Origin: an uncultured Christensenellaceae bacterium | GTDB lineage: Bacteria > Bacillota > Clostridia > Christensenellales > UBA3700 | Length of the DNA stretch: 64,000 nt | Reading direction: 5' to 3' | Assembly: GCA_944380295.1 (NCBI GenBank) | Contig: CALWHE010000006.1 | Location: 11,670 to 75,669, forward strand | Part shown: positions 1-64,000 of the stretch, piece after piece | Position numbering within the stretch: position 1 is the stretch's first letter | How the letters are laid out: every line of letters starts with the position of its first letter | Position numbers and translations under genes: made by a program | Notes under the pieces: model-generated | What the model saw: the letters and a program-made list of their open reading frames with translations, nothing else | The model's database searches: none | Told to the model about the DNA's origin: nothing

Positions 1-262
1 TGTTTGTTTATGATGGTAATTATGCTGGACAGATGTCTATAAGGGTGCGCGGAAGGGCGATGGATTTGCGTGCGGATTTGGACAAAGGTGCCGCAGGCAA
101 TACTTGTTGTATTGTCAAGGCGCATTTGTGCAAAGGCGTGCGTAAAGACGCGCCCTACTGCGTGCCCGCATAGCGTCTGTCCGGCAGAGAAAAATATCAC
201 GTCCTGCGCCGCCGAACATTTTTGTCGCTTTTCACTTTTGTTCGGCGGCGCAGGACATTTCT
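1..262 (+). repeat. Mosaic repeat: rod-hairpin module E (25..184) plus hairpin module H4 (201..256). The window starts inside the element.
   Basis: Nearly identical to 13060..13320 and 60745..60995. Inverted arms are ctggacagatgtctat / atagcgtctgtccgg. H4 is an 18-bp perfect stem, GTCCTGCGCCGCCGAACA / TGTTCGGCGGCGCAGGAC. Confidence 0.85.
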
Positions 263-489
263 TTCATCAGTCTTCTCTTTTCTCTTTCCAGTTCCTCGTC
301 GCTCATTTCGGCAATGCCGCCGCCCGTGAGTTCCACATAGGCTTTGAGCGCGGCAACGTCGGGTGGGTAATATTTTTGCGTGACTTTGCGGCGCAGAAGT
401 TCGTCCTGCGCGCCGTATTCCTCGCTCACTTCGCTCACGCTGCCGCCCACGGCTTTGCGATAGAGCGCGTCCAATATCTTTTCGTCCAT
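232..489 (-). CDS. Small phage-related hypothetical protein with a possible terminase-small-subunit-like motif
   Basis: 85-aa ATG ORF, 22 nt downstream of the terminase stop on the same strand. Charged helical sequence with a YYPPDV..LKAYVEL motif. Its last codons (SCAAEQK) and stop lie inside repeat module H4. Confidence 0.45.
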   Translation of the reverse strand: MDEKILDALYRKAVGGSVSEVSEEYGAQDELLRRKVTQKYYPPDVAALKAYVELTGGGIAEMSDEELEREKRRLMKEMSCAAEQK

Positions 490-511
490 GCCTTGCGCCC
501 GCTGCGGCGGG

Positions 512-1930
512 TCATCTCCTCCTCTTTTTGATCAGCCGTTCCTTGTCCAGCTCTATCTGCGTTTTTTTGCGTGCGGGGCGCGCCGCCGCTTCCGGACGCG
601 ACATCAGATAATAGCGCAGCGCGTCCAAGGCGTGATCGTCCTTTTTCACGGGCGTATCGCCCGCGCCCCACCAATAGCTTTTGAATTCGCGTATCAGGTT
701 CACGCAGGTGGAAAAAATCTTCAATCTGCCGCTTTTGAGATATGAACGCACGCGCGCTATGCCGGAAAAGAGGTCTTTGTTCACCTTGGGCGAAAGCGCC
801 AAGCCGCGCTCGAAAAACAGCTCCGTCACGCTCCGCTCCGCCGCCAGCGTGCGCTGGTTGGCGGCGCTGTCTATCAGCCCTTCCAGCCTGCCGTCATGCC
901 CGCGCCGCCAATTCAGCCTGTCTGCCAGCGCGTTTATGCCCTGCACGTGTTCGTCTATGCCCAACCCGGCGGCATACCACTCCCCCGTGACATACACGTT
1001 GCCGTCCCAGTCCACGGCAAAAAACAGACACGCCAAAGGGTTATGCAAGCCCGGATCCACGCTCAGTTTGTCCTGCCATTCGGGCGGCACGTCAAAGGGC
1101 GGGATCACGTGCACGCTCTGCTCGAATTCCGGATACACCGCCCCTTCCGCCTCGGAAAACATGCCGAAGCGGCGGCTGAGCAGGCTTTTTTCGTCCAGCG
1201 CGCTGCTGAGCGCCGCCACTTCCTCTTTGTCCAGCCAGGGATTGTCCGCCCACTGCATGTGGATGTGCCACACTTCCCCGTCCGCGGCGGAGTTGAGAAA
1301 GATCTTGTCATAAACCCACGTCAGTCCTTTGAGCGGGGTCATGGTGCCCCAGATGTCCCCCTTTTTGTCCAGCACGCGCATGCGGCATTCTTCATAGATG
1401 TCGCACGGCGGCTCCTCGTCGAACCACACCCAGTCCAAAGACGCGCCCTGGAATTTTTCTCTGCCCTGGTCGCAGCTTTTGAAGGATATGCGCGAAAGCC
1501 CGCCGAAGACGTTGCGCACCAAAAGATAATCGATCACGCCGCGCTCGGGCGAACTTTTTCTGCCCTCGCACATCACCACGTCCGCGATCCACTCCGGGCG
1601 CAGATAAGAGAGTATTTTGGCTTGCGCCACATCACGCTGCACCTCGAAGGAGAGCGAAACCACCCAGCCCTGGCTGTTCGGGCGGTTGGGACGGAACGGG
1701 TGGATCCCGCGCGCCGCCCACACCGCTTCCACCGCGCCGCACTCCGTTTTGCCGCTGCGGTTGCCGCCGAACACCCAGCGGTTGCGTTTGAGGCATTTGT
1801 GGAAAGCCATCTGCTTGGCGTGCACGCGCTCTACGTTGTATTCGCTCAATCTGCCCGGTGCGGCACGGCGTTTTTGCTCCCCCTCTATCGCCAAAATGCG
1901 CAGCAGGAGTTGTTTTTCCCTCTCGTCCAT
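512..1930 (-). CDS. terL: Phage terminase large subunit, apparently orphan
   Basis: Walker A GGNRSGKTE and Walker B-like WVWFDEE, with terminase-like N-terminal ATPase and C-terminal nuclease layout. I prefer ATG 1930, preceded by GGTGGAGGG, over the TTG at 1969 used by the ORF track. Confidence 0.85.
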   Translation of the reverse strand: MDEREKQLLLRILAIEGEQKRRAAPGRLSEYNVERVHAKQMAFHKCLKRNRWVFGGNRSGKTECGAVEAVWAARGIHPFRPNRPNSQGWVVSLSFEVQRDVAQAKILSYLRPEWIADVVMCEGRKSSPERGVIDYLLVRNVFGGLSRISFKSCDQGREKFQGASLDWVWFDEEPPCDIYEECRMRVLDKKGDIWGTMTPLKGLTWVYDKIFLNSAADGEVWHIHMQWADNPWLDKEEVAALSSALDEKSLLSRRFGMFSEAEGAVYPEFEQSVHVIPPFDVPPEWQDKLSVDPGLHNPLACLFFAVDWDGNVYVTGEWYAAGLGIDEHVQGINALADRLNWRRGHDGRLEGLIDSAANQRTLAAERSVTELFFERGLALSPKVNKDLFSGIARVRSYLKSGRLKIFSTCVNLIREFKSYWWGAGDTPVKKDDHALDALRYYLMSRPEAAARPARKKTQIELDKERLIKKRRR

Positions 1931-2039
1931 CTCTGCCCTCCACCTCCGCCTCGCCGCCGCGGCGGACAAGTTATCTCATCAAGCGGCAAAATTTTTCTTT
2001 TTTTGCTTTATTTTCCCCGCACAAGCGTGTATAATTAAA

Positions 2040-2873
2040 ATGTATATGATCTCGACCAAACGTTTTGCACCGCTGTGTTTTGTCCTTTTGCTCACGCTTG
2101 TCGCGCTGGCGGCAGGAGCGCTGTGTCTGCCCGCCGCGGCGGCAGCGGAAACCCCCTCCGCGGGCGACTATATGGTGACAACGGGCAACACCCTCACCCT
2201 TTACGACGGCAACACCAATCAGCCCGTGCTGGAAGTGCCCGCCACCTATTACGTGACCTTGAAGAGCGCGGAAGCCACGGGCGGATGTTATTCCGTTGCC
2301 TACGCGGGCAAGACTTACTCGGTCAAGACCGCGGACTTCACCGCCCGCACCGCCCTGCACAATGAGGAAAAATACGGCGCCGTGCCCGCGGAAAACAAAT
2401 ATTACGCCTTTGACAAGTCTGCGGTGTTTGCCGCCGACGCGCAGCTTACCTTTTATTATTACTCTAACAACGGCGCCCTTACATCGGCAACGTTCAACGA
2501 CCCCAACGCTTCCGTTACGGAAATTTACGGCTTGGTGACCATCGGCGGCAGCGTTTATTACTCCGCAAGCACAAACATAGACCTGTTTCAAGGCAAGATC
2601 GTCTATCTTTCCTGCTCGCAGGCAAGCGGAGAATTTGCCACTCTCACCCCTGCCGGGATAGCCGCCAACCCCTATGAGAGCGTGAAGGCGGAAAAAGACG
2701 CGCAGACCGCCGGCGCGAGCGACCAAGACGGCTCGAACGGCAGCGCCGACGCAAGCGATCCCGCCGACACTTCCAACAACCTGGAACGCATAATTTTAAG
2801 CGTGGTCATCGCCGTGCTGTGCGTGGCGGTGGTGCTGCTCATCTTCCGCCCGGGAGCGAAGAAGAAGCAGTGA
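2040..2873 (+). CDS. Secreted, C-terminally membrane-anchored protein of unknown function
   Basis: N-terminal signal-like segment (KRFAPLCFVLLLTLVALAAGALCLPAAAAA). Tyr/Thr-rich beta-looking body, acidic low-complexity linker, C-terminal TM helix followed by KKKQ. The upstream part of ORF 1617..2873 is antisense to terL. Start is ATG 2040 or 2046. Confidence 0.6.
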   Translation: MYMISTKRFAPLCFVLLLTLVALAAGALCLPAAAAAETPSAGDYMVTTGNTLTLYDGNTNQPVLEVPATYYVTLKSAEATGGCYSVAYAGKTYSVKTADFTARTALHNEEKYGAVPAENKYYAFDKSAVFAADAQLTFYYYSNNGALTSATFNDPNASVTEIYGLVTIGGSVYYSASTNIDLFQGKIVYLSCSQASGEFATLTPAGIAANPYESVKAEKDAQTAGASDQDGSNGSADASDPADTSNNLERIILSVVIAVLCVAVVLLIFRPGAKKKQ

Positions 2874-2879
2874 TTTGTT

Positions 2880-3478
2880 TGTCCTGCGCGGCACGGGCAG
2901 CGCGGGGCTGCACCCCTTATATACTCCGCAATAACGGGAAATCTTGACGCGGCAAACATCTTCGCAAAAACGCAAATTAGCGCAAGTGTGTTCGACGGCT
3001 CAGGACGCGATATTTTTCTCTGCCGGACAGACGCTATGCGGGCAGCGTGACGCTGCCCGCGCTTTATTGCACTTTGCCGTGTAAGTATTGCGAAAAGATC
3101 AGCCGGAAAGACGAACAAGTTACTTCAAGGCATATAATGGGTGCAGCGGCACGCTGCCCGCCACGCACGACGAGCGCGGAGCTGTATCGTCTTTCTGTCG
3201 CTCTTGCTATGTTTTATAACACTTTATTTAATGTGCCCACAGCACCGCCACGCACGACGAGCGCGGAGCTGTATCGTCGTGCATTTCACGTGCCCTCTCG
3301 TCGCTTGCGGTTTGAGGGCACATTTCACGTTTTTGCCAACTCGTTGGCAAAAACATTTCACTTTTCGGCAGAGGAAACGCGGCGCTTACGCAACCGCTAT
3401 ATCTGCCGAAAAATTTCACGTCCGAAGCGGCACGGCACCCTTTTGCTTATCGTTCATTGCCGTGCCGCGCAGGACATT
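2880..3478 (+). repeat. Mosaic intergenic repeat region: truncated E arm, P2 palindromes, F module, one heptamer-hairpin cassette
   Basis: P2 at about 3045..3062 and 3139..3160. Cassette at about 3246..3475 with ATTTCAC at about 3283, 3320, 3355 and 3412. Shares long blocks with 12460..12800 and 45520..45968. Confidence 0.85.
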
Positions 3479-3480
3479 AT

Positions 3481-3981
3481 TCACACTCTATACGCCTCAT
3501 ATTTTCTGAACGGGCACTCCTCCGCGCCTTCGGACAGCCGCTGTTTGATCAGCAACAAAAAAGGGTTTGCGCCGAACAGCTCTTTGAGCCGCGCCCCGTC
3601 ATAGCCGCGTTCCAACATGATTTTGGCAAAGGCGGAAAGCGCCGCTTCCGCGTTATAGACCACATTGCGGCGGCTGACCTTGGCAACGGCGGCGATGGTT
3701 TCATAAGTGAGCTTTTTGAAGTAACGGCAGGTCAGCATACGCCGGAATTTTTCCGCCAGTCTGCGCAAACACTCCTCCACCGCCACCTTGGCGTTGATAT
3801 AGCTCTCCTTCACTTCCACCAGGTCTTGAATGCGGCGGCACATGTCCTCCGCCGTGCGCAGACTGCGCCAGCTGCCCAGCGCCTCGTCCATCAAGCGCCT
3901 GTCCGCCTGAAACGCCGCCTCATGCAAATGCGGATACGCCGTCAAAAGCGTTTTTGCCCATAACTTCACCTCTCTTTCCAT
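3481..3981 (-). CDS. Sigma-70 region-4-like HTH protein, possibly a phage late-gene activator (RinA/ArpU-like class)
   Basis: The C-terminal segment RRMLTCRYFKKLTYETIAAVAKVSRRNVVYNAEAAL resembles sigma region 4. AAGGAG RBS lies upstream of ATG 3981. Same strand as terL and upstream of it. Confidence 0.5.
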   Translation of the reverse strand: MEREVKLWAKTLLTAYPHLHEAAFQADRRLMDEALGSWRSLRTAEDMCRRIQDLVEVKESYINAKVAVEECLRRLAEKFRRMLTCRYFKKLTYETIAAVAKVSRRNVVYNAEAALSAFAKIMLERGYDGARLKELFGANPFLLLIKQRLSEGAEECPFRKYEAYRV

Positions 3982-4059
3982 CTCTTCTCCTTTGCCGCAC
4001 GGCGGCTTTATCGGTTTGGTTTTTTTGCTATATGTTCAAAGCGCCTGCCGGCGCATTCC

Positions 4060-4540
4060 CCTTGCGGCTTTTGCCCTGCCGCGACCGGCATGCGGATAAG
4101 CGCTCCCCGGCGCAAGTCTTGTCTTACTTGCGGCAGAACGGTTTGCCACCCACGCGCTCCCCCTGCGGCTTTTGCCCTGCCGCGACCGGCATGCGGATAA
4201 GCGCTCCCCGGTGCAAGTCCGCTTATTTGCGGCAGGACGGCTTGCCACCCGCGCGCGCCCCCTGCGGCTTTTGCCCTGCCGCGACCGGCATGCGGATAAG
4301 CGCTCCCCGGCGCAAGTCTTGTCTTACTTGCGGCAGGACGGCTTGCCACCCGTGCGCCCCCTGCGGCTTTTGCCTGATGTCACCGGCATGCGGATAAGCG
4401 CTCCCCGGCGCAAGTCTTGTCTTACTTGCGGCAGGACGGCTTGCCACCCGTGCGCCCCCTGCGGCTTTTGCCCTGCCGCGACCGGCATGCGGATAAGCGC
4501 TCCCTGGTGCAAGTCTTGTCTTACTTGCAGCGTTCGGGCA
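4060..4540. repeat. Tandem array, about 98 bp x 5
   Basis: Unit ccctgcggcttttgccctgccgcgaccggcatgcggataagcgctccccggcgcaagtcttgtcttacttgcggcaggacggcttgccaccc... starts at about 4060, 4162, 4260, 4358 and 4456. Internal hairpin CGCAAGT n8 ACTTGCG. Confidence 0.9.
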
Positions 4541-4757
4541 TAAAAAGCTCCGCGCCGCCATCTGCCGGCGCCGCGCGCTTGCGTTTTGCATGAAACTCTT
4601 TTGAACTCCGCGGGATCCGCCGCGCAAACAGACCTCTCGGCGGGCTTTAAGTCCCCGCCGCGGCGGCGCTTCAAACCGCCGTTTGCGCCCTTCCTTTTTC
4701 CACACTTCCATTGTATCATACAAAACTCCGGTTTTCAAGATTAGAGTGCAAAAAATT

Positions 4758-4771
4758 TGAACATTTGTTCG
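4758..4771. promoter_or_regulatory. Candidate LexA (Cheo/SOS) box
   Basis: TGAACATTTGTTCG contains GAAC-N4-GTTC, compared with the Firmicute consensus CGAACNNNNGTTCG. It sits in an AT-rich gap. Confidence 0.35.
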
Positions 4772-4944
4772 CATTTTTCTCAAATTTATCGCACTTCAAC
4801 GCAATATGTATGTCATATTAAGTGAAAATCATGCGAACATACGGTAAAATCATCGAATGATTTTATTATGTTATGTTTTATATGTATCGCCGCTCCTGTC
4901 CCTTTTCCGCCGCCCTGCCGCCTCTTCATTTGCTTTTTTGCCGT

Positions 4945-5205
4945 TCAGCCGCCCTTCTCCGTCTGTTGCGCCGCTCCTGCCGTTGCGCATTATGCCGCCC
5001 GCCCTGCCGCTTGCTCTTTATCGCCGCCCTTCTCCGTCCGCTTGCGCTATCCCTGCCGTTGCGCATTATACCGCCCGTCCTGCCGCCTGCTCTTCTCCGC
5101 CGCCCTTCTCCGTCCGATTGCGCTATCCCTGCCCGTTGCGCATTATACCGCCCGCTCTTCTCCGCCGTTCCGCCACTTCTGTTTTTATCCGCCGCGCCGC
5201 ATTGT
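4945..5205. repeat. Degenerate tandem repeat, about 76 bp x 3-4, pyrimidine-rich on the plus strand
   Basis: Recurring gccgcccttctccgtc..gcgct.tccctgccgttgcgcattataccgcccg.cctgccgc. The frame-changing period explains the three overlapping spurious ORFs listed here. Confidence 0.8.
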
Positions 5206-5293
5206 CCGCCATTTTTCTCTTCCTGCCGCCTGTCCGTTCGGCTTTTTTGCCTCAACGCTTTGCCCGCGCGCGATTTTGTGTTATAATGATCTT

Positions 5294-6355
5294 ATGTTGA
5301 AAAGCGGCGAATTGCAAGTTAAAGATTTTTCCGTGTCATACTTCGGTTACGGACAAAAGGTGCGCGGCGTGGAATTTTCACTCCGAGAAGGCGAAGTGAT
5401 GTGCCTTTTGGGCGAGGAAGGCTGCGGCAAAACTTCACTCATGCGCGGGCTTGCCGGCTTGGAAGAGGTTGGCGGCAGCGTGACTTTGGGCGGAGTTGAC
5501 TTTTTGCGCCTGCCGCTCAAAGAACGCGAAGTGTGTTATACCTTCGGCGCGGACAGCTTGGACAAAAAAAAGACGGTGGCGCAAAACATAGTCAAGCCGC
5601 TGGTGCTGCGCGGCGCGGACGAGCGCTATATCAAACAGCGCCTGCAATATGCCGCCGAGCTGATGGACTTGGAGAACATCTTGCCGGAAAAGGTCAAGGG
5701 TCTGCCGCCTTATTATTTGGCAAAAACAATTTTGGCGCGCGCCTTTGTGCGCCCCACCGATCTGCTTTTATTGGACGATCTGCCCGCGCAGCTCTCCTAT
5801 TCCCAGCGCGAGCGGGTGTTCAACCGCATGCGCCTTGCCTGCGCCCGGGCGGGCGGACGGATCATATATGCCACCCAGCGCCCGGAAGAGGCGGAAGGCT
5901 TTCCGCACAAGGTGGGCGTGATGAGCGAAGGCGCCCTTGTCCAATGCGCGCCCATGCGCGATATATACAAATTCCCCGCTCATAGGGCGGCTGCCGAGAT
6001 ATTCAAACGCGACTTCACCCTGCTTCCCGCCACCGCGCGGCTGAACGGCGAATGGCTGGTGGAAGCGTGCGGGAGCAAGCTGCCCTGCCCGCCCCTGCTC
6101 AACAAGATCTATGACGGCAGGCAGGTCATCGCCTGCGTGCGCCGCGAGGACGTGAGCGTGGGCGGCGGCATTACCGCCAAAGTGCTGGGCGCATACGACT
6201 GCGGCAGAGAGCGCTTTTTGCGCCTGGGCGTGCCCGGCGGCATTATCTATTGCAATGCCGAAGCGCCCGTCGGTTCGGAAATATCCGTTTCCGTCAGCCG
6301 CGCCGCCTTTGTCTTTGACGCCGCCTCCGGCTATAACATCGCCGCGCGCGACTGA
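5294..6355 (+). CDS. MalK/UgpC-like ABC ATPase with degenerate catalytic motifs and a TOBE-like C-terminus; orphan
   Basis: Walker A GEEGCGKTS is present. LPPYY replaces the LSGGQ signature, Walker B reads LLLLDDL with no catalytic Glu, and ATQR replaces the H-loop. No permease or binding-protein gene is adjacent. ATG 5294 lies 6 nt after TATAAT. Confidence 0.75.
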   Translation: MLKSGELQVKDFSVSYFGYGQKVRGVEFSLREGEVMCLLGEEGCGKTSLMRGLAGLEEVGGSVTLGGVDFLRLPLKEREVCYTFGADSLDKKKTVAQNIVKPLVLRGADERYIKQRLQYAAELMDLENILPEKVKGLPPYYLAKTILARAFVRPTDLLLLDDLPAQLSYSQRERVFNRMRLACARAGGRIIYATQRPEEAEGFPHKVGVMSEGALVQCAPMRDIYKFPAHRAAAEIFKRDFTLLPATARLNGEWLVEACGSKLPCPPLLNKIYDGRQVIACVRREDVSVGGGITAKVLGAYDCGRERFLRLGVPGGIIYCNAEAPVGSEISVSVSRAAFVFDAASGYNIAARD

Positions 6356-6419
6356 AAAGCGCCCGTATCCGCCCGCGCCGCAAGCGCTCTTTTCTCCGCC
6401 CCGCCCTTTCCGCTCGCTC

Positions 6420-6555
6420 GAACCGCCGCTGCCGGCACAACTTTCCCCACTCCCCCGCACCGCCGCTGCCGGCACAACTTTTCCCGCTCTTCCGAACGCC
6501 GCTGCCGGCGCAATTTTCCGCTCACCCGAATCGCCGCTGCCGGCACAACGCTTTG
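6420..6555. repeat. Short tandem repeat, about 34-37 bp x 4
   Basis: Core cgccgctgccggcacaactt recurs at about 6424, 6461, 6498 and 6532. Confidence 0.75.
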
Positions 6556-6590
6556 TGCGGCGCGCCCCTTCAAGCTCCGTCCGCCCCGGA

Positions 6591-6710
6591 ATTTTATAAA
6601 GTCCGCTTTATAAAACTTGCGTTTTTGACGATTTTATAAAGTCTGCTTTACAAAACTTGTATTTTTACCGATTTTATAAAGTCTACTTTACAAAATTCTT
6701 GACATCGCCC
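6591..6710 (+). promoter_or_regulatory. Three 40-bp tandem units, each with an AT-rich palindrome (TTTTATAAAG n4 CTTTATAAAA) plus a -35-like hexamer
   Basis: Units at 6591..6630, 6631..6670 and 6671..about 6710. The first palindrome is perfect with 10-bp arms, and the others have 1-2 changes. The last unit ends in the real -35. Confidence 0.7.
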
Positions 6711-6728
6711 CCGCCGCTGTGCTATAAT
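6699..6728 (+). promoter_or_regulatory. Sigma-A-type promoter of the DUF4143 ATPase gene
   Basis: TTGACA (6699..6704), 18-nt spacer, TATAAT (6723..6728), then GGAGG RBS and ATG 6746. Confidence 0.7.
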
Positions 6729-6745
6729 CGTAAGCGGAGGCAACC

Positions 6746-7975
6746 ATGATAATACGCAATAAATATCTGCAAAAGATACTTCCTTTTATCGATAAACCGG
6801 TCATCAAGGTCATCGTGGGCATCAGGCGCTGCGGTAAAACGGTTTTACTTTCTCAAATCAAAGAACTGGTGCAAAATTCGGGCGTGGAAGCGGAGCGGAT
6901 CGTGGAGCTGAACTTTGAATCATTTGCCAGCGAACCCTTCAAGACCGCCAAGGCGCTTTACGACCATATCAGGCAAAAAAGCGCAAAGCAAAACGGTAAA
7001 AAGCTATATCTGTTTTTAGACGAGATCCAGGAAGTGCCCCAATGGCAAAAAGCGATCGATTCCCTTTTTGTGGACATAGCTTGCGATATTTATATCACCG
7101 GTTCCAACTCCAACTTGCTCTCCGGCGAGCTTGCCACCTATATTTCCGGCAGATACGTGCACTTTGACGTATACCCTTTTTCTTTTGCCGAGAGCGTGGA
7201 ATATTCCGCACAGCTGGGGCGCGGCAAGAGCACGGAAGAGCTTTTTGACGAATATCTGCAACTGGGCGGACTGCCGCAGCGGTTCTTATTTGAAGACAAA
7301 AGCGCCGTCCGCACTTATTTGTCCGACATCTTCGACACTGTGGTGATAAAGGATATTTTATTGCGCGGCAAGATAGAAAACCCCGACCTCTTGCGCAGGC
7401 TGACGGCGTTTTTACTGGACAACGTGGGCAACACGTTTTCCGCAAGTTCCGTCCGCGGCAAATTGGCAAGCGAGGGCGTAAAAACCAGCGTGCCCACATT
7501 AATGAATTATATCGCCGCCATTAAAAACGCCATGATAATCAACGCCGCTCCGCGCTACGACATAAAGGGGAAAGCGCTGCTTTCCACGGGAGAAAAATAT
7601 TACGCCGCCGATCTGGGACTGCGCAACATCGTAAAAAGCTCCGATATGGTGGATCTGAGCAAACTTTACGAAAATGCGGTGTTCAACGAAATGCTCTCCC
7701 GCGGCTGGGAAGTGTGCGTGGGCAAGGAAGGCGAGCGCGAAGTGGATCTGATCTGCGTGAAAGACGGCAAAAAAGTCTATATCCAGGTGACATATCTGCT
7801 GGCGGATAAAGCCGTTACGGAGCGCGAATTCCGCCCCCTGCGCGAAATAGACGACAACTTCCCCAAATATGTGATAAGCGGCGACAGGCACGACCTTTCC
7901 GCGGGCGGTATCATCCACAAAAACATCATAACTTTCCTCACGGAAGACCGGGCGGACGCCGGCGCGCTGTGGTAA
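6746..7975 (+). CDS. AAA+ ATPase with a DUF4143-type C-terminal nuclease-like domain
   Basis: Walker A GIRRCGKT and Walker B LFLDEIQ. C-terminal E..EVDLICV...YIQVTY is a PD-(D/E)xK-like motif. Family-typical N-terminus (MIIRNKYL..I...KVI.G.RRCGKT). The 5' part is visibly lower in GC than its neighbours. Confidence 0.85.
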   Translation: MIIRNKYLQKILPFIDKPVIKVIVGIRRCGKTVLLSQIKELVQNSGVEAERIVELNFESFASEPFKTAKALYDHIRQKSAKQNGKKLYLFLDEIQEVPQWQKAIDSLFVDIACDIYITGSNSNLLSGELATYISGRYVHFDVYPFSFAESVEYSAQLGRGKSTEELFDEYLQLGGLPQRFLFEDKSAVRTYLSDIFDTVVIKDILLRGKIENPDLLRRLTAFLLDNVGNTFSASSVRGKLASEGVKTSVPTLMNYIAAIKNAMIINAAPRYDIKGKALLSTGEKYYAADLGLRNIVKSSDMVDLSKLYENAVFNEMLSRGWEVCVGKEGEREVDLICVKDGKKVYIQVTYLLADKAVTEREFRPLREIDDNFPKYVISGDRHDLSAGGIIHKNIITFLTEDRADAGALW

Positions 7976-8005
7976 AAAATTTTCCCGCAAATCCTGTCGT
8001 CGGGC

Positions 8006-8035
8006 TTGACATCGTCCCCGCCGCTGCGCTATCAT
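8006..8035 (+). promoter_or_regulatory. Promoter of the riboswitch-thiT unit, a near copy of the 6699..6728 promoter
   Basis: TTGACA (8006..8011), 18-nt spacer, TATCAT (8030..8035). About 28 of 31 positions are identical to cttgacatcgcccccgccgctgtgctataat at 6698. Confidence 0.6.
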
Positions 8036-8160
8036 ATCAGCGGCTGGGGGTGCCTCCGAGGAGGCTGAGAGAGTCCCTTTGAACTTGGTCAAGGTAATTC
8101 TTGCGAAAGGAAGCAAAATCGGAAATGTTTTCTTAAAGTTCCTTCAGCCGAAGGAGTTTT
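8036..8160 (+). ncRNA. TPP (THI-box) riboswitch with expression platform
   Basis: ctgggggtgcc..ggCTGAGAgagtccctttGAACttGgtCaaggTAATtcttGCGaaAGGAAgc matches the THI-box core. Downstream hairpin TCCTTC agcc GAAGGA plus T7 sequesters the GGAG RBS just before ATG 8164 of a thiamine transporter. Confidence 0.85.
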
Positions 8161-8163
8161 TTT

Positions 8164-9300
8164 ATGTTCAACGCTTTGTTATGCGCCGCCGAGTATGTGA
8201 ATTTTTTCAACTTCGATTCCCTGCTCGGCACCACCGTGTGCGTGGGTCTTATCCTGATGGGCGCGGCAATACTTGCCAACCTCATCGTGTTTTTCGCCGC
8301 CCGCAGTAAATTTAAGCTCTCCGTGCTTGTGAGCGTGCTGCTCGTGCTGCTTTACCTGATCGTGGTCATCATTCTCAATATCCGCGACACGGCAAAAGAC
8401 GGCGGCTTTGAGTCGGGCAACACCGGTATGAGCGAGGAAGACGAAAACGGCATCGTCATATTCAACACCTCAAACGCCGTGTGGATCTCCGTGGCGGTGA
8501 TCGTGGTATTCGGCGCGCTCATCGCCCTGCTGCTCATCGACCGTAAAAAAGTTTCGCCGCGCGCCCACACCCTGGCCGTGGTTTACGCCGCGCTCTCCGT
8601 GGCGCTGGGCACGGGACTTTCTTACCTGAAAATGTTCGACGCCCCTTACGGCGGCTCCATCACCCTCTTCGGCTTGCTGCCCATCGCCCTCTATTCCTAT
8701 ATGTTCGGCGTGCGCCGCGGCACGCTGGCGGGCTTTATCTACGGGCTTTTGCAGCTGTTGCAGGGACCTAACATCCTGCACCCCGCGCAATTCTTCCTGG
8801 ACTATATCATCCCCTTTGCCGTGGTGGGCGCCTGCGGCGGCGTTTTCCGCCCGCTTACGGAGCGCTCCAAGCTCTCCCCCGTCCTCAAAGGCGTGGTGGG
8901 ACTTTCAAGCGGCATTGTGCTGGGCATTTTGCTGCGCTATCTCTTCCACGTCATCTCCGGCGCGGTCTTCTTCGGCGAATACGCGGGCGAATACGGCTTT
9001 GACAACGCCTGGGCTTACTCCGCCGCTTACAACGCCCTCTACGTGTTCCCCGACGGCGCCATCTGCCTCTTCGGCGGACTGCTGCTCATGCTCAGCTCTT
9101 CCTTCCGCGGACAGACTGACAGGGTGACGGCGGCGTTCAGAAAGAGCGCGGCAAAGCCCGCCTTTGCGGCGCAGACGGCAGGAGCGGAAGCTCCCGCGCA
9201 GGAAAACGCGCCCGCCGCACAGGCGCAGGACAACGCACAGCCCGCGCAAGAGGCGCAGGAAAACGCCGCCGCAGAAGATCGGGATCGGAACGCGCGCTGA
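8164..9300 (+). CDS. thiT: Thiamine transporter ThiT (ECF S-component) with an extra N-terminal TM region and a low-complexity C-terminal tail
   Basis: Residues about 145-300 match ThiT/YuaJ-type sequence (YGGSITL, LDYIIPF, FFGEYA, AYN..Y..P). About 140 extra N-terminal residues with TM helices. Ala/Gln/Glu-rich tail. TPP riboswitch upstream. Confidence 0.8.
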   Translation: MFNALLCAAEYVNFFNFDSLLGTTVCVGLILMGAAILANLIVFFAARSKFKLSVLVSVLLVLLYLIVVIILNIRDTAKDGGFESGNTGMSEEDENGIVIFNTSNAVWISVAVIVVFGALIALLLIDRKKVSPRAHTLAVVYAALSVALGTGLSYLKMFDAPYGGSITLFGLLPIALYSYMFGVRRGTLAGFIYGLLQLLQGPNILHPAQFFLDYIIPFAVVGACGGVFRPLTERSKLSPVLKGVVGLSSGIVLGILLRYLFHVISGAVFFGEYAGEYGFDNAWAYSAAYNALYVFPDGAICLFGGLLLMLSSSFRGQTDRVTAAFRKSAAKPAFAAQTAGAEAPAQENAPAAQAQDNAQPAQEAQENAAAEDRDRNAR

Positions 9301-9496
9301 GAGCAAACCGCCGGCAAAACGCCCAACGCAGTCTGAGCGCGGCACAAAAAATCGCCAAGGCAAAATGACCGCCGGCAAAACGACCGCCATTGTCAAGGCA
9401 AAACGACCGCCGGCAAATAACCAAACCGCGCCCCGCCAACCTTTCCGGCTTGCGGGGCGCATATCTTTTTTATACCTCTTGACTTAGCCGCCGTTT

Positions 9497-9542
9497 TTCG
9501 GCTGATTTAATATCAGATGTTAAATCAGCCGAAAGTTTTTTT
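9497..9542 (+). terminator. Rho-independent terminator downstream of thiT
   Basis: 14-bp stem TTCGGCTGATTTAA / TTAAATCAGCCGAA, 9-nt loop, then a T-run. Confidence 0.8.
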
Positions 9543-9640
9543 GCAATGTTTTTCCGCAAATTCGCCGCACTTTTTTAGCGATTTTCGGCGATTTTTCTTT
9601 TACGGAAAATGCTTTGTATATGTTTATTATTTTGATTTTT

Positions 9641-9770
9641 CGGCAAGTTGGCGGGATTTTGTTCGGCAAGTTGGCGGGATTTTGTTCGGCAAGTTGGCGG
9701 GATTTCGTTCGGCAAGTTGGCGTGATTTCGTTCGGCAAGTTGGCGGGATTTCGTTCGGCAAGTCGGCAAA
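9641..9770. repeat. 23-bp tandem repeat, five full copies plus a partial sixth
   Basis: CGGCAAGTTGGCGGGATTT(T/C)GTT at 9641, 9664, 9687, 9710 and 9733, with a partial copy at 9756. Confidence 0.9.
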
Positions 9771-9875
9771 GGCGCGCTTTGTTTTGGCGGCGGCGCGCGG
9801 CGGGCGAAAAATTCGCGCGGGCAAAGCGTTGCCGTTTATTTGTGTTTTTTTCTTTTGCGTGTTATAATCGTTAGT

Positions 9876-10679
9876 ATGGAAATAGGCATATCGACGGCTT
9901 CTTATTTTCCGCGCCTGGTGACGGAAGACGCCATGGAGCAAGTGGCTCTTGCGGGCGCCAAGGTGAGCGAGGTGTTTTTTGCCACCCACAGCGAGTATAC
10001 GCGCGAGTTCGCCGCCGAGGTGAAAAAGCGCGCCGACGCGGGCGGAGTGCGCATAAATTCCGTGCATGCGCTGACAAATCAATTCGAGCCGGAGCTGTTC
10101 GGCAAGGGGCTGCGGGCGCATGCGGACGCCCTCACCACTTTTACCCGCGTGTGCGAAGCGGGCAAGGTGCTGGGCGCGAAGTATTACGTGCTGCACGGCG
10201 CCACCCGTCTGAAACCGGCGGTCAAATATGTGTTCGATTACGAATTTCTCGCCTCGCGCGTGAACAAACTGTGCGACATCGCGCAAAGCCACGGTATCAC
10301 GCTCACATACGAAAACGTGCATTGGGCATACTTTTCCGTGCCGGAATACTTTGAAAAGCTCGCGCCGCTCTGTCCCCGTCTGGGCGCCACTCTGGACGTG
10401 AAGCAAGCCATGCAGTCGCGCCTCGATTACGCGGATTTTCTGCGCGTGATGGGCAGCCGGCTGAAAACGGTGCACCTGTGCAACTGGACGGAGAGCGGCA
10501 AACTGGTCATGCCCCACTCAAAAGAAGGCGTGCTCGATTTCAAGCTGCTTTTCAAGCGCCTGCGCGACGCGGGCTTTGACGGCGCGTGCCTGATCGAGGT
10601 CTATTCCTCGTGCTATAACGATTTTGCGGAAATAGCGCGCAGCCTTGATTATTTGAACGACATAAAAACAGACCTGTAA
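9876..10679 (+). CDS. Sugar phosphate isomerase/epimerase (xylose-isomerase-like TIM barrel)
   Basis: AP_endonuc_2-like pattern (SVH, YYVLHG, LTYENVH, acidic metal ligands). ATG 9876 lies 7 nt after TGTTATAAT. Confidence 0.8.
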   Translation: MEIGISTASYFPRLVTEDAMEQVALAGAKVSEVFFATHSEYTREFAAEVKKRADAGGVRINSVHALTNQFEPELFGKGLRAHADALTTFTRVCEAGKVLGAKYYVLHGATRLKPAVKYVFDYEFLASRVNKLCDIAQSHGITLTYENVHWAYFSVPEYFEKLAPLCPRLGATLDVKQAMQSRLDYADFLRVMGSRLKTVHLCNWTESGKLVMPHSKEGVLDFKLLFKRLRDAGFDGACLIEVYSSCYNDFAEIARSLDYLNDIKTDL

Positions 10680-10699
10680 GGTCTATTGGAGGAACATAT

Positions 10700-12121
10700 A
10701 TGCGTTACAGCAAAAAAGAGATGAAGATCCGCGTGGATTACAATAACATGATGTCCGCCGTCCTGGGCAGGGGTCGCGGCATTGCCGCCGCAGACGTGGA
10801 AAGCGTGGCGGCGCGCGCGGACAAGGCGTTCAACGCCGTGGCGGCAAAGTCCGGCATCGGCATGATGGGCTGGACCAAACTTGCCGGCGGACAGGCGGAC
10901 GTGGTGGAAGAGATAATTGCCACCGCCAAGCAGGTGCGCCGCGACTGCGAATATTTTGTGGTGCTGGGCATAGGCGGCAGCGCGCTGGGTCCCATTGCGG
11001 CGTTCAGAGCCATCAAGCACTTGCACTATAACGACTTGAAAAAGAGCAAACGCCGCGGTCCCAAGTTTTATGTGGAAGACAACGTGGATCCCGAGCGCAT
11101 GGCGGCGCTTTTGGACGTTATCGAACCGGAAAAGACCATTTTCAACGTGATAACCAAATCCGGCTCCACTTCCGAAACCATGACCCAGTATCTTATCGTG
11201 AACGACATACTCAAAAAGGTCCTGGGCGATAAAGCCAAAGACCACATCATCACCACCACTTCCCGCACCAAGGGCAACCTGATCAAGCTGGCGCAAAAGC
11301 ACGGTTACAAGACCTTTTATATCCCGGACGGCGTGGGCGGCAGATTCAGCGAGCTGTGCCCCGTGGGACTTTTGCCCGCCGCCGTGCTGGGCATAGACAT
11401 CCGCGGCTTGCTCGCGGGCGCCAAGTTCATGCAGGAGCTGTGCGAAAACCCCAACATGAAGCGCAACCCCGCCCTGATGAGCGCCGCGCTCATGTATATC
11501 GCCATGACCAAATACGGCAAAAACATCTCCGTGATGATGCCTTACGCAGACAGCCTGCAATTCATCGCGGACTGGTATGCGCAGCTGTGGGCGGAAAGCC
11601 TGGGCAAAAACAAGACGCTCGACGGCAAAGACTGCAACGTGGGTCAGACCCCCGTCAAGGCGTTGGGCGTGACCGACCAGCACTCGCAGGTGCAGCTTTA
11701 CACGGAAGGACCTTTCGACAAGGTGATCACCTTCATCGGCGTGGACGCATACCGCACCGACGTGACCATACCCGGCGGCTGCGAGGAGATCCCGGACGTG
11801 AACTTCCTCTCCGGACACACGATGAGCGAACTTATCAAAGCCGAACAAAAAGCCACCGAATACGCCGTGACCAAGGCGGGCAAGATGAATTACACCATCA
11901 CCCTGCCCGTGGTGAACGAATTCACGCTGGGACAGCTTTTGATGCTGTTCATGATGGAAACGGCATATTGCGGCGAATTGCTTGGCATAGACGCCTTCAA
12001 CCAGCCGGGCGTGGAAGAGGGCAAAAACGCCACTTACGCGCTTTTGGGCAGGAACGGTTACGAAGAGAAGAAAAAGGAGCTGGACGCGGCGCCGGCGAAA
12101 CAGACAAAATACATAATATAA
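10700..12121 (+). CDS. pgi: Glucose-6-phosphate isomerase
   Basis: Bacterial-type PGI motifs (VLGIGGSALGP, ITKSGSTSET, GGRFS, QHSQ.QL). GGAGG RBS. Confidence 0.95.
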   Translation: MRYSKKEMKIRVDYNNMMSAVLGRGRGIAAADVESVAARADKAFNAVAAKSGIGMMGWTKLAGGQADVVEEIIATAKQVRRDCEYFVVLGIGGSALGPIAAFRAIKHLHYNDLKKSKRRGPKFYVEDNVDPERMAALLDVIEPEKTIFNVITKSGSTSETMTQYLIVNDILKKVLGDKAKDHIITTTSRTKGNLIKLAQKHGYKTFYIPDGVGGRFSELCPVGLLPAAVLGIDIRGLLAGAKFMQELCENPNMKRNPALMSAALMYIAMTKYGKNISVMMPYADSLQFIADWYAQLWAESLGKNKTLDGKDCNVGQTPVKALGVTDQHSQVQLYTEGPFDKVITFIGVDAYRTDVTIPGGCEEIPDVNFLSGHTMSELIKAEQKATEYAVTKAGKMNYTITLPVVNEFTLGQLLMLFMMETAYCGELLGIDAFNQPGVEEGKNATYALLGRNGYEEKKKELDAAPAKQTKYII

Positions 12122-12124
12122 GCG

Positions 12125-13335
12125 AAAGAGAAAAAGGATAAGGCGGGTCCCGTTTTCAACGGGATCTGCCTTTTCCTCTTTCGCTTCCTGAAAGACAACC
12201 CCGGCATTCGCAATCGACATAATCATTCCAATATACTTTTATTCAGGGTGCAGCGTCACGCTGCCTCCGCCCCCTACACCGTGAAATCGATTGCTTGAGC
12301 CGCGGTTTTCTCTCTTTTTGCGGAACACGATATCGCATATCGCGCTTGGTCTTGCCGCAAAAATTCACTCTTTCCGCCCTCATTCGCTCCGCGCGCTCCG
12401 CTCATTCGGAAAATGCGCACGGCGCATTTTAGAGGTAACGCTTGGCAAAAGTGTGATTTTGCCGCGCTTTATTACACTTTGCTACGGAAGCATTACGAAG
12501 AGATTAGCCGGATAAACGAACAAGTGACTTCAAGGCATATAATGGGTGCAGCGGCACGCTGCCCGCCACGTCCGCGATGCGCCGTGCTATGCACGGCAGT
12601 ATGAGCGGACATTTCACGTGCCCTCTCGTCGCTTTGCGGTTTGATGGCACATTTCACGTTTTTGCCAACTCGTTGGCAAAAACATTTCACTTTTCGGCAG
12701 AAAAAACGCGGCGCTTGCGCAACCGCTATATCTGCCGAAAAATTTCACGTCCGTAGCGGCACGGCACACTTTCGTTTATAGATTTTGCCGTGCCGCGCAG
12801 GACATAAAGGGGTGGAGCGCCCCGCGCTCCGGGCGCAGCATTATATTCTAATAACGCCGCAGGCAGCCGCCACGCACGACGAGCGCGGAGCTGTATCGTC
12901 GTGCATTTCACGTGCCCTCTCTGTGAGCGCGCAAGTTCTTCACATTGCGGTCACATATGATCGGGGTGCAGCGTCACGCTGCTTTGAGGGCACATTTCAC
13001 GTTTTTGCCAAGGTGTTGGCAAAAACATTTCACTTTTGCGCGGTTGGCATATCATATATGTTTGTCTATGATGATAATTATGCCGGACAGACGTCTATAA
13101 GGGTGCGCAGGAGAGTGATGGATTTGCGTGCGGATTTGGACAAATGTGCCGCAGGCAATACTTGTTGTATTGTCAAGGCGCATTTGTGCAAAGGCGTGCG
13201 TAAAGACGCGCCCTACTGCGTGCCCGCATAGCGTCTGTCCGGCAGAGAAAAATATCACGTCCGGAGCAAGGGCACATTTCTTCGCTTATCGCTCATTGTG
13301 CCCTTGCGCAGGACATAAAGCGCTCCTGCCCGCTT
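12125..13335 (+). repeat. Mosaic intergenic repeat region: module L, then two heptamer-hairpin cassettes, the second carrying module E
   Basis: L at 12125..12565. Cassettes at 12565..12803 and 12805..13315. ATTTCAC at about 12610, 12650, 12685, 12742, 12903, 12990 and 13030. E at 13083..13242. Confidence 0.9.
12142..12182. terminator. Bidirectional terminator-like hairpin at the start of repeat module L
   Basis: GGCGGGTCCCGTT ttc AACGGGATCTGCC followed by a T-rich run and preceded by an A-rich run. The same hairpin module follows the aminotransferase gene (about 29430..29470) and rnj (about 36960..37010). Confidence 0.7.
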
Positions 13336-13419
13336 TTCCTTGACACCTGCGCGCCTTTATGATATATTATAGACAAATTGATTTTCACATGCGTTATGCG
13401 CGTGTCTTACGGGGACGAA

Positions 13420-16400
13420 ATGGACGAGGAAAAGCACGAGATCGCTATTGAGGAATGCGGCGCGGAAGAGCCGCTGCCGCAGCCTGACGACGGAGCGGAG
13501 AGCGCGAAACGCAAGGGCAAATTCCGCGGCAAAAAAGGGAAAAAGCGTGAAAAAGGCGCGCTCACGGCGGCGTTTGCCGGCAAATTGCTCGACCGCAAAT
13601 GGGTGGTGGTGGGCGTTATCACCGCCCTTTTGGTGCTTTCTTTCATCGGGCTTTTGTTTGTGAAAAAGAACGGCGACGTCACCTCTTATCTTAAAGACGA
13701 CACAAACACCATGATAGGAAAAAGCGTGCTGGAAGACGCCTATTCCATTCAAGGCGACCTCAACATCGCCATCTCCTATCTGAGCAAAGACCAGGTGCAG
13801 ACCATATACGATTCCATCGTTTCCGACCCGGAGCTTACGCACATGTATGTAACGGAGAACAAAGACGGCAAAGAGGTGCGCTCCACCATCATCAGCAAAG
13901 ACGTGTGGATAGGCACCTTTGACATGGTCTTGGAGCTGGGCGAAGGCGGTTTGGACTTCGGCTTTGTCCATGTGGACGGCATCGACCCGGTGGTGGCGCA
14001 GCAGATATACGATTCCGCAGCGAAGAATTACGTCAAGCAAACGCAGCTGGGCAACGGCACGGTGGTGACCACTTATATCCTCTCCTTCTATCTCAAAAGC
14101 GCCGCCAGCGACAACGCGACGATAGACGCGCTCGACCGCATAGAAGAGATCATCAACGACAACATCAATCAGCAAAAATCGGCGGGGCTGATCAGCGAGA
14201 CCATCTCCGCGGAATCGTGCTACTACTTTGGCGGCACGGCGGAAAACGCGCGCATTCTGGTGGCAAGCTCTGTGGGCGACATGCCTATTTTTGTGGCGAT
14301 AGCGGTGGTGGCGGTGTTCTTCATCCTGCTGCTGACCTCGCATTCATACTTTGAGCCGCTCATCTTTTTGGCAACGCTGGGCATTTCCATCCTGCTCAAC
14401 ATGGGCTCCAACATCATCGCCGGCAACCCGGTGGGCACCATTTCCACTATCACGTCTTCCTGCTCCACCATCTTGCAGCTGGCGCTTGCCATGGACTATG
14501 CCATCTTCCTCATGCACACGTATTACGAGGAACTGCGCATAAAGCTCAACCCGCGCGACGCCATCATCTCCGCCCTGCCCAAAACGCTGGCTTCCATTTC
14601 CGCCAGCGCGCTGACCACCATCGGCGGCTTTGTCGCCCTCTTCTTCATGCAGTTCGGCATGGGATACGACCTGGGCTTTGTGCTGGCAAAGGGCGTGCTT
14701 TTGTCCCTTTTAACGGTGATCATCCTGCAACCGGTGATGATACTTTTGTTCAGCAAGCCCATCATGAAGAGCCAGCACTCCTGGATAGTGGAGCCGCGGC
14801 TGGGCTTTGTGTCCAAAAACATCACCAAAAAAGGCGTGGCGGTGGCGGTGATCGCCATATGCGCGGTGATATGTCTGCCCTGCGCTTATTTCCAATCGCT
14901 CACGCCGCTGACATACATCTCCACCACGGAAGCCACACCCACCGACCAAATGACCAACCCGCAATACGTCTTGCAGGACTATTCCAACCAGGTGATAGTG
15001 CTGGTGCCCTTCTCCCCCAAAGAGGGCGATGAGGCGGATAAGACAGACTATGTTGCCAAGCAATACGAGTTTTTGGCTTGGCTGAAAACCGGTTTGGGCA
15101 CGGAAGAAGGCACGCACAAGGCGGAGGATATCCTCTCTCTGTGCACCATCATTCCGCAGGAGCGTTATCAGGAGATCGCCGAACACGAAAACGGGCTGGT
15201 GATGAGCTTTATCCAGGGCAACTTTGTCAATTCATACACATCCGCAGACGGCTCCACGCGCGAATACATGCTTTACACCGTCAACCTGCAAGGTCACCCG
15301 GAAGACGAGGAGTCTTACGCCTCTATCGCCGCCATCCGCGCATACGCCGCGCAGCTGTTCGGCGTGGAAGAAACACAGGTGTATATGACCGGACTTGCCC
15401 AGGGCGCAAGCGACCTTGCCTCCGTCACCCCGGACGACTTCATGCTGGTCAACATACTCTCCGCGGCGATCATATTTATCATTCTGCTCTTCACCTTCCG
15501 CTCTTTTATCACCTCGCTGATCTTGCTGGCGGTGATAGAAGCGGGTATCTTCTTCAACCTGGCGATCGTATATTTCGTATCCCTGCTCGCCCCTTACGCC
15601 CCCGGACTGCTCTCCGTGTTCTCCGGCGAGATAAACTTTATGGCATACCTCATCGTCAGCGCCATAGAGCTGGGCGCCACGGTGGATTACGCCATCCTCT
15701 TCACCTCTAAACTGAACGAGGAAAAAGCCAAAGGCTGCCGTCCGGAACGCGCCATCCGCAACGCCGTCTTCCGTTCCGCGCCTTCCGTGACCACCTCGGC
15801 GGCGATCCTCATCGCCGTGTGTTTGGCGGTGAACGCCATCTCTTCCAACATCATCGTGCGCCAGATAACGGAACTCATCGCGCGCGGCACGTTTTTCAGC
15901 TATATCCTGGTCTTCACCCTGCTGCCCTCCATCCTGCTCTTCAAGGAAAAGGCGCACGCCGCCCTGCTCAAACGCAAGGGCACGGAAGTTGTCTATGACG
16001 ACAACGCCGAAGATCTCAACAACGCCAAACGTGAGGCAAAGCGCGCCCGCCACATCGAGATGATGCAGGCAAAGGCGGCGGAATTCGGCTTTGATTACGA
16101 CCCCAACGCCCCCTTTATCGACTTCAAGCAGATAAAAGCCGACTTGGCGGCAAAAAAGCAGGAGCGCGAACAAACCCGTCTGCGCGAAAAAGCGCTGAAA
16201 CAGGCAAAGGCGCAGGCAAAAAAGGAAGGCGTGACTTTTGAGGAATACCTCGCCGCCCACCCTCTCCCCGCCGGCGATACCCCCGCCGCCGCGGACGACT
16301 TGATAAGCTCCGATACAAACAGCGCCGCAAACGATACCGCCGACCCGGCAAACGCAAGCGATACCGCCCCTGCGGACGGCGCAAACGCCGCCCCGAACAC

Positions 16401-16560
16401 AAACGACCCGGCAAGCGATACTTTGGGCACGGACGGCGCAAGCGATACTTCGGGCGCGGACGGCGCAAGCGACGCCGCCAATGCTGACAACGCTCCCGAT
16501 ACCCCAAGCGCGGACAACTCCGCCGGCGATAAAGATACTTCCGGCGGCGTGCAAAATTAA
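13420..16560 (+). CDS. MMPL/RND-superfamily membrane transporter with a long disordered C-terminal tail
   Basis: Two six-TM bundles, each preceded by a large extracytoplasmic domain. MMPL-like segments (GISILLNMGSN.., LAMDYAIFL.., AIELGATVDYAILF). About 200-aa Lys/Ala then Asp/Ala/Ser/Thr-rich tail. Promoter TTGACA n17 TATATT at about 13340..13368. Confidence 0.85.
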   Translation: MDEEKHEIAIEECGAEEPLPQPDDGAESAKRKGKFRGKKGKKREKGALTAAFAGKLLDRKWVVVGVITALLVLSFIGLLFVKKNGDVTSYLKDDTNTMIGKSVLEDAYSIQGDLNIAISYLSKDQVQTIYDSIVSDPELTHMYVTENKDGKEVRSTIISKDVWIGTFDMVLELGEGGLDFGFVHVDGIDPVVAQQIYDSAAKNYVKQTQLGNGTVVTTYILSFYLKSAASDNATIDALDRIEEIINDNINQQKSAGLISETISAESCYYFGGTAENARILVASSVGDMPIFVAIAVVAVFFILLLTSHSYFEPLIFLATLGISILLNMGSNIIAGNPVGTISTITSSCSTILQLALAMDYAIFLMHTYYEELRIKLNPRDAIISALPKTLASISASALTTIGGFVALFFMQFGMGYDLGFVLAKGVLLSLLTVIILQPVMILLFSKPIMKSQHSWIVEPRLGFVSKNITKKGVAVAVIAICAVICLPCAYFQSLTPLTYISTTEATPTDQMTNPQYVLQDYSNQVIVLVPFSPKEGDEADKTDYVAKQYEFLAWLKTGLGTEEGTHKAEDILSLCTIIPQERYQEIAEHENGLVMSFIQGNFVNSYTSADGSTREYMLYTVNLQGHPEDEESYASIAAIRAYAAQLFGVEETQVYMTGLAQGASDLASVTPDDFMLVNILSAAIIFIILLFTFRSFITSLILLAVIEAGIFFNLAIVYFVSLLAPYAPGLLSVFSGEINFMAYLIVSAIELGATVDYAILFTSKLNEEKAKGCRPERAIRNAVFRSAPSVTTSAAILIAVCLAVNAISSNIIVRQITELIARGTFFSYILVFTLLPSILLFKEKAHAALLKRKGTEVVYDDNAEDLNNAKREAKRARHIEMMQAKAAEFGFDYDPNAPFIDFKQIKADLAAKKQEREQTRLREKALKQAKAQAKKEGVTFEEYLAAHPLPAGDTPAAADDLISSDTNSAANDTADPANASDTAPADGANAAPNTNDPASDTLGTDGASDTSGADGASDAANADNAPDTPSADNSAGDKDTSGGVQN

Positions 16561-16571
16561 CGCTTTGACAT

Positions 16572-16601
16572 AAACGGGCGCAGCGCTGCGCCCGTTTTTT
16601 T
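16572..16601 (+). terminator. Rho-independent terminator after the MMPL gene
   Basis: AAACGGGCGCAGC/GCTGCGCCCGTTT palindrome followed by T7. Confidence 0.85.
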
Positions 16602-16628
16602 AATACGCCGCTCACGGAGATAACGGAA

Positions 16629-17078
16629 ATGGAAATATCGGCATATAAAAAGCACTTTGCACCGGCTTTTGCGCAATTTAACTTTGCTTGGCTGAACAAA
16701 TATTTCACTCCCGAACCCGCAGACTTTGCCGTTTTGAACGATCTGCAAGCGCAAATAGATGCGGGCGGTATGGCTTTTTTTGCCCTTGAAGAGGGCAAGG
16801 TCATCTCTGCTTGCCTGGTAGTGCCGCTTGAAAACGATGTGTGGGAAATATGCAAATTCGCCACCGACGAACATTATCGCCGCAGGGGCGCAGGCAGCGC
16901 GGTCCTTGCCGCCTGTATGCAATACGCCGCCGCGCACGGCGCCAAAAAACTTATGATAGTTTCCCACACCGTTTTGCAAGACGCCGTCCGGCTTTACCGT
17001 AAAATGGGTTTTGAAGAAGTCCCCGTCACCGACAGACAATTCGAGCGCGTCAGTATCCAATTCGAGCGCCGCCTTTGA
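16629..17078 (+). CDS. GNAT family N-acetyltransferase
   Basis: Acetyl-CoA binding motif RRRGAGSAVL, with typical GNAT length and C-terminal Y.K.GF. Confidence 0.85.
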   Translation: MEISAYKKHFAPAFAQFNFAWLNKYFTPEPADFAVLNDLQAQIDAGGMAFFALEEGKVISACLVVPLENDVWEICKFATDEHYRRRGAGSAVLAACMQYAAAHGAKKLMIVSHTVLQDAVRLYRKMGFEEVPVTDRQFERVSIQFERRL

Positions 17079-17082
17079 CCCG

Positions 17083-17424
17083 TCAGATGTCATCGAAGTT
17101 GGTGGTATCGCCCAACATTTTGTTCAATTGCTCTGCGGTGTAAATTCTTTCGTTGGCAAAATGCTTTTTACCCGCCCTTTTGCCCTCTCGTTTGCCCCGC
17201 TTAGACTGCTGTTCCGCCCGCTCCTGCTGGCGCTTGATCGCCGCGTCTATGTTGGGAATAGCCATGGTCAGCAACACTTTGGCAGGGGCGCTTATATCGC
17301 GGCGCACCTCTTTGAAGCCTCCGTATCGCAGCACCGCCCACGCCGCTTCTTTTTGCGCTTCCACATCCAGCAGATCGAGCGCCTCGATGATGGAAGGCAA
17401 ACAATAAAATCCGTTTGTCATCAT
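17083..17424 (-). CDS. Hypothetical protein, possibly related to mobile elements or phage
   Basis: ORF 17083..17493. I prefer the ATG at 17424 (MMTNGFY...), preceded by AGGGGGG. Basic KR-rich centre. No family confidently recognised. Confidence 0.45.
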   Translation of the reverse strand: MMTNGFYCLPSIIEALDLLDVEAQKEAAWAVLRYGGFKEVRRDISAPAKVLLTMAIPNIDAAIKRQQERAEQQSKRGKREGKRAGKKHFANERIYTAEQLNKMLGDTTNFDDI

Positions 17425-17549
17425 GATCCCCCTGTAAAGCTCCGCGCTTTCGCGCTCAAAAAATTTTGCGACTTTAATATAACGCCGTGCCACTTGTCCG
17501 CACCAGCCTCGCCTGCCGCTTTACTAAAAATATCGACCGTCTTGTAATA

Positions 17550-18645
17550 AACAGGGTGCAGCGTCACGCTGCCCGCCGCGCTTTTATAGTGCTTTATTAA
17601 GTATTGCGAAGAGATACGCTTACTACCACTTCCCGCCTCTGCGAAGCATATCAGAGTGCAGCGTCACGCTGCCCGCGCTTTTATTGCACTTTATCAAGTA
17701 TTGCAGGGAATAACGCTTACTACCACTTCCCGCCTCTGCGAAGCATATCAGGGTGCAGCGGCACGCTGCCCGCACCTTCCCGGCACGGCGATAAGCGCCG
17801 TTTCTATCTGTATATTATCGGACAAGCGGCTTTGACAATGTCCGGGAACAGGGCGAAAAAACGCCGTGCTGCGAAAGTGCAAAGAGTGGCACCTCGGAGT
17901 AAAGCATAGTTTTTGCGCAGCATAACAAGGGGTGGAGCGCCCCGCGCTCCGGGTGCAGCGTTATACTCGAATAGCGCCGCAGGTAGCCATCACGCACGAC
18001 GAGCGCGGAGCTGTATCGTCGTGCATTTCACGTGCCCTCTCGTCGCTTGCGGTTTGAGGGCACATTTCACGTTTTTGCCAACTCGTTGGCAAAAACATTT
18101 CACTTTTGCGCAGCAGTATATGTTCGCTTATCGCTCACTTATATCTGCGCAAAAATTTCACGTCCGCAGCCGCCGAACATAGCTTTCGCTTATTGATTTT
18201 GTTCGGCGGCGCAGGACATAAAGGGGTGGAGCGCCCAGCGCTCCTCTACTTATATTATAACACGGAAAACCGCGGTTTTTGAGATGAGAGTGCAAAATTT
18301 TTTTTGCAAAACCACAAAAAACCTTCCCCATAGGCGGCAATTTTGCCTCGCGCGACGCGCGTTATATCTTTTTTCTTTTTCTTGTTTTTTCTCTTTTTCT
18401 TCGACTTTTGCTTTATCTTTCTCTTCTTTGAAGAAAAAGAAAAGGGGGGTTTGGGGGGAAAGGAAAAGGAGCGTGACGGGAGCGCGGGGCGGCAGCGTGA
18501 CGGGAGCGCGGGGCGCTCCACCCCCTGTTATGCTTCGCAGAGATAAACCATGATCGCGGAGCGTTTCTCTTCACAAAACCAATATTTGTTTGCGGCAGAA
18601 TGCCGATAAGCGCGGCTCTTCCCACAAGCGGCATATGCGGTTCGG
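17550..18645 (+). repeat. Mosaic intergenic repeat region
   Basis: P2 palindrome plus about 75 nt repeated with a 97-100 nt period at 17552, 17652 and 17749. Cassette at 17929..18217 with four ATTTCAC. P1 boxes at about 17929, 18222 and 18500. Pyrimidine/purine tract at 18365..18475. Confidence 0.9.
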
Positions 18646-18651
18646 CAAAAT

Positions 18652-19410
18652 TTACCGGCAAATGGCGTCGAGAATGCGCACGATGTCCGCATAGGAGTGC
18701 GCGGTGTATGTGGGGGTGATGTCGGGTTTGGCAGGCTTGTGTTCGGGGTCGAACCAAATTGAGGGCAAGCCGGCGTTTTCCGCGCCCTTGATGTCGGCGG
18801 TGAGGGAATCGCCTATCACATAGCAAAGTTCGGGACGGAAATCGGGGATCAGCCGCTCCACCGCCTCGAAATATGCGCGTTCGGGCTTGCGCGTGCCCAT
18901 GCTCTCGGAGATAAAGACGTCCTCGAAAAACTCCTCTATCCCGCTGCCCTTGACGCGCAGGCGCTGCGTGGTTTGCAGTCCGTTGGTGATGAGGAAAAGG
19001 CGGTGACGGCGCGCTTTGAGCGCGTGCAAAAAACGCTTGGCGCCGGGCAACAGAAAGTATGCGCGGCGCATGCATGCTTTGAAAAATTCGTTGAGCTGTT
19101 CGGCGGTCGCTTGCAACGGCAGGCGCCCTAGGAGTTCTTCAAAACGCAAAACGGCAATCTCCTCGCGCGTGCGTTCTCCGCGCTCCACCGCCAGCCAACA
19201 CGCCTTGTTGACTGCGGAAAAAAGGCGCGCAGCCTTTTGCACGCCGCGCGCACGGAAATTTTTCAGCGTTGCCGTGATGCAGGCGCGCTCCGCCCGTTTG
19301 AAGTCCAGCAGAGTGTCGTCCGCGTCTATGAGCAGGATAAGTCCGCCCTCATTTGCCCCGGCAGGAAGGGCGCTTTGCCCGCCCGCTTTCGCCTCTTTTA
19401 CAGGGGGCAA
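18652..19410 (-). CDS. HAD-IA family hydrolase (YjjG-like nucleotidase class)
   Basis: Motif I DADDTLLDF, motif II ITNG, motif III/IV GDSLTADIKGAENAG. The only in-frame start is the TTG at 19410, which overlaps the ridA 3' end by 13 nt. Confidence 0.8.
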   Translation of the reverse strand: MPPVKEAKAGGQSALPAGANEGGLILLIDADDTLLDFKRAERACITATLKNFRARGVQKAARLFSAVNKACWLAVERGERTREEIAVLRFEELLGRLPLQATAEQLNEFFKACMRRAYFLLPGAKRFLHALKARRHRLFLITNGLQTTQRLRVKGSGIEEFFEDVFISESMGTRKPERAYFEAVERLIPDFRPELCYVIGDSLTADIKGAENAGLPSIWFDPEHKPAKPDITPTYTAHSYADIVRILDAICR

Positions 19411-19775
19411 ACCGTGTCTATCTCCGCCAAAGCGCCCTTGGGCAAGGTTTTGACCGCCACGCAGCTGCGCGCGGGCTTGCCGGTGAAATATTTGGCGTAT
19501 ATGCCGTTAAACACGGCAAAGTCTGCCATATCCGCCAAAAAACAGGTGGTTTTTACCACTTTGGTTATGTCCGTGCCGGCGGCTTTGAGCAGTTCCGCCA
19601 CGTTTTTGCACACCTGTTCCGTCTGTTCGGCAATGCCGCCGCTCACCATCTCGCCCGTGGCGGGATCGATGGCTATCTGTCCGGATGTGTAGACCATACC
19701 GCCGGCGATCACCGCCTGGGAATAAGGTCCGATGGCGCCGGGCGCGTTTTTTGTGCAGACAATTTTGGTTTCCAT
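19398..19775 (-). CDS. ridA: RidA family reactive enamine/imine deaminase
   Basis: Strong YjgF/RidA pattern (APGAIGPYSQA, YTSGQI, ARS.V.V..LP). AAGGAG RBS. Confidence 0.95.
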   Translation of the reverse strand: METKIVCTKNAPGAIGPYSQAVIAGGMVYTSGQIAIDPATGEMVSGGIAEQTEQVCKNVAELLKAAGTDITKVVKTTCFLADMADFAVFNGIYAKYFTGKPARSCVAVKTLPKGALAEIDTVCPL

Positions 19776-19831
19776 AATATCTCCTTTGGCGCCGCCGAAA
19801 AAATTTGGTTCTTAGGGCGGCTGCCGACCGT

Positions 19832-21040
19832 TCAGGTCAACTTGAAGCCGGCGTCTAAAAGCGCCGCCTTGATCGCCTCTATATGTTCAAAGTTGCGCGT
19901 TTCCATGAGTATGCGCAGGAAACAGCCGTTGATGTCGCTGCTTTCGTTGCCCCTTTCGTGATGGACGGCGATGACGTTGCCGCCCAGATCGGCGATGATG
20001 CGCGACACCTCTTTGAGCTGACCGGGCTTGTCCATCAGCTCTATGCACACGGAGTAAGTCCTGCCCGATTTGAGCAAGCCGCGCTTGATGACGCGTGAGA
20101 GAATGGTCACGTCTATGTTGCCGCCCGACACCAGGCAGCACACTTTTTTGCCTTCTACGGGCACTTTATCGAACATGACCGCCGCCACAGACACGGCGCC
20201 TGCGCCTTCTGCGATCATCTTCTGCTTTTCTATGAGCGCCAGGATGGCGGAACAGATCTCGTCTTCCGTGACGGTGACGATGCCGTCCACGTATTTGCTC
20301 ACGTATTCAAAGGTGTGTTCGCCGGGCGTTTTGACGGCGATGCCGTCCGCGATGGTGGACACGCTCGGGAGCGTTTCTATCTTCTTATCGCGCATGGCGT
20401 TGAACATGCTGGGCGCGCCCGCCGCCTGCACGCCGTAAACTTTCACTTCCGGGCGCAGCGATTTGACGGCAAAGGCGAGTCCTGAGATAAGTCCGCCGCC
20501 GCCCACGGGCACCACGATGGCGTCCACGTCGTCGAGCTGGTCGAGGATCTCCAAACCGATCGTGCCCTGCCCTGCGATGACGTCCACGTCGTCGAAGGGA
20601 TGGATAAACGTATAGCCGAATTTTTCTTTGAGTTCCAGCGCCTTGGCGTAAGCGTCGTCATAAACGCCTTTGACCAGGCACACCTCGGCGCCCAGCGCCT
20701 TGGTGGCTTCCACTTTGGAGATGGGGGCGCCGTCAGGCAGGCAGATGAGCGATTTGACGCCGCTGCGCGTTGCCGCCAGCGCCACGCCCTGCGCGTGGTT
20801 GCCCGCCGAGCAGGCGATCACGCCGCGCGCTTTTTCCTCTTCCGCCAGCTGGGATATCTTGTAATATGCGCCTCTGACCTTGAAAGAGCCGGTCACTTGC
20901 AGGCATTCGGTTTTAAGATAGACCTCGCATTTATCGCACAGTCTGCGCGCGGGGATCATATCCGTTTTGCGGATCACGTCTTTGAGGATGAACGCCGCGT
21001 GATAAACCTTGTCCAAGGTGAGTTCGTCTTTTTTCTTCAT
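19832..21040 (-). CDS. ilvA: Threonine ammonia-lyase (threonine dehydratase)
   Basis: PLP site SFKVRGA, GGGGL loop, C-terminal ACT-like domain. Start ATG 21040 forms an ATGA overlap with the ilvD stop. The upstream 30 codons of the listed ORF are discarded. Confidence 0.9.
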
Positions 21041-22701
21041 GAAAGTATTGCTCCTTTGTCCGCGCTGCTGACCATGGCGGCATAGCGTTTGAGCCATTTG
21101 CCGGGGATCTCTTTTTGCGGGCACACCCATTTGGCTCTGCGCGCGGCAAGCTCTCGATCCGAAACGCGCAGGTGCACTTTGTATTGCGGGATATTTATCT
21201 CTATGATGTCGCCTTCCTCGATGAGCGCGAACTCGCCGCCAGCCGCCGCTTCCGGGGAAACGTGACCTATGCTGGCGCCCCTGCTGGCGCCGGAGAATCT
21301 GCCGTCTGTGATGAGCGCCACGCTCTTGTCCAGTCCCATGCCGGCAAGCGCCGAAGTGGGATTGAGCATTTCACGCATGCCCGGTCCGCCCTTGGGACCT
21401 TCATATTTGATCACCACCACGTCGCCGGGGTTGATTTTTCCTGCGTATATGGCGGTTATCGCCTCATCCTCGCCGTTGAACACGCGCGCTTTGCCCTCAT
21501 GCACCAGCATTTCCGGCGCCACGGCGCTGCGCTTGACCACGCAGCCGTTTTTGGCGATGTTGCCAAAGAGTATAGCAAGTCCGCCCGTTTTGGTGTAAGG
21601 GTCTTCCAGCGGGCGTATCGCCTTTTGCACGGCGGAGAGCTTGACGCCTTTGAGGTTTTCCGCCACCGTTTTGCCCGTGACCGTTTGGCAGCCGCCGTCC
21701 AAAAAGCCGCCGCGCAGCAGTTCGGAGAGCACCGCCTGCACGCCGCCGGCAAAATAGAGGTCCTGGATATGCGTGGGACCCGCGGGCGCCAGGTGGCAGA
21801 GGTTGGGCGTTTTTTCGCTTATTTCGTTAAAGATGTTGAGGTCGAGCTTGACTCCCGCTTCGTGCGCGATCGCCAAAAGGTGCAGCACGGAGTTGGAAGA
21901 ACAGCCCAAAGCCATGTCGCAGGTGACGGCGTTGCGGATGGAACGCTCGTTGATGATGTCGCGGGCGGTGATGTTTTTGTTCACCATCTCCACGATCGCC
22001 GCGCCGGCGTGCTTGGCGAGAATGATCCTCTCGCTGAACACGGCGGGAACGGTGCCGTTGCCGGGCAGCGCGATGCCGATGGCTTCGCACAGGCAGTTCA
22101 TGGAGTTTGCCGTATACATGCCCGCGCAGGAACCGCAGCCGGGGCAGCAACGCGCGGTGATGTCGTCAAGCTGCTTATCGTCGATAAGTCCTGCTTTGCG
22201 CGCGCCCACCGATTCGAACATTTTAGACAGGGAAACTTCCTCTCCGCACACATTGCCCGCCAGCATGGGACCGCCGCTGACCACCACCGCGGGCAAATCG
22301 AGCCTGCACGCCGCCATGACCATGCCGGGCACTATCTTGTCGCAGTTGGGCACCAGCACCATGCCGTCGAAGAGGTGCGCGTTGACCATGGTCTCCACGC
22401 TGTCTGCGATCAGCTCGCGTGAAGGCAGCGAATATTTCATGCCGATGTGACCCATGGCAATGCCGTCGCATACGCCGATCGCCGGCACGAGCACGGGAGT
22501 GCCGCCCGCCGCGGATACGCCCGCCTTGACCGCGTTTGCTATCTTGTCCAAATTGATGTGACCGGGCACTATCTCGCTGAACGCGGAAACCACGGCGATG
22601 AGGGGCTTTTTCAGCTCCTCGTCGGAAAAGCCGCACGCCTTTAACAGCGAACGCTGGGGGGCGCTTTCCGCCCTATCGGTAAAATAACTGCTTCTTAACA
22701 T
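21037..22701 (-). CDS. ilvD: Dihydroxy-acid dehydratase
   Basis: Full-length IlvD/Edd pattern ([39 protein letters not shown]). GGAGGA RBS. Confidence 0.97.
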
Positions 22702-22721
22702 CGGTATCCTCCATTATGTCC

Positions 22722-23590
22722 TGCGCAAGGGCACAATGAGCGATAAGCGAACTTGTGCGCCCTTGCTTCGGACGTGAAATTTTTGCGCGGATATATGCGA
22801 GCGGCAAGCGAGCATAACTGCCGCGCAAAAGTGAAATGTTTTTGCTTTATAAAGCAAAAACGTGAAATGTGCTCTTAAACCGCTCCGCGACGAAAGAGCA
22901 CGTGAAATGTCCGCTCATACTGCCTCGCAAGGCGAGCCGCATCGCGGACGTGGCGGCTGCCTGCGGCGCTATTAGAATATAATGCTGCACCCGGAGCGCG
23001 GGGCGCTCCACCCCTGATCGTGCCTTGAAGTAACTTTCCCGTCTGTCCGGCTGACCTCTTCGCAACTCTTACACAATATAGTGTAATAAAGCGCGGCAAA
23101 ATCGCACTTTTGCCAAGCGTCACCTCTAAAATGCGCCGTGCGCATTTTCCGAGTGAGCGGAGCGCGCGGAGCGGCAGCGTGCCGGGAGCGGCAGCGTGCC
23201 GGGAGCGCGGGGCGCTCCACCCCTGATCGTGCCTTGAAGTCACTTTCCCGTCTGTCCGGCTGACCTCTTCGCAACTCTTACACAGTAAAGTGTAATAAAG
23301 CGCGGGCAGCGTGCCGGGAGCGCGGGGCGCTCCACCCCTGATCGTGCCTTGAAGTCACTTTTCCGTCTGTCCGGCTGACCTCTTCGCAATGCTTACACAA
23401 TAAAGTGTAATAAAGCGCGGGCAGCGTGACGCTGCACCCTGGTAAGTGTAATATCCCGCCGTCCAAAACCGCGCTTTTGGACGAGCGCACCTTGGGCAAG
23501 GCGACTGCCTTGCGCGCCGCTCCCGCGGCGGCGGAAAGGGGTGAAGTTTTGCGGCTAACGCTTGCGCGCTTTCTTATATCTTGCCGCAAA
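22722..23590 (-). repeat. Mosaic repeat region between ilvC and ilvD
   Basis: Cassette at 22726..23014, with GTGAAAT on the plus strand at about 22770, 22830, 22862 and 22902. Three tandem F modules, each ending in a P1 or P2 box, at 23015..23445. Module G at 23450..23530. Confidence 0.9.
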
Positions 23591-23593
23591 ACG

Positions 23594-23640
23594 AGGGGAA
23601 AACCGCAGCGGAGCGTGTCGGGTTTTCCCCTTTAGGCGTA
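23594..23640 (-). terminator. Terminator-like hairpin downstream of ilvC
   Basis: 11-bp stem AGGGGAAAACC / GGTTTTCCCCT with a 16-nt loop. A modest U-rich tract follows on the minus strand. Confidence 0.55.
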
Positions 23641-23716
23641 ACCGCAAAATGCCGTGGGCAGATTTTGCTTGACCATTGCAGCCCCTATCCCGCGGCATTT
23701 TCAACCGGCGGTTATT

Positions 23717-24772
<1,056 letters not shown>

Positions 24773-26437
24773 TTAATGCATGGTGACGATGTCGTCTATC
24801 GTCTTGCCGGCGGGGATCATGGGGAAGACCATCTCGTCCCTGTCGATGACCGCCTCTATCACCACGGGCTTGTCCGTGACCTTGACCGCCTTGTCCAACG
24901 CGGCGTTGAGCTCTTCCAGCGTGGAGCACTTAAAGCCCACGCCGCCGAACGCCTCCGCCAGCTTGACGTAATCGGTCTTTCTGTCCAAGGTGGTGCAGGA
25001 ATAACGTTTGCCGTAAAAGAGCGTCTGCCACTGTCTGACCATGCCCAGCACGTTATTGTTGAGCACCACGGAAATGACGGGCAGCTTGTATGTGACCGCC
25101 GTGCACAGCTCGTTGAGGTTCATGTGGAAGCAGCCGTCCGAAGTGATGTCCGCCACCACGCGCTGCGGGAACGCCGCCTTGGCGCCTATGCTGGCGCCGT
25201 ATGCAAAGCCCATCGTGCCCAGTCCGCCCGAAGAGAGGAAGGAGCGGGGCGAAAGATTTTTGCAATATTGCGCCGCCCACATCTGATGCTGACCCACGTC
25301 CGTGACCATGATGCCGTCTTTGCCCAGCCTGTCGCACACGGCGTTTATCACCTCAAAAGGCTGCAAAATGCCCTCTTTGTGCTGCGGGTAAATGTCCTCG
25401 CTCTGCAACTTTTTCAGATGGGCGAGCCATTGACTGCGGTCTTTTTTGTCGATATGCGGCAAAAGCGCGCGCAAAACGTGCGCCACGTCGCCCACCAATG
25501 AATAAGAGGAAGTGACGTTCTTATTGATCTCCGCCGAATCGATGTCGATGTGTATCACCTTGGCTTTGGTGGCGAATTTCTTTTTGTTGGTGGCAACGCG
25601 GTCGGAAAAACGTGTGCCCACGGCGATCACCAGATCCGCTTCCGCCACAGCCATGTTGGCGGAACGGAAACCGTGATGACCCAGCAATTTGAGGTCGAGC
25701 GGAGCGTTTTGGCACGCCGCCGTGCCCATCAAGGTGTTGGTGCAAGGCAGACTGCCCTGCTGCAAAAAGGCGGAAAGCTCCGCGGAAGCGCCCGAACTCA
25801 CCACGCCGCCGCCATAGAGCACCACGGGGCGCTCGGAAGCGTTGATCATCTGCGCGGCTTTTTTGATGTCCTCGCCGTCGAACCTGTCGTGCTTGACCGG
25901 CTCCACTTTGGGCGCGGACGTGAATTCGCATTCCGCGGCGGTCACGTCTTTGGTGATGTCCACCAGCACGGGACCGGGACGATCGGAACAGGCTATCCTG
26001 AACGCCTCGCGCAGCGTGTCCGCCAGCTCTTCCACCTTGCGCACCACAAAGTTATGCTTGGTGATGGGCATGGTGATGCCGGCGATGTATACCTCCTGGA
26101 AGCTGTCCAGACCGATGAGGTCGGAAGCCACGTTGGCGGTGATGGCGACAAGCGGCACGCTGTCCATGAACGCCGTGGCAATGCCCGTCACCAGGTTGGT
26201 GGCGCCGGGGCCGGAAGTGGCAAAAACCACGCCCGTCTTGCCGGTGGCGCGCGCATATCCGTCGGCGGCGTGAGCCGCGCCCTGTTCGTGCGCGGTGGTG
26301 ATGTGCCTGATCCTGTCGGAATTTTTGTAAAGCGCGTCGTAAATGTTGAGGATAGCTCCGCCCGGATAACCGAAAACGGTGTCTATGCCCTGCTCGGCAA
26401 GGACTTCTATCACGATCTGCGAACCGTTTATCTTCAT
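24773..26437 (-). CDS. ilvB: Acetolactate synthase large (catalytic) subunit
   Basis: TPP enzyme N-terminus (FGYPGGAILNIYDAL), TPP-binding GGLGTMGF...N, 554 aa. Confidence 0.95.
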   Translation of the reverse strand: MKINGSQIVIEVLAEQGIDTVFGYPGGAILNIYDALYKNSDRIRHITTAHEQGAAHAADGYARATGKTGVVFATSGPGATNLVTGIATAFMDSVPLVAITANVASDLIGLDSFQEVYIAGITMPITKHNFVVRKVEELADTLREAFRIACSDRPGPVLVDITKDVTAAECEFTSAPKVEPVKHDRFDGEDIKKAAQMINASERPVVLYGGGVVSSGASAELSAFLQQGSLPCTNTLMGTAACQNAPLDLKLLGHHGFRSANMAVAEADLVIAVGTRFSDRVATNKKKFATKAKVIHIDIDSAEINKNVTSSYSLVGDVAHVLRALLPHIDKKDRSQWLAHLKKLQSEDIYPQHKEGILQPFEVINAVCDRLGKDGIMVTDVGQHQMWAAQYCKNLSPRSFLSSGGLGTMGFAYGASIGAKAAFPQRVVADITSDGCFHMNLNELCTAVTYKLPVISVVLNNNVLGMVRQWQTLFYGKRYSCTTLDRKTDYVKLAEAFGGVGFKCSTLEELNAALDKAVKVTDKPVVIEAVIDRDEMVFPMIPAGKTIDDIVTMH

Positions 26438-26473
26438 TGTGCACCCCTGTTTGGTATAAATATATTTATAGAT

Positions 26474-26502
26474 ATAATAGCCTTACGCGCCGCCTTTGTC
26501 AA
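26474..26502 (-). promoter_or_regulatory. Candidate sigma-A promoter for ilvB
   Basis: On the minus strand: TTGACA (26502..26497), 17-nt spacer, TATTAT (26479..26474), about 35 nt upstream of ATG 26437 with an AGGGGTG RBS. Confidence 0.55.
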
Positions 26503-26647
26503 GCATTTTTTACGCGCGCGCAAAAAGCGGCGGAAAAAGACGCGGGAGCTTCTTCCCGCACGCGCAAAAAAACGGCAAAACGCCGCTCCGCCCCTTGCCG
26601 CTCATGTCCTGAATTTGCCGCTGCCGCTGAAAAACGGCGTAAAAACC

Positions 26648-26793
26648 GATGTCAAAACATTTATATTCCAATCGGAACTTGTGTCATAACTTACACTACT
26701 TCCGATTGAAAAATAGTATATCAAAGATAAAAGACGATGTCAAGATATTTATTCCGTTCGGAACTTGTGTCAAAACTTACACTACTTCCGAGC
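26648..26793 (-). repeat. Two copies of a 58-60 bp unit, each an imperfect hairpin plus TTGACA
   Basis: 26648..26707 and 26736..26793. Hairpin TCGGAAGTAGTGT n8 ACACAAGTTCCGA as read on the minus strand. The second copy covers the stop codon of the acyl-CoA ligase gene. Confidence 0.8.
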
Positions 26794-28392
26794 GGAACTC
26801 TCTTCTTTGAGTTTGCCCACGTCCACTTTGCCCACGGCGGTGCGAGGCAGTTTGTCCACAAAAATTATCTCGCGCGGACGGGCGTAAACTATCAATTTTT
26901 GCTCGCACGCCGCCCTGATCGCCTCTTCCGCCCGCTGTCTGTCCGCGCCCTTTTCCAAGGCGCAGTAAAGGCGCATATATTCTCTGTCGCCGCGGCTGAC
27001 CTTGACGGCGTAACTTTCCGCCACCGCGCTCACGTCGCCGGCAACTTCGCATATCTCCTGAGGATAGACCACCACGCCGCTCACCTTTTCCGCGGCTTTG
27101 ATGCGGTCGTAAAAGTAAACTCTGCCCTGCTCGTCCACTCTGCCGCTGTCGCCCGTTTTCAGCCATTTTTCCCCGCCGATGTTCATAAACACCCGATCGT
27201 TGTCCCCGTCGCGATAGCCCTGCATCAGCGTGGGCGCGCACACGACCAGCTCTCCTTCCTGCCCCGGCGGCAGCAGTTTTTCCCCGTCTGTGCAGGCGAT
27301 CTTAATGCCGTGCAGCGGCTTGCCCATGCAGCCTTTGATATACTCGCCCGGCTCGTTCACGCAGCACACCGTCACGCACTCCGTCTGCCCGTAACCTTCC
27401 AGCAGGCAGGCGGAAGAACCCGCCTTTTTCAGCGCCACGTCAAATTGGTTTTTCAGAGAAGAAGTCAGCTTGTCCCCGCCGCAAAAGATGTGTTTCACCC
27501 CTTTCATGGCGGCAAAAGCCTCGCCCCCGCCCAACATCTTTTTATACATCAGCGGCACGCCGGCAATAATGGTCACGCCGCGCTTTTTGATGACGGAGAG
27601 CACCTCTTTGGTGGAATATTTGGGGATCATCACGCTCTCTATGCCGCGCGAGAGCATGGAGTGCATGCACACCCCCAGCCCGAAGCCGTGAAAGATGGGC
27701 AGCACCATCAGGGATACGTCCCGGTTGCCGTCGTAATCGGCAATGACGTATGTGAGGCACTCGGTCAGCTCGTTGAACGCCTTGTGCGAAAGTTTGATGG
27801 TCTTGGGCTTGCCCGTGGTGCCGCCCGAGTGCATGAAAACGGCGGTGTCTTCACCTTTTCCCACCGGTGCGCCCGTGTGTTCGGGGAACTTTTTCATGAT
27901 CGCGCGCCAAGGCGTGGCGCCCGTCACGCGCGGCTCGCTCGTGCGGCGGTAAATGCCTGCGACAAGCGGCGGCAGATGGTCGGAAGCAGAAGCCGTCACC
28001 ACCGGACAGCCCGGCTGTAACTGCGCCTTGTTCTGCGCAAAGTAACCGTCAAAGGTGAGCAAAAGTTTGCTGCCCGCGTCCGCGGTCATCTCCGAAAGCG
28101 GCAGCGGCGGCATGAGCGGATGGATAAGATTGGCTATCGCGCCCAGTTTGTTCACGGCATAAAACGCCGCCGTGGCGGCGGGCAGATTGGGCAGATGAAT
28201 GGTCACCACGTCCCCCCTGCCAATGCCCAAAGAGAGCAGGAACGAGCAAAATTTGTTGCACTCGCGCCGCACGCGCGCCTTGCTTATCCTGCTGCCCTTG
28301 AAATATATCACCGTTTTGTCGTCAGAAAAGTCGGAAAGACCATCCGCAACATATTCATACATCGTCCGATCGGTATCGATAGCTCTGCCCAT
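26782..28392 (-). CDS. AMP-dependent synthetase/ligase (acyl-CoA synthetase family)
   Basis: AMP-binding signature MHSGGTTGKPK, plus GYGQTE and TGD..R.DE.G motifs. Start trimmed to ATG 28392 because the upstream 84 codons of the listed ORF run through repeat modules. Confidence 0.85.
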   Translation of the reverse strand: MGRAIDTDRTMYEYVADGLSDFSDDKTVIYFKGSRISKARVRRECNKFCSFLLSLGIGRGDVVTIHLPNLPAATAAFYAVNKLGAIANLIHPLMPPLPLSEMTADAGSKLLLTFDGYFAQNKAQLQPGCPVVTASASDHLPPLVAGIYRRTSEPRVTGATPWRAIMKKFPEHTGAPVGKGEDTAVFMHSGGTTGKPKTIKLSHKAFNELTECLTYVIADYDGNRDVSLMVLPIFHGFGLGVCMHSMLSRGIESVMIPKYSTKEVLSVIKKRGVTIIAGVPLMYKKMLGGGEAFAAMKGVKHIFCGGDKLTSSLKNQFDVALKKAGSSACLLEGYGQTECVTVCCVNEPGEYIKGCMGKPLHGIKIACTDGEKLLPPGQEGELVVCAPTLMQGYRDGDNDRVFMNIGGEKWLKTGDSGRVDEQGRVYFYDRIKAAEKVSGVVVYPQEICEVAGDVSAVAESYAVKVSRGDREYMRLYCALEKGADRQRAEEAIRAACEQKLIVYARPREIIFVDKLPRTAVGKVDVGKLKEESSARK

Positions 28393-28439
28393 AAATTCCC
28401 TGCGCCGCCCTGCGCGGCAAAAAACACTTAATATGGTTA

Positions 28440-29482
28440 TGATAACATAAGCGCGCGTGTATGTCAAGAAAGCAGAATTATGTCCTGCACAAGGGCGCAA
28501 TGAGCGATAAGCGAAGAAATGCGCCCTTGCTCCGGACGTGAAATTTTTGCGCAGATATAAGTGAGCGGTAAGCGAACATAACTTCCGCGCAAAAGTGAAA
28601 TGTTTTTGCCAACTCGTTGTCAAAAACGTGAAATGTGCCCTCAAACCGCAGAGCGACGAGAGAGCACGTGAAATGTTTGCTCATACTGCCGCAAAGCGGC
28701 GCATCGCAAACGTGGCGGCTGCCTGCGGCGCTATTAGAGTATAATGCTGCACCCGGAGCGCGGGGCGGTCCACCCCTTTATGTCCTGCGCCGCCAAACAA
28801 GAGTGAAAAGCGACAAAAATGTTTGGCGGCTCCGGACGTGAAATTTTTGCGCAGATATAAATAAGCGGTAAGCGAACGTATAATGCTGCGCAAAAGTGAA
28901 ATGTTTTTGCCTCGCAAGGCAAAAACGTGAAATGTGCCCTCAAACCGCAAGCGACGAGAGGGCACGTGAAATGTTTGCTCATACTGCCGCAAAGCGGCGC
29001 ATCGCAAACGTGGCGGCTGCCTGCGGCACTATTAGAATATAATGCTGCACCGGAGCGCGGGGCGCTCCACCCCTTACACGCCTTGACGTCACTTTTCTGT
29101 ATTTTCAGCCAATCGCTTTGCAATACCTACCCAATTAAGTGTAATAAAGCGCGGCAAAATCACATTTTTGCCAAGCGTCACCTCAAAAATGCGCCGTGCG
29201 CATTTTCCGAATGAGCGGAGCACGCGAAGCGAATGAGGGCGGAAAGAGTGAATTTTTGCGGCACGACCAAGCGCGCCACGAGATTACGCCGCCCGCAAAA
29301 AGAGAGAAAACCGCGGCTCAAGCAATCGAATCCGCGGCAAAGTGGCGGAGGCAGCGCGGTGCTGAACTCTAAATAAAATTATATTGGAATGATAATGTCG
29401 ATTGCGAATGCCGGGGTTGTCTTTCGGGAAGCGAAAAATGAAAGGGCAGTTTCCGTTGTAAACGAAAACCGCCCTATCCCTT
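28440..29482 (-). repeat. Mosaic repeat region: two head-to-tail heptamer-hairpin cassettes plus module L
   Basis: Cassettes at 28478..28776 and 28778..29073. L at about 29075..29482, ending in the terminator hairpin next to the aminotransferase stop. Confidence 0.92.
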
Positions 29483-30760
29483 TTATTTTTCGCTTATCTT
29501 AATTAGCTTTTCTATGCACGCCACCTTTATGCAGCACACCAACACTTTGAGCGCCTGCTCGAACTCCTCTTCCGTGGCAAAGGTGGGAGCGATGCGGATA
29601 TTGCTGTCTTTGTCGTCCACGCCGTAAGGGAAAGTGTCGCCCACGTTGGTGACGGTAAGTCCCACGCTCTTGCACAGCTTGCCCACTTCTTTGGCGCAGC
29701 CGTCCAGCACGTCCAGGCTGATGAAGTAACCGCCGCGCGGTTTGGTCCAGCGCGCGATACCGCTGTTTTCGCCGAACTCTTCGGAGAAGACTTCTTCAAA
29801 TTTTTCAAACTTAGGGCGGATAAGAGCCGCCTGTTTTGCCATGATGGCAGCCACGTTCTCCGGCGATTGCAGATAGAGGTAATGCGCGTATTGCCACACC
29901 TTGTTAAAGCCGATGGTCTGGAACTTCATGTGCGAGAGGACGTCGGCGATATTGTTCTTGCTTGCCGCCATCACCGCCACGCCCGCGCCGGCGAACGTCA
30001 CTTTGGACGTGGAAGCGAATTCGTATATCCTGTCCGCCGTGCCCGCTTCTTTGGCGATGTCCATGATGTTGGCGAGCTTGTCGCCCTGCTCGTAAAGGTC
30101 GTGCACGCAATAAGCGTTGTCCCAGAAGATGCGGAAGTCCTTGGCAGCGGTGGTCATTTTGGCAAGGCGCTCCACCGTTTCGTCCGAGAAGGTGTAACCG
30201 GTGGGGTTCTGATATTTGGGCACGCACCAGATGCCCTTCACGCTCTCATCGGACGCCGCCAGCATCTCCACCAGCTCCATATTGGGACCGGCGGGGGTCA
30301 TGGGCACGTTGATCATCTCTATGCCGAAGTGCTGGCAGATGGCAAAATGCCTGTCATAACCGGGCACGGGGCAGAGAAATTTGACCTTGCCGGCGTTCCA
30401 AGGCTTGCCGCCGCACACGCCGAACTGCATGGCGCGCTGGACGGTGTCGAACATCATTTGCAGGCTGGAATTGCCGCCGATGACGGTTTCTTCCTTTTCC
30501 ACGCCCAAGATCTTGGCAAACAGGGCGCGCAGCTCCGGAATGCCTTCCAAGCCGCCGTAATTGCGGTAATCGGGCTTGGGAAATTGAGTGGCGGAATTTA
30601 TCATATCCAACATGGGCATGGTGATGTCCATCTGCTGCGGGCAGGGTTTGCCGCGCGAGATGTCCAGGGATATCTTTTGTTTTTTGATCTCTTTGAGCAC
30701 CTTGTTCTGCTCTCCGAGCGCCTGTTGCAACTCTTCCTTGCTCATCTTGGTGTAATTCAT
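29483..30760 (-). CDS. PLP-dependent aminotransferase, class I/II fold (aspartate/aromatic-like)
   Basis: PLP-lysine context ASTSKVTFAGAG, about 425 aa. ATG 30760 has better spacing from GAGAGG than ATG 30766. Confidence 0.8.
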   Translation of the reverse strand: MNYTKMSKEELQQALGEQNKVLKEIKKQKISLDISRGKPCPQQMDITMPMLDMINSATQFPKPDYRNYGGLEGIPELRALFAKILGVEKEETVIGGNSSLQMMFDTVQRAMQFGVCGGKPWNAGKVKFLCPVPGYDRHFAICQHFGIEMINVPMTPAGPNMELVEMLAASDESVKGIWCVPKYQNPTGYTFSDETVERLAKMTTAAKDFRIFWDNAYCVHDLYEQGDKLANIMDIAKEAGTADRIYEFASTSKVTFAGAGVAVMAASKNNIADVLSHMKFQTIGFNKVWQYAHYLYLQSPENVAAIMAKQAALIRPKFEKFEEVFSEEFGENSGIARWTKPRGGYFISLDVLDGCAKEVGKLCKSVGLTVTNVGDTFPYGVDDKDSNIRIAPTFATEEEFEQALKVLVCCIKVACIEKLIKISEK

Positions 30761-30817
30761 ATACATACCTCTCTTGAAAAAATTTTCCTCGCCCCGCCGC
30801 GCCGGACGGAGCGCTTT

Positions 30818-32140
30818 TTAATCGCTTTCTTTATCGCTGCGGCTGCGGTAGACCATGCGTATCGGCGTGCCTTTGAAGCCGAAGGCGGTGCGCAGCCTGT
30901 TTTCCAGGTAACGCTTATAACTGAAATGCAGCAGCTTGGCGTCGTTGACGAAAAAGACGAAGGTGGGCGGATAAACGCCGTCCTGCGTGGCGTATAAGAT
31001 CTTCAAGCGCCGCCCGTTGTAAGAAGGCGGTTCGGTGGCGAGCACCGCGTCGCGCACCACGTCGTTCAACAGCCCCGTGGTGATACGTCTGCCGCCCTGC
31101 TCATATGCTTCCACCAGCATGTCCAGCGCCTTGTCCAGCCGCTGACCCGTGAGCGCGGAAACATACGCCACGCTCTTATAGTCCATAAATTTAAGCTCCG
31201 CGTCCAGCCTCTTGTTGAACGCGTTGATGGTGGAAGAGTCTTTTTCCACCTTGTCCCACTTGTTCATCAAGATGAGAGAAGGCTTGTTCTGCTCGTCAAC
31301 ATAGCCGCATATCTTCACGTCCTGTTCGCTGACGCCCTCGCTCGCGTCGATGACGATGAGGCACACGTCCGCGCGGCGCACCGCCGCCAGGGCGCGCATG
31401 ACGGCATAACTCTCCACGCCCTTTTCCACGCCCGATTTTTTTCTCATGCCGGCGGTATCGATAATGGTGAATTTTCTGCCCTTGGCGTCTTCAAACGGCG
31501 TATCGATGGCGTCGCGCGTGGTGCCGGCAACGTCGCTGACGATCACCCGCTCATAGCCCAAGAGCCGGTTGACAAGCGAACTTTTCCCCGCGTTGGGCTT
31601 GCCCACCACGGCAATTTTTATGCGCTCTTCTTCCTCTTCTTCCGGGATGAGCGCAAAACCTTTGGTTATCTCATCCAGCAGATCGCCCAAGCCCTTGCCC
31701 TGTTCGGCGGAAATGCCCACCACTTCGTCCATGCCCAGCTCATAAAAATCGTATATGCGCTCTTCTTCGTTGTTGTCCAGCTTGTTGACCGCCACGATGA
31801 CGGGCTTTTTGCTCTTGCGCAAAAACTGCGCCACGTCCCTGTCCCCGGAGGTAAGCCCCGCCTTGCCGTCCACCAAAAGCACGATGACGTCGGCAATGTC
31901 CACCGCCACTTCCGCTTGCAGACGGATGTGCCGCCACATTTTGTCATCGCTCTTGATCTCCAAGCCGCCCGTGTCTATCAGCGTGAAAGTGCGGCCGCAC
32001 CACTCCGCGTCGCAATAGACGCGGTCGCGCGTGACGCCGGGCGCGTCTTCCACAATGGAAACGCGCTTGCCGGTGAGCTTATTAAAAAGCGTGGACTTGC
32101 CCACATTGGGTCTGCCCACAATGGCAACGGTGGGTTTCAT
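30818..32140 (-). CDS. der: Ribosome-associated GTPase Der (EngA)
   Basis: Two G domains (GRPNVGKST, GKPNAGKSS) plus a KH-like C-terminus. Start trimmed to ATG 32140 (MKPTVAIVG). Confidence 0.95.
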   Translation of the reverse strand: MKPTVAIVGRPNVGKSTLFNKLTGKRVSIVEDAPGVTRDRVYCDAEWCGRTFTLIDTGGLEIKSDDKMWRHIRLQAEVAVDIADVIVLLVDGKAGLTSGDRDVAQFLRKSKKPVIVAVNKLDNNEEERIYDFYELGMDEVVGISAEQGKGLGDLLDEITKGFALIPEEEEEERIKIAVVGKPNAGKSSLVNRLLGYERVIVSDVAGTTRDAIDTPFEDAKGRKFTIIDTAGMRKKSGVEKGVESYAVMRALAAVRRADVCLIVIDASEGVSEQDVKICGYVDEQNKPSLILMNKWDKVEKDSSTINAFNKRLDAELKFMDYKSVAYVSALTGQRLDKALDMLVEAYEQGGRRITTGLLNDVVRDAVLATEPPSYNGRRLKILYATQDGVYPPTFVFFVNDAKLLHFSYKRYLENRLRTAFGFKGTPIRMVYRSRSDKESD

Positions 32141-32193
32141 ACTTACGCCATTATACAATATCCGCGCGCATAAGTAAAGTATTTGGCCGCCCT

Positions 32194-32916
32194 TCACGCC
32201 TGCAAAGGCAGCCGCTTTTTCAAGATGTCGAACAGCGCCACGGAAACCACCGACTTTATTATCGCGCTTGGGATAAACAGCACAAAACAGGACATGAGCG
32301 CCGCGGGCAGAGTGAGGTCGGAGTGCATATAGTAGCGGAAGAGCAGATAATAATAAAAAGTGCCGCCCAGCAGCTGCAAGAGCGAGATAAACAAACTTGC
32401 CGCATGCCGCCACAAAAAGCGCGCCTTGGGCGGCAGGAATTTATCGTGCCGCACCGCAAAGGAGATGCCCGCCGCCATCAAAGGCAGTGTGAGCAGAAAG
32501 CCGAAGGAAGGCTGCAAGACATATCCCGGTCCGCCGCCCGCGGTGAACACGGGTATGCCCAAAAGCCCCATCGCCACATAGATGACTTGCGAAAGCGCCG
32601 CCGCGCCGGGGGTGAGAAAACAGCCGGCAAGCGCGGTTGCCAGCGTGAGCAAAGACATTGCCACCGGCTGCATGGGTATCTTGATAAATCCGCAGACAAC
32701 GGTGACCGCCACAAACAGCGCGATCAGCGCCACCTGCCGCGCGCGGCGCGGTCTGCGCGCCCTCGCTCCGCCCTGTTCGCAAGCGGGCGCGGCGGTGCTT
32801 TCCCCGCCTTCTTCCCGCTCTGCGCGCTCCCCGTCTTTTTCTGCCGGATCCTGCGCCTTGCCGCCATCTTTTTCATCGAAAAGCGCGGCGCCTTTTTTCT
32901 CGCCAAAACCGTTCAT
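32194..32916 (-). CDS. bioY: Biotin transporter BioY (ECF S-component) with a disordered N-terminal extension of about 60 aa
   Basis: BioY core (FIKIPMQPV..SLLTLA..L.G....GA.SQ..Y...G..G.PVF..GGGP.Y...PSFGFL). Confidence 0.85.
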   Translation of the reverse strand: MNGFGEKKGAALFDEKDGGKAQDPAEKDGERAEREEGGESTAAPACEQGGARARRPRRARQVALIALFVAVTVVCGFIKIPMQPVAMSLLTLATALAGCFLTPGAAALSQVIYVAMGLLGIPVFTAGGGPGYVLQPSFGFLLTLPLMAAGISFAVRHDKFLPPKARFLWRHAASLFISLLQLLGGTFYYYLLFRYYMHSDLTLPAALMSCFVLFIPSAIIKSVVSVALFDILKKRLPLQA

Positions 32917-32990
32917 GGTCTTAGTGTAAAATATTTAAGCGATATTGTCAACGCAAAAATGCTTGCTTGTAAACCTTATTGTGTAAAATT

Positions 32991-34154
32991 TCACTCCCCG
33001 TCCGACGGCGCGGCGCTGTCCGGCGCCTCTCCTTCCGCCGCGGGAGCGGGAAAGACTTCCGCGTCTTTATAGCGTTCCAACACCTCTTTGAGCGCCGCCG
33101 CAAGGCGGTCTTCTCCGTCTGCTGGCAGCAGTTCGCGCGCCGCCGCGCGGCAGCGCTCCTGCGCGGCTTTGTCCATAAGCAAGTCTATTGCCTGTTTGAC
33201 GGCTTCCGCCTCGCTCCCTGCCGCGGGATAGATCTTTTTCAGCGCCTTGAACACCCCTTTCTGCGCCTTGTTCACGGGGGGAAGCAGCACCACGGGCAGA
33301 TCGTTTGCCGCGCACTCCGCGGCGATGAAGGCGGTGGGCGCGATCACGGCTATGTCCGCCGCCGCATACAAAACGTCCATGCTCTCTTCCGCTGCCACGA
33401 TCACGTCCGGGCAGCGTTTTTCCACCTGCGCCGCGCCGCGTTCCCCGCCCGAGAGCAGGGGCGTGAGCACGTCCGCATAGGCGGCAAACGCCTGCGCCGC
33501 CCGCATGGCGCGGCGGGAGCAATACCTGCCGCCCGCGATCAGCGCCACCGGTCTTTCTCCGCTTATGCCCAGCTGTTTGAGCGCCTTTTCCCGCACGCCG
33601 ACGGAGGGCGAAACGGGCATGCCCGTCACCCTGATGCGTTCGCGTTCTATGCCGCGCCGCGCCAATTTCTCCGCGCACGCCTCCGTGGCGGCAAGATAGA
33701 CGTCCGCGCCCTTTACGCTCATACCGCAGGCAGGGGCAAAGTCCAGCGCTCCCGCGATCACGCAGCCCTTGTAAGCGGTGGCTGCCGCGGCGGAGAGAGT
33801 CAGCGCCAGGGCGCGCGAAGTAAAGCAGACCACGGCTTTGGGCGCAAAGCGGTAAAGCACGTTTTCGCACCGCTCGCCCGCCGGGACCACGCGCGGCATT
33901 TTGCCCCGCTTGAACTTTTGCTGCTTTTTCTCTTTTATCTTGTAACGCTTATAAAACTTCTTCAAAAACGCGCCGCTCAGCGAGGGGCAGTAACGCGAAG
34001 CCAAAATATAACCCTTGATGCCGCTGCCCGAACACAGCTCGCCTTCGTCTATGAACACCACGTCCGTGAGCGTGCCTGCAAAGCGCCTTTGCACGGCAAG
34101 GGCGGCGTTGTCAAAAAGTCCTTTTTTGCCTATGAGCACAATGCAGTCGTTCAT
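32991..34154 (-). CDS. MGDG-synthase/UgtP-like glycosyltransferase (GT28 family), divergent
   Basis: Collinear with the UgtP layout (..D.Y..AT....E.L...G......I.VTG.P..P). C-terminal GT-B half, then an acidic tail. ATGA overlap with the upstream U32 gene. Confidence 0.6.
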   Translation of the reverse strand: MNDCIVLIGKKGLFDNAALAVQRRFAGTLTDVVFIDEGELCSGSGIKGYILASRYCPSLSGAFLKKFYKRYKIKEKKQQKFKRGKMPRVVPAGERCENVLYRFAPKAVVCFTSRALALTLSAAAATAYKGCVIAGALDFAPACGMSVKGADVYLAATEACAEKLARRGIERERIRVTGMPVSPSVGVREKALKQLGISGERPVALIAGGRYCSRRAMRAAQAFAAYADVLTPLLSGGERGAAQVEKRCPDVIVAAEESMDVLYAAADIAVIAPTAFIAAECAANDLPVVLLPPVNKAQKGVFKALKKIYPAAGSEAEAVKQAIDLLMDKAAQERCRAAARELLPADGEDRLAAALKEVLERYKDAEVFPAPAAEGEAPDSAAPSDGE

Positions 34155-35338
34155 ACTCTCCTCCTGCGCAGCATATCGCCCGCTTGCAGCGGCACGGGAC
34201 AGCTTATCAGCACCGTCTGCTGCACCGCCTTGGCGTCTGCAAGCGGCGCGCCGTCTTCGTCGGACATGGCGGTCAGCTCAAAAGTCCGCGCGCTGTTTTC
34301 CGCCTTGGCGCACAGCGTTTCCAGCTCCTCTCCCACGGCGAACCTGCCCCGCTGTTCCACCGCGTAAAGCCCGTTTTTCTCCCCTTTCACCACGCCCACG
34401 AAGTCGAACTCCTGCGCGGGGCGCGAGGTGAGGAAGCTCTCCTTTGCCGCGCCAAAGTAAAAGCCGGTGCAATACTGCCTGTGGCTGTGTTTGTTCACCT
34501 CTTGCACGGCAAACTCGGGCGCGCCCTCCCCGCGCATTGCCGCGTCCAGCGCCGCGCGGTATGCGCTCACCGCCGAGGCGCAGTAATAGCGCGTTTTCAT
34601 CCGCCCTTCTATCTTGAAAGAATGCACCCCCGCAGCCAAAAGCTCGCGCAAATGCTCTATCATGCACAAATCCGCGCTGTTGAGGATATAAGTGCCGTTT
34701 TCGCTCTCCCCCACCGTGAGCGGCGCCCCGCCGCCCGCGCTCAGCTTATACTCCCAGCGGCAGGGCTGGGCGCAGTCGCCGCGGTTGGCGCTCCTGCCCG
34801 TGAGATAATCGGACAAAAGGCATCTGCCGCTGAACGATATGCACATCGCCCCGTGCACAAAACACTCTATCTCCACCTGCGGCGGCAGCATGTCGCGCAG
34901 GCGTTTTATCCCGTCCAGGCTCATCTCGCGCGCCGTCACGATCCTCTTCACGCCCATATCCGCCCAAAACGCCGCCGCATACCCGTTGGTGACGTTGGCT
35001 TGCGTGGAAAGGTGCACGGCGAGCGCGGGCGCTTTTTTCCGCACCAGAGATATTATGCCCGGATCGGCAACGATAACACCGTCCGCGCCCGCCTCTTGCA
35101 GGCGCGCGATATGCTCTTCCAGCGTGGGAAAATCTTCATCGCGCGCATAGATGTTGACGGCGGCGTAATACTTTTTGCCCGCCGCGTGCGCCATGGCAAT
35201 GCCCGCGGCAAACTCTTTGTCCATGCTCTTGTCCGCACGCAAAGAAAAAGCGCCGCCCGCATACACCGCGTCCGCGCCGAAGTGCAGCGCCGTTTCCAAC
35301 TTTTCCCTGTCCCCCGCCGGGGCAAGCAATTCGGGCAT
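34151..35338 (-). CDS. Peptidase U32 family protein (TrhP/RlhA-type putative RNA hydroxylation factor)
   Basis: U32 signature ECFVHGAMCISFSGRCLLS. Start trimmed to ATG 35338 (MPELLAPAG), preceded by GGAGAGAGGG. Confidence 0.88.
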   Translation of the reverse strand: MPELLAPAGDREKLETALHFGADAVYAGGAFSLRADKSMDKEFAAGIAMAHAAGKKYYAAVNIYARDEDFPTLEEHIARLQEAGADGVIVADPGIISLVRKKAPALAVHLSTQANVTNGYAAAFWADMGVKRIVTAREMSLDGIKRLRDMLPPQVEIECFVHGAMCISFSGRCLLSDYLTGRSANRGDCAQPCRWEYKLSAGGGAPLTVGESENGTYILNSADLCMIEHLRELLAAGVHSFKIEGRMKTRYYCASAVSAYRAALDAAMRGEGAPEFAVQEVNKHSHRQYCTGFYFGAAKESFLTSRPAQEFDFVGVVKGEKNGLYAVEQRGRFAVGEELETLCAKAENSARTFELTAMSDEDGAPLADAKAVQQTVLISCPVPLQAGDMLRRRRV

Positions 35339-35453
35339 TATCCCTCTCTCCAAAGCCGCGCCCCGCAAACGGCGCGGCGCGTTATTTTTATCATCATACC
35401 ATATCCGCCGCCAAAATGCAAAGGACCGAATCAAAACGTCTCTTGCCCGCAGC

Positions 35454-36062
35454 CTACCGCGCGCCGCCGGATATTTTTGTCACCGCCACGCCCTCTTCCC
35501 AATATATGCGTGTTTCAAAGGGCGGCTCGCTGATGTGCCGCACAAATCTGCGCATGTTGAGCACAATGGTGCGGTGCTTGTGCGGGGGCAAAAAATCGCC
35601 GCGCACCAAGCCCAGATAATTTATGTCGTCCGTGACGATAATGCCCCCTTTTTCAAGGTGCGGCAAAATTGCCTCAAACAGCTCTCCGCACGCGCTCTTG
35701 GGACCGTCCAAAAACACCAAGCCGTATTTTTTGCCTGCCATGATCTGCGGCAGAATGAGCCGCACGTCCCCGCAAAAAGCGCTTATCCGCTCTTCCGTCC
35801 CCAGCCGCCGCCACAGCTTTTGCGCCCGCGCCAGCCGCTCTCCATCGATGTCCGCCGTGTCCACCCGCGCCCGGCAGGCAAGCGCCATGCACGCCGCCGA
35901 ATATCCCACCGCCGTGCCTATCTCCAAAATGCGCTCCGGGTCCGTCTGCCGCGCCAGATCGCACAATAAGTTGCGGCAAAAATGCGAACAGACCGGAATA
36001 AAATCCGCCCTGGCTTGCGCATATGCGCCCGATAATATATCGTTTATCTCCTTGTTTTCCAT
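35454..36062 (-). CDS. Class I SAM-dependent O-methyltransferase (YrrM/TrmR-like)
   Basis: SAM motif I ILEIGTAVGYSA and acidic motif FLDGPK. About 200 aa. Lies upstream of a U32 gene, as in the Bacillus yrrM-yrrN-yrrO cluster. Confidence 0.8.
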   Translation of the reverse strand: MENKEINDILSGAYAQARADFIPVCSHFCRNLLCDLARQTDPERILEIGTAVGYSAACMALACRARVDTADIDGERLARAQKLWRRLGTEERISAFCGDVRLILPQIMAGKKYGLVFLDGPKSACGELFEAILPHLEKGGIIVTDDINYLGLVRGDFLPPHKHRTIVLNMRRFVRHISEPPFETRIYWEEGVAVTKISGGAR

Positions 36063-36069
36063 ATCGCGC

Positions 36070-37030
36070 CGCTCTTATTATAGCAATTCTCCGCGAACAA
36101 GTAAAGGGAGTGCGGGGCGGGCAGCGTGACGCTGCACGCTTTATGTCCTGCGCAAGGGCGCAATGAGCGATAAGCGAAGAAATGCGCCCTTGCTCCGGAC
36201 GTGATATATTTTGCCGTGACAGACATATGAAATAAGCGTAAAAACACCAAACGGCAAAATGCGATATGTCGGCTACGCCGACGCGATATGTCCTGCGCGG
36301 CACGGCAAAGTCAATAAGCAAAAGTGTGCCGTGCCGCTCCGGACGCGATATTTTTGCGCGGATATATGTGAGCGGCAAGCGAACATAACTTCCGCGCAAA
36401 AGCGAAATGTTTTTGCCTTGCAAGGCAAAAACGTGAAATGTGCTCTTAAACCGCTCCGCGACGAAAGAGCACGTGAAATGTTTGCTCATACTGCCACAAA
36501 GCGGCGCATCGCAAACGTGGCGGCTGCCTGCGGCGCTATTAGAGTATAATACTGCACCCCTAATAAAGTGTAATAAAGCGCAGCAAAATCGCACTTTTGC
36601 CAAGCGTCACCTCTAAAATGCGCCGTGCGCATTTTCCGAATGAGCGGAGCGCGCGGAGCGGCAGCGTGACGCTGCACCCTGATAAATATAATATACCGCC
36701 GTCCAAAACCGCGCTTTTGGACGAGCGCACCTTGGGCAAGGCGACTGCCTTGCGCGCCGCTTCGCGGCGGCGGAAAGAGTGAATTTTTGCGGTAAGACCA
36801 AGCGCGATACGAGATTACGCCGCCCGCAAAAAGAGAGAAAACCGCGGCTCAAGCAACCGATTTCACGGCAAAGTGGCGGAGGCAGCGTGATGCTGCACCA
36901 CAATTAAAAGTATATTGGGAATGATAATATCGATTGCGAATGCCGGGGTTGTCTTTCGAGAAGCGAAAGAGGAAAAGGCAGTTCCCGTTTGTAACGGGAA
37001 AAGCCTTATCCTTTTTCTCTTTCGCTTATT
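36070..37030 (-). repeat. Mosaic repeat region between rnj and the methyltransferase gene
   Basis: Degenerate cassette at 36141..36560, with heptamer variants GTGATAT, GCGATAT and GCGAAAT as well as GTGAAAT at 36433 and 36473. Module G at about 36690..36765. Module L at about 36560..37030 with its terminator hairpin next to the rnj stop. Confidence 0.9.
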
Positions 37031-37032
37031 TC

Positions 37033-39015
37033 TTATACTTCGATTATTATCGGCAATATCATCGGCTTCTGCCTGTTCATATCAAAATATCTGGTCAGCG
37101 TGCGCTTTAATTTGCGTTTGCAGTTCGCCCTGTCGTCGGCGGACTTGTAATCGCGTTCGTCCAGCACGTTTGCCACCAGCCCGCGCACCGCATCTATCTC
37201 CGCCTCTTCCAGCTGCATGCCGCGCGTTATCACTTCCGCGGGCGCCACCGCCTTGCCTTCCGCCAGCGCCACCGTGACCAGCACCATGACGATGCCGTTA
37301 TTGCTCAACTGGCGGCGGTCGCGCAAGGTGACGTTATCCACGTCCGTCAAGCCGTCCACATACACGTTGCCCGCCTCCACCCGCTCTTCCGCTTTGAGGG
37401 AGTGGCGGTGCAGCACAAAGCGCGAACCTATCTCCGCAATGGCTATGGCGGAAGGCTTCATGCCCAAAGACACCGCCAAAGCCTCGTGCTGGCGCAGGTG
37501 GCGGTATTCCCCGTGTACGGGAATGAAAAATTCCGGTTTGATCAAAGAAAGCATGAGTTTGAGTTCGTCCTGGCAGGCGTGACCGGACACGTGCAGCGCT
37601 TCCAAAGAGCCGTAAAGCACGCCGGCGCCGCGGCGATAAAGGTTGTTTATCACCGTATACACCAATTTTTCGTTGCCGGGAATGGGATTTGAAGAGATAA
37701 CGACCAGATCGTGCGCGCCCACTTCTATCTTGTCTTCCCCCGCCGCCATGCGCGTGAGAGCGCTCATCGGCTCGCCCTGCGAACCGGTGGTTATCAGGCA
37801 TTGTTTGGCATAATGGTGCTTGTGCATCTCTTCCGGCTCTATGACGGTGCCGTCTTTGACTTTGAGCAAGCCCAGCTCGCGCGCCATGCCGGAGATGTTC
37901 ACCATGCTCCTGCCGTTGAAAACTATCTTGCGCCCGCACTTTTCGCAGATGTCCACGATCTGCTGCAAGCGGTTGACGTTGGAGGCAAAAGTGGCGATGA
38001 TGATGCGCTTGTCCTCATGCATGGCAAAAATGCGTTCCAGCGTTTCTCCCACCTTGCGTTCGGAAATGGTGGTGCCGGGCTTTTCCACGTTTGTGCTCTC
38101 CCCCAGCATCAGGCGCACGCCCTCTTTGCCTATCTGCGCGATGCGGGTGAGATCCATCACCTGCCCGCCCACGGGCGTATAGTCGATTTTATAGTCCCCC
38201 GTGTGGAAAACGCTGCCCACGGGCGTGCTTATGCTCAGCGCGAACGCACCGGAAATGCTGTGGCTGACGCGGATGAACTCCACGGAAAAACAGCCCGCGC
38301 GCACCACATCTCCGCCTTCGACCTTGACAAGGCGGGGCGAATTTATGCCGCGCTCTTCCAGCTTGTGCGAGATGAGCGCGCAGGAAAGATCGCTGGCGTA
38401 TATCCTCAGCTGAGGCAGCTTTTCCGCCAGATACGGCACCGCGCCGATGTGGTCTTCATGCCCGTGCGTGATGAACAAGCCGCGCACCTTGTCAGCGTTT
38501 TCCTCTATATAAGAAAAATCGGGAATGATCAGATCCACGCCCGGCGTATCCGTGGTGGGAAAGGAAGAGCCGCAGTCTATGATGACGATGTCGTTGCCAA
38601 AGCGCAGCGCGGTCATGTTTTTGCCAATCTCGCCCACGCCGCCCAAAAAGATGACTTCCAGCCCTTTTTTGCCGCCCTTGCCCGCGATCGAAGCGCCGCC
38701 CTCTATGGGCACGCCGTGCCGCTTGGGCACGGGTTTTGCCTGAACGCCCTTGTCCGCAGCCACCCTAACAGTGCTGTTTTTCTTTGCAGGGGATCGTCCC
38801 GCTTGATCGCCGCGCCCTTTTGCCGCATTTGCGCCGCGCCCCTTGCCCGCCGCCTTTGCGGGAGCGCCCTTGGCGCCCTGTCCCGCCTTGTCAGCGAAGC
38901 GGGACTGCTTTTGCCCGCTCTTTGCGCCCGGTTGCGCCGCACGCGCCTTTTTGTTCTCTTTGCTCTTGGGCGCGCCCTTTGCCGCCGCCGCTTTATTTTT
39001 TACTTTTTCCGCCAC
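37033..39015 (-). CDS. rnj: Ribonuclease J with a Lys/Ala/Gly-rich N-terminal extension of about 128 aa
   Basis: Metallo-beta-lactamase HGHEDHIG, beta-CASP and C-terminal domains. GTG start at 39015 with a GGAGA RBS. Confidence 0.93.
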   Translation of the reverse strand: MAEKVKNKAAAAKGAPKSKENKKARAAQPGAKSGQKQSRFADKAGQGAKGAPAKAAGKGRGANAAKGRGDQAGRSPAKKNSTVRVAADKGVQAKPVPKRHGVPIEGGASIAGKGGKKGLEVIFLGGVGEIGKNMTALRFGNDIVIIDCGSSFPTTDTPGVDLIIPDFSYIEENADKVRGLFITHGHEDHIGAVPYLAEKLPQLRIYASDLSCALISHKLEERGINSPRLVKVEGGDVVRAGCFSVEFIRVSHSISGAFALSISTPVGSVFHTGDYKIDYTPVGGQVMDLTRIAQIGKEGVRLMLGESTNVEKPGTTISERKVGETLERIFAMHEDKRIIIATFASNVNRLQQIVDICEKCGRKIVFNGRSMVNISGMARELGLLKVKDGTVIEPEEMHKHHYAKQCLITTGSQGEPMSALTRMAAGEDKIEVGAHDLVVISSNPIPGNEKLVYTVINNLYRRGAGVLYGSLEALHVSGHACQDELKLMLSLIKPEFFIPVHGEYRHLRQHEALAVSLGMKPSAIAIAEIGSRFVLHRHSLKAEERVEAGNVYVDGLTDVDNVTLRDRRQLSNNGIVMVLVTVALAEGKAVAPAEVITRGMQLEEAEIDAVRGLVANVLDERDYKSADDRANCKRKLKRTLTRYFDMNRQKPMILPIIIEV

Positions 39016-39303
39016 TATGTTCTCCGTAACTTCTTTTGCGCCCGCGCACTTCGCGCAGCGCCTCGCATACTTGAAATATTATAACAAACCGCGCGCAAAA
39101 TATCAAGCGTTGCGCGCCGCGGCGCAAAAGAGGCGGACAATAAGGATAAAAAAGGCGGTTTTTCGACAAAAAGTGCACAAAACAAACATATAAGCGCTTT
39201 ATCTTTTACGCCCATACGTTATGAAAATTTTCGCGTTATATGCCTCTCGTGCGTTGAAAGTGCAATAAAAATACATAGTTACGCTCGCCGCAAGCGGCGC
39301 GGA

Positions 39304-39474
39304 GCGCAAATCACGAACCGCCCGTGCATTGCAAAGCGTAAGCTCAAAACGCTGCCAAACGGCGGGATCTTTTGCCATGCGGAATAAAAGCGCAGATCAT
39401 AAACCGCCTGCGACATTGCAAAGCGTAAGCCGCAAGTGCTGCCGGCGACAGTATCTTTTATAATGCGGAATGCT
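39304..39474. repeat. Direct repeat, about 86 bp x 2, upstream of rnj
   Basis: gcgca.atca..aaccgcc.g.g.cattgcaaagcgtaagc...gctgcc....atctttt...atgcggaat occurs twice, at 39304..39389 and 39390..39474. Confidence 0.75.
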
Positions 39475-39489
39475 GCGGAGCGGATCGAC

Positions 39490-40233
39490 TTATGCGTTCA
39501 AGCCGAACAACTCCGGGCGGCGGGCGGCATGCATGTTGGCGCGGTAATAACTCGTCAACGTCCCTATGTCCGACCAATAGCAATTTGTTTGATAAAGGTT
39601 TATCCTGTTGACGATGGCGGGAAAAACGTCGCGGGAAAAATCGCTCACACCGGGCGGGATAAAGTCCAATATTCTTTTTTCCATCACGTATATGCCCATA
39701 TTGACGATGCCGGTTTTATATATCTGCGGCTTTTCCCTGAAAGCGCGCACGCCGCCCCTGCCGTCCGGCTCCACCTCGCCCATGCCGCTCGGGTCTTTCA
39801 CCTTTTTCACCGCCATGGTGCACAATGCCGGGCGCCGCGCGTGACTGCGCAGCATGTCCCCTATGTTCAAAGAGGTGAGCGCGTCCCCGCTCATCACCAC
39901 GCATGTGCCCTTGATGAATTTTTCCGCCGCCTTCACGCCGCCCGCCGTGCCCAGCGGAGTTTTTTCCACAAAATATGTGATGTGCGCGCCCAGCCTGCGC
40001 CCGTTGCCGAAGTAGGACACGATGCGCTCGGGCATATATCCCAGCGTCATGGCGATGTCCGTCACGCCCGCGCGCACCAGCGAACTTACTATCAGTTGCA
40101 GCACGGGTTTGTCCAAAATGGGCACCATGGGTTTGGGCATGCTGCCCGTGAGCGGTAGCAGCCGCGTGCCTTTGCCGCCCGCCATGATTATTGCCTGCGC
40201 CGGCACTTGTTCGGCGTTTTTTATCATTTCCAT
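39490..40233 (-). CDS. Sugar-1-phosphate nucleotidyltransferase (NTP_transferase family)
   Basis: IIMAGGKGTRLLPLT..PKPMVPI signature, 247 aa with no C-terminal extension. Confidence 0.85.
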   Translation of the reverse strand: MEMIKNAEQVPAQAIIMAGGKGTRLLPLTGSMPKPMVPILDKPVLQLIVSSLVRAGVTDIAMTLGYMPERIVSYFGNGRRLGAHITYFVEKTPLGTAGGVKAAEKFIKGTCVVMSGDALTSLNIGDMLRSHARRPALCTMAVKKVKDPSGMGEVEPDGRGGVRAFREKPQIYKTGIVNMGIYVMEKRILDFIPPGVSDFSRDVFPAIVNRINLYQTNCYWSDIGTLTSYYRANMHAARRPELFGLNA

Positions 40234-40476
40234 ATCGCCAGTATGCGCATGGGCGCGTAAATTATTCCCAGCGCAGCTTTTCCGCCGCCGTGACGATCAC
40301 CGCGTCCGCGCTTTCCCGGCGCGTTTACTGTTTGCGTATCGTCTCCGCGGCGCAAATTGCCGTCAAAAAGCCGAACGCCGAGGCATAAGCAAAATTTTAT
40401 CCGAATGCGCTTATCCCTTGCTTTTATCGGCGCAAAGTATTATAATGATATCACAACATCAACTTGGAGAAAGAAC

Positions 40477-41544
40477 ATGAGAGTTTATAACTTTTCTGCC
40501 GGACCTTCCATGCTGCCCATGGAAGTATTAAAAGAGGCCCAGGCGGATTTTGTGGATTATCAGGGCTGCGGCATGTCCGTGACCGAGATGAGCCACCGCA
40601 GCAAGCAATTCGACGCCATCCACAATGAGTGCATCTCTCTGATACGCGAACTGATGGGCGTGCCGGATAATTACGAAGTGCTGCTTTTGCAGGGCGGCGC
40701 CTCCACGCAATTTGCCGCCATCCCCATGAACCTGATGACGAGCGGCAAAGCCGATTACGTGGTCACGGGCAACTTTGCCAAAAAGGCGATGCAAGAGGCA
40801 CGCAAATACGGCGACATTCACATTGCAGGCTCCTCGGAAGAGGCGAAATACACATATATCCCCAAAACCTTGGACATTCGTGACGACGCGGACTATCTCT
40901 ACATCTGCCAGAACAACACCATTTTCGGCACGCGTTTCACCAAACTGCCCGAGTGCAAAATGCCGCTGGTGGCGGACGTTTCCTCCAACATTTTGAGCGA
41001 AGAGATGGACGTGAGCAAATACGGCGTGATGTATGCCGGCGCGCAGAAGAACCTGGCTCCCGCCGGTCTGACCATTGTGATCGTGCGCAAAGACTTGATC
41101 AAGGAGCCGATGGCTTTCTGCCCCACCATGCTCAGCTGGAAGGTGATGGCGGAGAACAACAGTCTTTACAACACGCCCCCTTGCTTTGCCATCTACATGG
41201 CGATGCTCAACCTGCGCCACCTCAAAAAACTGGGCGGCGTGAAGGAAATGCAGAAGATAAACGAGCGCAAAGCCGCGCTTTTGTATGATTACATAGACTC
41301 TTCCTCTTTCTATGTCAACCGCGTGAACAAGGAAGACCGCTCTTTGATGAACGTGCCTTTCAACACGCCGAACGCGGATCTGGACGCGGCGTTTGTCAAG
41401 GAGGCGGGCGCAAACGGCTTTGTGTCCATCAAGGGTCACAGGCTGGTGGGCGGCATGCGCGCTTCCATATACAACGCCATGCCCGTGGAAGGCATAACTT
41501 CCCTGATAGAATTCATGAAGGAATTTGAAAGAAAGAACGGCTGA
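40477..41544 (+). CDS. serC: Phosphoserine aminotransferase
   Basis: NFSAGPSMLP N-terminus, full-length SerC pattern, GGAGA RBS, TATAAT at 40441. Confidence 0.95.
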   Translation: MRVYNFSAGPSMLPMEVLKEAQADFVDYQGCGMSVTEMSHRSKQFDAIHNECISLIRELMGVPDNYEVLLLQGGASTQFAAIPMNLMTSGKADYVVTGNFAKKAMQEARKYGDIHIAGSSEEAKYTYIPKTLDIRDDADYLYICQNNTIFGTRFTKLPECKMPLVADVSSNILSEEMDVSKYGVMYAGAQKNLAPAGLTIVIVRKDLIKEPMAFCPTMLSWKVMAENNSLYNTPPCFAIYMAMLNLRHLKKLGGVKEMQKINERKAALLYDYIDSSSFYVNRVNKEDRSLMNVPFNTPNADLDAAFVKEAGANGFVSIKGHRLVGGMRASIYNAMPVEGITSLIEFMKEFERKNG

Positions 41545-41552
41545 GGTAAACG

Positions 41553-42677
41553 ATGGACATTCTCAAATTAAACGCCATATCCCCGCTGGTGGGCGAAATA
41601 CTCACCTCGGACGACTATAACATCACCGAAGATGCCGCGGCTCCCGTTGCCGTTTTGGTGCGCAGCGCCAACATGCACGAAATGCAGCTGCCCGAAAGCG
41701 TGCTTGCCGTGGCAAGAGCGGGCGCGGGCGTGAACAACATCCCCCTGGACGAGCTTGCCAAAAAGGGCGTGTGCGTGTTCAACACCCCCGGCGCCAATGC
41801 CAACGCGGTCAAAGAATTGGTGATCTGCGCGCTGCTGCTTGCCTCGCGCAAGATAGTGCGCGGCATAAACTGGGTGCAAACGCTCACGGAAGAAGACGCC
41901 GCCAAAGCGGTGGAAAAAGGCAAAAAAGCATTCGTAGGGCGTGAGATAACCGGCAAAACGCTGGGCATCGTGGGCTTGGGCGCCATCGGCAGACTGGTTG
42001 CCGGCGCGGCGCTTGCCCTGGGCATGAACGTGATAGGATACGATCCTTATCTCTCTCCCGCGCTGGCGGAAAAGCTGGACAGCCGCGTCAAAACGGTTTC
42101 CGACCTCGACGCGCTTTTCGCCGCCGCCGATTACATCACCCTGCACGTGCCTTCCACTCCGCAGACCAAGGGCTGCATAAACAAAGATTCCATCGCCAAG
42201 ATGAAAGACGGCGCGGTGATCGTCAACTGCGCGCGCGGCGATCTGTTTGTGGACGAAGACGTGATAGCGGCGGTCAAGTCGGGCAAGATAGACCGCGTGG
42301 TCACCGACCTGCCCAACAACAAACTTTTGGGCATAGACGGGATCATCACCATTCCGCACTTGGGTGCTTCCACGCCGGAAGCGGAAGACAATTGCGCGGT
42401 GATGGCGGCAAAGGAACTCAAAGATTACATAGAGCAAGGCATAGTGGTCAACTCCGTCAACTTCCCCTGCCTGGATCCCGGCGCCAAGCCGGCGGGCAAA
42501 ATAAGGGTGACGGCGTTGCTCAAAGCGGACGCGCTCCCTGCCGCGCTCAAAGCCGTGAGCGGCGAGGTCAAAACCGCCACCCGCGGCGAATATGCTTATC
42601 TGGTGGCGGACGGCGACACAGACAGCCTTGCCGAACTGGAAAAAGTAAAGGGCGTTATCAAAGCAAGACGCATTTGA
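41553..42677 (+). CDS. serA: D-3-phosphoglycerate dehydrogenase (short form)
   Basis: 2-hydroxyacid dehydrogenase fold, NAD site GIVGLGAIG, catalytic R/E/H context (NCARG, PHLGAST). Adjacent to serC. Confidence 0.88.
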   Translation: MDILKLNAISPLVGEILTSDDYNITEDAAAPVAVLVRSANMHEMQLPESVLAVARAGAGVNNIPLDELAKKGVCVFNTPGANANAVKELVICALLLASRKIVRGINWVQTLTEEDAAKAVEKGKKAFVGREITGKTLGIVGLGAIGRLVAGAALALGMNVIGYDPYLSPALAEKLDSRVKTVSDLDALFAAADYITLHVPSTPQTKGCINKDSIAKMKDGAVIVNCARGDLFVDEDVIAAVKSGKIDRVVTDLPNNKLLGIDGIITIPHLGASTPEAEDNCAVMAAKELKDYIEQGIVVNSVNFPCLDPGAKPAGKIRVTALLKADALPAALKAVSGEVKTATRGEYAYLVADGDTDSLAELEKVKGVIKARRI

Positions 42678-42892
42678 CGCCGCCCCGTTACCGGAGCATG
42701 CCCCGTGCGGCTGCCGCCGGTAATTTGAAGGGAGAGATACTCATTTCTCTCCTAAAAGGCGGAAAGATACCCGAGGTATCGCCGCCGACACACCACTGCG
42801 TCCCCTGCGGGACGCCACCAACACAGCCCAACATGCTGGATTCCCTTTTTTGTATCTATTTTCTTTTCTTAATATCCAGCAATGTTTGGGGG

Positions 42893-42924
42893 AGGCGCGA
42901 GGATCCCGCGCCTTCTTTTTTTTG
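42893..42924 (+). terminator. Rho-independent terminator downstream of serA
   Basis: AGGCGCG n7 CGCGCCT followed by TCTTTTTTTT. Confidence 0.7.
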
Positions 42925-42989
42925 CACAAAACCGCCGCCCGTGCCGTTACAACCGCCTCTCTGTAAATGATCGAGCGTTTTCCGCCGTA

Positions 42990-43262
42990 TCGGAAGCGCG
43001 GCTGACGTTGTTTCAAGCGCGCGACCGGGCGTTGTTTCAAGCGCGCGGCTGGCGTTGTTTCCAAACGCACGGCAACCGGAAGCGCGGGCATTGCTTTCAA
43101 ACACACGGCAACCGGAAGCGCGGGCGTTGCTTCAAGCGCGCGGCGATCGAAATCGCGGGCGTTGTTTCAAGCGCGCGGCGATCGAAAGCGCGGGCGTTGC
43201 TTTCAAGCGCACGGCAACCGGAAGCGCGGGCATTGCTTTCAAACGCACGGCAAAGAGCGCAA
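42990..43262. repeat. Degenerate tandem repeat, 27-40 bp units, about 7-8 copies
   Basis: Recurring gcg(t/a)tg(t/c)tt(t)caa(g/a)cgc(g/a)cgg[cgatcgaaa / caaccggaa]gcgcggg. Confidence 0.85.
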
Positions 43263-43298
43263 AAAAAATCCCCCGCTTGCGCGGGGGACCTTTCTTTT
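43261..43298. terminator. Bidirectional terminator (pckG on minus, serA side on plus)
   Basis: A8, TCCCCCGC ttgc GCGGGGGA, then a T-rich run. Lies 12 nt from the pckG stop. Confidence 0.85.
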
Positions 43299-43309
43299 GC
43301 TTGTGAAAA

Positions 43310-45097
43310 TTACTTTTTGAGGTTTTCTTCCAAAGCCTTTTCCATGTCGGCAAGCTCTTTGGGCAGCGTGCCGTCTTTATCGAACTTGGAGTAGAACGCC
43401 TTGATGCCTTCGCAATCTTCCAGCCAAGCCTGCTTGTCGATGGAGAGCAGATCCTTGATGGTGTCGATGGTGACGTCGTCCAGACCTTCGATGTTGATGT
43501 CTTCGGGCTTGGGCACATAGCCGATGGGGGTCTCCACCGCTTCCGCTTCGCCGTCTATCCTCTTGAGCATCCAGTCGAGCACGCGCAGGTTGTCGCCGAA
43601 GCCGGGCCAGATGAAGTGACCGTTTTCGTCCGTTCTGAACCAGTTGACGTTGAAGAACTTAGGCTGCTTGGAAGGCTCGACCGTCTTGCCGATGTCCAGC
43701 CAATGCTGGAAATAGTCGCCCATGTTGTAACCGCAGAAAGGCAGCATAGCCATAGGATCGCGGCGCACGACGCCCACGGCGCCGGAAGCGGCAGCGGTGG
43801 TCTCGGAAGCCATGATGGAGCCTACGAACACGCCGTTATCCCAATTCTTTGCCTCGTAAACGAGCGGAGCGGTCTTGGCTCTGCGTCCGCCGAAGATGAA
43901 AGCGCTGATCGGCACAGGCTCGCCGGTGAAGAATTTCTCGGAAATGCAGGGGCAGTTTTCCGCGGGAGCGGTGAAACGGCTGTTGGGATGAGCGCCCTTC
44001 TCCGTGGAAGTGGTGCCGTCCCAAGGATTGCCTTTCCAGTCGATGGCGTTCTTGGGCGGATTTTTATCCAGACCTTCCCACCACACGGTGCCGGTATCCT
44101 TGTTGTAAGCCACGTTGGTGAAGATGGTGTTCTTCTTGGTGGAAGCCAGCGCGTTGGGGTTGGACTTTTCGTTGGTGCCGGGAGCCACGCCGAAGAAGCC
44201 GTTCTCCGGGTTGATGGCGTAAAGTCTGCCGTCTTCGCCCTTCTTGATCCAAGCGATGTCGTCGCCCACCGTCCAGACCTTGTAGCCCTTCTTCTTGTAA
44301 ACTTCCGGGGGCACGAGCATGGCGAGGTTGGTCTTGCCGCAAGCGGACGGGAAAGCAGCCGCCATGTAAACGGTGTCTTTGCCGGGACGCTCGATGCCCA
44401 AAATGAGCATGTGCTCCGCCTGCCAGCCTTCGTTACGGCCCTGGTAAGAAGCTATGCGCAGAGCAAAGCACTTCTTGCCCAAGAGCACGTTGCCGCCGTA
44501 ACCGGAGTTGACGGATATGATGGCGTTGTCTTCCGGGAACTGGCAGATATATCTCTTTTCCGCGTCTATCTGGCATTTTGCGTGAGTGCCGCGCACAAAG
44601 TCGTTGGAATCGCCGAGCGCGTCGAGCACGTTTTTACCCACGCGGGTCATGATACGCATGTTGAGCACCACGTAAATGGAGTCGGTGGTTTCGATGCCTA
44701 TCTTGGAGATGGGACCGCCCACGGGACCCATGGAGTAAGGAATGACATACATCGTCCTGCCCTCGTAAGCGCCGTCCAAGATGGCGTTTAGCATGGGATA
44801 AGCCTCCTTGGGATCCATCCAGTTGTTGGTGGGGCCGGCTTCTTTTTCCGTGCGGGCGCAAATAAAGGTGCGTCCTTCCACGCGCGCCACGTCGTTGACG
44901 GCGGTGCGGTGCAGCAGGCAGCCGGGGAGCACTTCCTGATTGAGCTTGATCATCTCGCCGGTGGCAAGAGCCTGCTCGGTCAGCTCTTCATACAGCTTGT
45001 CGCTGCCGTCGATCCAGACAACTTTGTCAGGTCTGCACAGCTTGACCCTGCTTTCGACGAAATCCAAAACTTGCTGGTTGCTTGTCAGATTTGCCAT
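43310..45097 (-). CDS. pckG: Phosphoenolpyruvate carboxykinase (GTP)
   Basis: GTP-PEPCK motifs (GPTNNWMDP, FPSACGKTNLAM, FGGRR). AAGGAG RBS. Confidence 0.95.
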   Translation of the reverse strand: MANLTSNQQVLDFVESRVKLCRPDKVVWIDGSDKLYEELTEQALATGEMIKLNQEVLPGCLLHRTAVNDVARVEGRTFICARTEKEAGPTNNWMDPKEAYPMLNAILDGAYEGRTMYVIPYSMGPVGGPISKIGIETTDSIYVVLNMRIMTRVGKNVLDALGDSNDFVRGTHAKCQIDAEKRYICQFPEDNAIISVNSGYGGNVLLGKKCFALRIASYQGRNEGWQAEHMLILGIERPGKDTVYMAAAFPSACGKTNLAMLVPPEVYKKKGYKVWTVGDDIAWIKKGEDGRLYAINPENGFFGVAPGTNEKSNPNALASTKKNTIFTNVAYNKDTGTVWWEGLDKNPPKNAIDWKGNPWDGTTSTEKGAHPNSRFTAPAENCPCISEKFFTGEPVPISAFIFGGRRAKTAPLVYEAKNWDNGVFVGSIMASETTAAASGAVGVVRRDPMAMLPFCGYNMGDYFQHWLDIGKTVEPSKQPKFFNVNWFRTDENGHFIWPGFGDNLRVLDWMLKRIDGEAEAVETPIGYVPKPEDINIEGLDDVTIDTIKDLLSIDKQAWLEDCEGIKAFYSKFDKDGTLPKELADMEKALEENLKK

Positions 45098-45109
45098 AGT
45101 ATATTCTCC

Positions 45110-45968
45110 TTAAATATTATTTACGAATTTTGCGGATACTCCGCCGCGAATATTATATCATCAACCGGGCAAAAAAGTAAACAAAATAAACGTGGTTTCT
45201 GCCCCTGCCGCAAAGCGGCGTATCGCAAACGTGACGGGCAGCGTGCCGCTGCACCCGGAGCGCGGGGCGCTCCGCCCCTTACACGCCTTGACGTTGCTTT
45301 TCCGTTTGTTCTGCTAATCTCTTCGCAATACTTCCATATCAAAGTGTAATAAAGCGCGGCAAAATCGGCAATGTTACGCTGTCTTGCGCGCCGGCTGTTT
45401 TGGACGGCGGGAAGTCACACTTTTAAGACTATGCGATGCAAAGAGATGAAGTAAGTAATGTAAATGAAGTTACTTCAAGGCGTATAAGAGTGCAGCATGT
45501 TTCTGTCGCTCTTGCCACGCTCTATTACACTTTATTAAGAGCGAGTATTGCAAAAAGATCAGACGGAAAGACGAACAAGTTACTTCAAGGCTTGATCAGG
45601 GGTGGAGCGCCCCGCGCTCCGGGTGCAGCGTCACGCTGCCGCCCCGCGCTCCCCGCCACGCACGACGAGCGCGGAGCTGTATCGTTTTTCTGTCGCTCTT
45701 GCTATGTTTTATCGCATTTTATTTAATGTGCCCACAGCACCGCCACGCACGACGAGCGCGGAGCTGTATCGTCGTGCATTTCACGTGCCCTCTCGTCGCT
45801 TTGCGGTTTGAGGGCACATTTCACGTTTTTGCCTTGCAAGGCAAAAACATTTCACTTTTGCGCGGAAGTTATGCTCGCTTTCCGCTCACATATATCCGCG
45901 CAAAAATTTCACGTCCGGAGCCGCCAAACATTTTTGTCGCTTTTCACTCTTCTTTGGCGGCGCAGGAC
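45110..45968 (+). repeat. Mosaic repeat region between pckG and clpC; its last hairpin overlaps the clpC 3' end
   Basis: P1/P2 boxes at about 45228..45275 and 45599..45660. F module at about 45500..45600. Cassette at about 45640..45968 with four ATTTCAC. Confidence 0.9.
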
Positions 45969-48487
45969 ACCTTAAATCCCCCGTCTTTGACGGTGAGTTC
46001 GACGCTGTCGCCCTCTTTGATCTCGCCGGCGAGCAGCTTTTCCGAGAGCATGTCTTCCACATTGCGCTGGACGGCGCGGCGCAGAGGTCTGGCGCCGTAT
46101 TCCTTGTTATAGCCCTTTTCTATCAGCAGATCGCACGCCGCCTCGTCAAAGGTGAAGGTGATGTTGCGCTCTTTGAGGCGCTTTGCAACATCGTTCAGCA
46201 TCTTGGTGCAGATGGTGCGCATATCCGCCTTTTCCAGGCTGCGGAAGATGATGATATCGTCTATGCGGTTGATGAATTCGGGCTTGAAAGCGTCTTTGAG
46301 CGCCTGCATCTGCCTGTCTCTCACGTTTTCGTAATCCTGCTCTGCGGAGCCGAAGCCCAGGCGGGAATTTTTTATCTCCCCCGCGCCAATGTTGGAGGTC
46401 ATGATGATGATGGTGTTTTTGAAGTTGACCTCCCTGCCGTGCGAGTCTTTGAGGTGACCGTCGTCCAGCACCTGCAAAAGCACGTTGAACACGTCCGGGT
46501 GCGCCTTTTCTATCTCGTCGAACAAGATGACGGAATAAGGATGGCGGCGCACTTTTTCCGTGAGCTGACCGCCCTCGTCGTAACCCACGTAGCCGGGCGC
46601 GGAACCGATGAGTTTGGACACGTTGAACTTTTCCATATATTCGGACATATCCACGCGTATCATCAGGTTTTCGTCGCCGAACATTGCCTCCGCCAGGGCT
46701 TTGGAAAGCTCCGTCTTGCCCACGCCGGTGGGACCCAGGAAGATGAACGAACCTATCGGGCGGCGGCGGTCCTGCACGCCGGCGCGGGCGCGGCGCACCG
46801 CTCTTGCCACGGCGGACACCGCCTCGTCCTGTCCGATCACGCGCTTGCGCAGCTCCTCTTCCAGGTGCAGAAGTTTGGACGATTCGCTCTCCGTCAGCTT
46901 GGCGACGGGAATGGACGTGGTGAGCGACACCACTTCCGCAATGTCCTTATCGTCGATGGCAAGCTCCGTCTGCGCCTTGTCGCTGCCCCACTTTTTCTTG
47001 CCTTCCGCAATTTGGGCGTTCAGCTTCTTGATCTTGTCGTCTATCTCCGCGCACTTGGCGTATTCGCGCCTGTCCACGTGGTTTTTCAGCTCTATGTTCA
47101 GCTTGTTCACCTCTTCTTCCATGTCCTTGATGGGCTGAGGCAGCACAAAGTTGGACACCTTCTTTTTCGCCATCGCCTCGTCTATGAGGTCGATCGCCTT
47201 ATCGGGCAAAAATCTGTCCGATATATACCTGTCTGAGAGCACGGCGGCGGCTTCTATGGCGGAGTCGGATATCTTCACGTTGTGGAACTTTTCGTATTTG
47301 GAGCGCAAACCTTTGAGAATGGTCTGCGTTTCCTCCACCGTGGGCGGCTCCACCATGATGGGCTGCAACCTGCGCTCCAAAGCGGCGTCTTTTTCTATAT
47401 ATTTGGTATACTCGGCGATGGTGGTGGCGCCTATTGTCTGCAACTCTCCGCGCGCCAAAAGCGGCTTTAAGATGTTTGCCATATCCAAAGAACTGTCACC
47501 GGAAGCGCCCGCACCCACGATGAGGTGAATTTCGTCGATGAAGAGAATGATGTTGGAGTCCGATTTGATGAAATCGAGCAGTTTTTTCATCCTCTCTTCA
47601 AACTCGCCGCGGTATTTGGTGCCCGCCATCAGCCCCGCCACGTCCAGGGAAAAGATGGTCTTGCCACGCAGTGTTTCCGGCACTTCGCCCGCCACGATGG
47701 CTTGCGCCAATCCTTCCACAATGGCGCTCTTGCCCACGCCCGGCTCGCCGATGAGCACGGGATTGTTTTTGGTGCGGCGGGAGAGCACTTCTATTATCCT
47801 GTCTATCTCCTTGCTCCTGCCGATGACGGGGTCCAGCTTGCCCTCGCGCGCCTTTTGCGTGATGTCCGTGCCCAGCTTTTCCATCTCCTTGGAGATGCCG
47901 CCCTTGCGCGGCTTTTCCGCCTCGCGTTCGCCGCCGCGCGCTCTCGGACGGGGATCATCGCCCACCAAGCGCCGCTCGAACATGCGGCGCATCTCATCGA
48001 ACGGATCGAGCTCCTCTTCGTCGTCTTCGTCTTCGTCCTCGCCAAAGTTCATATTGCCGGGCGAATCGATGTTGAGCACGAGCCGCCTTGCCTTGTCGCG
48101 CAGCTCGTTCACGTCCACGCCCAAAGCCATCAGCTTTTGCACGGCGTAAGAATCGCGCATGTTAAGCACGCCGAACAGCAAAAGCGCGGAATTTATCTCG
48201 CCGCCCTCCGTGTTGTTTGCCGCCGCGGCGCACCAGTCCAGCACCTTGCGCGTGCGGTCGGACAGCCGCACTTTGTCGAGCGGCGTTTCTCTGTCTGCAT
48301 TGACAAAATCGGGCACGTTGCCCTGCGAGAGCGAATATTCCTGCAAAAGCGGACGCGCAAAACAGTCCACGCCCAGCATGGCGGCAAGGAAAAACTCCGT
48401 GCCCAGCAGACCCGCGCTCGTGTGTGCGGCAAGTTTACCTGCCGCCGTTACCACTCTGTTACACTCTTCCGTAAAATTATAATCCAT
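45944..48487 (-). CDS. clpC: ATP-dependent Clp protease ATP-binding subunit ClpC
   Basis: Clp N-domain repeats, two AAA modules ([16 protein letters not shown]), a UVR-like middle domain. Start trimmed to ATG 48487 (MDYNFTEE) after GGAGGAAG. Downstream of mcsB. Confidence 0.95.
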
Positions 48488-48504
48488 CTTTTCTTCCTCC
48501 TTCC

Positions 48505-49500
48505 TCAGCGGGCGAGCGCTTTTTGCACTATCCTCGCCCTGGTGATATCCCTTTCTTCCGCGTTCAGTTTTTTGCCCGCCGCCTTGCACAGCATTGCAGG
48601 TTGAGTGAGCGTTATCAGCTCGTCCGCCTTATCCGCGTCCGCCGCGATATACTCCAAACAGATGCCCAGCTTTACATAAGCGATCAGCTCCATGAACTCT
48701 TCCGAAGAGATCTTGCATGCGTTGGTAAGCACGCCGTAAGCGCGCATTATCTTGTCTTTCAGGTCAACGCCTCCCCGTCTGGCAAGCTCTTCTCTGGCGG
48801 CGCGTTCGGCGCGGATAAAGCTCTCCGCCACCTTGGTCACGCGCCCCAGTATCTCCTCCTCGCCGGCGCCTATCATCGCCTGGTTGGATATCTGATACAT
48901 AAATCCCTGCGCGCCGCTGCCCTCGCCGTAAACGCCCCTGGCGGTCACGCCGAACTTGGGCAGGGTGTTGAGCACGCTGCCCAGCGACCCGGACAGCGCC
49001 AAGCCGGGCAAAAACACCATAAAAGACGCCCTCATGCCCGCGCCCATGTTGGTGGGGCAGGCGGTGAGATAGCCGTATTTTTCGTCAAAGGCAAAGTCCA
49101 GCTGCGCCGCCATCGCCTTGTCCGCCTCCACCAGCCGCTTGAACGCGCCGGCAAGATCGAAGCCGGACACTATGCACTGCGCGCGGATATGGTCTTCTTC
49201 GTTTATCATCACGGAGAGATCCTGCAAGGCGCTTATCATCACCGCGCCGTAACGCGATCCCACCAGCGCCGGAGAGATGAGGTGCCGCTCCACCAAAGAC
49301 TGCGCCTCTGTGTGATCCAACCCGTTCATGCGATACATGCGGAACTCGCCCAGCGGCGCCAGCGCCTTTTCCACCCCGCGCATGAGCACGGAATATATGC
49401 CCTCTTCACCCGTCAGCTTGTCGGGAAAAGGCAGCGATGTGATGTTGCGGGCAAATCTCACCCGGCTGGAAAAAACCACGTCTTTACTTCTGTCCGTCAT
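48505..49500 (-). CDS. mcsB: Protein arginine kinase McsB
   Basis: ATP:guanido phosphotransferase domain (INEEDHIRAQ, CPTN.G.GMRAS). Operon position between mcsA and clpC. Confidence 0.93.
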   Translation of the reverse strand: MTDRSKDVVFSSRVRFARNITSLPFPDKLTGEEGIYSVLMRGVEKALAPLGEFRMYRMNGLDHTEAQSLVERHLISPALVGSRYGAVMISALQDLSVMINEEDHIRAQCIVSGFDLAGAFKRLVEADKAMAAQLDFAFDEKYGYLTACPTNMGAGMRASFMVFLPGLALSGSLGSVLNTLPKFGVTARGVYGEGSGAQGFMYQISNQAMIGAGEEEILGRVTKVAESFIRAERAAREELARRGGVDLKDKIMRAYGVLTNACKISSEEFMELIAYVKLGICLEYIAADADKADELITLTQPAMLCKAAGKKLNAEERDITRARIVQKALAR

Positions 49501-49507
49501 ATGCGCC

Positions 49508-50032
49508 TCACTTTTTCAGCGCGTCCAGCTTGGCCTGGAGCTGCGCCGCCAATTTGAAATCTCTCACCTTAACCGCCTCGTCTATCTGCGCGGAAAGCGC
49601 CTGCGCCTCGTCCACGGGCTTGATCTTCTCCGTGCTCCGCGCCTGCGCCTCGTCCACGGGCTGCTGCGGCGCCTGTCCCGCCTTTTGCGGCGCGCGCCCG
49701 GTATAAGGTTTGCCGCGCATCTGCTTGTATGTCTGTTCCACTATGTCGGAAAACACGCGGTAACACTCGCTGCACCCGAACCGCAGATTTTTGCGCACGT
49801 CCCGCTCCGTGGTGCCGCACTTGTTGCACACCCTGGCAGTGGTGCGATAACCGCCCATGCCCGACATCAGCATGGCGGCTTCGTTGAAAAAGTCCTGCAC
49901 AAAGTTTTCCCCTTCGCTCAGCCTGGCGGCGCAATGCGCGCACAAATGCTGCTCGCTCTTCACGCCGTTTACGTTGGTCTTGACCACGATGGTCGCCTTG
50001 CGCATGCCGCATATCTGACATATCTCGTCCAT
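49508..50032 (-). CDS. mcsA: McsA, activator of the protein arginine kinase (zinc-finger and UVR motif protein)
   Basis: CxxC pairs (CQICG..CAHCA, CNKCG..CSEC) and a C-terminal UVR-like helix. AAGGAGAGGG RBS. Confidence 0.9.
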   Translation of the reverse strand: MDEICQICGMRKATIVVKTNVNGVKSEQHLCAHCAARLSEGENFVQDFFNEAAMLMSGMGGYRTTARVCNKCGTTERDVRKNLRFGCSECYRVFSDIVEQTYKQMRGKPYTGRAPQKAGQAPQQPVDEAQARSTEKIKPVDEAQALSAQIDEAVKVRDFKLAAQLQAKLDALKK

Positions 50033-50047
50033 ATCCCTCTCCTTTTA

Positions 50048-50494
50048 TCACTTCTGCATCAAAGTGATAAGAATTTGCTTGTATATCTCGCGGCGCAGTC
50101 TGCCGCTGTCTTCCGCCCCCGCCAGGGCTTTTTCCGTGAGCGCCGCCAAAATCAGCGCCTTTTCCCTGTCTGTGACGGCGTTTTGCCCACGCAGCCGCTC
50201 CGCCATGTCCGCGGCGCGGTTCTCCGGCAGCCGCTCCATGCCCTCCAACTCTTTGAGCTGATTTGCCACGGGATCTCCGCTCTGGCTGATCCTCACCAGC
50301 GTGATACCCCCGCCGCCGCGCTTGGAGCGCACGATATAACCCTTGCTCAAAGAAAACCTGGTGGCAAGCACATAATTTATCTGACTGGGAGCCACGGAAA
50401 AATATTGCGCCAAGTCGCCGCGCGACAAGGTTATCTCGTCGCCGCCGCCCAACACGGATAAGATAAATTGTTCTATCTCATCGGAAATATTCAT
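50048..50494 (-). CDS. ctsR: CtsR, class III stress gene repressor
   Basis: SQINYVLATRF and SKRGGGGITLVRI motifs. I prefer ATG 50494 after GGAGGG over the GTG at 50506. Confidence 0.93.
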   Translation of the reverse strand: MNISDEIEQFILSVLGGGDEITLSRGDLAQYFSVAPSQINYVLATRFSLSKGYIVRSKRGGGGITLVRISQSGDPVANQLKELEGMERLPENRAADMAERLRGQNAVTDREKALILAALTEKALAGAEDSGRLRREIYKQILITLMQK

Positions 50495-50514
50495 TCCGCC
50501 CTCCACTCAATGCG

Positions 50515-51000
50515 CCGCCCTTGCGCCGCCTTTTTGTCCGCCTTGCGCTTTGCCCCGCCTGGCTTTTGCCCTAGCTTTGCTTTCCGTTCCGCTTGGCTCT
50601 TGCTCTGCGCTCCGGCTTGGCTTTCGCTCTTGCGTTACGCTCATGCTTGGCTTTTGCCCTGCGTTGCGTTCTGCCCGGCTCTTGCCCTGCGTTGTATTCC
50701 GCTCCGCTTTGGCTTTTGCTCTTGCGTTCCGTTCGGCTCTTGCTTTGCTTTGCGTTCCGCTTGGTCTTTGCCTCGCGTTGCGTTCCGCCCGGCTCTTGCC
50801 CTGCGTTGTATTCCGCTCCGCTTTGGCTTTTGCTCTTGCGTTCCGTTCGGCTCTTGCTTTGCGTTCCGCTTGGTCTTTGCCTCGCGTTGCGCTCCGCCCG
50901 GCTCTTGCTCTGCGTTTCCGCCCCGCTCTTACCTTACATTGCGTTCCGCTTGGTCTTTTCGGTCGTCCGACAGCTCCCTTTGCCTTGTCGCGTTTTTTCG
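50515..51000. repeat. About 490 nt of degenerate tandem repeats between the CtsR-box promoter and ctsR
   Basis: About 110-nt unit seen twice nearly intact at about 50660..50770 and 50771..50880. Shorter gcgttccgcttgg(c/t)ctt.gc-type subrepeats occur throughout. T/C-rich on plus, purine-rich on the transcribed strand. Confidence 0.85.
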
Positions 51001-51024
51001 CGCCCGTTCGGCTCGGTTCGCGTC

Positions 51025-51078
51025 TTTGACCTTGTTTGACCTTTGACTTTATTATACACCTTTTTATGCCGCTGTCAA
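51025..51078 (-). promoter_or_regulatory. Sigma-A promoter with a CtsR operator
   Basis: Minus strand reads TTGACA (51078..51073), 16-nt spacer, TATAAT (51056..51051), then AGTCAAA GGTCAAA CAA GGTCAAA (51048..51025). This matches the CtsR heptad direct repeat consensus exactly. Confidence 0.85.
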
Positions 51079-51193
51079 GGGGTTTGGTGCAAATTTTTTT
51101 GTGAATTTTTTGTAAAGAAAAAAGAAAACTTCGCCGCCGAGGCGACGATCGGCGGAATTTTGCGGTTTTTACAGAAGAAAACAGTCACTCCCC

Positions 51194-51334
51194 TTAATTG
51201 GGCTCTCCCTTTCTTTTGTTTACGTAATAAGCAATGATGGCGGCGCGCTGCTTTCTTATCATTTCCGGCGTTGTGGCTCGTTTGAAGCCGCTCTTGTTTT
51301 TATTTGCTTTTTGACCGATTTTTTTATTCCTCAT
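51194..51334 (-). CDS. Possible small basic protein (46 aa), unannotated and low confidence
   Basis: ATG ORF MRNKKIGQKANKNKSGFKRATTPEMIRKQRAAIIAYYVNKRKGEPN in an AT-rich island. No clear SD. Too short for the ORF track. Confidence 0.2.
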   Translation of the reverse strand: MRNKKIGQKANKNKSGFKRATTPEMIRKQRAAIIAYYVNKRKGEPN

Positions 51335-51618
51335 TATCGAGCGACACCTTGCACTATCTTGCAGAACATTTCAAGTCACGCAAATTGATCGAATGCATGC
51401 AGAATAATGCCGCCCGTCTTGCCGATAAAAAAATGCGGCAACGGCTGGAAGATATGATCGTCAAAATGAAAAAATAATTATAATGAATATATCGGCAATA
51501 AAAACCTATGGGCGCAATGCTCCCCTGCGATAAATCTGTAATACAACTATATTTTAACCGCAAACTTCGCGTTTTTCAAGCGTTTGGGCAAAGCGTTGCG
51601 CTTGAAAGTATGCTCCGC

Positions 51619-51650
51619 ATAAAAAAAGCGGGCACGAATGCCCGCTTTTC
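51619..51650 (-). terminator. Rho-independent terminator of ppdK
   Basis: Minus strand: AGCGGGCA ttcg TGCCCGCT followed by T7, about 20 nt after the stop. Confidence 0.88.
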
Positions 51651-51668
51651 TCCATATGCGTTTGACTT

Positions 51669-54335
51669 TTATTTTTCCTCGATATAAGCCGTTTTGGGAT
51701 CGACCGTTTCTATGCGGGGATTGTTGATGTTGGCTTGCGCCGCCGCCAGGCGTGCGATGGGCACGCGGAAAGGCGAGCAGGACACATAAGTAAGTCCCAC
51801 GTTGTGGCAGAACTCTATGGTGGAAGGATCGCCGCCGTGTTCGCCGCAGATGCCGAGCTTGATGTCCGGGCGGGTGGCTTTTCCGCCTTCTATGGCTATC
51901 TTCATCAGCTTGCCCACGCCCACCTGGTCCAGGCGCGCGAAGGGATCGGATTCAAAGATCTTCTTCCTGTAATAGTCGCCCAGGAACTTGCCGGCGTCGT
52001 CGCGGCTGAACCCGAAGGTCATCTGCGTGAGGTCGTTGGTGCCGAAGGAGAAGAATTCCGCCTCTTTGGCTATCTCGTCCGCGGTGAGCGCGGCGCGGGG
52101 GATCTCTATCATGGTGCCGATGTGATAAACTATCTTCATCTTCTGCTCGTCCATGACCTGTTCCGCCGTTTCCACCACCACGTTTTTGACGTATTTCAGC
52201 TCTTTGACCTCGCCCACGAGCGGTATCATTATCTCGGGCACGACGTTATAGCCTTCTCTGTTCACGGTGATGGCTGCCTCGATGACGGCGCGGGTCTGCA
52301 TGCGCGCGATCTCCGGGAACGTCACGGAGAGGCGGCAGCCGCGGTGACCCATCATGGGGTTGGCTTCATGCAGAGAGGTGATGGTGGCGGACAGCTCTTC
52401 GTAAGAGATGTTCATATCTTTGGCAAGCGCCCTGATGTCCTCTTCCTTCTGCGGCACGAACTCATGCAGCGGCGGATCCAGGAAACGGATGGTGACCGGT
52501 CTGCCCTTCATCGCCTTGTAAAGTCCGATGAAGTCGCCCCTCTGCATGGGCAGCAGCTTGGCAAGCGCCTTTTCGCGCTCTTCGGTGGTCTTGCTCACGA
52601 TCATCTCGCGCACCGCCATGATCCTGTCTTCGGCAAAGAACATGTGCTCCGTGCGGCAAAGACCGATGCCCTCGGCGCCGTAATTGAACGCCTGCTGCGC
52701 GTCATGCGGCGTGTCTGCGTTTGTCCTCACCTGCAAGGCGCGGTAACGGTCCGCCCACTCCATGATGCGGGCAAAGTCGCCGGAAACTTCCGGTTCCACC
52801 GTGGGCAGCTGACCGGCATAAATGTTGCCGGAAGAACCGTCGAGGCAGATAAAATCGTTGGCGGTATACTTTTTGCCGCCGATGACCACTTCTTTCTTTT
52901 CTTCGTCTATCTTCAATTCGCCGCAGCCGGCAACGCAGCATTCGCCCATGCCTCTTGCCACCACCGCCGCGTGGGAAGTCATGCCGCCGCGCGCGGTGAG
53001 CACGCCTTCCGCGGCATACATGCCCTCGATGTCTTCGGGAGAGGTTTCCAACCTCACCAGCACCACCTTTTCGCCGGCGTTTTTGCGCTCCACCGCTTCT
53101 GCCGCGGAGAAAGCTATCTTGCCGCAAGCCGCGCCGGGAGAAGCGGGCAAGCCCTTGGCGATGGGCTTTGCCTCTTTAAGCGCCTTGGCGTCGAACTGCG
53201 GGTGCAGCAGCGCGTCCAGCTGCTTGGGTTCTATCTTCAAAAGAGCCTCTTTTTCCGTGATCATGCCCTCGTCCACCAGGTCGCAGGCGATACGCACCGC
53301 GGCGCGCGCCGTGCGCTTGCCGTTGCGCGTCTGCAACATGAACAGCCTGCCTTCTTCTATGGTGAACTCCATGTCCTGCATGTCTTTATTCTTTTCTTCC
53401 AGCGTTTTGGCGATGGACACGAATTGGTTGTAAACGGCGATGTTGGTCTGCGCCAGATGGTCGATGGGCTGAGGGGTGCGGATACCCGCCACCACGTCTT
53501 CGCCCTGCGCGTTCATCAGATATTCGCCGTATATGTGGTTTTCGCCCGTGGCGGGGTTGCGCGTGAAGGCAACGCCCGTGCCGGAAGTTTCACCCATGTT
53601 GCCGAACACCATGGACTGCACGTTGACCGCGGTGCCCCAGCTGCCGGGGATATCGTTTTCTCTGCGATAGATGATGGCGCGCTCGTTGTTCCAGCTGCGG
53701 AACACGGCTTTGACCGCTTCCACCAGCTGCACTTTGGGATCTTGGGGGAAGTCCTCTTTCATCGCCTTTTTATAGACCGCCTTGAACTTTTTGATCAGCT
53801 CCTGTAAGTCTTCGGCGGTGAGGTCGGTGTCCATTTTAACGCCTTTTGCCTCTTTCACTTCGTCGATTATCTTTTCGAATTCAGACTTGGAAACTCCCAT
53901 GACCACGTCCGAGAACATCTGGATAAATCTGCGGTAGCAGTCGTAAGCAAAACGGGGGTTGTTCGTCTTGGCGGCAAGCCCCTTGACGGAAACGTCGTTC
54001 AGACCCAGGTTGAGAATGGTATCCATCATGCCGGGCATAGACGCTCTTGCGCCCGAACGCACGGAAACGAGGAAAGGATTTTTCTCATCGCCGAACTTTT
54101 TGCCCACGTCTTTTTCCACCAATGCCAGGGTGTTGAAGATCTCTTCCACGATCTCGTCCGCCAGCTTTGCGCCGTCGTCGTAATAGCGCGTGCAAGCTTC
54201 GGTGGTGATGGTGAAGCCGGGAGGCACGGGCATGCCCCAAGAGGTCATCTTGGCGAGGTTGGCGCCTTTGCCGCCGAACAGATCTTTTCTGTCGCCGTCT
54301 GCTTCCTTGAACAAATAAACGTATTTTTTGGACAT
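51669..54335 (-). CDS. ppdK: Pyruvate, phosphate dikinase
   Basis: Full-length PPDK with phosphohistidine motif GGMTSHAAVVARG and a PEP-utilizer C-terminus. Start trimmed to ATG 54335 (MSKKYVYLF) after AGGAGG. Confidence 0.96.
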   Translation of the reverse strand: MSKKYVYLFKEADGDRKDLFGGKGANLAKMTSWGMPVPPGFTITTEACTRYYDDGAKLADEIVEEIFNTLALVEKDVGKKFGDEKNPFLVSVRSGARASMPGMMDTILNLGLNDVSVKGLAAKTNNPRFAYDCYRRFIQMFSDVVMGVSKSEFEKIIDEVKEAKGVKMDTDLTAEDLQELIKKFKAVYKKAMKEDFPQDPKVQLVEAVKAVFRSWNNERAIIYRRENDIPGSWGTAVNVQSMVFGNMGETSGTGVAFTRNPATGENHIYGEYLMNAQGEDVVAGIRTPQPIDHLAQTNIAVYNQFVSIAKTLEEKNKDMQDMEFTIEEGRLFMLQTRNGKRTARAAVRIACDLVDEGMITEKEALLKIEPKQLDALLHPQFDAKALKEAKPIAKGLPASPGAACGKIAFSAAEAVERKNAGEKVVLVRLETSPEDIEGMYAAEGVLTARGGMTSHAAVVARGMGECCVAGCGELKIDEEKKEVVIGGKKYTANDFICLDGSSGNIYAGQLPTVEPEVSGDFARIMEWADRYRALQVRTNADTPHDAQQAFNYGAEGIGLCRTEHMFFAEDRIMAVREMIVSKTTEEREKALAKLLPMQRGDFIGLYKAMKGRPVTIRFLDPPLHEFVPQKEEDIRALAKDMNISYEELSATITSLHEANPMMGHRGCRLSVTFPEIARMQTRAVIEAAITVNREGYNVVPEIMIPLVGEVKELKYVKNVVVETAEQVMDEQKMKIVYHIGTMIEIPRAALTADEIAKEAEFFSFGTNDLTQMTFGFSRDDAGKFLGDYYRKKIFESDPFARLDQVGVGKLMKIAIEGGKATRPDIKLGICGEHGGDPSTIEFCHNVGLTYVSCSPFRVPIARLAAAQANINNPRIETVDPKTAYIEEK

Positions 54336-54419
54336 AACTCCTCCTAAAAATATTGAGAGATATTTTTTGTTACCTCCATTATATATTAAATTGCGCGTAA
54401 AGGCAAGGGAAAAAGGAAA

Positions 54420-55190
54420 AAATGTAAAATACGAATTATGTCCTGCGCGTCGGCTGTTTCGGACGGTGGCAGCGTGACGCTGCACCCTTGATATGCTTCG
54501 CAGCAGCGTGACGCTGCACCCTTTATATGCTTCTCAGCAGCGTGACGCTGCACCCTTTATATGCTTCTCAGTGCCGGAACCGTCGGTTATCGAGGCTCTT
54601 CGCACTGGTATTTGTCGGGTATATGATGATACTAATGGCGGGCAGGCGCTGTTAAGGGCGCGCGGCTGTATCGACTTTCTGTCGCTCTTACTATGTTTAT
54701 AACATTTAATTTGATGTGCCCACAGCACCGCAACGTCCGCGATGCGCCGTGCTATGCACGGCAGTATGAGCGGGCATTTCACGTGCCCTCTCGTCGCTTG
54801 CGGTTTGAGGGCACATTTCACGTTTTTGCCAACTCGTTGGCAAAAACATTTCACTTTTGCGCGGTTGTCATATTTCATGTGTTTGTTTATGATGACAATT
54901 ATGCCGGACAGACGTCTATAAGGGTGCGCAGAAGGGCGATGGATTTGCGTGCAGGTTTGGACGGCGGGGACGCGGCAATACTTGCCCGGTTTATAACGAT
55001 ACGCTGTTTCCAATAACTATTAATGCCGGGCAGGCGCTGTTAAGGACATGCGGGAGGGCGATGGATTTGCGTGCAGGTTTGGACGGCGGGGACGCAGGTA
55101 ATACTCTTGCGGTATTATCAAGTCCCCGCCGTTCAAAGATGTGCGTAAAGCCGCGCCCTACCGCGTGCCCTTAACAGCGCCTGTCCGGCA
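54420..55190 (+). repeat. Mosaic repeat region between ppdK and recO; overlaps the recO 3' end
   Basis: Three tandem P2 units at 54469..54571. Truncated cassette with ATTTCAC at about 54775, 54815 and 54850. Half E copy from 54904. Variant E copy at 55026..55189. Confidence 0.9.
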
Positions 55191-55725
55191 ACGACAAAAA
55201 ACCTTTGAGCGATGTGAGCACCACGTCTGTTTTCTTAAATAAAAAATTGCCCAGATCGCGCAATTTTCCCGCCGGGCGCGCATAGCCGGCGGCGGCGAGG
55301 GCGGAGAGCAGAAAATCGCAGAGCACCTCTTCTTCCGCTTTCTGCGAATAAGCCAGGTCGCGCAGGCAGTTGAGGCTCGCCAAAAAAAGCGCGCCGTTGA
55401 ACTCCCCTTCCGGCTGGGTCTTTTCCAAAAATTCCAGCACGGTGCAGGCGGCGTAAAACTTGCGCATATCGGCGGTGAGGGAGAAAAAATTATCGTAAAC
55501 GTCGCAAGCGGTAACGGTGGCTTTGTCCCCCTTTACCGCCAGCACATATTTGGCGAAAGTCAGCGGAGAAGCGGCGTAACGCAACTTGCTTTTGGCGCTC
55601 CTTGCCGCGCGCACCTTGGCGCTTATCTTGCCGCGCTTATCGGCGTATATAGTAATGATATTGTCGCTTTCGCCGTAAGCCACGCTCTTTATACACAAGC
55701 CGTCCAAGGTGAGTATTTCGTTCAT
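55171..55725 (-). CDS. recO: DNA repair protein RecO, short (184 aa)
   Basis: N-terminal OB-fold pattern (L.G..I....YGESD.I..I....G) and position after era-yqzL. Its last 6 codons (LPDRRC) and stop lie in a repeat arm. Confidence 0.8.
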   Translation of the reverse strand: MNEILTLDGLCIKSVAYGESDNIITIYADKRGKISAKVRAARSAKSKLRYAASPLTFAKYVLAVKGDKATVTACDVYDNFFSLTADMRKFYAACTVLEFLEKTQPEGEFNGALFLASLNCLRDLAYSQKAEEEVLCDFLLSALAAAGYARPAGKLRDLGNFLFKKTDVVLTSLKGFLSLPDRRC

Positions 55726-55823
55726 TTTCCTTTGCTCTTTACGATAGATCTATACAGCAGATAGTATTTGATGTCGCCCGTGGCGGCAAACAGCCGCCAG
55801 AGGGTGTCTGTGCTTTTTTCCAT
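55722..55823 (-). CDS. yqzL: YqzL-like small protein (33 aa)
   Basis: MEKSTDTLWRLFAATGDIKYYLLYRSIVKSKGK has the W..F..TG.I..YLLY core of the YqzL family. Conserved position between era and recO. ATGA overlap with the recO start. Not in the ORF track because it is under 60 aa. Confidence 0.65.
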   Translation of the reverse strand: MEKSTDTLWRLFAATGDIKYYLLYRSIVKSKGK

Positions 55824-55892
55824 ACTCGCCTCCTTGGGCAGTATGCGCAAAGCGCGGCTTTTTATTTGCCTTTTTCCGAAAAACGCCGGCGC

Positions 55893-56783
55893 TTATTTTT
55901 GTCCGGGGTCGTAGCCCAGGCGGCGCATCACGGCGGGATCGTCCCGCCAGTCGGGCTTCACGCGCACCCACAGGGTGAGGAACACCTTGCCGCCCGTCAG
56001 CCTTTCCAGCTCAAAACGCGCGTCCGTGCCTATTTTTTTCAGCATCGCCCCGCCCTTGCCGATGATCATGGGCTTGTGCGCTTTTTTCTCGCACACCACG
56101 TCCGCGTCTATCTCCGTCACGCCGTTTTCTTTGACCTCATACTTATTGATGTTCACGCCCACGCCGTAAGGCACCTCGTCGGAGAGGTTGTAGAGCGCCT
56201 TTTCCCTGATGATCTCCGCCGCCATGTAACGCAGCGATCTGTCTGTGTAAGCGTCCTCGTCAAAGTAAGGCTGCCCTTGCGGCAAAAACTTTAATATCTC
56301 CTCTTTGAGCATGTCCAAATTTTTGCCCGTGCGCGCGGAAACGGGAATCACCGCGTCTATGCCTTTCACGTCTTTGAAGGCGGCGATGCGCTGCGGAATG
56401 AGCGCCTCGTCCACCACGTCGCACTTGTTTACCACCAGGATAAAGGGCGTTTTTGCCGCCGCAAACGCCTTGATGCGCTCCTCGTCGTATTTGTCCGGCT
56501 GCTTGTCGCACGCCAGCAGATAGAGCACCGCGTCCGCCCCTTCCGGCGCGCCTTCCGCTTCCTTCATCATATATTGCGAAAGCGCGTTTTTTGCCCTGTG
56601 CAGACCGGGGGTGTCTATGAACACGGCTTGATAACCCTCCCCGTTCAGAATGCCGAAAATGCGGTCGCGCGTGGTCTGCGGCTTGTGGGAAACGATGGAT
56701 ACCTTTTCCCCCACCAAAGAATTGACCAGCGTGGATTTGCCCGCGTTTGCCTTGCCCGTTACGGCGATAAAACCGCTTTTCAT
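55893..56783 (-). CDS. era: GTPase Era
   Basis: G1 GKANAGKST, DTPG, NKCD, C-terminal KH domain. Confidence 0.96.
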   Translation of the reverse strand: MKSGFIAVTGKANAGKSTLVNSLVGEKVSIVSHKPQTTRDRIFGILNGEGYQAVFIDTPGLHRAKNALSQYMMKEAEGAPEGADAVLYLLACDKQPDKYDEERIKAFAAAKTPFILVVNKCDVVDEALIPQRIAAFKDVKGIDAVIPVSARTGKNLDMLKEEILKFLPQGQPYFDEDAYTDRSLRYMAAEIIREKALYNLSDEVPYGVGVNINKYEVKENGVTEIDADVVCEKKAHKPMIIGKGGAMLKKIGTDARFELERLTGGKVFLTLWVRVKPDWRDDPAVMRRLGYDPGQK

Positions 56784-57292
56784 CTGTTCAGACCCGCCCT
56801 TGCAAGTATTTTTTCCTCTTTTTCACGCATCAGCCGCTTGTCCTCTTCCCGCTCGTGATCGTAACCGAAGAGGTGCAGCAGCCCGTGCACGAACAAATAT
56901 CCCGCCTCTCTCTGCACGCCGTGTCCGTATTCCTTTGCCTGCGCGCCGCACACGCTCATGCAGATGACGATGTCGCCCAACTGATAAAGTCCGGCGGCGG
57001 GATCGAACAAAAATTTGTCCGCGTCCCTGTCTGCCGGCAGCTGCGGCGCCGCATATTCCCGCGCGGGAAAACTGAGCACGTCCGTCACCCTGTTTATGCC
57101 GCGCTCGCTCTCGTTCAGCCGCCTGATCTGTTCCCTGCTCACCAGCTGCGCGTCCACGCGGAACGCCGGCTGCTCGCCCAGCTCTTTGCAGGCGAGCAAA
57201 AACAGCTCCTCAAAAAAGCCCGCGTCCGTTTTATGCACGCCTCTCATGCAACGCACAAACACATGCGCGGCATTTTTCACTTTTCTTTCCAT
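56780..57292 (-). CDS. ybeY: rRNA maturation endoribonuclease YbeY
   Basis: HGLLHLFGYDH zinc motif. ATGA overlap with era. Confidence 0.93.
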   Translation of the reverse strand: MERKVKNAAHVFVRCMRGVHKTDAGFFEELFLLACKELGEQPAFRVDAQLVSREQIRRLNESERGINRVTDVLSFPAREYAAPQLPADRDADKFLFDPAAGLYQLGDIVICMSVCGAQAKEYGHGVQREAGYLFVHGLLHLFGYDHEREEDKRLMREKEEKILARAGLNR

Positions 57293-58737
57293 CAGCGTTC
57301 TTCCTTGGCTTTGGCGTAATCTATGCGCTTGTGCAGCATGCCGGGAATGACTTTGACAATGGTGTTTTTGATCTTGTCCAGCTCTTTGATGGTGATGTCC
57401 ACGTTGTCGAACTGCCCGTCGTCCATCTTGTCTTTGATCACCTTGGCAACGGTGGCTTCCAGCGCTTCACGGCTCTCCGGACTGACGGCGCGCGTCATGG
57501 ATTCGCAGATGTCGCAGATCATGATGATCACGGAATATTTGCTGGTGGGCGTGGGGCAGTCGTAACGGAAATCCGCAATGTTCACGCTGCCGCCCAAGCC
57601 CTTGGCTTTGGTGTAAAAGAACATGATGGGCGAATCGCCGTGATGTTCCAGCGCCGCGTTGCACACCTCGTCCGGGAAGCGCATCTTGCGCAGCTGTTCA
57701 AAGCCGTCGCGGGTGTGGCGGCGTATCTTTGCCACGCTCACTTCCGGGATCAGGTCGTCGTGCGGGTTGTAATCCGTCTGGTTTTCGCTGAAATAGAGCG
57801 GATCGTTCATCTTGCCCACGTCGTGATAATAAGCGCACGCCCTTGCCATATAAGGATCGAGGTCTATGGCGATGGCGCAGCTTTCCGCCAGGTTGGCAAC
57901 GGTCAGGGAGTGGTTGAAGGTGCCGGGCGCTTCCTCGCTCATCTTGCGCAGCACGGGCTGGTTCAAGCCGCACACTTCCGCCAGTTTGAAGTCCGTCCAG
58001 ATGCGGGAGAAATATTCGTAAACGGGCAAGATCGCCGTGAAGACGCACACCGCCACCACGTTGCCGATGACGCCCAAGGCGTAACCGCCCAAAAAGTTGC
58101 GCGCCGTCCAGCCGTCCAAAAGCGACATCACCGCGCCGATGAGCGCCGTGCCCAAAGACACCGCAATGGCGCCCCAGGTCAGCGAGAAGCGGTTATAACG
58201 CCTGTTGATCACGAACAGCATGAAAAAGGCGGTCACAAAGTCCGCCACCGCGGACATGGCAAAACTGAGTCCGAACTCCCCGGGCAGATAAAAATAGACG
58301 GGCGGCGCTATGCACACCGCGGAAGCCACGGCGGAGAGAAGTCCGCAATAAAGCCCCGCGCGCGGAGAAACAAGCACGCCCGTGAGCAGCACGGTAAAGG
58401 CGATGGGCGTGGCGTAAGGGCTGATCCAAGCCGCCATGGCGCAATTTATCCACACGGTGAGGGCGATGGTGGGAAAAGTTATCAGCTGCGCTTTGACCCA
58501 GGTGCAGCCGCAGGTAAAGCCCTTCTCCCCCATCAGATAAATGGTCATGGTGATAAAAAGCGCATACATCACCAAAAACGCGGGCACAAAGGCGAAGTAT
58601 ATCTTCTCCACCCCGAACACACCGATCGTGTTCAGCATCAGCGCGTAGGCAAAGTATGTCAGCACGAACGCCGCCGGCAGCAGAGCCGCCGCAGAGATGA
58701 GCCCGCGCTTTATTCTGAGTTTTTTGTCCGAGTCCAT
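57292..58737 (-). CDS. pgpH: 7TM-HD phosphohydrolase (PgpH/YqfF-like) lacking the large N-terminal extracellular domain
   Basis: Seven or more TM helices followed by an HD domain (HSL.VA.L, YYHDVGK, HH). Position between yqfD and ybeY as in Bacillus. Confidence 0.85.
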   Translation of the reverse strand: MDSDKKLRIKRGLISAAALLPAAFVLTYFAYALMLNTIGVFGVEKIYFAFVPAFLVMYALFITMTIYLMGEKGFTCGCTWVKAQLITFPTIALTVWINCAMAAWISPYATPIAFTVLLTGVLVSPRAGLYCGLLSAVASAVCIAPPVYFYLPGEFGLSFAMSAVADFVTAFFMLFVINRRYNRFSLTWGAIAVSLGTALIGAVMSLLDGWTARNFLGGYALGVIGNVVAVCVFTAILPVYEYFSRIWTDFKLAEVCGLNQPVLRKMSEEAPGTFNHSLTVANLAESCAIAIDLDPYMARACAYYHDVGKMNDPLYFSENQTDYNPHDDLIPEVSVAKIRRHTRDGFEQLRKMRFPDEVCNAALEHHGDSPIMFFYTKAKGLGGSVNIADFRYDCPTPTSKYSVIIMICDICESMTRAVSPESREALEATVAKVIKDKMDDGQFDNVDITIKELDKIKNTIVKVIPGMLHKRIDYAKAKEER

Positions 58738-58786
58738 AATCTCTCCTTGGATAAAACGCGCCCGCGCGCACTGCGCGAAAAAAGAC

Positions 58787-59911
58787 TTACGCGGCGCGCG
58801 TTATATCTTTTATCACTTCATAGTATATATCCAAGGCATAGTGATTGTCCAGTCTTTTTACGTTTTTATAAGTATTAAGCACCTTTTCGCCCGCGATGAG
58901 CGGCGCCAGCTCCGCCTCGCGCAGGAGCATGCCCGCGGCGATATCTCTCTCGTCAAGCTCGTATATCTCCGCCCGCGTCCGATAATAAGTGACGCGGGTG
59001 AGCGAAAAAGCGGGCAAACCGCAAAACACGCTCACGCTCTCCTCCCGCTCGAAAAACTCAAAGCCGCACTCCCCCTCTCCGCCTATCGTCACGCCGCAGA
59101 TCTCCACCCGCGTGAAGGTCACGCTCTCGCCCGTGCGCACGTAGCGCGTCTGCCGCGCGGGCAGCACGCTCCTGCCGCCCACAAACACGCGCGCCTTCAC
59201 CTCTCCCGCCGCCGCGCACGCTTCATATATGTCTTCCCCCTTTTCGTCCTGACCGATCACCCGCCTGCCCGAGATGAGCAGATCGCCCTTTTTCACCGCG
59301 TCGCCCGGTTGCACTTCCGCCGTGCCGGAAAACACCGCCACGCTCTCCACGATCCCGTCCGCGCCCGCATAAACATTCTCCCGCTCCTGCGGCTTTTGCG
59401 GCTCGGCGTGCTGCATGACCATGTTCACGCGCACGCCGCAGCCGCACACCTTCACCGATACGAACGCCAGCTGCGGCACGGCTTGATAAAGCCGCTCTTC
59501 AAGCTCCTCTTCTTCCACTCCGCTTTTGAGCCGCGGAAAGCCCTCTTCTTCCATGATTTGCATTGCTAAGGTCTGCGCCGATTCATCTCCGCCCTCTATC
59601 TGCGCAAAAAACACAAAGCGCGAACATATCACGGCAGCCGCCAGACACAGCGCCGCCGCAAACAGCGCGCCCGCCCGGGCGCGCAGCGTTTTTTTCAGCC
59701 GTGCCGTGCCGCCCGCGCGGCGCAACACGCCGTCCACGCCCTTGGCGCGCAGCGCCTGCAAGGCGCGCGTTTCTTCCTTTGCCGGCACAAAAAAGCAATA
59801 TTCCTCTCCCCTGACCCTGCCGCCGCTCACGCGCACGCGTGCGGCAAAAAGCACGTTCACGGCACGCGCCGTCTGCGCCTTGGGGCAGGAGAGCAGACTT
59901 TTTATTCCCAT
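58787..59911 (-). CDS. yqfD: Sporulation protein YqfD
   Basis: YqfD layout: N-terminal domain, one TM, then a C-terminal domain with V.PGD.V.KGDLLISG. Follows yqfC with a 10-nt overlap. Start trimmed to ATG 59911. Confidence 0.8.
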   Translation of the reverse strand: MGIKSLLSCPKAQTARAVNVLFAARVRVSGGRVRGEEYCFFVPAKEETRALQALRAKGVDGVLRRAGGTARLKKTLRARAGALFAAALCLAAAVICSRFVFFAQIEGGDESAQTLAMQIMEEEGFPRLKSGVEEEELEERLYQAVPQLAFVSVKVCGCGVRVNMVMQHAEPQKPQERENVYAGADGIVESVAVFSGTAEVQPGDAVKKGDLLISGRRVIGQDEKGEDIYEACAAAGEVKARVFVGGRSVLPARQTRYVRTGESVTFTRVEICGVTIGGEGECGFEFFEREESVSVFCGLPAFSLTRVTYYRTRAEIYELDERDIAAGMLLREAELAPLIAGEKVLNTYKNVKRLDNHYALDIYYEVIKDITRAA

Positions 59912-60159
59912 CGCACGCACTCCACCCTGCCGCGCAGCACCAACTGTCCGGGCGCGCTCTCGCTCACCGTCAGCTCGCCGCCCTCTATCACCGCCTTGCC
60001 GCCCTTGACGCGCACTTTCACGCATTGCGGAGAATAATAATAAAGCCCCTGCCCGCCTTCCACCACCGCGCCCGCGGCGGGATATACGCACACCCGGCAG
60101 ACAACGCCGCCATCGGCGCGCATGCCCAAAAGCTGAGCCGTTTCCTCCCAAAAAGACAT
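59902..60159 (-). CDS. yqfC: Sporulation protein YqfC
   Basis: 85 aa, with typical ..I.V.....I.G..L.I.......L.I.G.I YabP/YqfC-like beta repeats. GGAGGG RBS. The upstream 87 codons of the listed ORF are repeat sequence. Confidence 0.75.
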   Translation of the reverse strand: MSFWEETAQLLGMRADGGVVCRVCVYPAAGAVVEGGQGLYYYSPQCVKVRVKGGKAVIEGGELTVSESAPGQLVLRGRVECVRWE

Positions 60160-60179
60160 AAAAAAACCCTCCGCAAAAG

Positions 60180-60995
60180 CATATGCGGAAGGGGAAAAGG
60201 TTATGTCCTGCGGCAGCGTGACGCTGCACCCTTTATGTCCTGCGCAAGGGCGCAATGAGCGATAAGCGAAAGTATGCGCCCTTGCTCCGGACGTGAAATT
60301 TTTGCGCGGACAGCGTGCCGCTGCACCCCGATATACTCCGTAGCTGCAAAAAAGCAACCACTCAACACAACACTTCGCACATATATGATATTGCGATAAG
60401 CGAACATAACTTCCGCGCAAAAGCGATATGTCGGCTGCGCCGACGCGATATGTCCTGCGCCGCCAAACAAAAGCGAAAAGCGATAAAAATGTTTGGCGGC
60501 TTCGGACGCGATATATTTTGCCGTAACAAACGTATTGAGTAACCGCACTGTATCGAACTGCAAAATGTAAAGGCTGCCTGCGGCGCTGTTTGAAATTGCA
60601 AAGGCAGCGTGGCGCTGCACCCCTTATGCGCTTCGCAGCAATGTAAAATACCGATAAGCGTTACTCTTCGCAACAACAATATGTGATTTGCGGCAAAATG
60701 CCGCAAGATACCGCCGCATTTTGCCGTTTGGCACATCTTATGTGTTTGTTTATGATGGTAATTATGCTGGACAGATGTCTATAAGGGTGCGCGGAAGGGC
60801 GATGGATTTGCGTGCGGATTTGGACAAAGGTGCCGCAGGCAATACTTGTTGTATTGTCAAGGCGCATTTGTGCAAAGGCGTGCGTAAAGACGCGCCCTGC
60901 TGCGTGCCCGCATAGCGTCTGTCCGGCAGAGAAAAATATCGCGTCCAGAGCAAGGGCGCACAAGTTCGCTTATCGCTCATTGCGCCCTTGCGCAG
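60180..60995. repeat. Mosaic repeat region between dnaB and yqfC, with mixed orientations
   Basis: P2 at about 60210, 60310 and 60600. Minus-oriented H4 and H3 modules with GCGATAT-type heptamers at 60222..60530. Plus-oriented E (60767..60926) and H4 (about 60940..60992) ending 10 nt before the dnaB stop. Confidence 0.9.
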
Positions 60996-61002
60996 GACAC
61001 TC

Positions 61003-62517
61003 TCACTCTTCCACCGGCGGCAGTTCGTCCATCACGTCCGGCAGGTTATCCTGTTCCGGGGGCACGTCCTCGTCGCTGTAAGTGACGGTATAGCTCTCTT
61101 CCGCGGCGACTTCCTGCTTTTTGGCGACCGTGGCGAAAGAGGAGCCGGGGTTATTGGTTTCCGTGAACTTCATCTTGTCGCCGTTAAAGATGAAGTTGAG
61201 CGTGCCGGTGGGACCGTTGCGGTGTTTTGCCACGATCAGCTGCACGTTTTTGACCGCCGTATCCACGTTATCCTTGGGACGGTGGATAAACATGACCACG
61301 TCCGCGTCCTGCTCTATCGCGCCCGATTCGCGCAGGTCGGAGAGCTTGGGCTCCACCGTCACGGCGGAGTCTTTATTGTCCTGTTCGCGCTTTTCCACGT
61401 CACGCGACATCTGCGAAAGCAGGATGACGGGCACGCCCAGCTCTTTGGCGATGACCTTCATGCCGCGGGAGATATCCGCCACTTCCTGTTGGCGGGAAGC
61501 ATTGCGCTTTTTGTCCTTCACGGTCATCAGCTGCAAGTAGTCCACCACCACCAGGTCCAGCCCGCCCATCTTCTTTTTCAGGGTGCGGCACTTGTGCAAA
61601 ATATCCTCGTGCGAGAGGTTGACCGTATCGTCCAGATAGAGATTGGAAGGCGCGAGATAATTGGACACGCTCCACATGCGCGTCCAATCGGCGCCGTCTT
61701 CCTGACCCTTGACGATCGTTTGCATGCCCACGTCGCTCATGTTGACCAGAATGCGCTGGGCAAGTTCCGTGGCGGACATTTCCAGGTTGAACACCGCCAC
61801 CACCTTTTTCTTGTCGTTTTTGAGGACGTTGCTCACCACGTTGAGCGCAAACGCCGTTTTACCAAGACCCGGTCTGGCGGCGACGATGATTATCTGACCG
61901 GGCAAAAAGCCGTTGAGCAGATTGTCCAGGTTGTTGAAGCCGGAGCGCAAGCCCTCCGCCCCTTTTTTGTGCGAAAACACGTCGTTGAGCCTGACCATGA
62001 GCTGCGCCATGGGCACGCTCACGTGTTGCAGATCGCCCTCCGCCGTCTGCGTGCCCAAATCGAAAAACTGCGCCTCGGCAAAGGCGCGCACGCTGTCCAC
62101 GTTATCGTCGCTGTAAGCGCGCTCCACAATGGCGTTGGCGCGGCGTATCATGGTGCGCAGCATGCCGTCGCGCTTGACGATGGAGAAATAATATTGCGCG
62201 TTGGCGGTGGAAGCGATGCTGTCCGTCAGCGCCTCGATGGCGCCGGCGCCGCCCACCGCGTCCAGCTCTCCCTTGCGGTTAAGCCTGCTCATCACGGCGA
62301 TGGCGTCCACGGAAGCGCCGCTCTCGCGGGCGAGTTCCGTTATCACTTTGAAGATCTTTTTATGCGCCACGGCATAAAAATCGTCCTCGCTCAGACCGGG
62401 GAGAAACTCCGAACACTTTTCGTTATCCAGCAGCATGGCGGCAAGCACCGCCTGTTCCGCCTCGTAACTGTTGGGCATCACGCGCAGGCTTACCCCTTCC
62501 GTTTTTTTCTCAGGCAT
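61003..62517 (-). CDS. dnaB: Replicative DNA helicase (DnaB family) with an acidic C-terminal tail of about 50 aa
   Basis: N-terminal DnaB domain and RecA-like core with Walker A ARPGLGKT. GGAGG RBS. Confidence 0.96.
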   Translation of the reverse strand: MPEKKTEGVSLRVMPNSYEAEQAVLAAMLLDNEKCSEFLPGLSEDDFYAVAHKKIFKVITELARESGASVDAIAVMSRLNRKGELDAVGGAGAIEALTDSIASTANAQYYFSIVKRDGMLRTMIRRANAIVERAYSDDNVDSVRAFAEAQFFDLGTQTAEGDLQHVSVPMAQLMVRLNDVFSHKKGAEGLRSGFNNLDNLLNGFLPGQIIIVAARPGLGKTAFALNVVSNVLKNDKKKVVAVFNLEMSATELAQRILVNMSDVGMQTIVKGQEDGADWTRMWSVSNYLAPSNLYLDDTVNLSHEDILHKCRTLKKKMGGLDLVVVDYLQLMTVKDKKRNASRQQEVADISRGMKVIAKELGVPVILLSQMSRDVEKREQDNKDSAVTVEPKLSDLRESGAIEQDADVVMFIHRPKDNVDTAVKNVQLIVAKHRNGPTGTLNFIFNGDKMKFTETNNPGSSFATVAKKQEVAAEESYTVTYSDEDVPPEQDNLPDVMDELPPVEE

Positions 62518-62537
62518 TGTTTACCTCCGTTTATATC

Positions 62538-64000
62538 TTACCGCAAATCTTCCGCGCCGTCAACAAGCAGGGACAGCGTGTCGGAAAATTCCCGCATGGC
62601 GCGCTCGAAAGGCTTGTTTGCCGTCAGATCCACGCCCGCAAGTTTGAGTATCTCCGCGGGAGGCATGCTGCCGCCGGCGCGCAGAAATTTTTCATAGCCG
62701 CGCACGGCGCTCTCCCCCTCTTCCAGTATGCCCCGCGCTATGCTCACCGCGCTGGTGATGCCGGTGGCATACTTGTAAACGTAAAAAGAGCGGTAAAAGT
62801 GCGGTATGCGCGCCCATTCCCAGGCTATCTCCCTGTCGGAGATCACGCTTGCGCCGTAATATTGTCTGTTGAGCTTGAAGTATATCTCGTTGAGCGCGTC
62901 GCAGGTCACGGGCAGGTCGTTCTCCGCCAGGGCGTGCGCCTTTTCTTCAAATTCCGCAAACTGGGTCTGGCGGAAAAGCGTGGTGCGGAACATGTCCAGA
63001 TAATATGTGAGCAGATATTCGCGCTCGGCTTTGTCCGCGCTCTTTGCCAAAAGGTATTTGAGCAGCAGCACTTCGTTCACCGTAGACGCCACTTCCGCCA
63101 CAAAGATCTCGTATTGCGATTTGGCAAAGGGCTGGGTCTTGTCCGAATAGTAAGAGTGCATGGCGTGCCCCAGCTCGTGCGCGATGGTGAACACGTCGTG
63201 CGCCGTGCCGTTATAATTGAGCAGCACGTAAGGGTGGGAGCAAAAAGAGCCGCATGAATAAGCGCCGCTTCTCTTGCCCTTGTTCTCGTAAACGTCTATC
63301 CAGCGCTTTTCCATCGCCTCGCGTATGTGCGAAAGATACTCTTCCCCCAGCGGCGCCAGGGCTTTTTTCACCGTTTCGCACGCCTCGTCATAGCTCACTG
63401 ACAGCCGGTAATTTTCCGTGACCGGCACGTGCAGATCGAACATATGCAGCTTTTTCAAGCCCATGCGGCGCGCCCGCCACGCCATGTAAGCGTGCAGCTC
63501 AGGCAGCCCCGCGTGCACGTTTTTTATCAGGTTGTCGTAAATGCAGCGCGGCACGTTTTCTCCGTCCATGGCGCGGGAGAGGCAGTCGGGATACTTGCGC
63601 GCTTTGGCAAAAAAGAGGTCCTTTTTCACGTTGCCCGCATAAAGCTGCCCCACCGTGTGCAGCATGTCGCCGAAGCCGGCAAACATGGACTTGAACGCCG
63701 CCCTGCGCACCCGCCTGTCCTTGGAGGTGAGCAGCACGGAATACACCCCGTGCGACATCTCCACCCTCTTGCCGTCCTCGCCGCGCACCGGTTTGAACTT
63801 CACGTCCAAAGAATCGAACATGTTGAAGGCGTCGTGAAACCCGCCGGCAAACAGCCCCGCTCCCGCCAGCAGTTTTTCCTCCGCCGCGGAGAGCGTGTGC
63901 TCCTTTTTGCGCACCACGTCTTTGAGCAGCCTGTCAAAATCGGCAAACTCCGGCTTTTGCGCCAGCGCCAGCAAAAACTCCGCGTCGAGCGCCGTCAGCT
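62538..64000 (-). CDS. pepF: Oligoendopeptidase F (M3B), N-terminus outside the window
   Basis: HELGHAMH zinc motif and PepF-like C-terminal half. The reading frame stays open to the window edge, and PepF proteins are about 600 aa. Confidence 0.88.
   Translation of the reverse strand, partial: LTALDAEFLLALAQKPEFADFDRLLKDVVRKKEHTLSAAEEKLLAGAGLFAGGFHDAFNMFDSLDVKFKPVRGEDGKRVEMSHGVYSVLLTSKDRRVRRAAFKSMFAGFGDMLHTVGQLYAGNVKKDLFFAKARKYPDCLSRAMDGENVPRCIYDNLIKNVHAGLPELHAYMAWRARRMGLKKLHMFDLHVPVTENYRLSVSYDEACETVKKALAPLGEEYLSHIREAMEKRWIDVYENKGKRSGAYSCGSFCSHPYVLLNYNGTAHDVFTIAHELGHAMHSYYSDKTQPFAKSQYEIFVAEVASTVNEVLLLKYLLAKSADKAEREYLLTYYLDMFRTTLFRQTQFAEFEEKAHALAENDLPVTCDALNEIYFKLNRQYYGASVISDREIAWEWARIPHFYRSFYVYKYATGITSAVSIARGILEEGESAVRGYEKFLRAGGSMPPAEILKLAGVDLTANKPFERAMREFSDTLSLLVDGAEDLR

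Follow-up and report, generated by a model that had tools for sequence, protein, structure and literature searches.

Within the 64,000-nucleotide window analysed here, an AAA+ ATPase gene (gene 1) lies directly upstream of the thiamine transporter gene thiT, is bracketed by two nearly identical promoters and is preceded by three AT-rich palindromes. The locus raises the question of which gene the palindromes belong to, what they may do there, and how the duplicated promoters came about. Its features are, from 5′ to 3′:

6591..6697, + strand: palindrome array of three 40-bp units (unit starts at 6591, 6631 and 6671)
6592..6615: palindrome 1, TTTTATAAAG TCCG CTTTATAAAA, perfect, with 10-bp arms
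6632..6655: palindrome 2, TTTTATAAAG TCTG CTTTACAAAA
6672..6695: palindrome 3, TTTTATAAAG TCTA CTTTACAAAA, 3 bp upstream of the −35 hexamer
6698..6728, + strand: ATPase promoter cassette, left repeat copy (31 bp), CTTGACA-18-TATAAT, 12 of 12 consensus positions, TG-extended
6736..6740, + strand: ribosome-binding site GGAGG, 5 nt 5′ of the ATG, as read from the sequence
6746..7975, + strand: AAA_14/DUF4143 ATPase of 409 amino acids, member of PADLOC PDC-S01
8005..8035, + strand: thiT promoter, right repeat copy (31 bp), CTTGACA-18-TATCAT, 11 of 12 consensus positions
8036..8128, + strand: TPP riboswitch aptamer (Rfam RF00059, 62.9 bits)
8164..9300, + strand: ThiT thiamine transporter S-component, with an N-terminal extension conserved in the genus

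The three 40-bp units with AT-rich palindromes had been described in the initial annotation and were recovered at these positions with an exact 40-bp period; Tandem Repeats Finder reported a period of 40, 2.6 copies, 89% matches and no indels. Each unit comprises a 24-bp palindrome, with the consensus TTTTATAAAG-N4-CTTTAYAAAA in all three, and a T-rich linker, every linker containing a T5 tract, and unit 3 merges into the promoter. The CTTG of each unit aligns with the CTTGACA of the true −35 box. A −35-like hexamer had been proposed for every unit, which held for unit 1 (TTGACG, 6625-6630) but not for unit 2, where only TTTACC is found. For the palindrome, 6 strand-wise matches were observed compared to 0.00 expected from shuffles, and neither the palindrome nor the 40-bp unit has another copy in the 1.75-Mb genome at up to three mismatches. 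The array is thus not one more dispersed repeat, as had been suspected: unit, palindrome and promoter cassette are all unique to this locus within the genome. Outside it, 49 matches to the palindrome in genome contigs (596 Gb) and one in viral contigs were all single sites in AT-rich DNA; none forms an array, and these matches appear uninformative, consistent with chance. An RNA hairpin or terminator was also rejected, as the stems are AU-only, a T-run is absent and the terminator scan was negative. The low folding z-score of the array merely mirrors the palindromes.

Tandem structure alone is weak evidence in this genome, since intergenic tandem arrays are abundant (Tandem Repeats Finder gave 26 rows in the window), and another array borders the palindromes:

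6406..6549, + strand: four GC-rich tandem units of ~37 bp, directly 5′ of the palindrome array

These GC-rich units are absent 5′ of the ATPase ortholog at locus L099, and are thus not conserved with it; they are probably one of the many intergenic tandem arrays of the genome. With 44 occurrences in the genome, the word CCGCCGCTGC, found both in the promoter spacers and in the 37-bp units, was not considered meaningful.

Judging from comparison with related loci, the palindrome array is that of the ATPase gene and not of thiT. The L099 ortholog (86%) has the same palindromes at a different genomic position, where two units are retained at ~91% identity, their arms and period unchanged, in contrast to a diverged promoter spacer and leader; the palindrome arms are conserved more than the linkers and spacer. 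Four further paralogs in the genome (C17, C7, C1 and C19) each have a palindrome of their own at the same promoter position, as do about 75 relatives; examples from paralogs and orthologs are TTTTGTCGAC..GTCGACAAAA, AATTGCGAAACG.. and ACGATAAAAT.., the last overlapping the −10. A 9-mer recurring at least four times was found upstream in 19 of 59 non-redundant loci, compared to 3 downstream, 1 intragenic and 2 in shuffles. Clean arrays of strongly repeated units are confined to 17 of 75 non-redundant loci, and the period is 40–42 bp in all 17, in a test covering lags 18–69 and loci spanning 42–100% protein identity; many loci have one upstream site and one at the promoter, and many relatives carry an extra site or half-site over the promoter spacer or the −10. 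The neighbouring genes vary among loci, with the ATPase gene being the sole constant partner of the sites. We consider it likely that the 40-bp units constitute an operator array private to the ATPase, whose gene lies directly downstream. The multi-site operator put forward in the initial annotation is thereby supported by comparison: the palindromes are kept with the ortholog at another locus, paralogs and relatives have their own at the same place, and the period stays within 40–42 bp.

The palindromes could instead be bound by another host factor, for instance a nucleoid-associated protein that silences AT-rich foreign DNA, or a global regulator. The array and the gene are AT-richer than their surroundings (GC of 0.42–0.49 over 6550–7300 compared to 0.64–0.67 upstream and 0.61–0.66 in thiT), and the outer TTTT/AAAA tracts, which are common to the palindromes of many clades, could be read by a general AT-tract binder. 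However, the inner bases differ among the five paralogs of this one 1.75-Mb genome, each word being private to its own gene; across the loci whose neighbours were compared, the sites are not accompanied by any regulator gene; and a period as strict as 40–42 bp speaks for a dedicated oligomer, making a general host factor improbable. Regarding base composition, the 5′ part of the gene had been singled out as low in GC; it is lower than its neighbours, but the whole gene, and not the 5′ part alone, lies below the genome GC. A role of the units without any specific protein, as a UP element or as intrinsically curved DNA that boosts a strong promoter against a GC-rich genomic background, would fit the A/T tracts directly 5′ of the −35, the T5 tract in each linker and the full consensus match of the promoter. 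Such a role would need neither dyad symmetry nor paralog-specific inner bases, the words of relatives are also found within the spacer or across the −10, positions from which a UP element cannot act, and the arms are kept better than the linkers and spacer; we regard this explanation as very improbable.

If the array is a private operator, its reader would be sought in the ATPase itself. The 46-kDa protein matched the PADLOC profile PDLC04787 (PDC-S01) with 490 bits (E 1.3e-147, residues 1-401) and AAA_14 (PF13173) with 108.3 bits against a Pfam gathering cut-off of 27 (residues 20-149). The match to DUF4143 (PF13635; 49.4 bits against a cut-off of 28.1, residues 202-348) was weaker than that of a second such gene found in another strain (gene 2 of L101, 163.6 bits; see below). 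By residue, the protein is divided into an AAA+ module (1-160), a lid (163-207), a winged helix (213-287) and a PD-(D/E)xK-like fold (290-400), the last two being encoded as follows:

7382..7606, + strand: predicted winged helix-turn-helix (residues 213-287; AlphaFold2 model)
7613..7945, + strand: PD-(D/E)xK-like domain with a non-canonical third motif (24-member alignment)

Walker A (GIRRCGKT) and Walker B (LFLDEIQ) are intact and conserved in the 24 aligned members. In the nuclease fold, the motifs are E309, E332-x-D334 and then Q347-V-T349 where E-x-K is canonical, and the canonical motif (D ... (D/E)-x-K) is accordingly not found in the ATPase in the 24-member alignment. Across the gene-1 superclade the third motif reads Q-V-[A/C/T/S], whereas the gene-2 clade retains D...EIK. 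The AlphaFold2 model has a pLDDT of 88 and predicts the PD-(D/E)xK-like fold with confidence; the earlier description of a PD-(D/E)xK-like domain with no assigned function fits the model and alignment as well as the literature. A PDB sequence search with the ATPase gave no match at E ≤ 0.01. By Foldseek, the best PDB matches were PABY2304 (2qen) and DNA-bound Orc1/Cdc6 (E 4e-10 to 1e-6), with those to 2qby, 2v1u and ORC subunits at E ~1e-6 to 1e-7 and 12–13% identity.

The predicted winged helix, with a predicted recognition helix at residues 249-261 (VPTLMNYIAAIKNA) and a wing at 265-287, is from the model the part that we infer to read the palindromes. The palindrome class varies with the clade of the protein and with the N-terminal end of the predicted recognition helix, a co-variation that follows clades and so represents few independent events. 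A simple code linking residue 250 to base 5 of the half-site was dropped because of exceptions, e.g. E in the P250 column with both TTTTGTCGG and TATAAG sites.

Archaeal Orc1/Cdc6 (2qby, 2v1u) and PABY2304 (2qen) share with the ATPase the AAA+ module, lid and C-terminal winged helix, but with only 12–17% identity and without its extra PD-(D/E)xK-like domain. The orc1/cdc6 genes usually adjoin their origin recognition boxes, and the ATPase gene likewise adjoins repeated dyad sites, putatively bound by its own product; its sites, however, are located at a promoter and with a 40–42 bp period. There is no GC-skew turn at the locus, and an origin role is hard to reconcile with five paralogs that each have private sites in a single 1.75-Mb genome. 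Similarly, plasmid iterons are tandem, evenly spaced repeats beside the gene of the presumed binder, here the Rep initiator, but they are direct repeats of ~17–22 bp at replication origins, whereas the array consists of palindromes with a 40-bp period at a chromosomal promoter, in a locus without a Rep gene or origin features.

For the operator reading we propose a mechanism in which the winged helix (residues 213-287) would bind each TTTTATAAAG/CTTTAYAAAA palindrome as a dimer, with the 40-bp spacing, about four helical turns, placing the three sites on the same face of the DNA. With T-tract linkers between the sites, the AAA+ modules of adjacent dimers could then assemble into a higher-order, probably nucleotide-dependent complex, and the six half-sites would suit a hexamer. 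Adjoining the −35 box, this complex would set the transcription of its own gene, most likely by repression. Binding by the ATPase, the stoichiometry and the sign of regulation are all parts that we infer, and the sign is uncertain because neither the window nor L099 has a palindrome site over the core promoter. The centre of palindrome 3 lies ~51 bp 5′ of the transcription start, as placed from the −10 position, and a site centred near −51 could alternatively activate or serve as an AT-rich UP element. The predicted transcription starts would fall near 6735 for the ATPase gene and near 8042 for thiT. The leader would be merely ~10–12 nt, given a ribosome-binding site 5 nt from the ATG.

Several dyad sites at a regulator's own promoter are familiar from phased autoregulatory operators, such as those of lambda cI at OR1-3, the C-proteins and C-boxes of restriction-modification systems, and the DnaA boxes at the dnaA promoter. 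The array resembles these in its arrangement and in a putatively cooperative occupancy, and relatives of the ATPase have a site over the −10. It differs in that the presumed regulator is a 46-kDa AAA+ protein with a nuclease fold instead of a small HTH protein, in the spacing of four helical turns, and in that the core promoter in the window is free of sites.

The duplicated promoters call for a separate explanation. As initially noted, the cassettes at 6698-6728 and 8005-8035 agree at 28 of 31 positions and flank the ATPase gene as direct repeats; they are the only matches to the cassette in the window (at up to three mismatches) and in the whole genome (at up to six). Outside both hexamers 17 of 19 positions are identical, and the pair is therefore explained by copying rather than by two sigma-70 promoters having converged. 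In strain variants of the ATPase promoter the −10 is TATGAT. The thiT promoter agrees with those of relatives in the −35, the −10, the downstream bases and the riboswitch start, and differs in the spacer, and the promoter duplication is restricted to this species. The ATPase copy and the promoter of the ortholog have TTGACATYG and GTGCTA in common, the thiT copy lies within native-looking thiT flanks, and a spacer comparison with L099 gave ~55% for either direction of copying. No terminator was detected between the ATPase gene and the thiT promoter, and ATPase transcripts therefore probably continue into the riboswitch.

An insertion of the ATPase gene between thiT promoter and riboswitch, as had been suggested, finds no support on either side: the DNA to the left of the first copy is the ATPase gene's own conserved array and not thiT upstream DNA, and the second copy fronts an intact thiT promoter-riboswitch unit resembling that of relatives. 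The whole ATPase module is located 5′ of this intact unit. A comparison of thiT loci, which had been advised, found the ATPase gene never directly upstream of thiT (six relatives and L099); the gene order in L099 is thiT > ABC > < ATPase. In the closest other species the ATPase ortholog is one gene away in the same neighbourhood, which argues for a local rearrangement and not for insertion from outside. Array, promoter and gene together are a portable, AT-richer single-gene unit. A local rearrangement in this species probably placed this module directly 5′ of the thiT promoter-riboswitch unit, and during or after it one promoter core was probably copied onto the other.

Array and duplicated promoters might alternatively be scars of mobility, left by a cassette moving through recombination at repeated promoter or terminator segments, in which case the repeats would have no regulatory role. 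The 31-bp repeat brackets gene 1, a ~106-bp repeat brackets gene 2 in L101 while the window has one copy and no gene 2, and in L103 and L141 both flanks carry duplicated terminators. In addition, the GC of gene 1 is below its surroundings, and the search for a mobile context of the homologs placed close ones within mobile elements. Flanking repeats, on the other hand, are not a regular feature of the family: direct repeats of at least 18 bp between upstream and downstream flanks were found at 2 of 64 loci, the same rate as in controls (2 of 59 and 1 of 57), and the direct-repeat bracket, real at this locus, was thus rejected as a family trait. Furthermore, the array is not enclosed by the bracket, orthologs without a bracket conserve it, and mobility would account for the duplication but not for phased palindromes, leaving this explanation scarcely probable.

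Gene 2, a second DUF4143 gene carried by a strain that is ~98% identical (L101), is absent from the window, where a part of its surroundings is found downstream of thiT:

9429..9534, + strand: 106-bp segment in single copy, with the thiT terminator, CTTGACT and a palindrome with 15-bp arms

This segment occurs twice in L101, bracketing gene 2, and the copy in the window may be read as a relic or orphan operator outside the unit of gene 1; its palindrome (9495-9535) also scores as a terminator-like hairpin. The gene-2-type 37-bp palindrome was found exactly (28 specified bases) in eight unrelated genomes from Firmicutes and Bacteroidota, and gave no match in plasmid and phage collections. At both annotated loci (L196 and L198) it is located directly behind a MobL relaxase gene belonging to a conjugative element, with no cognate ATPase nearby, and the cognate ATPase is absent from four of the five genomes checked.

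These occurrences bear on the possibility that an array is primarily a working substrate or assembly platform, i.e. an Orc1/ORB-like or iteron-like loading site that stores or arms an oligomer and is maybe matched in foreign DNA, with autoregulation as a by-product. In line with this are the architecture, which is like that of Orc1/Cdc6 and STAND switches, the palindromes on both sides of the gene in the C7 paralog and L101 gene 2, the spread of the gene-2 palindrome described above, and the listing of the family as a defence candidate (PADLOC; PMC12988326). PDC-S01 (AAA_14 + DUF4143; COG1373), whose single-gene format, patchy distribution and several paralogs per genome the ATPase shares, is reported to be the fourth most common candidate "defence" type in prokaryotes, unvalidated, with ~29,500 bacterial and ~10,000 archaeal copies (PMC12988326). 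However, the palindrome of gene 1 has no meaningful match in viral contigs or other genomes, its subfamily differs from the canonical type in having Q-V-[TAC] in place of the E-x-K nuclease motif, and the constant feature of the sites is their position at promoters. Assays in E. coli B that included one PDC-S01 gene also did not place it among the candidates protecting against T4, T5 or T7 (bioRxiv 10.1101/2024.09.26.614923). A primary role as platform is accordingly rather unlikely. Our literature search found no validated anti-phage or anti-plasmid PDC-S01 example, ligand or mechanism, and no published mention of promoter arrays of PDC-S01 genes.

A speculative extension, to which we give little credence, would make PDC-S01 proteins sequence-specific DNA sentinels, with the winged helix of each paralog reading a private palindrome. 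The promoter array would then be the single "self" copy, on which an ATP-dependent oligomer of three dimers would be parked across six half-sites, with expression throttled. The real target would be a copy of this word on mobile DNA that enters the cell, as hinted by the gene-2 palindromes after MobL relaxase genes, mostly without a cognate ATPase.

For the PDC-S01 family, the private phased array at each promoter provides a concrete predicted DNA ligand for each paralog, and the fixed 40–42 bp geometry constrains the oligomer. Since the gene-1 subfamily lacks the canonical nuclease lysine, some members of the family may, judging from the alignment, work as DNA-binding ATPases and not as nucleases. 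In genome annotation, AT-rich arrays of this kind should be assigned to the ATPase gene rather than to an adjacent gene like thiT, and orphan palindrome copies may mark the positions of lost genes.

Upstream of the ATPase gene of the AAA_14/DUF4143 type (here gene 1), the three-palindrome array and the duplicated promoter described in the initial annotation are real, and the sequence of the region agrees with that description. All three palindromes read TTTTATAAAG-N4-CTTTAYAAAA, for which shuffles of the window gave an expected number of chance matches of 0.00. Tandem Repeats Finder reported a period of 40 bp with 2.6 copies, 89% matches and no indels, and the linker of each 40-bp unit contains a GTTTTT T-tract. 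The gene 1 promoter (TTGACA-18-TATAAT, 12/12, with a TG extension) starts 3 bp past the last palindrome and is followed by GGAGG and the ATG of the 409-aa ORF. The features of the locus are as follows:

6592–6615, palindrome 1
6632–6655, palindrome 2
6672–6695, palindrome 3
6746–7975, gene 1, 409 aa (AAA_14, 108 bits; DUF4143, 49 bits)
8005–8035, second copy of the 31-bp promoter core
8036–8128, TPP riboswitch, directly 3′ of the second promoter copy
8164–9300, thiT

A possible origin of the 40-bp unit as a dispersed repeat was checked genome-wide and no copy was found outside the locus; neither the palindrome, the unit nor the promoter cassette recurred elsewhere in the 1.75-Mb, 27-contig genome, relaxed mismatches included. 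The GC content is 0.42–0.49 across the array and the 5′ half of gene 1, compared to 0.61–0.67 in the neighbouring sequence. GC-rich intergenic tandem arrays, with units of 99, 76 and 37 bp, are unusually frequent in the window (e.g. 4058–4528, 4948–5155 and 6406–6549), and 26 Tandem Repeats Finder rows fall within its 64 kb. The 37-bp array adjoining the palindromes (6406–6549) is unique in the genome and absent 5′ of the closest ortholog from outside the species (86% identity; locus L099).

The two 31-bp promoter cores share 28/31 positions, and as 17 of the 19 non-hexamer positions are identical, the pair represents a copy rather than convergence. Two further strains of the species carry the duplication in slightly different form: the ATPase copy has TATGAT, and one strain's thiT copy matches the window's ATPase copy at 29/31 positions. 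It is absent from L099 and from genome G007; in both, the thiT promoter has nothing in common with the window's except the -35, the -10 and the start of the riboswitch. The duplication therefore arose in this lineage, along with the rearrangement placing the module before thiT. Homology to the L099 ortholog stops approximately 10 codons before the gene 1 stop codon, which lies only 29 bp from the thiT promoter copy at 8005; no terminator was detected in between. Flanking direct repeats as a family trait were rejected, since their frequency (2/64 family loci) equalled that in controls (2/59 and 1/57).

The proposal that the ATPase gene was inserted between the thiT promoter and its riboswitch proved wrong in detail, as the array is kept with the ATPase ortholog and not with thiT. 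Six relatives belonging to the same genus and family have a thiT with a TTGACA promoter and a TPP riboswitch of its own, and no ATPase gene upstream of it; the upstream ORF in two of the six resembles, by eye, a Fic-family gene. L099 has the same neighbourhood in another order (thiT > ABC > < ATPase), and its ATPase gene is preceded by two units with arms and a 40-bp period as in the window (TTTTATAAARTCCACTTTACAAAA). The units are ~91% identical between the two loci and the coding DNA 81%, with the promoter spacer and leader diverged. For a 72% ortholog within a conjugation gene cluster, one copy of a related word, TTTTATAT..TAAATAAAA, lies upstream and another covers the -10. While the neighbours of the ATPase loci vary (thiamine transport, sugar metabolism, serine recombinase/relaxase elements, type IV secretion genes), the ATPase gene is the only constant partner of the palindromic sites across the loci examined. 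Judged from these neighbourhoods, the array belongs to the ATPase gene rather than to thiT.

Other features of the neighbourhood were also noted. ThiT has an N-terminal extension of ~135 aa before its Thia_YuaJ domain (8164–8580), conserved across the genus (46–72% identity over the full length; relatives L007–L012). Upstream of an AP_endonuc_2 gene, a 23-bp unit, TTCGGCAAGTTGGCGGGATTTCG, is repeated 5.6 times at 9639–9767 (96% matches); a related array lies 3′ of thiT in L099 (4131–4237), indicating that this array accompanies the 3′ flank of thiT. The 495-aa ABC ATPase ORF (4868–6355) probably starts at the ATG at 5295, which is preceded by TATAAT at 5282–5287; the sequence before this ATG is a 76-bp tandem array rich in pyrimidines, and the homolog in L099 is 357 aa long. 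About 4.8 kb upstream of the ATPase locus, on the minus strand (512–1969), is a gene for the large subunit of a phage terminase (Terminase_6N and Terminase_6C), and a prophage or remnant may border the region. Repeats of ATTATGTGAGATTATGTGCAA-like words, found upstream of the thiT promoter in L099 (5720–5900) and of a gene-2-type ATPase (see below) in locus L106 of genome G005, look like a dispersed family of this genus.

Each gene 1 paralog in the window's own genome, named here by contig, has its own palindrome at its promoter: TTTTGTCGAC..GTCGACAAAA three times for C17, AATTGCGAAACG..CGTTTCGCAATT for C7, a dyad of different sequence for C1, and ACGATAAAAT..ATTATCGT over the -10 for C19. The C7 paralog (C7:32700–34310, locus L003) has a private palindrome, TTGCGAAA..TTTCGCAA, in its upstream array and again ~20–100 bp past the stop codon, so that some family members are flanked by their own sites on two sides. 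Relatives were sampled at 80 loci (41–68% identity). In 19 of 59 non-redundant loci, the 160 bp upstream contained a 9-mer with four or more occurrences, either strand counting, compared to 3 downstream, 1 internal and 2 shuffled upstream control regions. Strongly repeated units (at least 22/26 self-match, lags of 18–69 tested) occurred in 17 of 75 non-redundant loci, all 17 with a period of 40, 41 or 42 bp. This period holds over 42% to 100% protein identity and across different words; other tandem arrays in the window have periods of 17 to 298 bp. The spacer or -10 of many relatives bears an additional half-site or full site. The gene-plus-palindrome promoter design is, on this comparative evidence from the gene 1 subfamily, family-wide. 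The word class varies with protein clade and with the residues at the N-terminus of the predicted recognition helix; these putative pairings are clade-level associations with exceptions and no code.

Recognition-helix N-termini and associated palindrome words
TSVPT: TTTTATAAAG
TTVAT: TTTTATAT
TS[VA]DT: TTTTGTCGAC
TTVET: TTTTGTCGG/CAG
TTVNT: TTTTGTATT
V[AS]PET: TATAAGTTATAT

The gene 1 protein is a full-length member of the PADLOC candidate PDC-S01 (490 bits), and a search of solved structures by sequence gave no match. An AlphaFold2 model (pLDDT 88, pTM 0.89) predicted the following domains:

residues 1–160, AAA+ core
residues 163–207, helical lid
residues 213–287, winged helix-turn-helix (recognition helix 249–261, beta wing 265–287)
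residues 290–400, alpha/beta PD-(D/E)xK-like domain

The top Foldseek match of the model was the archaeal ATPase PABY2304 (E 4e-10), followed by DNA-bound Orc1/Cdc6, ORC subunits and STAND switches such as Apaf-1, NLRs and Avs5. Both Walker motifs (A and B) are intact. E309 and E332-x-D334 are retained in the nuclease-fold domain, with Q347-V-T349 at the canonical E-x-K position; Q-V-[A/C/T/S] is found in the whole superclade around gene 1, and E-I-K is retained by a second clade, that of gene 2.

Gene 2 is a 407-aa DUF4143 gene (164 bits, canonical EIK nuclease motif) located between thiT and the AP_endonuc_2 gene, in the region 4403–5895 of L101, a strain contig ~98% identical to window 4992–11594. 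A direct repeat of ~106 bp flanks it on both sides and comprises the thiT terminator, CTTGACT and the palindrome TTTCGGCTGATTTAA-N9-TTAAATCAGCCGAAA; TATAAT in the left copy is replaced by TGATTT in the right. The window lacks gene 2 and has a single repeat copy (9429–9534) with a perfect 15-bp-arm palindrome at 9495–9535; no close homolog of gene 2 was found in its genome. Orthologs elsewhere have the same palindrome over their -10, and one from another genus (G009) lies ~2 kb downstream of thiT. That recombination between the repeats removed gene 2 from the window lineage is a simpler reading than gain, and we read the remaining palindrome as a putative orphan operator, also terminator-like in appearance. 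A terminator-like hairpin with gene-2-type arms, TTCGGCTGATTT..AAATCAGCCGAA, and a different centre follows an unrelated gene on another contig of the window's genome (C9:40340–40385).

The 37-bp gene-2-type palindrome TTCGGCTGATTTAA-N9-TTAAATCAGCCGAA (28 specified bases) occurs exactly in eight unrelated Firmicutes and Bacteroidota genomes (L195–L202). At the two annotated loci (L196:4949–4985 and L198:4742–4778) a MobL relaxase gene is on one side of it and genes for Toprim/DUF3991 and type IV coupling proteins are on the other. No cognate DUF4143 ATPase gene was found nearby at any of the eight loci, and four of five genomes checked lacked one altogether; plasmid and phage collections gave no match to the palindrome. 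Its presence at these loci with no cognate ATPase nearby raises a speculative 'sentinel' reading of DUF4143 ATPases.

The best-supported reading is that the array would be a private self-operator of the ATPase, for which we infer all binding steps. Dimers would bind each palindrome via the winged helix, AAA+ modules would couple adjacent dimers across four helical turns, T-tract linkers would favour bending, and the assembled complex would sit against the -35 box. Sites overlapping the -10 in relatives argue for repression, whereas the core promoter lacks a site in the window and L099, making the sign of regulation less certain. The multi-site operator first proposed is well supported comparatively, although its biochemistry is so far conjectural.

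In the literature found, DUF4143 appears solely as a PD-(D/E)xK family without assigned function, and that on DUF4143 or PDC-S01 makes no mention of promoter arrays. PDC-S01 has been described as ranking fourth in abundance among candidate defence types and as awaiting validation (PMC12988326); a representative assayed in E. coli B was outside the four candidates protecting against T4, T5 or T7 (bioRxiv 10.1101/2024.09.26.614923). The locus is a further member of a regulatory design, apparently not described before, in a family that is very common yet uncharacterised, and is peculiar in its strict 40–42 bp period, its non-canonical nuclease motif, and a neighbouring paralog gained or lost at the strain level with an orphan palindrome left behind.

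Follow-up and report, generated by a model that had tools for sequence, protein, structure and literature searches.

The bcr1 repeat of the Bacillus cereus group (∼155 bp) is reported to be transcribed and to carry compensatory changes that keep its RNA structure, and its distribution is not conserved between close strains (PMC3184786). In enterobacteria and Neisseria, ERIC and Correia (NEMIS) elements exert their effects as RNA, via RNase E or RNase III, and influence mRNA stability, and some of them bring promoters (PMC3184786). REPs are palindromes of 20 to 40 nt with a GTAG or CGTC tag (PMC3733652). The candidate RNA Gut-1, reported by Weinberg et al. in 2010, is an orphan that has been found in human gut metagenomes alone (PMC2864571).

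Here, we analyzed a 64-kb chromosomal stretch of a Clostridia bacterium, referred to as the window, with a focus on one of its repeated modules, module E. Based on comparison and folding of its copies, we favor with moderate confidence the reading that E is a dispersed, mosaic intergenic repeat of an uncultured, Christensenellales-like lineage of Clostridia, specifying a putative plus-strand RNA of ∼160 nt, rod-like and almost fully paired.

RESULTS

Genomic setting and copies of module E

The window carries housekeeping genes (pgi, an MMPL transporter, ilvBCD, der, RNase J, pckA, clpC-like, ppdK, recO, era, ybeY, yqfD, and dnaB) and a TPP riboswitch, the sole Rfam 15 family above gathering threshold there. 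Its intergenic spacers are unusually long, 0.7 to 1.3 kb, and are packed with repeated modules that include E. A covariance model constructed from the E family, BLAST, and repeat finding gave a concordant census of four full copies, one half copy, and one 28-nt 5′ fragment, all sense on the plus strand (Table 1), bearing out the positions that a first-pass annotation of the sequence had given for E, half copy included. Run over the window, the covariance model recovered exactly the four full copies, all on the plus strand. The leader of the copy at 25 is cut by the window start, leaving TATGAT at 9-14.

Table 1. Coordinates of module E copies, their internal parts, and the features around them in the window
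Feature	Position	Strand	Basis or remark
E copy, CUGGACAGAUG variant, 11 G·U pairs	25..184	+	Fold, covariance model
Flanks of the E copy at 25	Tail 185..194; ATATCAC 194..200; H4 201..256	+	
Orphan 5′ stem of H3, TTTTGCGCGG, right after ATTTCAC (13027..13033)	13034..13043	+	Comparison with intact H3 elsewhere
Sigma-70-type promoter-like site, TTGGCA-17-TATGAT	13044..13072	+	10/12 matches
E copy, rod-like hairpin of 160 nt, type-1 outer arms	13083..13242	+	Covariance model, 178 bits on + and 68 on −
Core 5′ strand, U-G-GA-UUUGCGUGCG, with GA internal loop	13119..13132	+	Invariant columns G38-G48 (21 sequences)
Apical hairpin, GGCAAUAC-UUGUU-GUAUUGUC	13154..13174	+	MFE fold
Core 3′ strand, CGUGCGUAAAGACG	13195..13208	+	GCGTAAAG invariant in 21/21; pairs with 13119..13132
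A-rich tail after the hairpin, CAGAGAAAAA	13243..13252	+	
ATATCAC (13252..13258), then H4 (13259..13314)	13252..13314	+	
Type-3 leader TTCGCA-17-TATGAT (54599..54627), then 28-nt 5′ E fragment (54638..54665)	54599..54665	+	
Promoter-like site ahead of the half copy, TTGTCA-17-TATGAT	54865..54893	+	10/12 matches
Half copy of E, 5′ arm as far as the apex	54904..54984	+	
Linker, small hairpin GTTTATAACGATACGC plus leader TTTCCAATAACTATTAATG without −10 box	54985..55025	+	
E variant, type-2 arms, different inner helix	55026..55188	+	Covariance model, 173.5 bits
Promoter-like site, TTGGCA-17-TATGAT	60728..60756	+	10/12 matches
E copy	60767..60926	+	Fold, covariance model
Flanks of the E copy at 60767	Tail 60927..60936; ATATCGC 60936..60942; H4 60943..60998	+	

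The 3′ arm of the copy at 55026 overlaps the final codons of recO (minus strand, ORF end at 55171), and the copy at 60767 is convergent with dnaB (61003-62517, minus strand). Contexts this heterogeneous (upstream of genes, convergent, over the recO stop) fit a repeat better than a dedicated sRNA gene and weigh against the RNA reading.

In the cassettes around E, ATTTCAC stands between successive hairpins, named H0 to H4. Three window copies of E occupy the place of hairpin H3, in a layout that runs ATTTCAC, orphan 5′ stem (TTTTGCGCGG), leader, E, tail, 7-mer, and H4. The first-pass annotation had put E inside or next to the H3 position, always followed by A(T/A)ATCAC and an H4 hairpin. The full layout holds for these three copies and not for the copy at 55026 or for several strain copies. 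The downstream rule fails: the copy at 60767 carries ATATCGC, the copy at 55026 has neither 7-mer nor H4, and H4 is absent also from E copies in the sister strains L017, L019, and L025.

Seven window cassettes align end to end with the Rfam model of Gut-1 (RF01706) at 25.9 to 33.5 bits, below its gathering score of 50. The resemblance lies on the GUGAAAU strand, opposite to E, and in most cassettes the hairpins also fold slightly better on that strand. Because the cassettes resemble Gut-1 on the GUGAAAU strand, E is antisense to the cassette's presumed RNA and not part of the same transcript. An analogy of the 7-mers with integron attC sites was rejected, given that the 7-mers are direct rather than inverted around each hairpin.

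Fold and strand asymmetry

Every copy folded on both strands, a comparison proposed in the first-pass annotation, was far more stable on the plus (ATTTCAC) strand. Predicted RNA folding energies on the plus and minus strands were −100.9 versus −69.0 kcal/mol for the copy at 13083, −100.6 versus −57.4 kcal/mol for that at 25, and −127.0 versus −99.5 kcal/mol for that at 55026. Against dinucleotide shuffles, plus-strand z-scores were about −12 for the copies at 13083 (−12.4) and 25. For these same two copies, the helices named from the sequence at first reading are those of the minimum free energy (MFE) fold, which at 13083 has internal loops of only 1 to 2 nt and no large central bubble.

The sense strand was favored by 27 to 45 kcal/mol in 19 of 19 distinct full-length copies, drawn from the window, ten metagenome contigs (sister strains L019 to L028, with identical DnaB), L017, and L009. 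In three of these copies (L019:5718, L021:235, and L028:327), the element is inverted in the genome, and the asymmetry follows its sense strand. The sense strand also folds better in the remote homologue L015 (−89.8 versus −63.8 kcal/mol) and in that of a related species (L032:1131-1294; −110.5 versus −83.2 kcal/mol). With DNA parameters, the asymmetry of E persists (−49.7 versus −37.4 kcal/mol). The apical stem is disrupted in 5 of 21 copies, so many copies may be inert.

Covariation and wobble pairs

An alignment of 21 sequences (A1) yielded a consensus rod with 55 pairs, in which standard pairs make up 95.5% of cells and compensatory double changes occur at 20 of the 55 pairs; the covariance-model alignment of L015, L018, and L032 is weak outside the core. 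The covariation values observed for E were reached in 0 of 500 column shuffles, and in a control where the partner was slid by 1 to 3 columns, pairing fell to 31 to 60%. Family-wide, the same 21 sequences hold 201 G·U versus 16 A·C cells, the strand-asymmetric wobble excess that the first-pass annotation had proposed looking for in collected copies, although such cell counts overstate independent events because E copies are related by descent. Each copy has 8 to 12 G·U pairs and 0 or 1 A·C. Tallied by column in the Christensenellales set, polymorphism between Watson-Crick and G·U pairs affects 20 columns versus 6 for A·C, and three fixed columns are G·U versus none A·C, the column count giving a binomial p of ∼0.009. 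An A-U/G-U/G-C series shows up in several columns, column pair 5-169 among them. As first noted, two extra wobbles are present in the two CTGGACAGATG copies, with 11 versus 9 G·U pairs.

The GC skew of the E sense strand (+0.12 to +0.23) is opposite to that of the window plus strand (−0.057), and the G excess of E is thus not a local compositional effect. On this basis, we rejected a strand-composition artefact as the source of the asymmetry. A related proposal is that the asymmetry is a mutational by-product, left by a perfect palindrome that decays under strand-biased C-to-T change with no selection on the fold. Transitions at paired G-C sites would indeed yield G·T on one strand, and all five window copies share one orientation, but this reading is disfavored and very improbable in light of the double compensatory changes at twenty pairs, the three G·U pairs that are invariant across lineages with otherwise differing stems, the retention of asymmetry by inverted copies, and a skew contrary to the surroundings.

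The fold of E is under selection on one strand, as seen from its compensatory changes, G·U intermediates, three invariant G·U pairs, and near lack of A·C. The first-pass annotation had gone further and argued from the asymmetry to a folded plus-strand RNA. The difference in stability and the G·U excess agree with that proposal; one reservation is that G·T pairs also form in single-stranded DNA. The observations fit a selected product that would be a single-stranded fold of the plus strand, most simply an RNA.

Core, apex, arms, and tail

Conservation within E is highest in the apical hairpin and in an interior core (GGAUUUGCGUG/GCGUAAAG) and lowest at the termini. The core is made up of a GA internal loop and the helix UUUGCGUG/GCGUAAA; in consensus form, 5′ (U/C)G-GA-UUUGCGUG(C/U) pairs with (G)(U/C)GCGUAAA-G(N)-CG. 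Two of the invariant G·U pairs fall within it, at columns 49-126 and 52-123 of the 21-sequence alignment, and the third lies in the apical hairpin, AAUAC-loop-GUAUU. This AAUAC/GUAUU apex is retained in L009, L015, and L032.

Outer arms come in three interchangeable types within one species, each with its matching 3′ arm, and chimeras occur too. In L015 and L032, the outer stems are unrelated. A CA(R)A..AAAAA tail stands behind full-length window-type copies (in the window, the sister strains, and L009) and is missing in L015 and L018.

Promoter-like leaders and possible routes to transcription

At three window copies (leaders at 13044, 54865, and 60728), the sequence TTG(G/T)CA-17-TATGAT ends exactly 10 nt 5′ of the stem. 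The hexamers of these type-1 leaders are constant, with a variable 17-nt spacer between them. Type-3 leaders have TATAAT or TATGAT at an unchanged distance from the stem, and type-2 leaders, found behind another unit, have no −10 box. Based on the consensus match, we regard this site as a putative promoter of E. The promoter-bearing leader is present where E runs antisense to the genes on both sides, in the recO-ppdK and yqfD-dnaB spacers; a co-oriented upstream gene occurs at 13083, L019:5718, L032, L009, and L015. Judged from gene orientation and leader sequence, sense RNA could plausibly be made at every locus examined, via either a co-oriented gene or the promoter-like leader.

In the window copies, neither strand shows a U-tract behind the E stem, and none follows H4; UUUUUU follows the stem in L018, an exception. 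An intrinsic terminator was rejected as an identity for E, since its stem is followed by CAGAGAAAAA on the plus strand and by CAUAAUUAUC on the minus strand, and a terminator scan finds none at E. The type-2 copies lacking a −10 box, and an H4 without a U-tract to define the 3′ end of the putative RNA, both count against the RNA reading.

These contexts bear on the proposal that E lacks a relevant promoter of its own and acts only in cis in neighboring mRNAs, as a stabilizing or processing hairpin in 3′ untranslated and intercistronic regions, in the manner of ERIC, bcr1, and Correia. Known repeats of such size do behave in this way (PMC3184786), the co-oriented upstream genes represent five independent loci, and a co-oriented gene begins less than ∼150 nt downstream in five loci. 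Read-through in the recO-ppdK and yqfD-dnaB spacers, however, would yield the badly folding strand, yet the copies there keep both the sense fold and the promoter-like leader, and we regard an exclusively cis-acting role as quite unlikely.

Relatives and turnover among strains

“Candidatus Caccalectryoclostridium excrementigallinarum” (L009) is the only named genome found with an E homologue, being the sole real case among 13 pattern matches in a scan of a genome collection. A metagenome scan returned five matches, of which L015, L017, and L018 are real; L015 and L018 share with E only the core and apex. Scans of viral contigs for E gave chance matches only, and BLAST of E against plasmids and phages gave no match.

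The related species represented by L032 has an Era protein that is 76% identical. Its E-like elements sit in a neighboring spacer rather than in the same one as in the window, and its dnaB-yqfD and recO-ppdK spacers (85 and 119 nt) are without repeats. In L032, a 144-nt unit is repeated five times, with a 3′ arm that completes only the last unit. This array has the same design as the recO-ppdK half copies of the sister strains, where the full copy of E is preceded by one, two, or three half copies arranged in tandem with a period of ∼122 nt.

Among strains with identical DnaB, the dnaB-yqfD spacer ranges from 326 to 844 nt. Across seven strains, E occurs there as such, breaks off within its 3′ arm, lacks H4, or gives way to other modules, and in another relative (L035), the dnaB spacer is filled with unrelated repeats. 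Differences of hundreds of bases in the module spacers of strains with identical DnaB make the modules useful as strain markers, and these spacers constitute a natural experiment on how hairpin repeats arise, are shuffled, and stay foldable.

A transposable element or a structured RNA

The flanks of 25 copies were compared, and no target-site duplication was found around E. The 5′ flanks end in ..TAATG, ..TTATG, or ..CTGC, and window-type copies have CA(R)A..AAAAA on the 3′ side; TA occurs at both ends of the L015 and L018 elements, where it could belong to the stem. No clean empty site was seen in the dnaB-yqfD spacer of seven strains, and the 64-kb window contains no transposase or integrase gene. 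Terminal inverted repeats, conserved in MITEs, are not so in E, whose invariant columns are interior and whose arms vary. We therefore rejected a classical MITE, with its duplication, empty site, and conserved termini, and the concern voiced in the first-pass annotation that E might simply be one does not apply.

The main rival of the RNA reading is broader. It takes E for a selfish DNA palindrome (a MITE-, REP-, or BIME-like repeat) whose hairpin acts in single-stranded DNA, either as a cruciform or, for example, as a substrate of a strand-specific recombinase of the HUH/Y1 or another type; the wobble asymmetry would then reflect the strand used by the enzyme, and there would be no RNA role. 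Several features are as such a repeat would have them: E is multicopy and intergenic, turns over quickly among strains with identical DnaB, and includes chimeric arms and truncated copies. It is embedded in hairpin/7-mer arrays where the presence or absence of H4 maps to hybrid 7-mers, and its tandem 5′-half arrays break near the apex in two species, as hairpin-stimulated template switching predicts. The E-like copy in L015 adjoins a large serine recombinase gene, and DNA tolerates G·T pairs and retains the asymmetry under its own folding parameters. Against this, a single conserved 10-bp helix that holds three G·T pairs (two of them invariant) would carry a high cost in DNA, and known HUH substrates are hairpins of ∼20 to 40 nt, not 160. 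A conserved interior with variable ends is the opposite of what transposase-recognized elements have, and the conserved promoter geometry is left unexplained. Together with the absence of duplications, empty sites, and mobility genes, the interior conservation, variable ends, wobble-rich core, and fixed promoter geometry argue against the single-stranded-DNA reading, which we consider unlikely. E does display the one-strand covariation of a structured RNA.

Two further candidates were dismissed. A coding role is contradicted by copy lengths that range from 159 to 167 nt and by the compensatory pair changes. A 6S-like RNA was rejected on the grounds that no Rfam 6S match appears even at an E value of ≤10, that the fold has no central bubble, and that E is multicopy.

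DISCUSSION

We favor the reading of E as a repeat that specifies a folded plus-strand RNA. The putative RNA would be produced from its own promoter, TTG(G/T)CA-17-TAT(G/A)AT, or by read-through from a co-oriented upstream gene. A start ∼7 nt after TATGAT would leave ∼3 unpaired nt before a 70-bp stem, and the product would be a very stable double-stranded RNA rod with a 5′-terminal stem. RNA decay in Firmicutes involves RNase J and is dependent on the 5′ end, and with such a 5′-terminal stem, the putative E RNA should be long-lived.

The invariant wobble-rich core and the apex look like a protein-recognition site, and there is no terminator signature; for these reasons, we favor a role in which E would act as a protein-binding or RNase III-type processing module. 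It would also serve as a 5′-end protector for whatever is transcribed behind it. Spread and reshuffling of E would have occurred by recombination within the hairpin/7-mer arrays and not by cut-and-paste transposition. Should E prove to be expressed, it would constitute a new family of structured RNAs, from an uncultured lineage of gut Clostridia.

A more speculative proposal, and one to which we give little credence, is that E and the Gut-1-like cassettes together constitute a system, not described before, of RNA-hairpin modules exchanged at the 7-nt core AWWTCRC. E would then be a promoter cassette whose rod RNA is antisense to the array and acts as a regulatory or mobilizing partner of Gut-1, and the tandem 5′-arm units seen in two species, rather than being scars, would have a function, pairing in alternative ways with the single 3′ arm or serving as decoys for it. 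E does offer Gut-1 a genomic home and a possible antisense partner.

Searches of Rfam 15 found no family that matches E at its gathering threshold; relaxing the limit to an E value of ≤10 gave only chance-level snoRNA and miRNA matches. 6S RNA is likewise rod-like (∼160 to 190 nt), with closing and terminal stems. It is encoded by one or two genes per genome. In the case of Gut-1, the cassettes around E share the design of hairpins separated by GUGAAAU while scoring below threshold; E itself is no match, lies on the opposite strand, and takes the place of the H3 loop and 3′ stem.

The surroundings of E resemble REP/BIME and the NIME of Neisseria, which are also mosaics, built of short modules that meet at short conserved motifs; as here, their clusters take up long intergenic spacers and are rearranged from strain to strain. 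In contrast to a REP, E is 160 nt long and is without the GTAG/CGTC tag. ERIC and Correia are, like E, imperfect intergenic palindromes, of 100 to 160 bp. They have no sequence similarity to E, however, and they combine conserved terminal inverted repeats with TA flanks or duplications, whereas E has variable termini and a conserved center. bcr1 is like E in size and in being multicopy, intergenic, and from Firmicutes; it differs in its flanking 5-bp direct repeats and two-arm, cruciform-like fold, E being a single rod without flanking duplication, and interchangeable arms, an invariant interior core, and a promoter-like leader are features of E. The nearest known kind of element to E is the group of 100- to 170-bp intergenic repeats that fold as RNA (bcr1, ERIC, and Correia). 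From these, E is set apart by its interior core, its modular arms, its promoter-bearing leader, and the Gut-1-like arrays in which it lies.

Hairpins resembling E and their genetic surroundings

A remote homologue of E, the repeated ~160-nt rod-like hairpin, has a large serine recombinase gene as a neighbor. On metagenome contig L015, the E-like hairpin (1321-1487) lies 64 nt past the stop of this gene (1-1257), which encodes Recombinase, Zn ribbon, and DUF4368 domains. Given the adjoining recombinase gene, this hairpin is placed at the edge of an integrative element. A 95%-similar copy on a second contig (L018) has a different neighbor, a methyltransferase. In a related species, we identified a tandem array of five copies with a period of 144 nt (L032, 514-1227), each unit consisting of an A-rich linker, an E-like 5' arm, and the 3' strand of the apex; the 3' arm completes the last unit only.

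Within the window, recO lies on the opposite strand from the variant copy of E, and its last codons and stop are overlapped by the 3' arm of that copy (overlap, 55171-55189). Because RecO is 181 to 184 aa long in every relative examined, we conclude that the window protein is not truncated. E copy 1 adjoins a gene for a phage terminase large subunit (Terminase_6N/6C; 512-1969), which suggests that the window's left edge holds a prophage or the remnant of one. We also detected a TPP riboswitch (8036-8128; 62.9 bits) upstream of a gene for a YuaJ-type thiamine transporter (8164-9300).

Cassette organization and possible exchange at 7-mers

The window contains ~11 hairpin cassettes in its 64 kb, each with 4 to 5 hairpins (H0 to H4) spaced by the 7-mer ATTTCAC (GTGAAAT on the other strand). 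When window positions 60927-61002 were aligned with two sister strains (L019 and L025), the presence or absence of H4 coincided with 7-mers: the window sequence ATATCGC-H4-ACTCTCAC corresponds in both strains to one hybrid, ATCTCAC. To judge from this single clear case, exchange inside the 7-mer appears to add or remove modules.

Other intergenic repeats

A REP-like palindrome, GCAGCGTGACGCTGC, contained in GGGTGCAGCG..CTGC, forms a tandem array with a period of 34 nt at 54463-54582 and is scattered through other spacers of the window (see the table). In three sister strains (L023, L025, and L028), it immediately adjoins E. The 3'-end motif of E, CCGTCTGTCCGGC, also occurs at 23040-23060, 23249-23262, and 23365-23380, within a separate family of 3 to 4 repeats of ~150 nt (23022-23382, 29080-29231, and 36509-36660). 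This recurrence indicates that modules have short junction motifs in common. In another related species, the same spacer downstream of dnaB (1.96 kb; L035, 4417-6374) is filled by unrelated repeats, namely, tandem GGCAACGTGGGACGTTGC palindromes and CTTGTCAAGTACTACTTGACA palindromes. In this clade, there seems to be a tendency toward lineage-specific expansion of intergenic repeats.

Table. Window coordinates of hairpin cassettes and other repeats
Feature	Unit or period	Positions
Hairpin cassettes		3238-3475, 12566-12800, 12860-13033, 17980-18220, 22690-22950, 28460-29010, 36120-36480, 45733-45970, 54731-54860, 60207-60520
REP-like palindrome, scattered copies	GCAGCGTGACGCTGC	12245-12265, 12545-12565, 60213-60232, 60603-60622
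Tandem repeat	~99 nt, x5	4048-4558
Tandem repeat	23 nt, TTCGGCAAGTTGGCGGGATTTTG, x ~7	9616-9790
C/T-rich array	28 and 86 nt	50565-50996

Similarity of the cassettes to Gut-1

Seven cassettes aligned end to end, on the GUGAAAU strand, with the Rfam model of Gut-1 (RF01706), an orphan candidate RNA from gut metagenomes, at 26 to 33.5 bits, all below its gathering score of 50. Judging from these alignments, the window cassettes may place the orphan Gut-1 motif in a genomic context for the first time.

Follow-up and report, generated by a model that had tools for sequence, protein, structure and literature searches.

The sequence that follows the pgi gene in this window begins with a hairpin repeat, module T, which carries a stop codon at its gene-side end and heads a modular, recombining array of further hairpin repeats. 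T is probably a repeat-borne Rho-independent terminator with a built-in stop, a reading to which we assign a probability of just under 60%. We show here its anatomy and placement, the covariation of its stem, its lineage-specific gain and its swapping between strains, and infer termination from them.

The window, meaning the whole stretch of 64,000 nt analysed, corresponds to C6:11670-75669 of G000, a 1.75-Mb genome in 27 contigs. A sequence-only reading had proposed that one flank of about 430 nt (L) follows three unrelated genes, pgi, an aminotransferase gene and rnj. This recurrence was borne out. The window has three copies of L, with 83-92% identity, and a repeat finder recovered them as reverse-complement pairs matching at 84-92% over pieces of 100-281 nt:
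12279-12559 and 29057-29337, reverse complement, 281 nt, 84%
12102-12271 and 29344-29513, reverse complement, 170 nt, 84%
12107-12229 and 36918-37040, reverse complement, 87%
12279-12378 and 36769-36868, reverse complement, 90%
12385-12495 and 36550-36660, reverse complement, 92%

The gene before copy 1 encodes PGI (PF00342 match), the one before copy 2 an Asp-type aminotransferase (PF00155 and PF12897 matches), and the one before copy 3 RNase J (rnj). Reading of the sequence also upheld the claim that the hairpin end abuts the upstream stop codon in all three. The pgi stop TAA forms the first three bases of T, and the rnj stop TAA lies 7 nt upstream of T's own TAA (TAA GAAA TAAGCG). The aminotransferase ORF passes T's TAA out of frame and runs 11 nt into T before stopping inside the 5' arm (29485-29483); its last four residues, ISEK, are encoded by T. 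The features, divided into the modules T, A, B, C, F and H, are:
12119..12186, plus strand, T module of copy 1: TAA (the pgi stop) and the 68-nt hairpin TAAGCGAAAGAGAAAAAGGATAAGGCGGGTCCCGTT-TTC-AACGGGATCTGCCTTTTCCTCTTTCGCTT; BLAST-defined T extends to 12208
12209..12294, plus strand, A module of copy 1: gacaaccccggcattcgcaatcga arm, P2 palindrome (GGTGCAGCGTCACGCTGCC) and return arm
12295..12378, plus strand, B module of copy 1: hairpin TTTTTGCGG...CCGCAAAAA, then the linker word TTCAC
12379..12461, plus strand, C module of copy 1: hairpins AAAATGCGCacgGCGCATTTT and GGCAAAAgtgtgaTTTTGCC
12462..12559, plus strand, F module of copy 1: ATTACAC linker, unique stretch and P2-like palindrome
13340..13368, plus strand, promoter-like site of an MMPL transporter gene: TTGACA-17-TATATT with TG, single-copy
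29407..29496, minus strand, T module of copy 2: T2 basal stem and apical stem b, own TAA at 29496-29494
29057..29406, minus strand, A-B-C-F of copy 2: A 29322-29406, B 29238-29321, C 29155-29237, F 29057-29154
36939..37028, minus strand, T module of copy 3: T1 basal stem and apical stem c, own TAA at 37028-37026, rnj stop at 37035-37033
36584..36938, minus strand, A, B, H and C of copy 3: A 36853-36938, B 36769-36852, C 36584-36660; F absent
36661-36768, minus strand, inserted H hairpin and P2 of copy 3, between B and C
28467-28439 and 36105-36077, minus strand, similar promoter-like sites in single-copy sequences

The islands take up the space between the stop codon and a point ~20 nt short of the next -35 box; the MMPL promoter-like site begins ~20 nt past the end of the pgi island. 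The fixed order that had been proposed for L held as far as the landmarks go: hairpin, gacaaccccggcattcgcaatcga, P2 palindrome, AAAATGCGC...GCGCATTTT hairpin and GGCAAAA...TTTTGCC hairpin follow each other in all three copies. It did not hold for the whole of L, as the rnj copy has the insert of ~108 nt and lacks F. The hairpin form TCCCGTT/AACGGGA was likewise found in some copies, and the apical stem varies (TTTCGTT/AACGGAAA instead).

L is not one fixed 430-nt unit, but the commonest string of modules, T-(A)-B-C-(F). When L was compared with the whole genome by BLAST, 92 partial matches with recurrent break points were obtained, at which L was cut into T (1-87), A (88-173), B (174-257), C (258-340) and F (341-438). 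By BLAST, the genome has 30 copies of T, 11 of A, 25 of B, 31 of C and 46 of F. Modules co-occurring in T-led arrays lie on one strand and in the order T-[A]-B-C-[F] in every cluster. The A module is optional and often gives way to other fillers, with A' (GGGGACACCCCGCCATTCAAAAATAAAACGA...) and A'' as alternatives at other loci. Nearly all B copies (24/25) are within T-led arrays, and F is mostly independent of T. At five or six loci the T-to-C core (~330-360 nt) is repeated head to tail, for example as three units at G000:C3:78418-79280, with the fixed junction GGGATATT-TGA-TAAGCG (...GGGATATT-TGA-TAA-GCGAAAG). B, C and H each consist of a stem-loop with an AWTWCAC word after it, a design shared with the neighbouring heptamer cassettes. 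With this T[A]BC[F] order, exchangeable fillers and recurring words at the junctions, the arrays are mosaics of palindromic units and limited linkers, the make-up by which REP/BIME clusters are recognised.

Both strands of L fold far better than shuffled sequences (z of -6.3 and -5.3). A search of the window with Rfam at the gathering threshold gave no family match inside L, and at an E-value threshold over 12050-13400 there were only chance hairpin matches in L. A coding ORF in L was rejected: the ATG at 12226 opens a spurious ORF, antisense to pgi, which the other copies do not share.

T is a 68-nt hairpin, BLAST-defined up to 87 nt, and starts with TAA in every copy examined. In the genome, TAA precedes all 30 BLAST-detected copies, including 7 interior copies of tandem arrays, as well as a 31st copy from a pattern search. 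It is kept after pgi in 10/10 contigs of conspecific strains, and in 28/28 copies of four sister species. Since it is present at every copy, interior ones included, the TAA is part of the element. In an alignment of 33 distinct T sequences, the AA of the TAA pairs with the terminal UU of the stem, and the hairpin consensus has 23 pairs with 95% of cells paired. Changes on both sides were seen at 12 pairs. The covariation score was reached by none of 500 shuffles, and sliding the partner columns halved the pairing. Three compensated versions of the basal stem exist (GCGAAAGAGAAAAAGG / CCTTTTCCTCTTTCGC, GCGAAAAACAAAAGGG / CCCTTT(C/T)GTTTTTCGC, and GTGAAAGACGAAAAGG / CCTTTCCGTCTTTCAC), which combine freely with at least five apical stems.

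Judged by its sequence, the layout of T is that of an intrinsic terminator: a purine-rich A-tract starting from the TAA, a GC-rich apex of 7-10 bp with freedom to covary, a loop of 3-4 nt and a U-rich 3' arm. Stops occur in all three frames, at 0, +20 and about +70. A simple terminator scan flagged T in the three window copies on the gene-sense strand, never on the antisense strand, and thus gave no support to the earlier description of the terminator as bidirectional. The U-tract, UUUUCCUCUUUC, is interrupted, and in the rnj copy the scan accepts a shorter 8-bp stem only. The RNA folds are about equally stable (sense -31.8 vs antisense -30.6 kcal/mol), with the sense fold more stable in 26 of 44 sequences. 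Folding thus does not identify the acting strand, and the hairpin could act as DNA.

The placement of T was determined by a genome-wide census, using our own codon-usage gene calls, with misfits checked by hand. For 23 of the 24 island-leading T copies, a co-oriented ORF stops at a position from 20 nt within T to 8 nt ahead of it. The TAA of T is itself the gene stop in 12 of these. In 9 more, the gene stop is 5-8 nt upstream and purine-separated (TAA GAA TAAGCG and similar), and in 2 the ORF enters T and stops at an internal TAA or a bulged GGATAAGG. Two of the 23 rest on weak ORFs, the first 67 aa long and the second truncated at a contig end but supported by its G005 orthologue. The exception is a T-led array at G000:C3:79280 without a co-oriented upstream gene, where only a divergent gene is found. 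Such strict orientation and distance to stop codons has p ~1e-29 against random placement, taken as uniform over 347 kb of intergenic sequence. Location at gene ends in a set orientation is strongly supported, and the same pattern was found in four sister species.

T has the orientation of the upstream gene at 23/24 loci, and agrees with the sign of the local GC skew at 15/24 (77% for all genes), so that its orientation follows transcription and not replication. Between co-directional genes, T lies at the stop of the upstream gene and not on the downstream promoter side in all 13 cases. Heptamer cassettes have a similar habit: their terminal hairpin (ATGTCCTGCGC...) is located 0-10 nt past the stop in 16 genes, and a further 10 ORFs enter it. 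As this ATGTCCTGCGC end is also flush with stops, flush placement may have a cause unrelated to termination. Moreover, selection for termination alone does not explain the exact junction, since a terminator 30 nt downstream would serve equally.

Each of the seven other species of the genus has the repeat family, which was absent from 13 genomes of other genera. Outside G000, matches to an exact 20-mer of the T hairpin are confined to chicken-gut Clostridia MAGs, among them Ca. Caccalectryoclostridium excrementigallinarum, Ca. Alloclostridium intestinigallinarum and uncultured Clostridia bins. The T-bearing Clostridia lineage has 56% GC.

Comparison of orthologous loci, which had been suggested as a check, revealed that T is absent at the pgi, aminotransferase and rnj ends in the seven sister species. 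After pgi (7/7 without T), five of them have a short spacer with a private terminator and promoter, and DNA homology to G000 runs up to the final base of the stop codon and is regained within the next gene. The aminotransferase ends in ...KLIEQKA* followed by private terminators in the sisters, and in ...KLIKISEK* in G000, where the last four codons are T. In four sisters, the rnj stop TGA overlaps the ATG of an O-methyltransferase gene (ATGA), leaving no spacer. In G000, rnj ends in TAA and is separated from the O-methyltransferase gene by a 970-nt T-led island, and this gene has a single-copy promoter-like site, TTTACT-17-TATAAT with TG. From the overlap in four sisters and the island in G000, it follows that an operon junction was opened in the G000 lineage. 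Together, the three loci show gain of T at new sites in that lineage. The exact insertion boundaries were not recoverable from the sister species, whose spacers are too diverged.

Four further loci gave a patchwork of T presence. At ruvC, four species have T, at spacings of 0, 0, 0 and 13, and the T subtype is in each case the type of its own genome, which indicates concerted evolution of T. At a queA-like gene, T is present in two species with different junctions, and the ORF of G004 extends six codons into T. The other compared loci have private terminators, some of them resembling decayed T copies. T is thus old in the genus, gained and lost locus by locus, and homogenised within genomes. 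Gene conversion among the copies of each genome is clear.

Ten contigs from strains of the species encode one and the same PGI protein, and T is flush with the pgi TAA in all ten. The T itself differs among these strains (T1a, T1b, T3c, one chimera and one truncated T), as do the downstream modules, and the spacer length ranges from 483 to 1257 nt. The earlier alternative of L as a functional 3' UTR module is disfavoured, as A-B-C-F differ after pgi among strains with the same protein. Only T is constant at a locus and the modules downstream are strain-variable, which argues against a conserved 3' UTR made up of the whole of L. The aminotransferase has two C-terminal alleles, ...KISEK* from a T2-type arm and ...KISE* from a T1-type arm. 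In the KISE* allele, GCGAAAGAG changed to GCGAATGAG in the 5' arm, creating an in-frame TGA, and the partner CTCTTTCGC changed to CTCATTCGC in the 3' arm, by which the base pair was kept. This double change, specific to the locus, is consistent with selection on the early stop as well as on the hairpin.

In the reading that we favour, T set against a gene end would close the reading frame and end the transcript before the structured repeat island. The A, B, C and F modules, hairpins on AWTWCAC linkers with a design as in Gut-1-like heptamer cassettes, would be fast-recombining filler accumulating between the T terminator and the promoter of the next gene. Gene conversion keeps the T copies alike within each genome. 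New loci would be colonised by insertion or illegitimate recombination, in which the TAA end of T is joined to the final codons of a gene. That the ends of the element are intact and not ragged points to a defined joining event.

The earlier proposal of a mobile cassette was partly sustained. Gain at new loci agrees with it, while the anchored unit turned out to be T and not the 430-nt L; the mobility of T is something we infer. In its strong form, T, or the T-led core of ~330-360 nt, would be a non-autonomous mobile element, inserted at stops or gene ends by a trans-acting enzyme in one orientation, as a stop-terminator-spacer cassette. We regard this as unlikely, even if several observations speak for it: an end that is intact and identical (TAAGCG...) at every locus, gain where there was no prior spacer (the ATGA overlap of rnj), tandem reiteration with the fixed GGGATATT junction, the position at the upstream stop in all co-directional pairs, and stop-to-T spacings of 0, 5 and 6 nt at one orthologous locus in three species. 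The T stem could be read as the terminal inverted repeats of a MITE, a class that in addition has a target-site duplication and a related autonomous IS.

Against such an element, no partner enzyme was found. The Y1 transposase (PF01797), present in 2-3 IS200-like copies, has no T or P2 in its flanks, and its genes sit behind ordinary terminators. No reverse transcriptase (RVT_1) match was found, and a retro-element origin was rejected. Orphan T arms bracketing a larger element were absent, as all 54 arm matches pair as 27 hairpins. Target-site duplications at T were not readable, the spacers of the sister species not being alignable, and no empty/filled polymorphism was seen, as 10 pgi, 3 rnj and 6 aminotransferase strain contigs all carry T. 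In addition, a DNA enzyme has no obvious means of recognising an in-frame stop codon. The independence of orientation from the replication strand is unlike IS200/IS605 or RAYT systems. Mobilisation by RAYT/IS200 was rejected on this lack of strand polarity and on Y1 genes unrelated to the repeats, and palindromes derived from IS200/IS605 (PATE) or repeats transposed as ssDNA on the agreement of T with skew at 15/24 loci vs its agreement with the upstream gene at 23/24. The idea that TAA...TAA is a target duplication of the whole island was also dropped: after the cassette end GCGCAGGACAT, TAAA comes next in only 29 of 157 pattern matches, many of which fall within genes, and the other 3' contexts are varied.

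A broader proposal, which we consider doubtful, is that T-led units may be 'gene-end capping' elements. These would home to the last codons of genes and install stop, terminator and spacer in one step, could split operons as at rnj and the O-methyltransferase gene, and would be part of a broader and for the most part undescribed class of hairpin repeats anchored at stop codons.

T might instead work mainly after transcription and coupled to translation, stalling or slowing the terminating ribosome, or protecting the 3' end or offering an RNase III site, and thereby tuning expression of the upstream gene. The stop built into the base of a ~30 bp stem and the distances of 0-8 nt would agree with this, functionally required proximity would explain the flush placement, and E. 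coli REPs within 15 nt of stop codons are a precedent. The compensated stop-creating mutation of the aminotransferase, keeping early stop and pairing, also fits. However, the genes concerned are housekeeping genes (pgi, rnj, ruvC) with no obvious benefit from down-regulation, and interior tandem copies far from ORFs keep the same TAA and structure, which makes this role improbable. Hairpins working as DNA, as cruciform or protein-binding sites in chromosome organisation or as recombination hot spots, with an incidental likeness to terminators, are very improbable: both strands fold equally well, the island is palindrome-rich and rapidly recombining, and the same was proposed for some BIMEs, but orientation follows transcription and not replication, the bulged ATAA, like the TAA, is asymmetric and on the gene side in every case, and the A-tract, GC stem and U-tract form a terminator layout.

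If T terminates transcription as we favour, ~2% of the genes, pgi, rnj, ruvC and aspartate aminotransferase included, end in one interchangeable repeat, from which they also take their stop codon and even the last residues of a protein. T also provides a natural case of repeats rewiring transcription units, with an operon split and a downstream gene that acquired its own promoter. Through its exact junction, invariant end and strain differences, T offers a clean system for how small repeats find gene ends, a question of gene-end targeting that it shares with SPRITE and with REPs near stop codons. On the practical side, gene callers will mis-set C-termini at T loci, and assemblies tend to break in the islands.

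Among known systems, Gut-1 RNA (RF01706; Weinberg et al. 2010, PMC2864571) has no counterpart of T. The heptamer cassette at 12606-12713 gave a sub-threshold Gut-1 match (29.7 bits vs a threshold of 50), and the covariance model had no match inside L. BOX elements of S. pneumoniae, boxA-boxB(n)-boxC, resemble L in their fixed module order, optional or reiterated internal modules and structured transcript. They differ from T arrays by terminal inverted repeats, target-site duplications and no anchoring to stop codons, whereas T-A-B-C-F is polar, headed by T and with nothing to match it at the tail. With REP/BIME of Enterobacteria, L shares mosaic intergenic clusters of palindromic units and linkers, homogenised by gene conversion. 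Some E. coli REPs are found no more than 15 nt from a stop codon and have an effect on translation (PMC12306157), but only ~11% are that close, compared with 23/24 for T. Unlike REPs, T has no GTAG-type 5' tetranucleotide, and no RAYT flanked by the repeats was found; its terminator-type hairpin with U-tract is absent from REPs by definition.

SPRITE of S. pneumoniae is a terminator-like repeat enriched near the 3' ends of coding sequences, and was proposed to be a co-opted terminator (PMC3049150). Like T, it is a dispersed repeat, present about 30 times in a genome, that folds into a long duplex with a U-rich tract behind it and has A-rich and T-rich ends. Both are limited to a narrow clade. 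T differs by an invariant TAA that is the gene stop or within 8 nt of one, strict orientation to the upstream gene, its position at the head of a modular array, tandem reiteration and a Clostridia host with 56% GC. New in T are the invariant embedded TAA, the near-total anchoring to stop codons with a single orientation, the separation of two overlapping genes and the strain-level swapping of terminator subtypes at a fixed junction. It is placed far more exactly than known terminator-like repeats such as SPRITE. By its features, T belongs in kind with SPRITE-like terminator repeats, the closest system in print, and not as a member of the pneumococcal family.

The 5' arm of T, the repeat-borne 68-nt terminator-like hairpin that carries its own TAA and heads the modular repeat islands, encodes the final residues of the aminotransferase, either ISEK or ISE (window 29483-29496; L105-L110, aminotransferase loci of conspecific strains). 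One aminotransferase allele had an in-frame TGA within the T stem, and the opposite arm had changed to compensate (GCGAATGAG...CTCATTCGC). A single T-led array was found without a co-oriented upstream gene (C3:79214-79351 of the source genome, G000). Ahead of it were a good ribosome-binding site and a mini-ORF of 11 codons (ATGCAACAAATAATAAGC..., MQQIISEREKG*), which reads into T.

Genome-wide, the stop codons of 16 genes lay 0-10 nt before the hairpin at the end of the heptamer cassettes (ATGTCCTGCGC...GATAAGCGAAAG...), and 10 further ORFs read into it. The word TAAGCGAAAG, with which T starts, was also present in the loop of this hairpin. Examples at gene ends were:
window 3481, minus strand
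window, 60230 region
G000 C10:26700
G000 C1:12846
G000 C4:11287

Both Avd-like four-helix-bundle genes (PF05635; G000 C3:34579-34878 and C9:12051-12347) were located within cassette-type repeat islands, with no T module beside either of them.

Three IS200-like Y1 transposase genes, one of them broken, were each situated directly behind the terminator of a gene:
G000 C5:40935-41252
G000 C11:8468-8785
G000 C5:24818-25130
They shared the left-end sequence GTGTCAACGAAAACCCCGCGATAGTCGCGGGAGTTCAAAAGAGG, found also after a fourth gene. All three appear to be truncated at their 3' ends by AT-rich foreign DNA.

In four sister species (L026, L028-L030), rnj is joined by an ATGA overlap to a downstream O-methyltransferase gene (PF01596). 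In G000, this operon is split by repeats, a 970-nt island lying between the two genes (window 36063-37032). The O-methyltransferase gene has a promoter-like site in unique sequence:
window 36105-36077, minus strand, promoter-like site

The window also held a TPP riboswitch, upstream of a 378-aa thiamine-transporter-like gene (PF09515), and three separate tandem-repeat tracts:
window 8036-8128, plus strand, TPP riboswitch (RF00059, 62.9 bits)
window 4048-4558, unit of ~99 nt, five copies
window 9616-9790, 23-nt unit (TTCGGCAAGTTGGCGGGATTTTG), seven copies
window 50565-50996, tandem array, period ~28/81-86 nt

Some of the "private" terminators in sister species resemble decayed copies of T (L132 and L113 in G003; L122/L124 in G005/G007). 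Examples are AAAAGGTATCTG...CAGGTACCTTTT, which follows the C13 orthologue, and TAG GCGGAAAAAG, which follows the gene resembling DAHP synthase. BLAST may thus underestimate how old and how widespread T-type terminators are in the genus.

Follow-up and report, generated by a model that had tools for sequence, protein, structure and literature searches.

The REP/BIME elements of enterobacteria and pseudomonads are high-copy, intergenic, imperfect palindromes, which occur as mosaics, on both strands and at the ends of genes in operons. Their stem sequence is less constrained than its pairing, they carry a conserved 5' GTAG flank and they are associated with RAYT proteins (Y1 transposases). The BOX elements of Streptococcus pneumoniae and the intergenic mosaic elements of Neisseria are assembled from few module types in variable number and, in the Neisseria elements, variable non-hairpin blocks are separated by a constant palindromic repeat of 20 bp. 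The attC sites, which are recognised as a fold, have inverted core sites (RYYYAAC ... GTTRRRY) and are located behind each cassette gene, near an integrase.

A further motif, Gut-1 (Rfam RF01706), has the consensus hairpin-GUGAAAU-hairpin-GUGAAAU-hairpin-GUGAAAU. It was described as known only from human-gut metagenomes and as probably a non-coding RNA, with no function given (Weinberg et al. 2010, PMC2864571), and its published seed alignment also includes GUGAUAU linkers and inverted AUAUCAC arrays (PMC2864571). In our search of the literature for the heptamer and for Gut-1, the 2010 paper alone was found.

In the window, i.e. the whole 64-kb stretch of DNA that was analysed, we observed a repeat unit of about 230 bases composed of five stem-loops, with a near-invariant 7-base linker between them. 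Once the copies are oriented on the GTGAAAT strand, the order of the hairpins is fixed as H4-H3-H2-H1-H0, and the heptamer bounds each of them. The hairpins are 24-56 nt long, with internal loops, and each full array contains at least five. Overall, 11 full or partial arrays and three lone H4 modules map to intergenic spacers on both strands (Table 1), a density of about one array per 6 kb in this Christensenellales-like genome; eight arrays are full, two start inside H3 (C and J) and one is rearranged (K). The spacers that bear arrays are unusually long (0.6-1.3 kb, about 8.5 kb of the 64 kb when summed) and are flanked by housekeeping genes, among them ilvBCD, clpC, der, era-recO and the genes for PEP carboxykinase, pyruvate phosphate dikinase and RNase J.

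Table 1. Hairpin arrays and lone H4 modules in the window; the H4 end is given for the full arrays.
Feature	Coordinates	Strand	H4 end	Composition	Remarks
Array A	3252..3475	-	3475	full	H4 starts 5 nt past the stop codon of gene 3481-3981
Array B	12570..12803	-	12803	full	uncompensated A.G mismatch in H1
Array C	12874..13043	-		partial (3' arm of H3, then H2, H1, H0)	~50 nt of another repeat inserted in H1 loop
Array D	17994..18217	-	18217	full	
Array E	22718..22949	+	22718	H4-H3-H2-H1-H0	H4 end 17 nt upstream of the minus-strand ilvD start codon
Array F	28482..28711	+	28482	full, chimeric	mismatches in H4, H3, H2 and H1; flipped H2 loop
Array G	28782..29009	+	28782	full	tandem with F, 300-bp period
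Array H	36145..36516	+	36145	extended: H4, H3', H5, H4, H3, H2, H1, H0	linkers GTGATAT, GCGATAT, GCGAAAT
Array I	45747..45968	-	45968	full	clpC reading frame ends within its H4
Array J	54735..54864	-		partial (3' arm of H3, then H2, H1, H0)	
Array K	60237..60570	+		H4, H3, H5, second H4, H3'-like start	right end uncertain; ~90-nt insertion in H3 loop; linkers GCGATAT
Lone H4	201..256	-		H4 module, then GTGATAT	
Lone H4	13259..13314	-		H4 module	82 nt ahead of where the MMPL transporter gene starts
Lone H4	60943..60998	-		H4 module	starts 4 nt past the stop codon of gene 61003-62517

Specifically, the segment 22862-22908 consists of a GTGAAAT heptamer (22862-22868), the hairpin H1 (22869-22901) and a second GTGAAAT (22902-22908), and belongs to array E. 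This H1 is 33 nt long and reads GTGCTCTT AAACCGCTCCGCGACGA AAGAGCAC. The common form of H1, GTGCCCTC...GAGGGCAC, was found five times in the window, and the variant form, GTGCTCTT...AAGAGCAC, twice (22869-22901 and 36440-36472, the H1 of array H being identical to that of array E), while shuffled sequences contained neither. These counts bear out the two H1 alleles that an earlier note on this DNA had reported at these sites, and all of the H2, H3 and H4 stem variants quoted there were likewise located. The inventory of that note, H1 to H4, stands but is one hairpin short, since it missed H0, which covaries at four of its six pairs.

Departures from the regular order were also detected. The arrays at 36.2 kb and 60.4 kb contain additional modules, namely the short hairpin GTCGGCTRCGCCGAC, another H4 and an H3 of alternative type, and the H2 loop of array F is flipped relative to the linker, reading CTCG and not CGAG. 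Another repeat, starting CAGCGTGMCGCTGCACCCCGAT, is inserted in the H1 loop of array C (~12925-12985) and in the H3 loop of array K (~60309-60400) with the stems intact; thus, hairpin loops serve as insertion sites and the stems survive. A module of about 110 bp with the palindrome TTACAC-N6-GTGTAA adjoins many arrays; it is present at ~22975-23420 in three tandem copies, as compared to one copy in another strain (L002). Additional repeated intergenic segments, without heptamer arrays, map to 4057-4528, 4945-5155, 43048-43253 and 50555-50958. In the window, a TPP riboswitch (8036-8128, + strand), with a score of 62.9 bits that exceeds the threshold, immediately precedes the gene of a thiamine transporter (Thia_YuaJ, 8164-9300). 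The gene at 512-1930 (- strand) carries the N- and C-terminal domains of a terminase large subunit, which suggests that the left edge of the window contains the remains of a phage.

With respect to the surrounding genes, nine arrays or lone H4 modules have their H4 end turned towards the gene next to them, and in the two tandem pairs the H4 of the second array abuts the tail of its partner. When H4 lies on the same strand as the gene, it starts 4-5 nt past the stop codon (genes 3481 and 61003); on the opposite strand, it lies 17-126 nt before the start codon. The clpC frame runs 25 nt into the H4 of array I (45944-45968) and ends at a TGA in the loop, so that the repeat supplies the last eight clpC codons. 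With regard to the flanking genes, the orientations that place AUUUCAC in the sense transcript prevail by 7:3. With regard to the replication strand, six arrays are on - and five on +, under a uniform, monotonic GC skew, and there is no bias; for this reason, and given that there is no TnpA or TnpB gene in the window, a derivation from IS200/IS605 elements was rejected. A MITE was dismissed because the H4 and H0 ends are not inverted copies and no duplication is visible at the junctions, and the idea of terminal inverted repeats was discarded since H4 ends are present at both sides in only two of the nine array-bearing spacers.

The comparison with REP/BIME elements reveals a clear likeness. 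The arrays of the window are high-copy, intergenic or intercistronic, imperfect palindromes arranged in mosaics, placed on both strands and at gene ends, and their pairing is constrained more than their stem sequence. Unlike in REP/BIME elements, the flank is GYGAWAT on both sides of each hairpin, and not GTAG, and several different hairpins follow one another in a set order. The scan of window proteins revealed neither a RAYT nor any other transposase or integrase. With the BOX and Neisseria elements the arrays share a modular, intergenic architecture with few module types in variable number and, with the latter, the separation of blocks by a constant short repeat. The module sequences differ and, in contrast to Neisseria, the constant part is here a non-palindromic linker of 7 nt and the variable blocks are hairpins. 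A fold, rather than a sequence, as the thing recognised is what the arrays have in common with attC; true integron attC sites were excluded by flanks that are direct repeats, by the housekeeping neighbours and by the lack of an integrase among the window proteins scanned. CRISPR and type III antitoxin arrays, as well as attC sites and terminators, were in addition ruled out by anatomy.

The Gut-1 covariance model hit seven arrays of the window, all on the GTGAAAT strand, at 25.9-33.5 bits, which fall short of the curated threshold of 50 bits. The arrays show three or more hairpins with GUGAAAU linkers, as Gut-1 does; with five long hairpins and scores below 50 bits, they follow the Gut-1 design in a long-stem variant, but by the Rfam criterion they lie outside the family. 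Both are hairpin series with GUGAAAU linkers (GUGAUAU variants being present in the Gut-1 seed) and covarying stems, from uncultured gut bacteria. By contrast, Gut-1 has three hairpins of about 12-16 nt, whereas at least five hairpins of greater length and with internal loops are present here. Shorter arrays detected in seven other loci, from metagenomes and genomes of other lineages (L050, L102, L112, L116, L166, L180 and L190) score 50.9-78.3 bits, over the Gut-1 threshold. Gut-1 was treated as a non-coding RNA gene (PMC2864571), whereas both the arrays of the window and the true Gut-1 arrays behave as multi-copy intergenic repeats on both strands. In L166 (3500-6150), which belongs to another lineage, all of the ruvC-ruvA-ruvB-queA spacers are occupied by true Gut-1 arrays; these form inverted pairs on either side of an AT-rich core and have GTTGTGG/CCTCAAC tails. 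In L050, from a further lineage, two Gut-1 arrays of 78 bits (2237-2312 and 3054-3130) lie one behind each of two paralogous microcompartment shell-protein genes, in what resembles an operon of the pdu/eut type.

The linker is the conserved element of the arrays. The 10-mer ACGTGAAATG occurs 40 times in the window with at most one mismatch, as compared to 4.2 occurrences expected. The earlier note had described the flanking heptamers as constant; this has to be corrected, since GTGATAT, GCGATAT and GCGAAAT replace GTGAAAT at 36201-36408 and 60423-60514, and the linker is better written as a degenerate GYGAWAT, mostly GTGAAAT. In the aligned arrays, the per-site diversity is 0.015 in the linkers, 0.20 in the stems and 0.30 in the loops; the stems are therefore nearly as diverse as the loops, and yet remain paired. 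Moreover, the linker is kept in lineages with arrays whose GC contents range from 36 to 68%. From these sequences, the linker is best explained as the sequence-specific, nearly invariant part of the element, and the stems as constrained only to pair. To our knowledge, no factor binding the linker is known, and we infer that some factor reads it. When pairs or triplets of the linker were used as search patterns, most matches were heptamer microsatellites or unrelated tandem repeats, and few loci were useful. Long GTGAAAC/GTGAAAT microsatellites were seen in Bacteroidota, Chlorobi, Ignavibacteria and other assemblies (L006, L010, L013, L025, L045, L073, L090 and others), and appear to be unrelated to the hairpin arrays.

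As far as the stems are concerned, four compensated H1 alleles adopt the same fold, at -7.6 to -9.6 kcal/mol with DNA parameters, and the fold is lost in a chimera of two H1 alleles. For both strands, the predicted fold of the whole array is far more stable than that of shuffled sequences (z = -5.3 and -5.2). The + strand fold and the two centroid structures leave the linkers unpaired. Covariation was assayed on an alignment of 15 arrays (eight from the window, one from another strain, five from Ca. Caccalectryoclostridium excrementigallinarum and one metagenomic), in which 51 pairs in seven helices were scored; shuffles, and partners slid by 1-3 columns, served as controls. Standard pairs made up 96.9% of the cells, compared to 84.5% in the shuffles and 37-55% with slid partners. 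Changes on both sides were observed at 24 of the 51 pairs, as opposed to 15.0 +/- 1.7 in the shuffles, none of 500 of which reached 24, and the covariation score was 0.365, compared to 0.06-0.10 with slid partners. The proposal that the stems diverge on both arms while pairing is kept is hence supported beyond both the shuffled and the register-shifted controls. That the fold is selected or recognised, as had also been suggested, is supported as far as a constraint on pairing is concerned; selection, structure-directed copying and repair all fit the data.

The association between arms defines the unit that is copied. Arms of the same hairpin, 17-32 nt apart, showed a normalised mutual information of 0.75-1.0 (p <= 0.001) in H4, H3, H1 and H0, and a lower one in H2 (0.61, p = 0.13), while for arms on the two sides of a linker, only 7-14 nt apart, values of 0.31-0.65 were obtained (p from 0.24 to 0.61). 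Since arms are associated within a hairpin and not across a linker, whole-element subfamilies copied intact are excluded: the copied unit is the hairpin, not the array. The combination of alleles is different in each of the eight full arrays of the window. The earlier note had named a few subfamilies, each copied as a whole, as the finding that would undo its reading. The few alleles are there, with three to five main types per hairpin and identical ones at several loci; the copying of whole arrays is not.

This reshuffling is compatible with the mobility of DNA cassettes, in which a single-strand enzyme (an HUH/Y1 transposase of the RAYT or IS200/IS605 type, or an integrase-like recombinase) would recognise any hairpin beside GYGAWAT and cut and join at the linker, the fold being kept as its substrate. 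Such an enzyme would explain why modules reshuffle at linkers while their arms stay together, why module number and order vary between arrays and why the linker is retained over so wide a range of GC contents. Two 98%-identical strains (L166 and L109) differ by the presence or absence of one module and its linker (50 nt), exactly between linkers, and by other modules replaced in place, as this model would have it; however, the indel is bounded by an 11-nt direct repeat, GCGTGAAATGC, so that slippage or short-homology recombination explains it equally well. The window proteins scanned provide no transposase or integrase for the task, the even distribution over the replication strands is unlike that of IS200/IS605-type elements, and no two arrays are identical over their full length, which argues against a recent burst of copying. 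Weighing these points and the patchy distribution described below, which favours the model, we consider cassette mobility unlikely.

Within the hairpins, there are at least eight sites at which a single compensated base pair distinguishes near-identical alleles. Compensated sites include positions 4, 5 and 7 of H4, position 9 of H3, positions 2 and 8 of H1 and position 7 of H2; mispaired intermediates were also observed at several of them, and in H1 a transversion-type compensation, from C-G to A-T, was detected. Near-identical alleles set apart by one compensated pair indicate that stepwise compensation is real. The independent compensatory events are modest in number, far below the count of varying cells, because alleles were copied between loci and reshuffled.

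The same alleles could, on the other hand, have arisen with no selection on the fold, if originally palindromic sequences had been spread by gene conversion and re-perfected by template switching (quasipalindrome correction), the compensatory pattern being a by-product of DNA mechanics during replication. Few main alleles shared among loci would be expected from such a process. Several copies, including array F, array B and the H4 of array E, have uncompensated mismatches or chimeric arms, and the chimeric hairpins reveal that arms are separated by recombination. The H2 loop that reads both CGAG and CTCG represents a flip at the DNA level, and three H4 stems that are unrelated in sequence are yet joined with related loops. 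It is difficult to reconcile this process with the single compensated pairs, transversions included, and linkers 13 times less variable than stems point instead to a functional constraint on the whole element. In addition, the loops of the short Gut-1 hairpins are strand-asymmetric (TNC, TTGC), which DNA symmetry alone does not predict. When perfect palindromy was assayed on H2, two of 13 alleles were palindromic through the centre, not above chance. We therefore rate an origin free of fold selection as rather improbable.

The arrays are specific to certain lineages. In relatives with 92% and 83% identical IlvD, no arrays were found in the ~20 kb and ~15 kb, respectively, around ilvD, and three orthologous spacers of the 92% relative measure 93-182 bp, compared to 1.0-1.3 kb here. 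These empty sites have no spacer sequence in common with the window. The comparison shows that the presence of the arrays is specific to the lineage, in which the copies were most likely gained. In a strain of the same species, the array upstream of ilvD is identical save for the inner stem of H4, which changes from the AAGGGCGCA type to the GGCACGGCA type. Near-identical arrays are present in Ca. Caccalectryoclostridium (Christensenellaceae), in which the sole gene in common with the window is about 54% identical in protein and may be no ortholog. With arrays in this genus and none in closer relatives (15-20 kb examined), the distribution is patchy, as cassette mobility would predict. A pattern specific for H2 gave no match in representative genomes, among which the source organism is not included; its absence, and a shorter H2 in other species, account for the miss. 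Four IlvD homologues (P0005-P0007 and P0009; L003-L005, L231) are called at 629-682 aa compared to about 554 aa; near the one long IlvD examined (P0007 in L227) no heptamer arrays were found. A large number of contigs from this species terminate at an array or within one, showing that the repeats break assemblies.

If the fold acts in RNA, its strand becomes relevant. On the GTGAAAT strand, uncompensated stem mismatches comprise 12 A.C and 3 G.T (p = 0.035, with cells that are not independent). This excess of A.C runs counter to what would be tolerated in an RNA that has the Rfam orientation of Gut-1; an assignment of the strand from the wobble test was nevertheless rejected as too weak, the counts being small and non-independent. 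The short Gut-1 hairpin loops read mostly TGC, TAC, TTC and TTGC on the GTGAAAT strand, a TNC and TTGC bias, and on the opposite strand they read as GNA triloops and GCAA tetraloops. There are thus hints, from small and non-independent counts, that ATTTCAC may be the folding strand, opposite to the Rfam annotation, and the strand assigned to Gut-1 in Rfam may deserve a check.

Repeated single-stranded motifs between hairpins are also what stand-alone small RNA genes, the type under which Rfam lists Gut-1, would display, if the arrays were transcribed on their own and their GUGAAAU sites titrated a protein in the manner of CsrB/RsmZ, and one metagenomic array (L179) lies directly behind a promoter-like sequence, TTGCAT-17-TATAAT, read by eye. 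About 11 arrays in 64 kb, on both strands and abutting or overlapping coding ends, speak against such genes, as do their absence from sister taxa and the scan of one window spacer, between ilvC and ilvD, in which no promoter-like site was found and terminator-like sites were not above chance; the 2010 paper offers no evidence of promoters or terminators either. Small RNA genes of this kind are, in our view, very unlikely.

The account that we prefer, and whose chances we regard as evenly balanced, is that of a REP/BIME-like modular hairpin repeat, a long-stem variant of Gut-1, which is constrained in its fold, exchanges modules by gene conversion and acts as stem-loops in transcripts. According to this account, the copies would be a non-coding interspersed repeat, with hairpin modules strung on a GYGAWAT linker that is single-stranded in the fold predictions. 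Gene conversion would swap entire hairpin modules between arrays, the breakpoints falling in the conserved linker junctions of 12-19 nt. Since the single-stranded fold matters, a change on one arm of a module would either disappear or be compensated on the other. The linker would be read by sequence and the stems by shape. Of this account, the anatomy, the covariation, the reshuffling of modules, the presence restricted to certain lineages and the conservation of the linker are shown by the sequences. The constraint would then probably be selection on an RNA fold, most likely that of stem-loops which flanking genes carry in their transcripts, where they would protect or process the ends of cistrons. 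The occurrence of both orientations relative to genes (7 vs 3), the lack of a promoter in the spacer, the A.C mismatches and the modest number of events all argue against this account.

It is also conceivable, although we consider it decidedly unlikely, that the heptamer is the working site of a dedicated factor across many lineages, either a single-strand recombinase or an operon-punctuating RNA endonuclease or binding protein. In the recombinase version, one possibility would be that non-coding hairpin modules are moved as cassettes, by an attC-like or IS200-like system without genes.

In conclusion, Gut-1 has remained since 2010 a structured-RNA candidate that lacks both a function and a cultured host. 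The arrays of the window, together with the true Gut-1 arrays in operon spacers, recast the motif as modular interspersed hairpin repeats, and the rule that emerges from the window is that the linker is kept in sequence, the stems are kept only in pairing and the modules are exchangeable. In practical terms, these repeats break metagenome assemblies and extend gene calls, as in the case of clpC, whose frame ends within a hairpin. Handles toward the reader of the linker are provided by the linker itself, by the boundaries between modules and by the gene-facing H4 end. If a factor dedicated to the heptamer exists, it would give the orphan Gut-1 motif a mechanism, and Gut-1 would be a system of modular repeats that is genome-wide and whose annotated strand is possibly the wrong one, and not a small-RNA gene.
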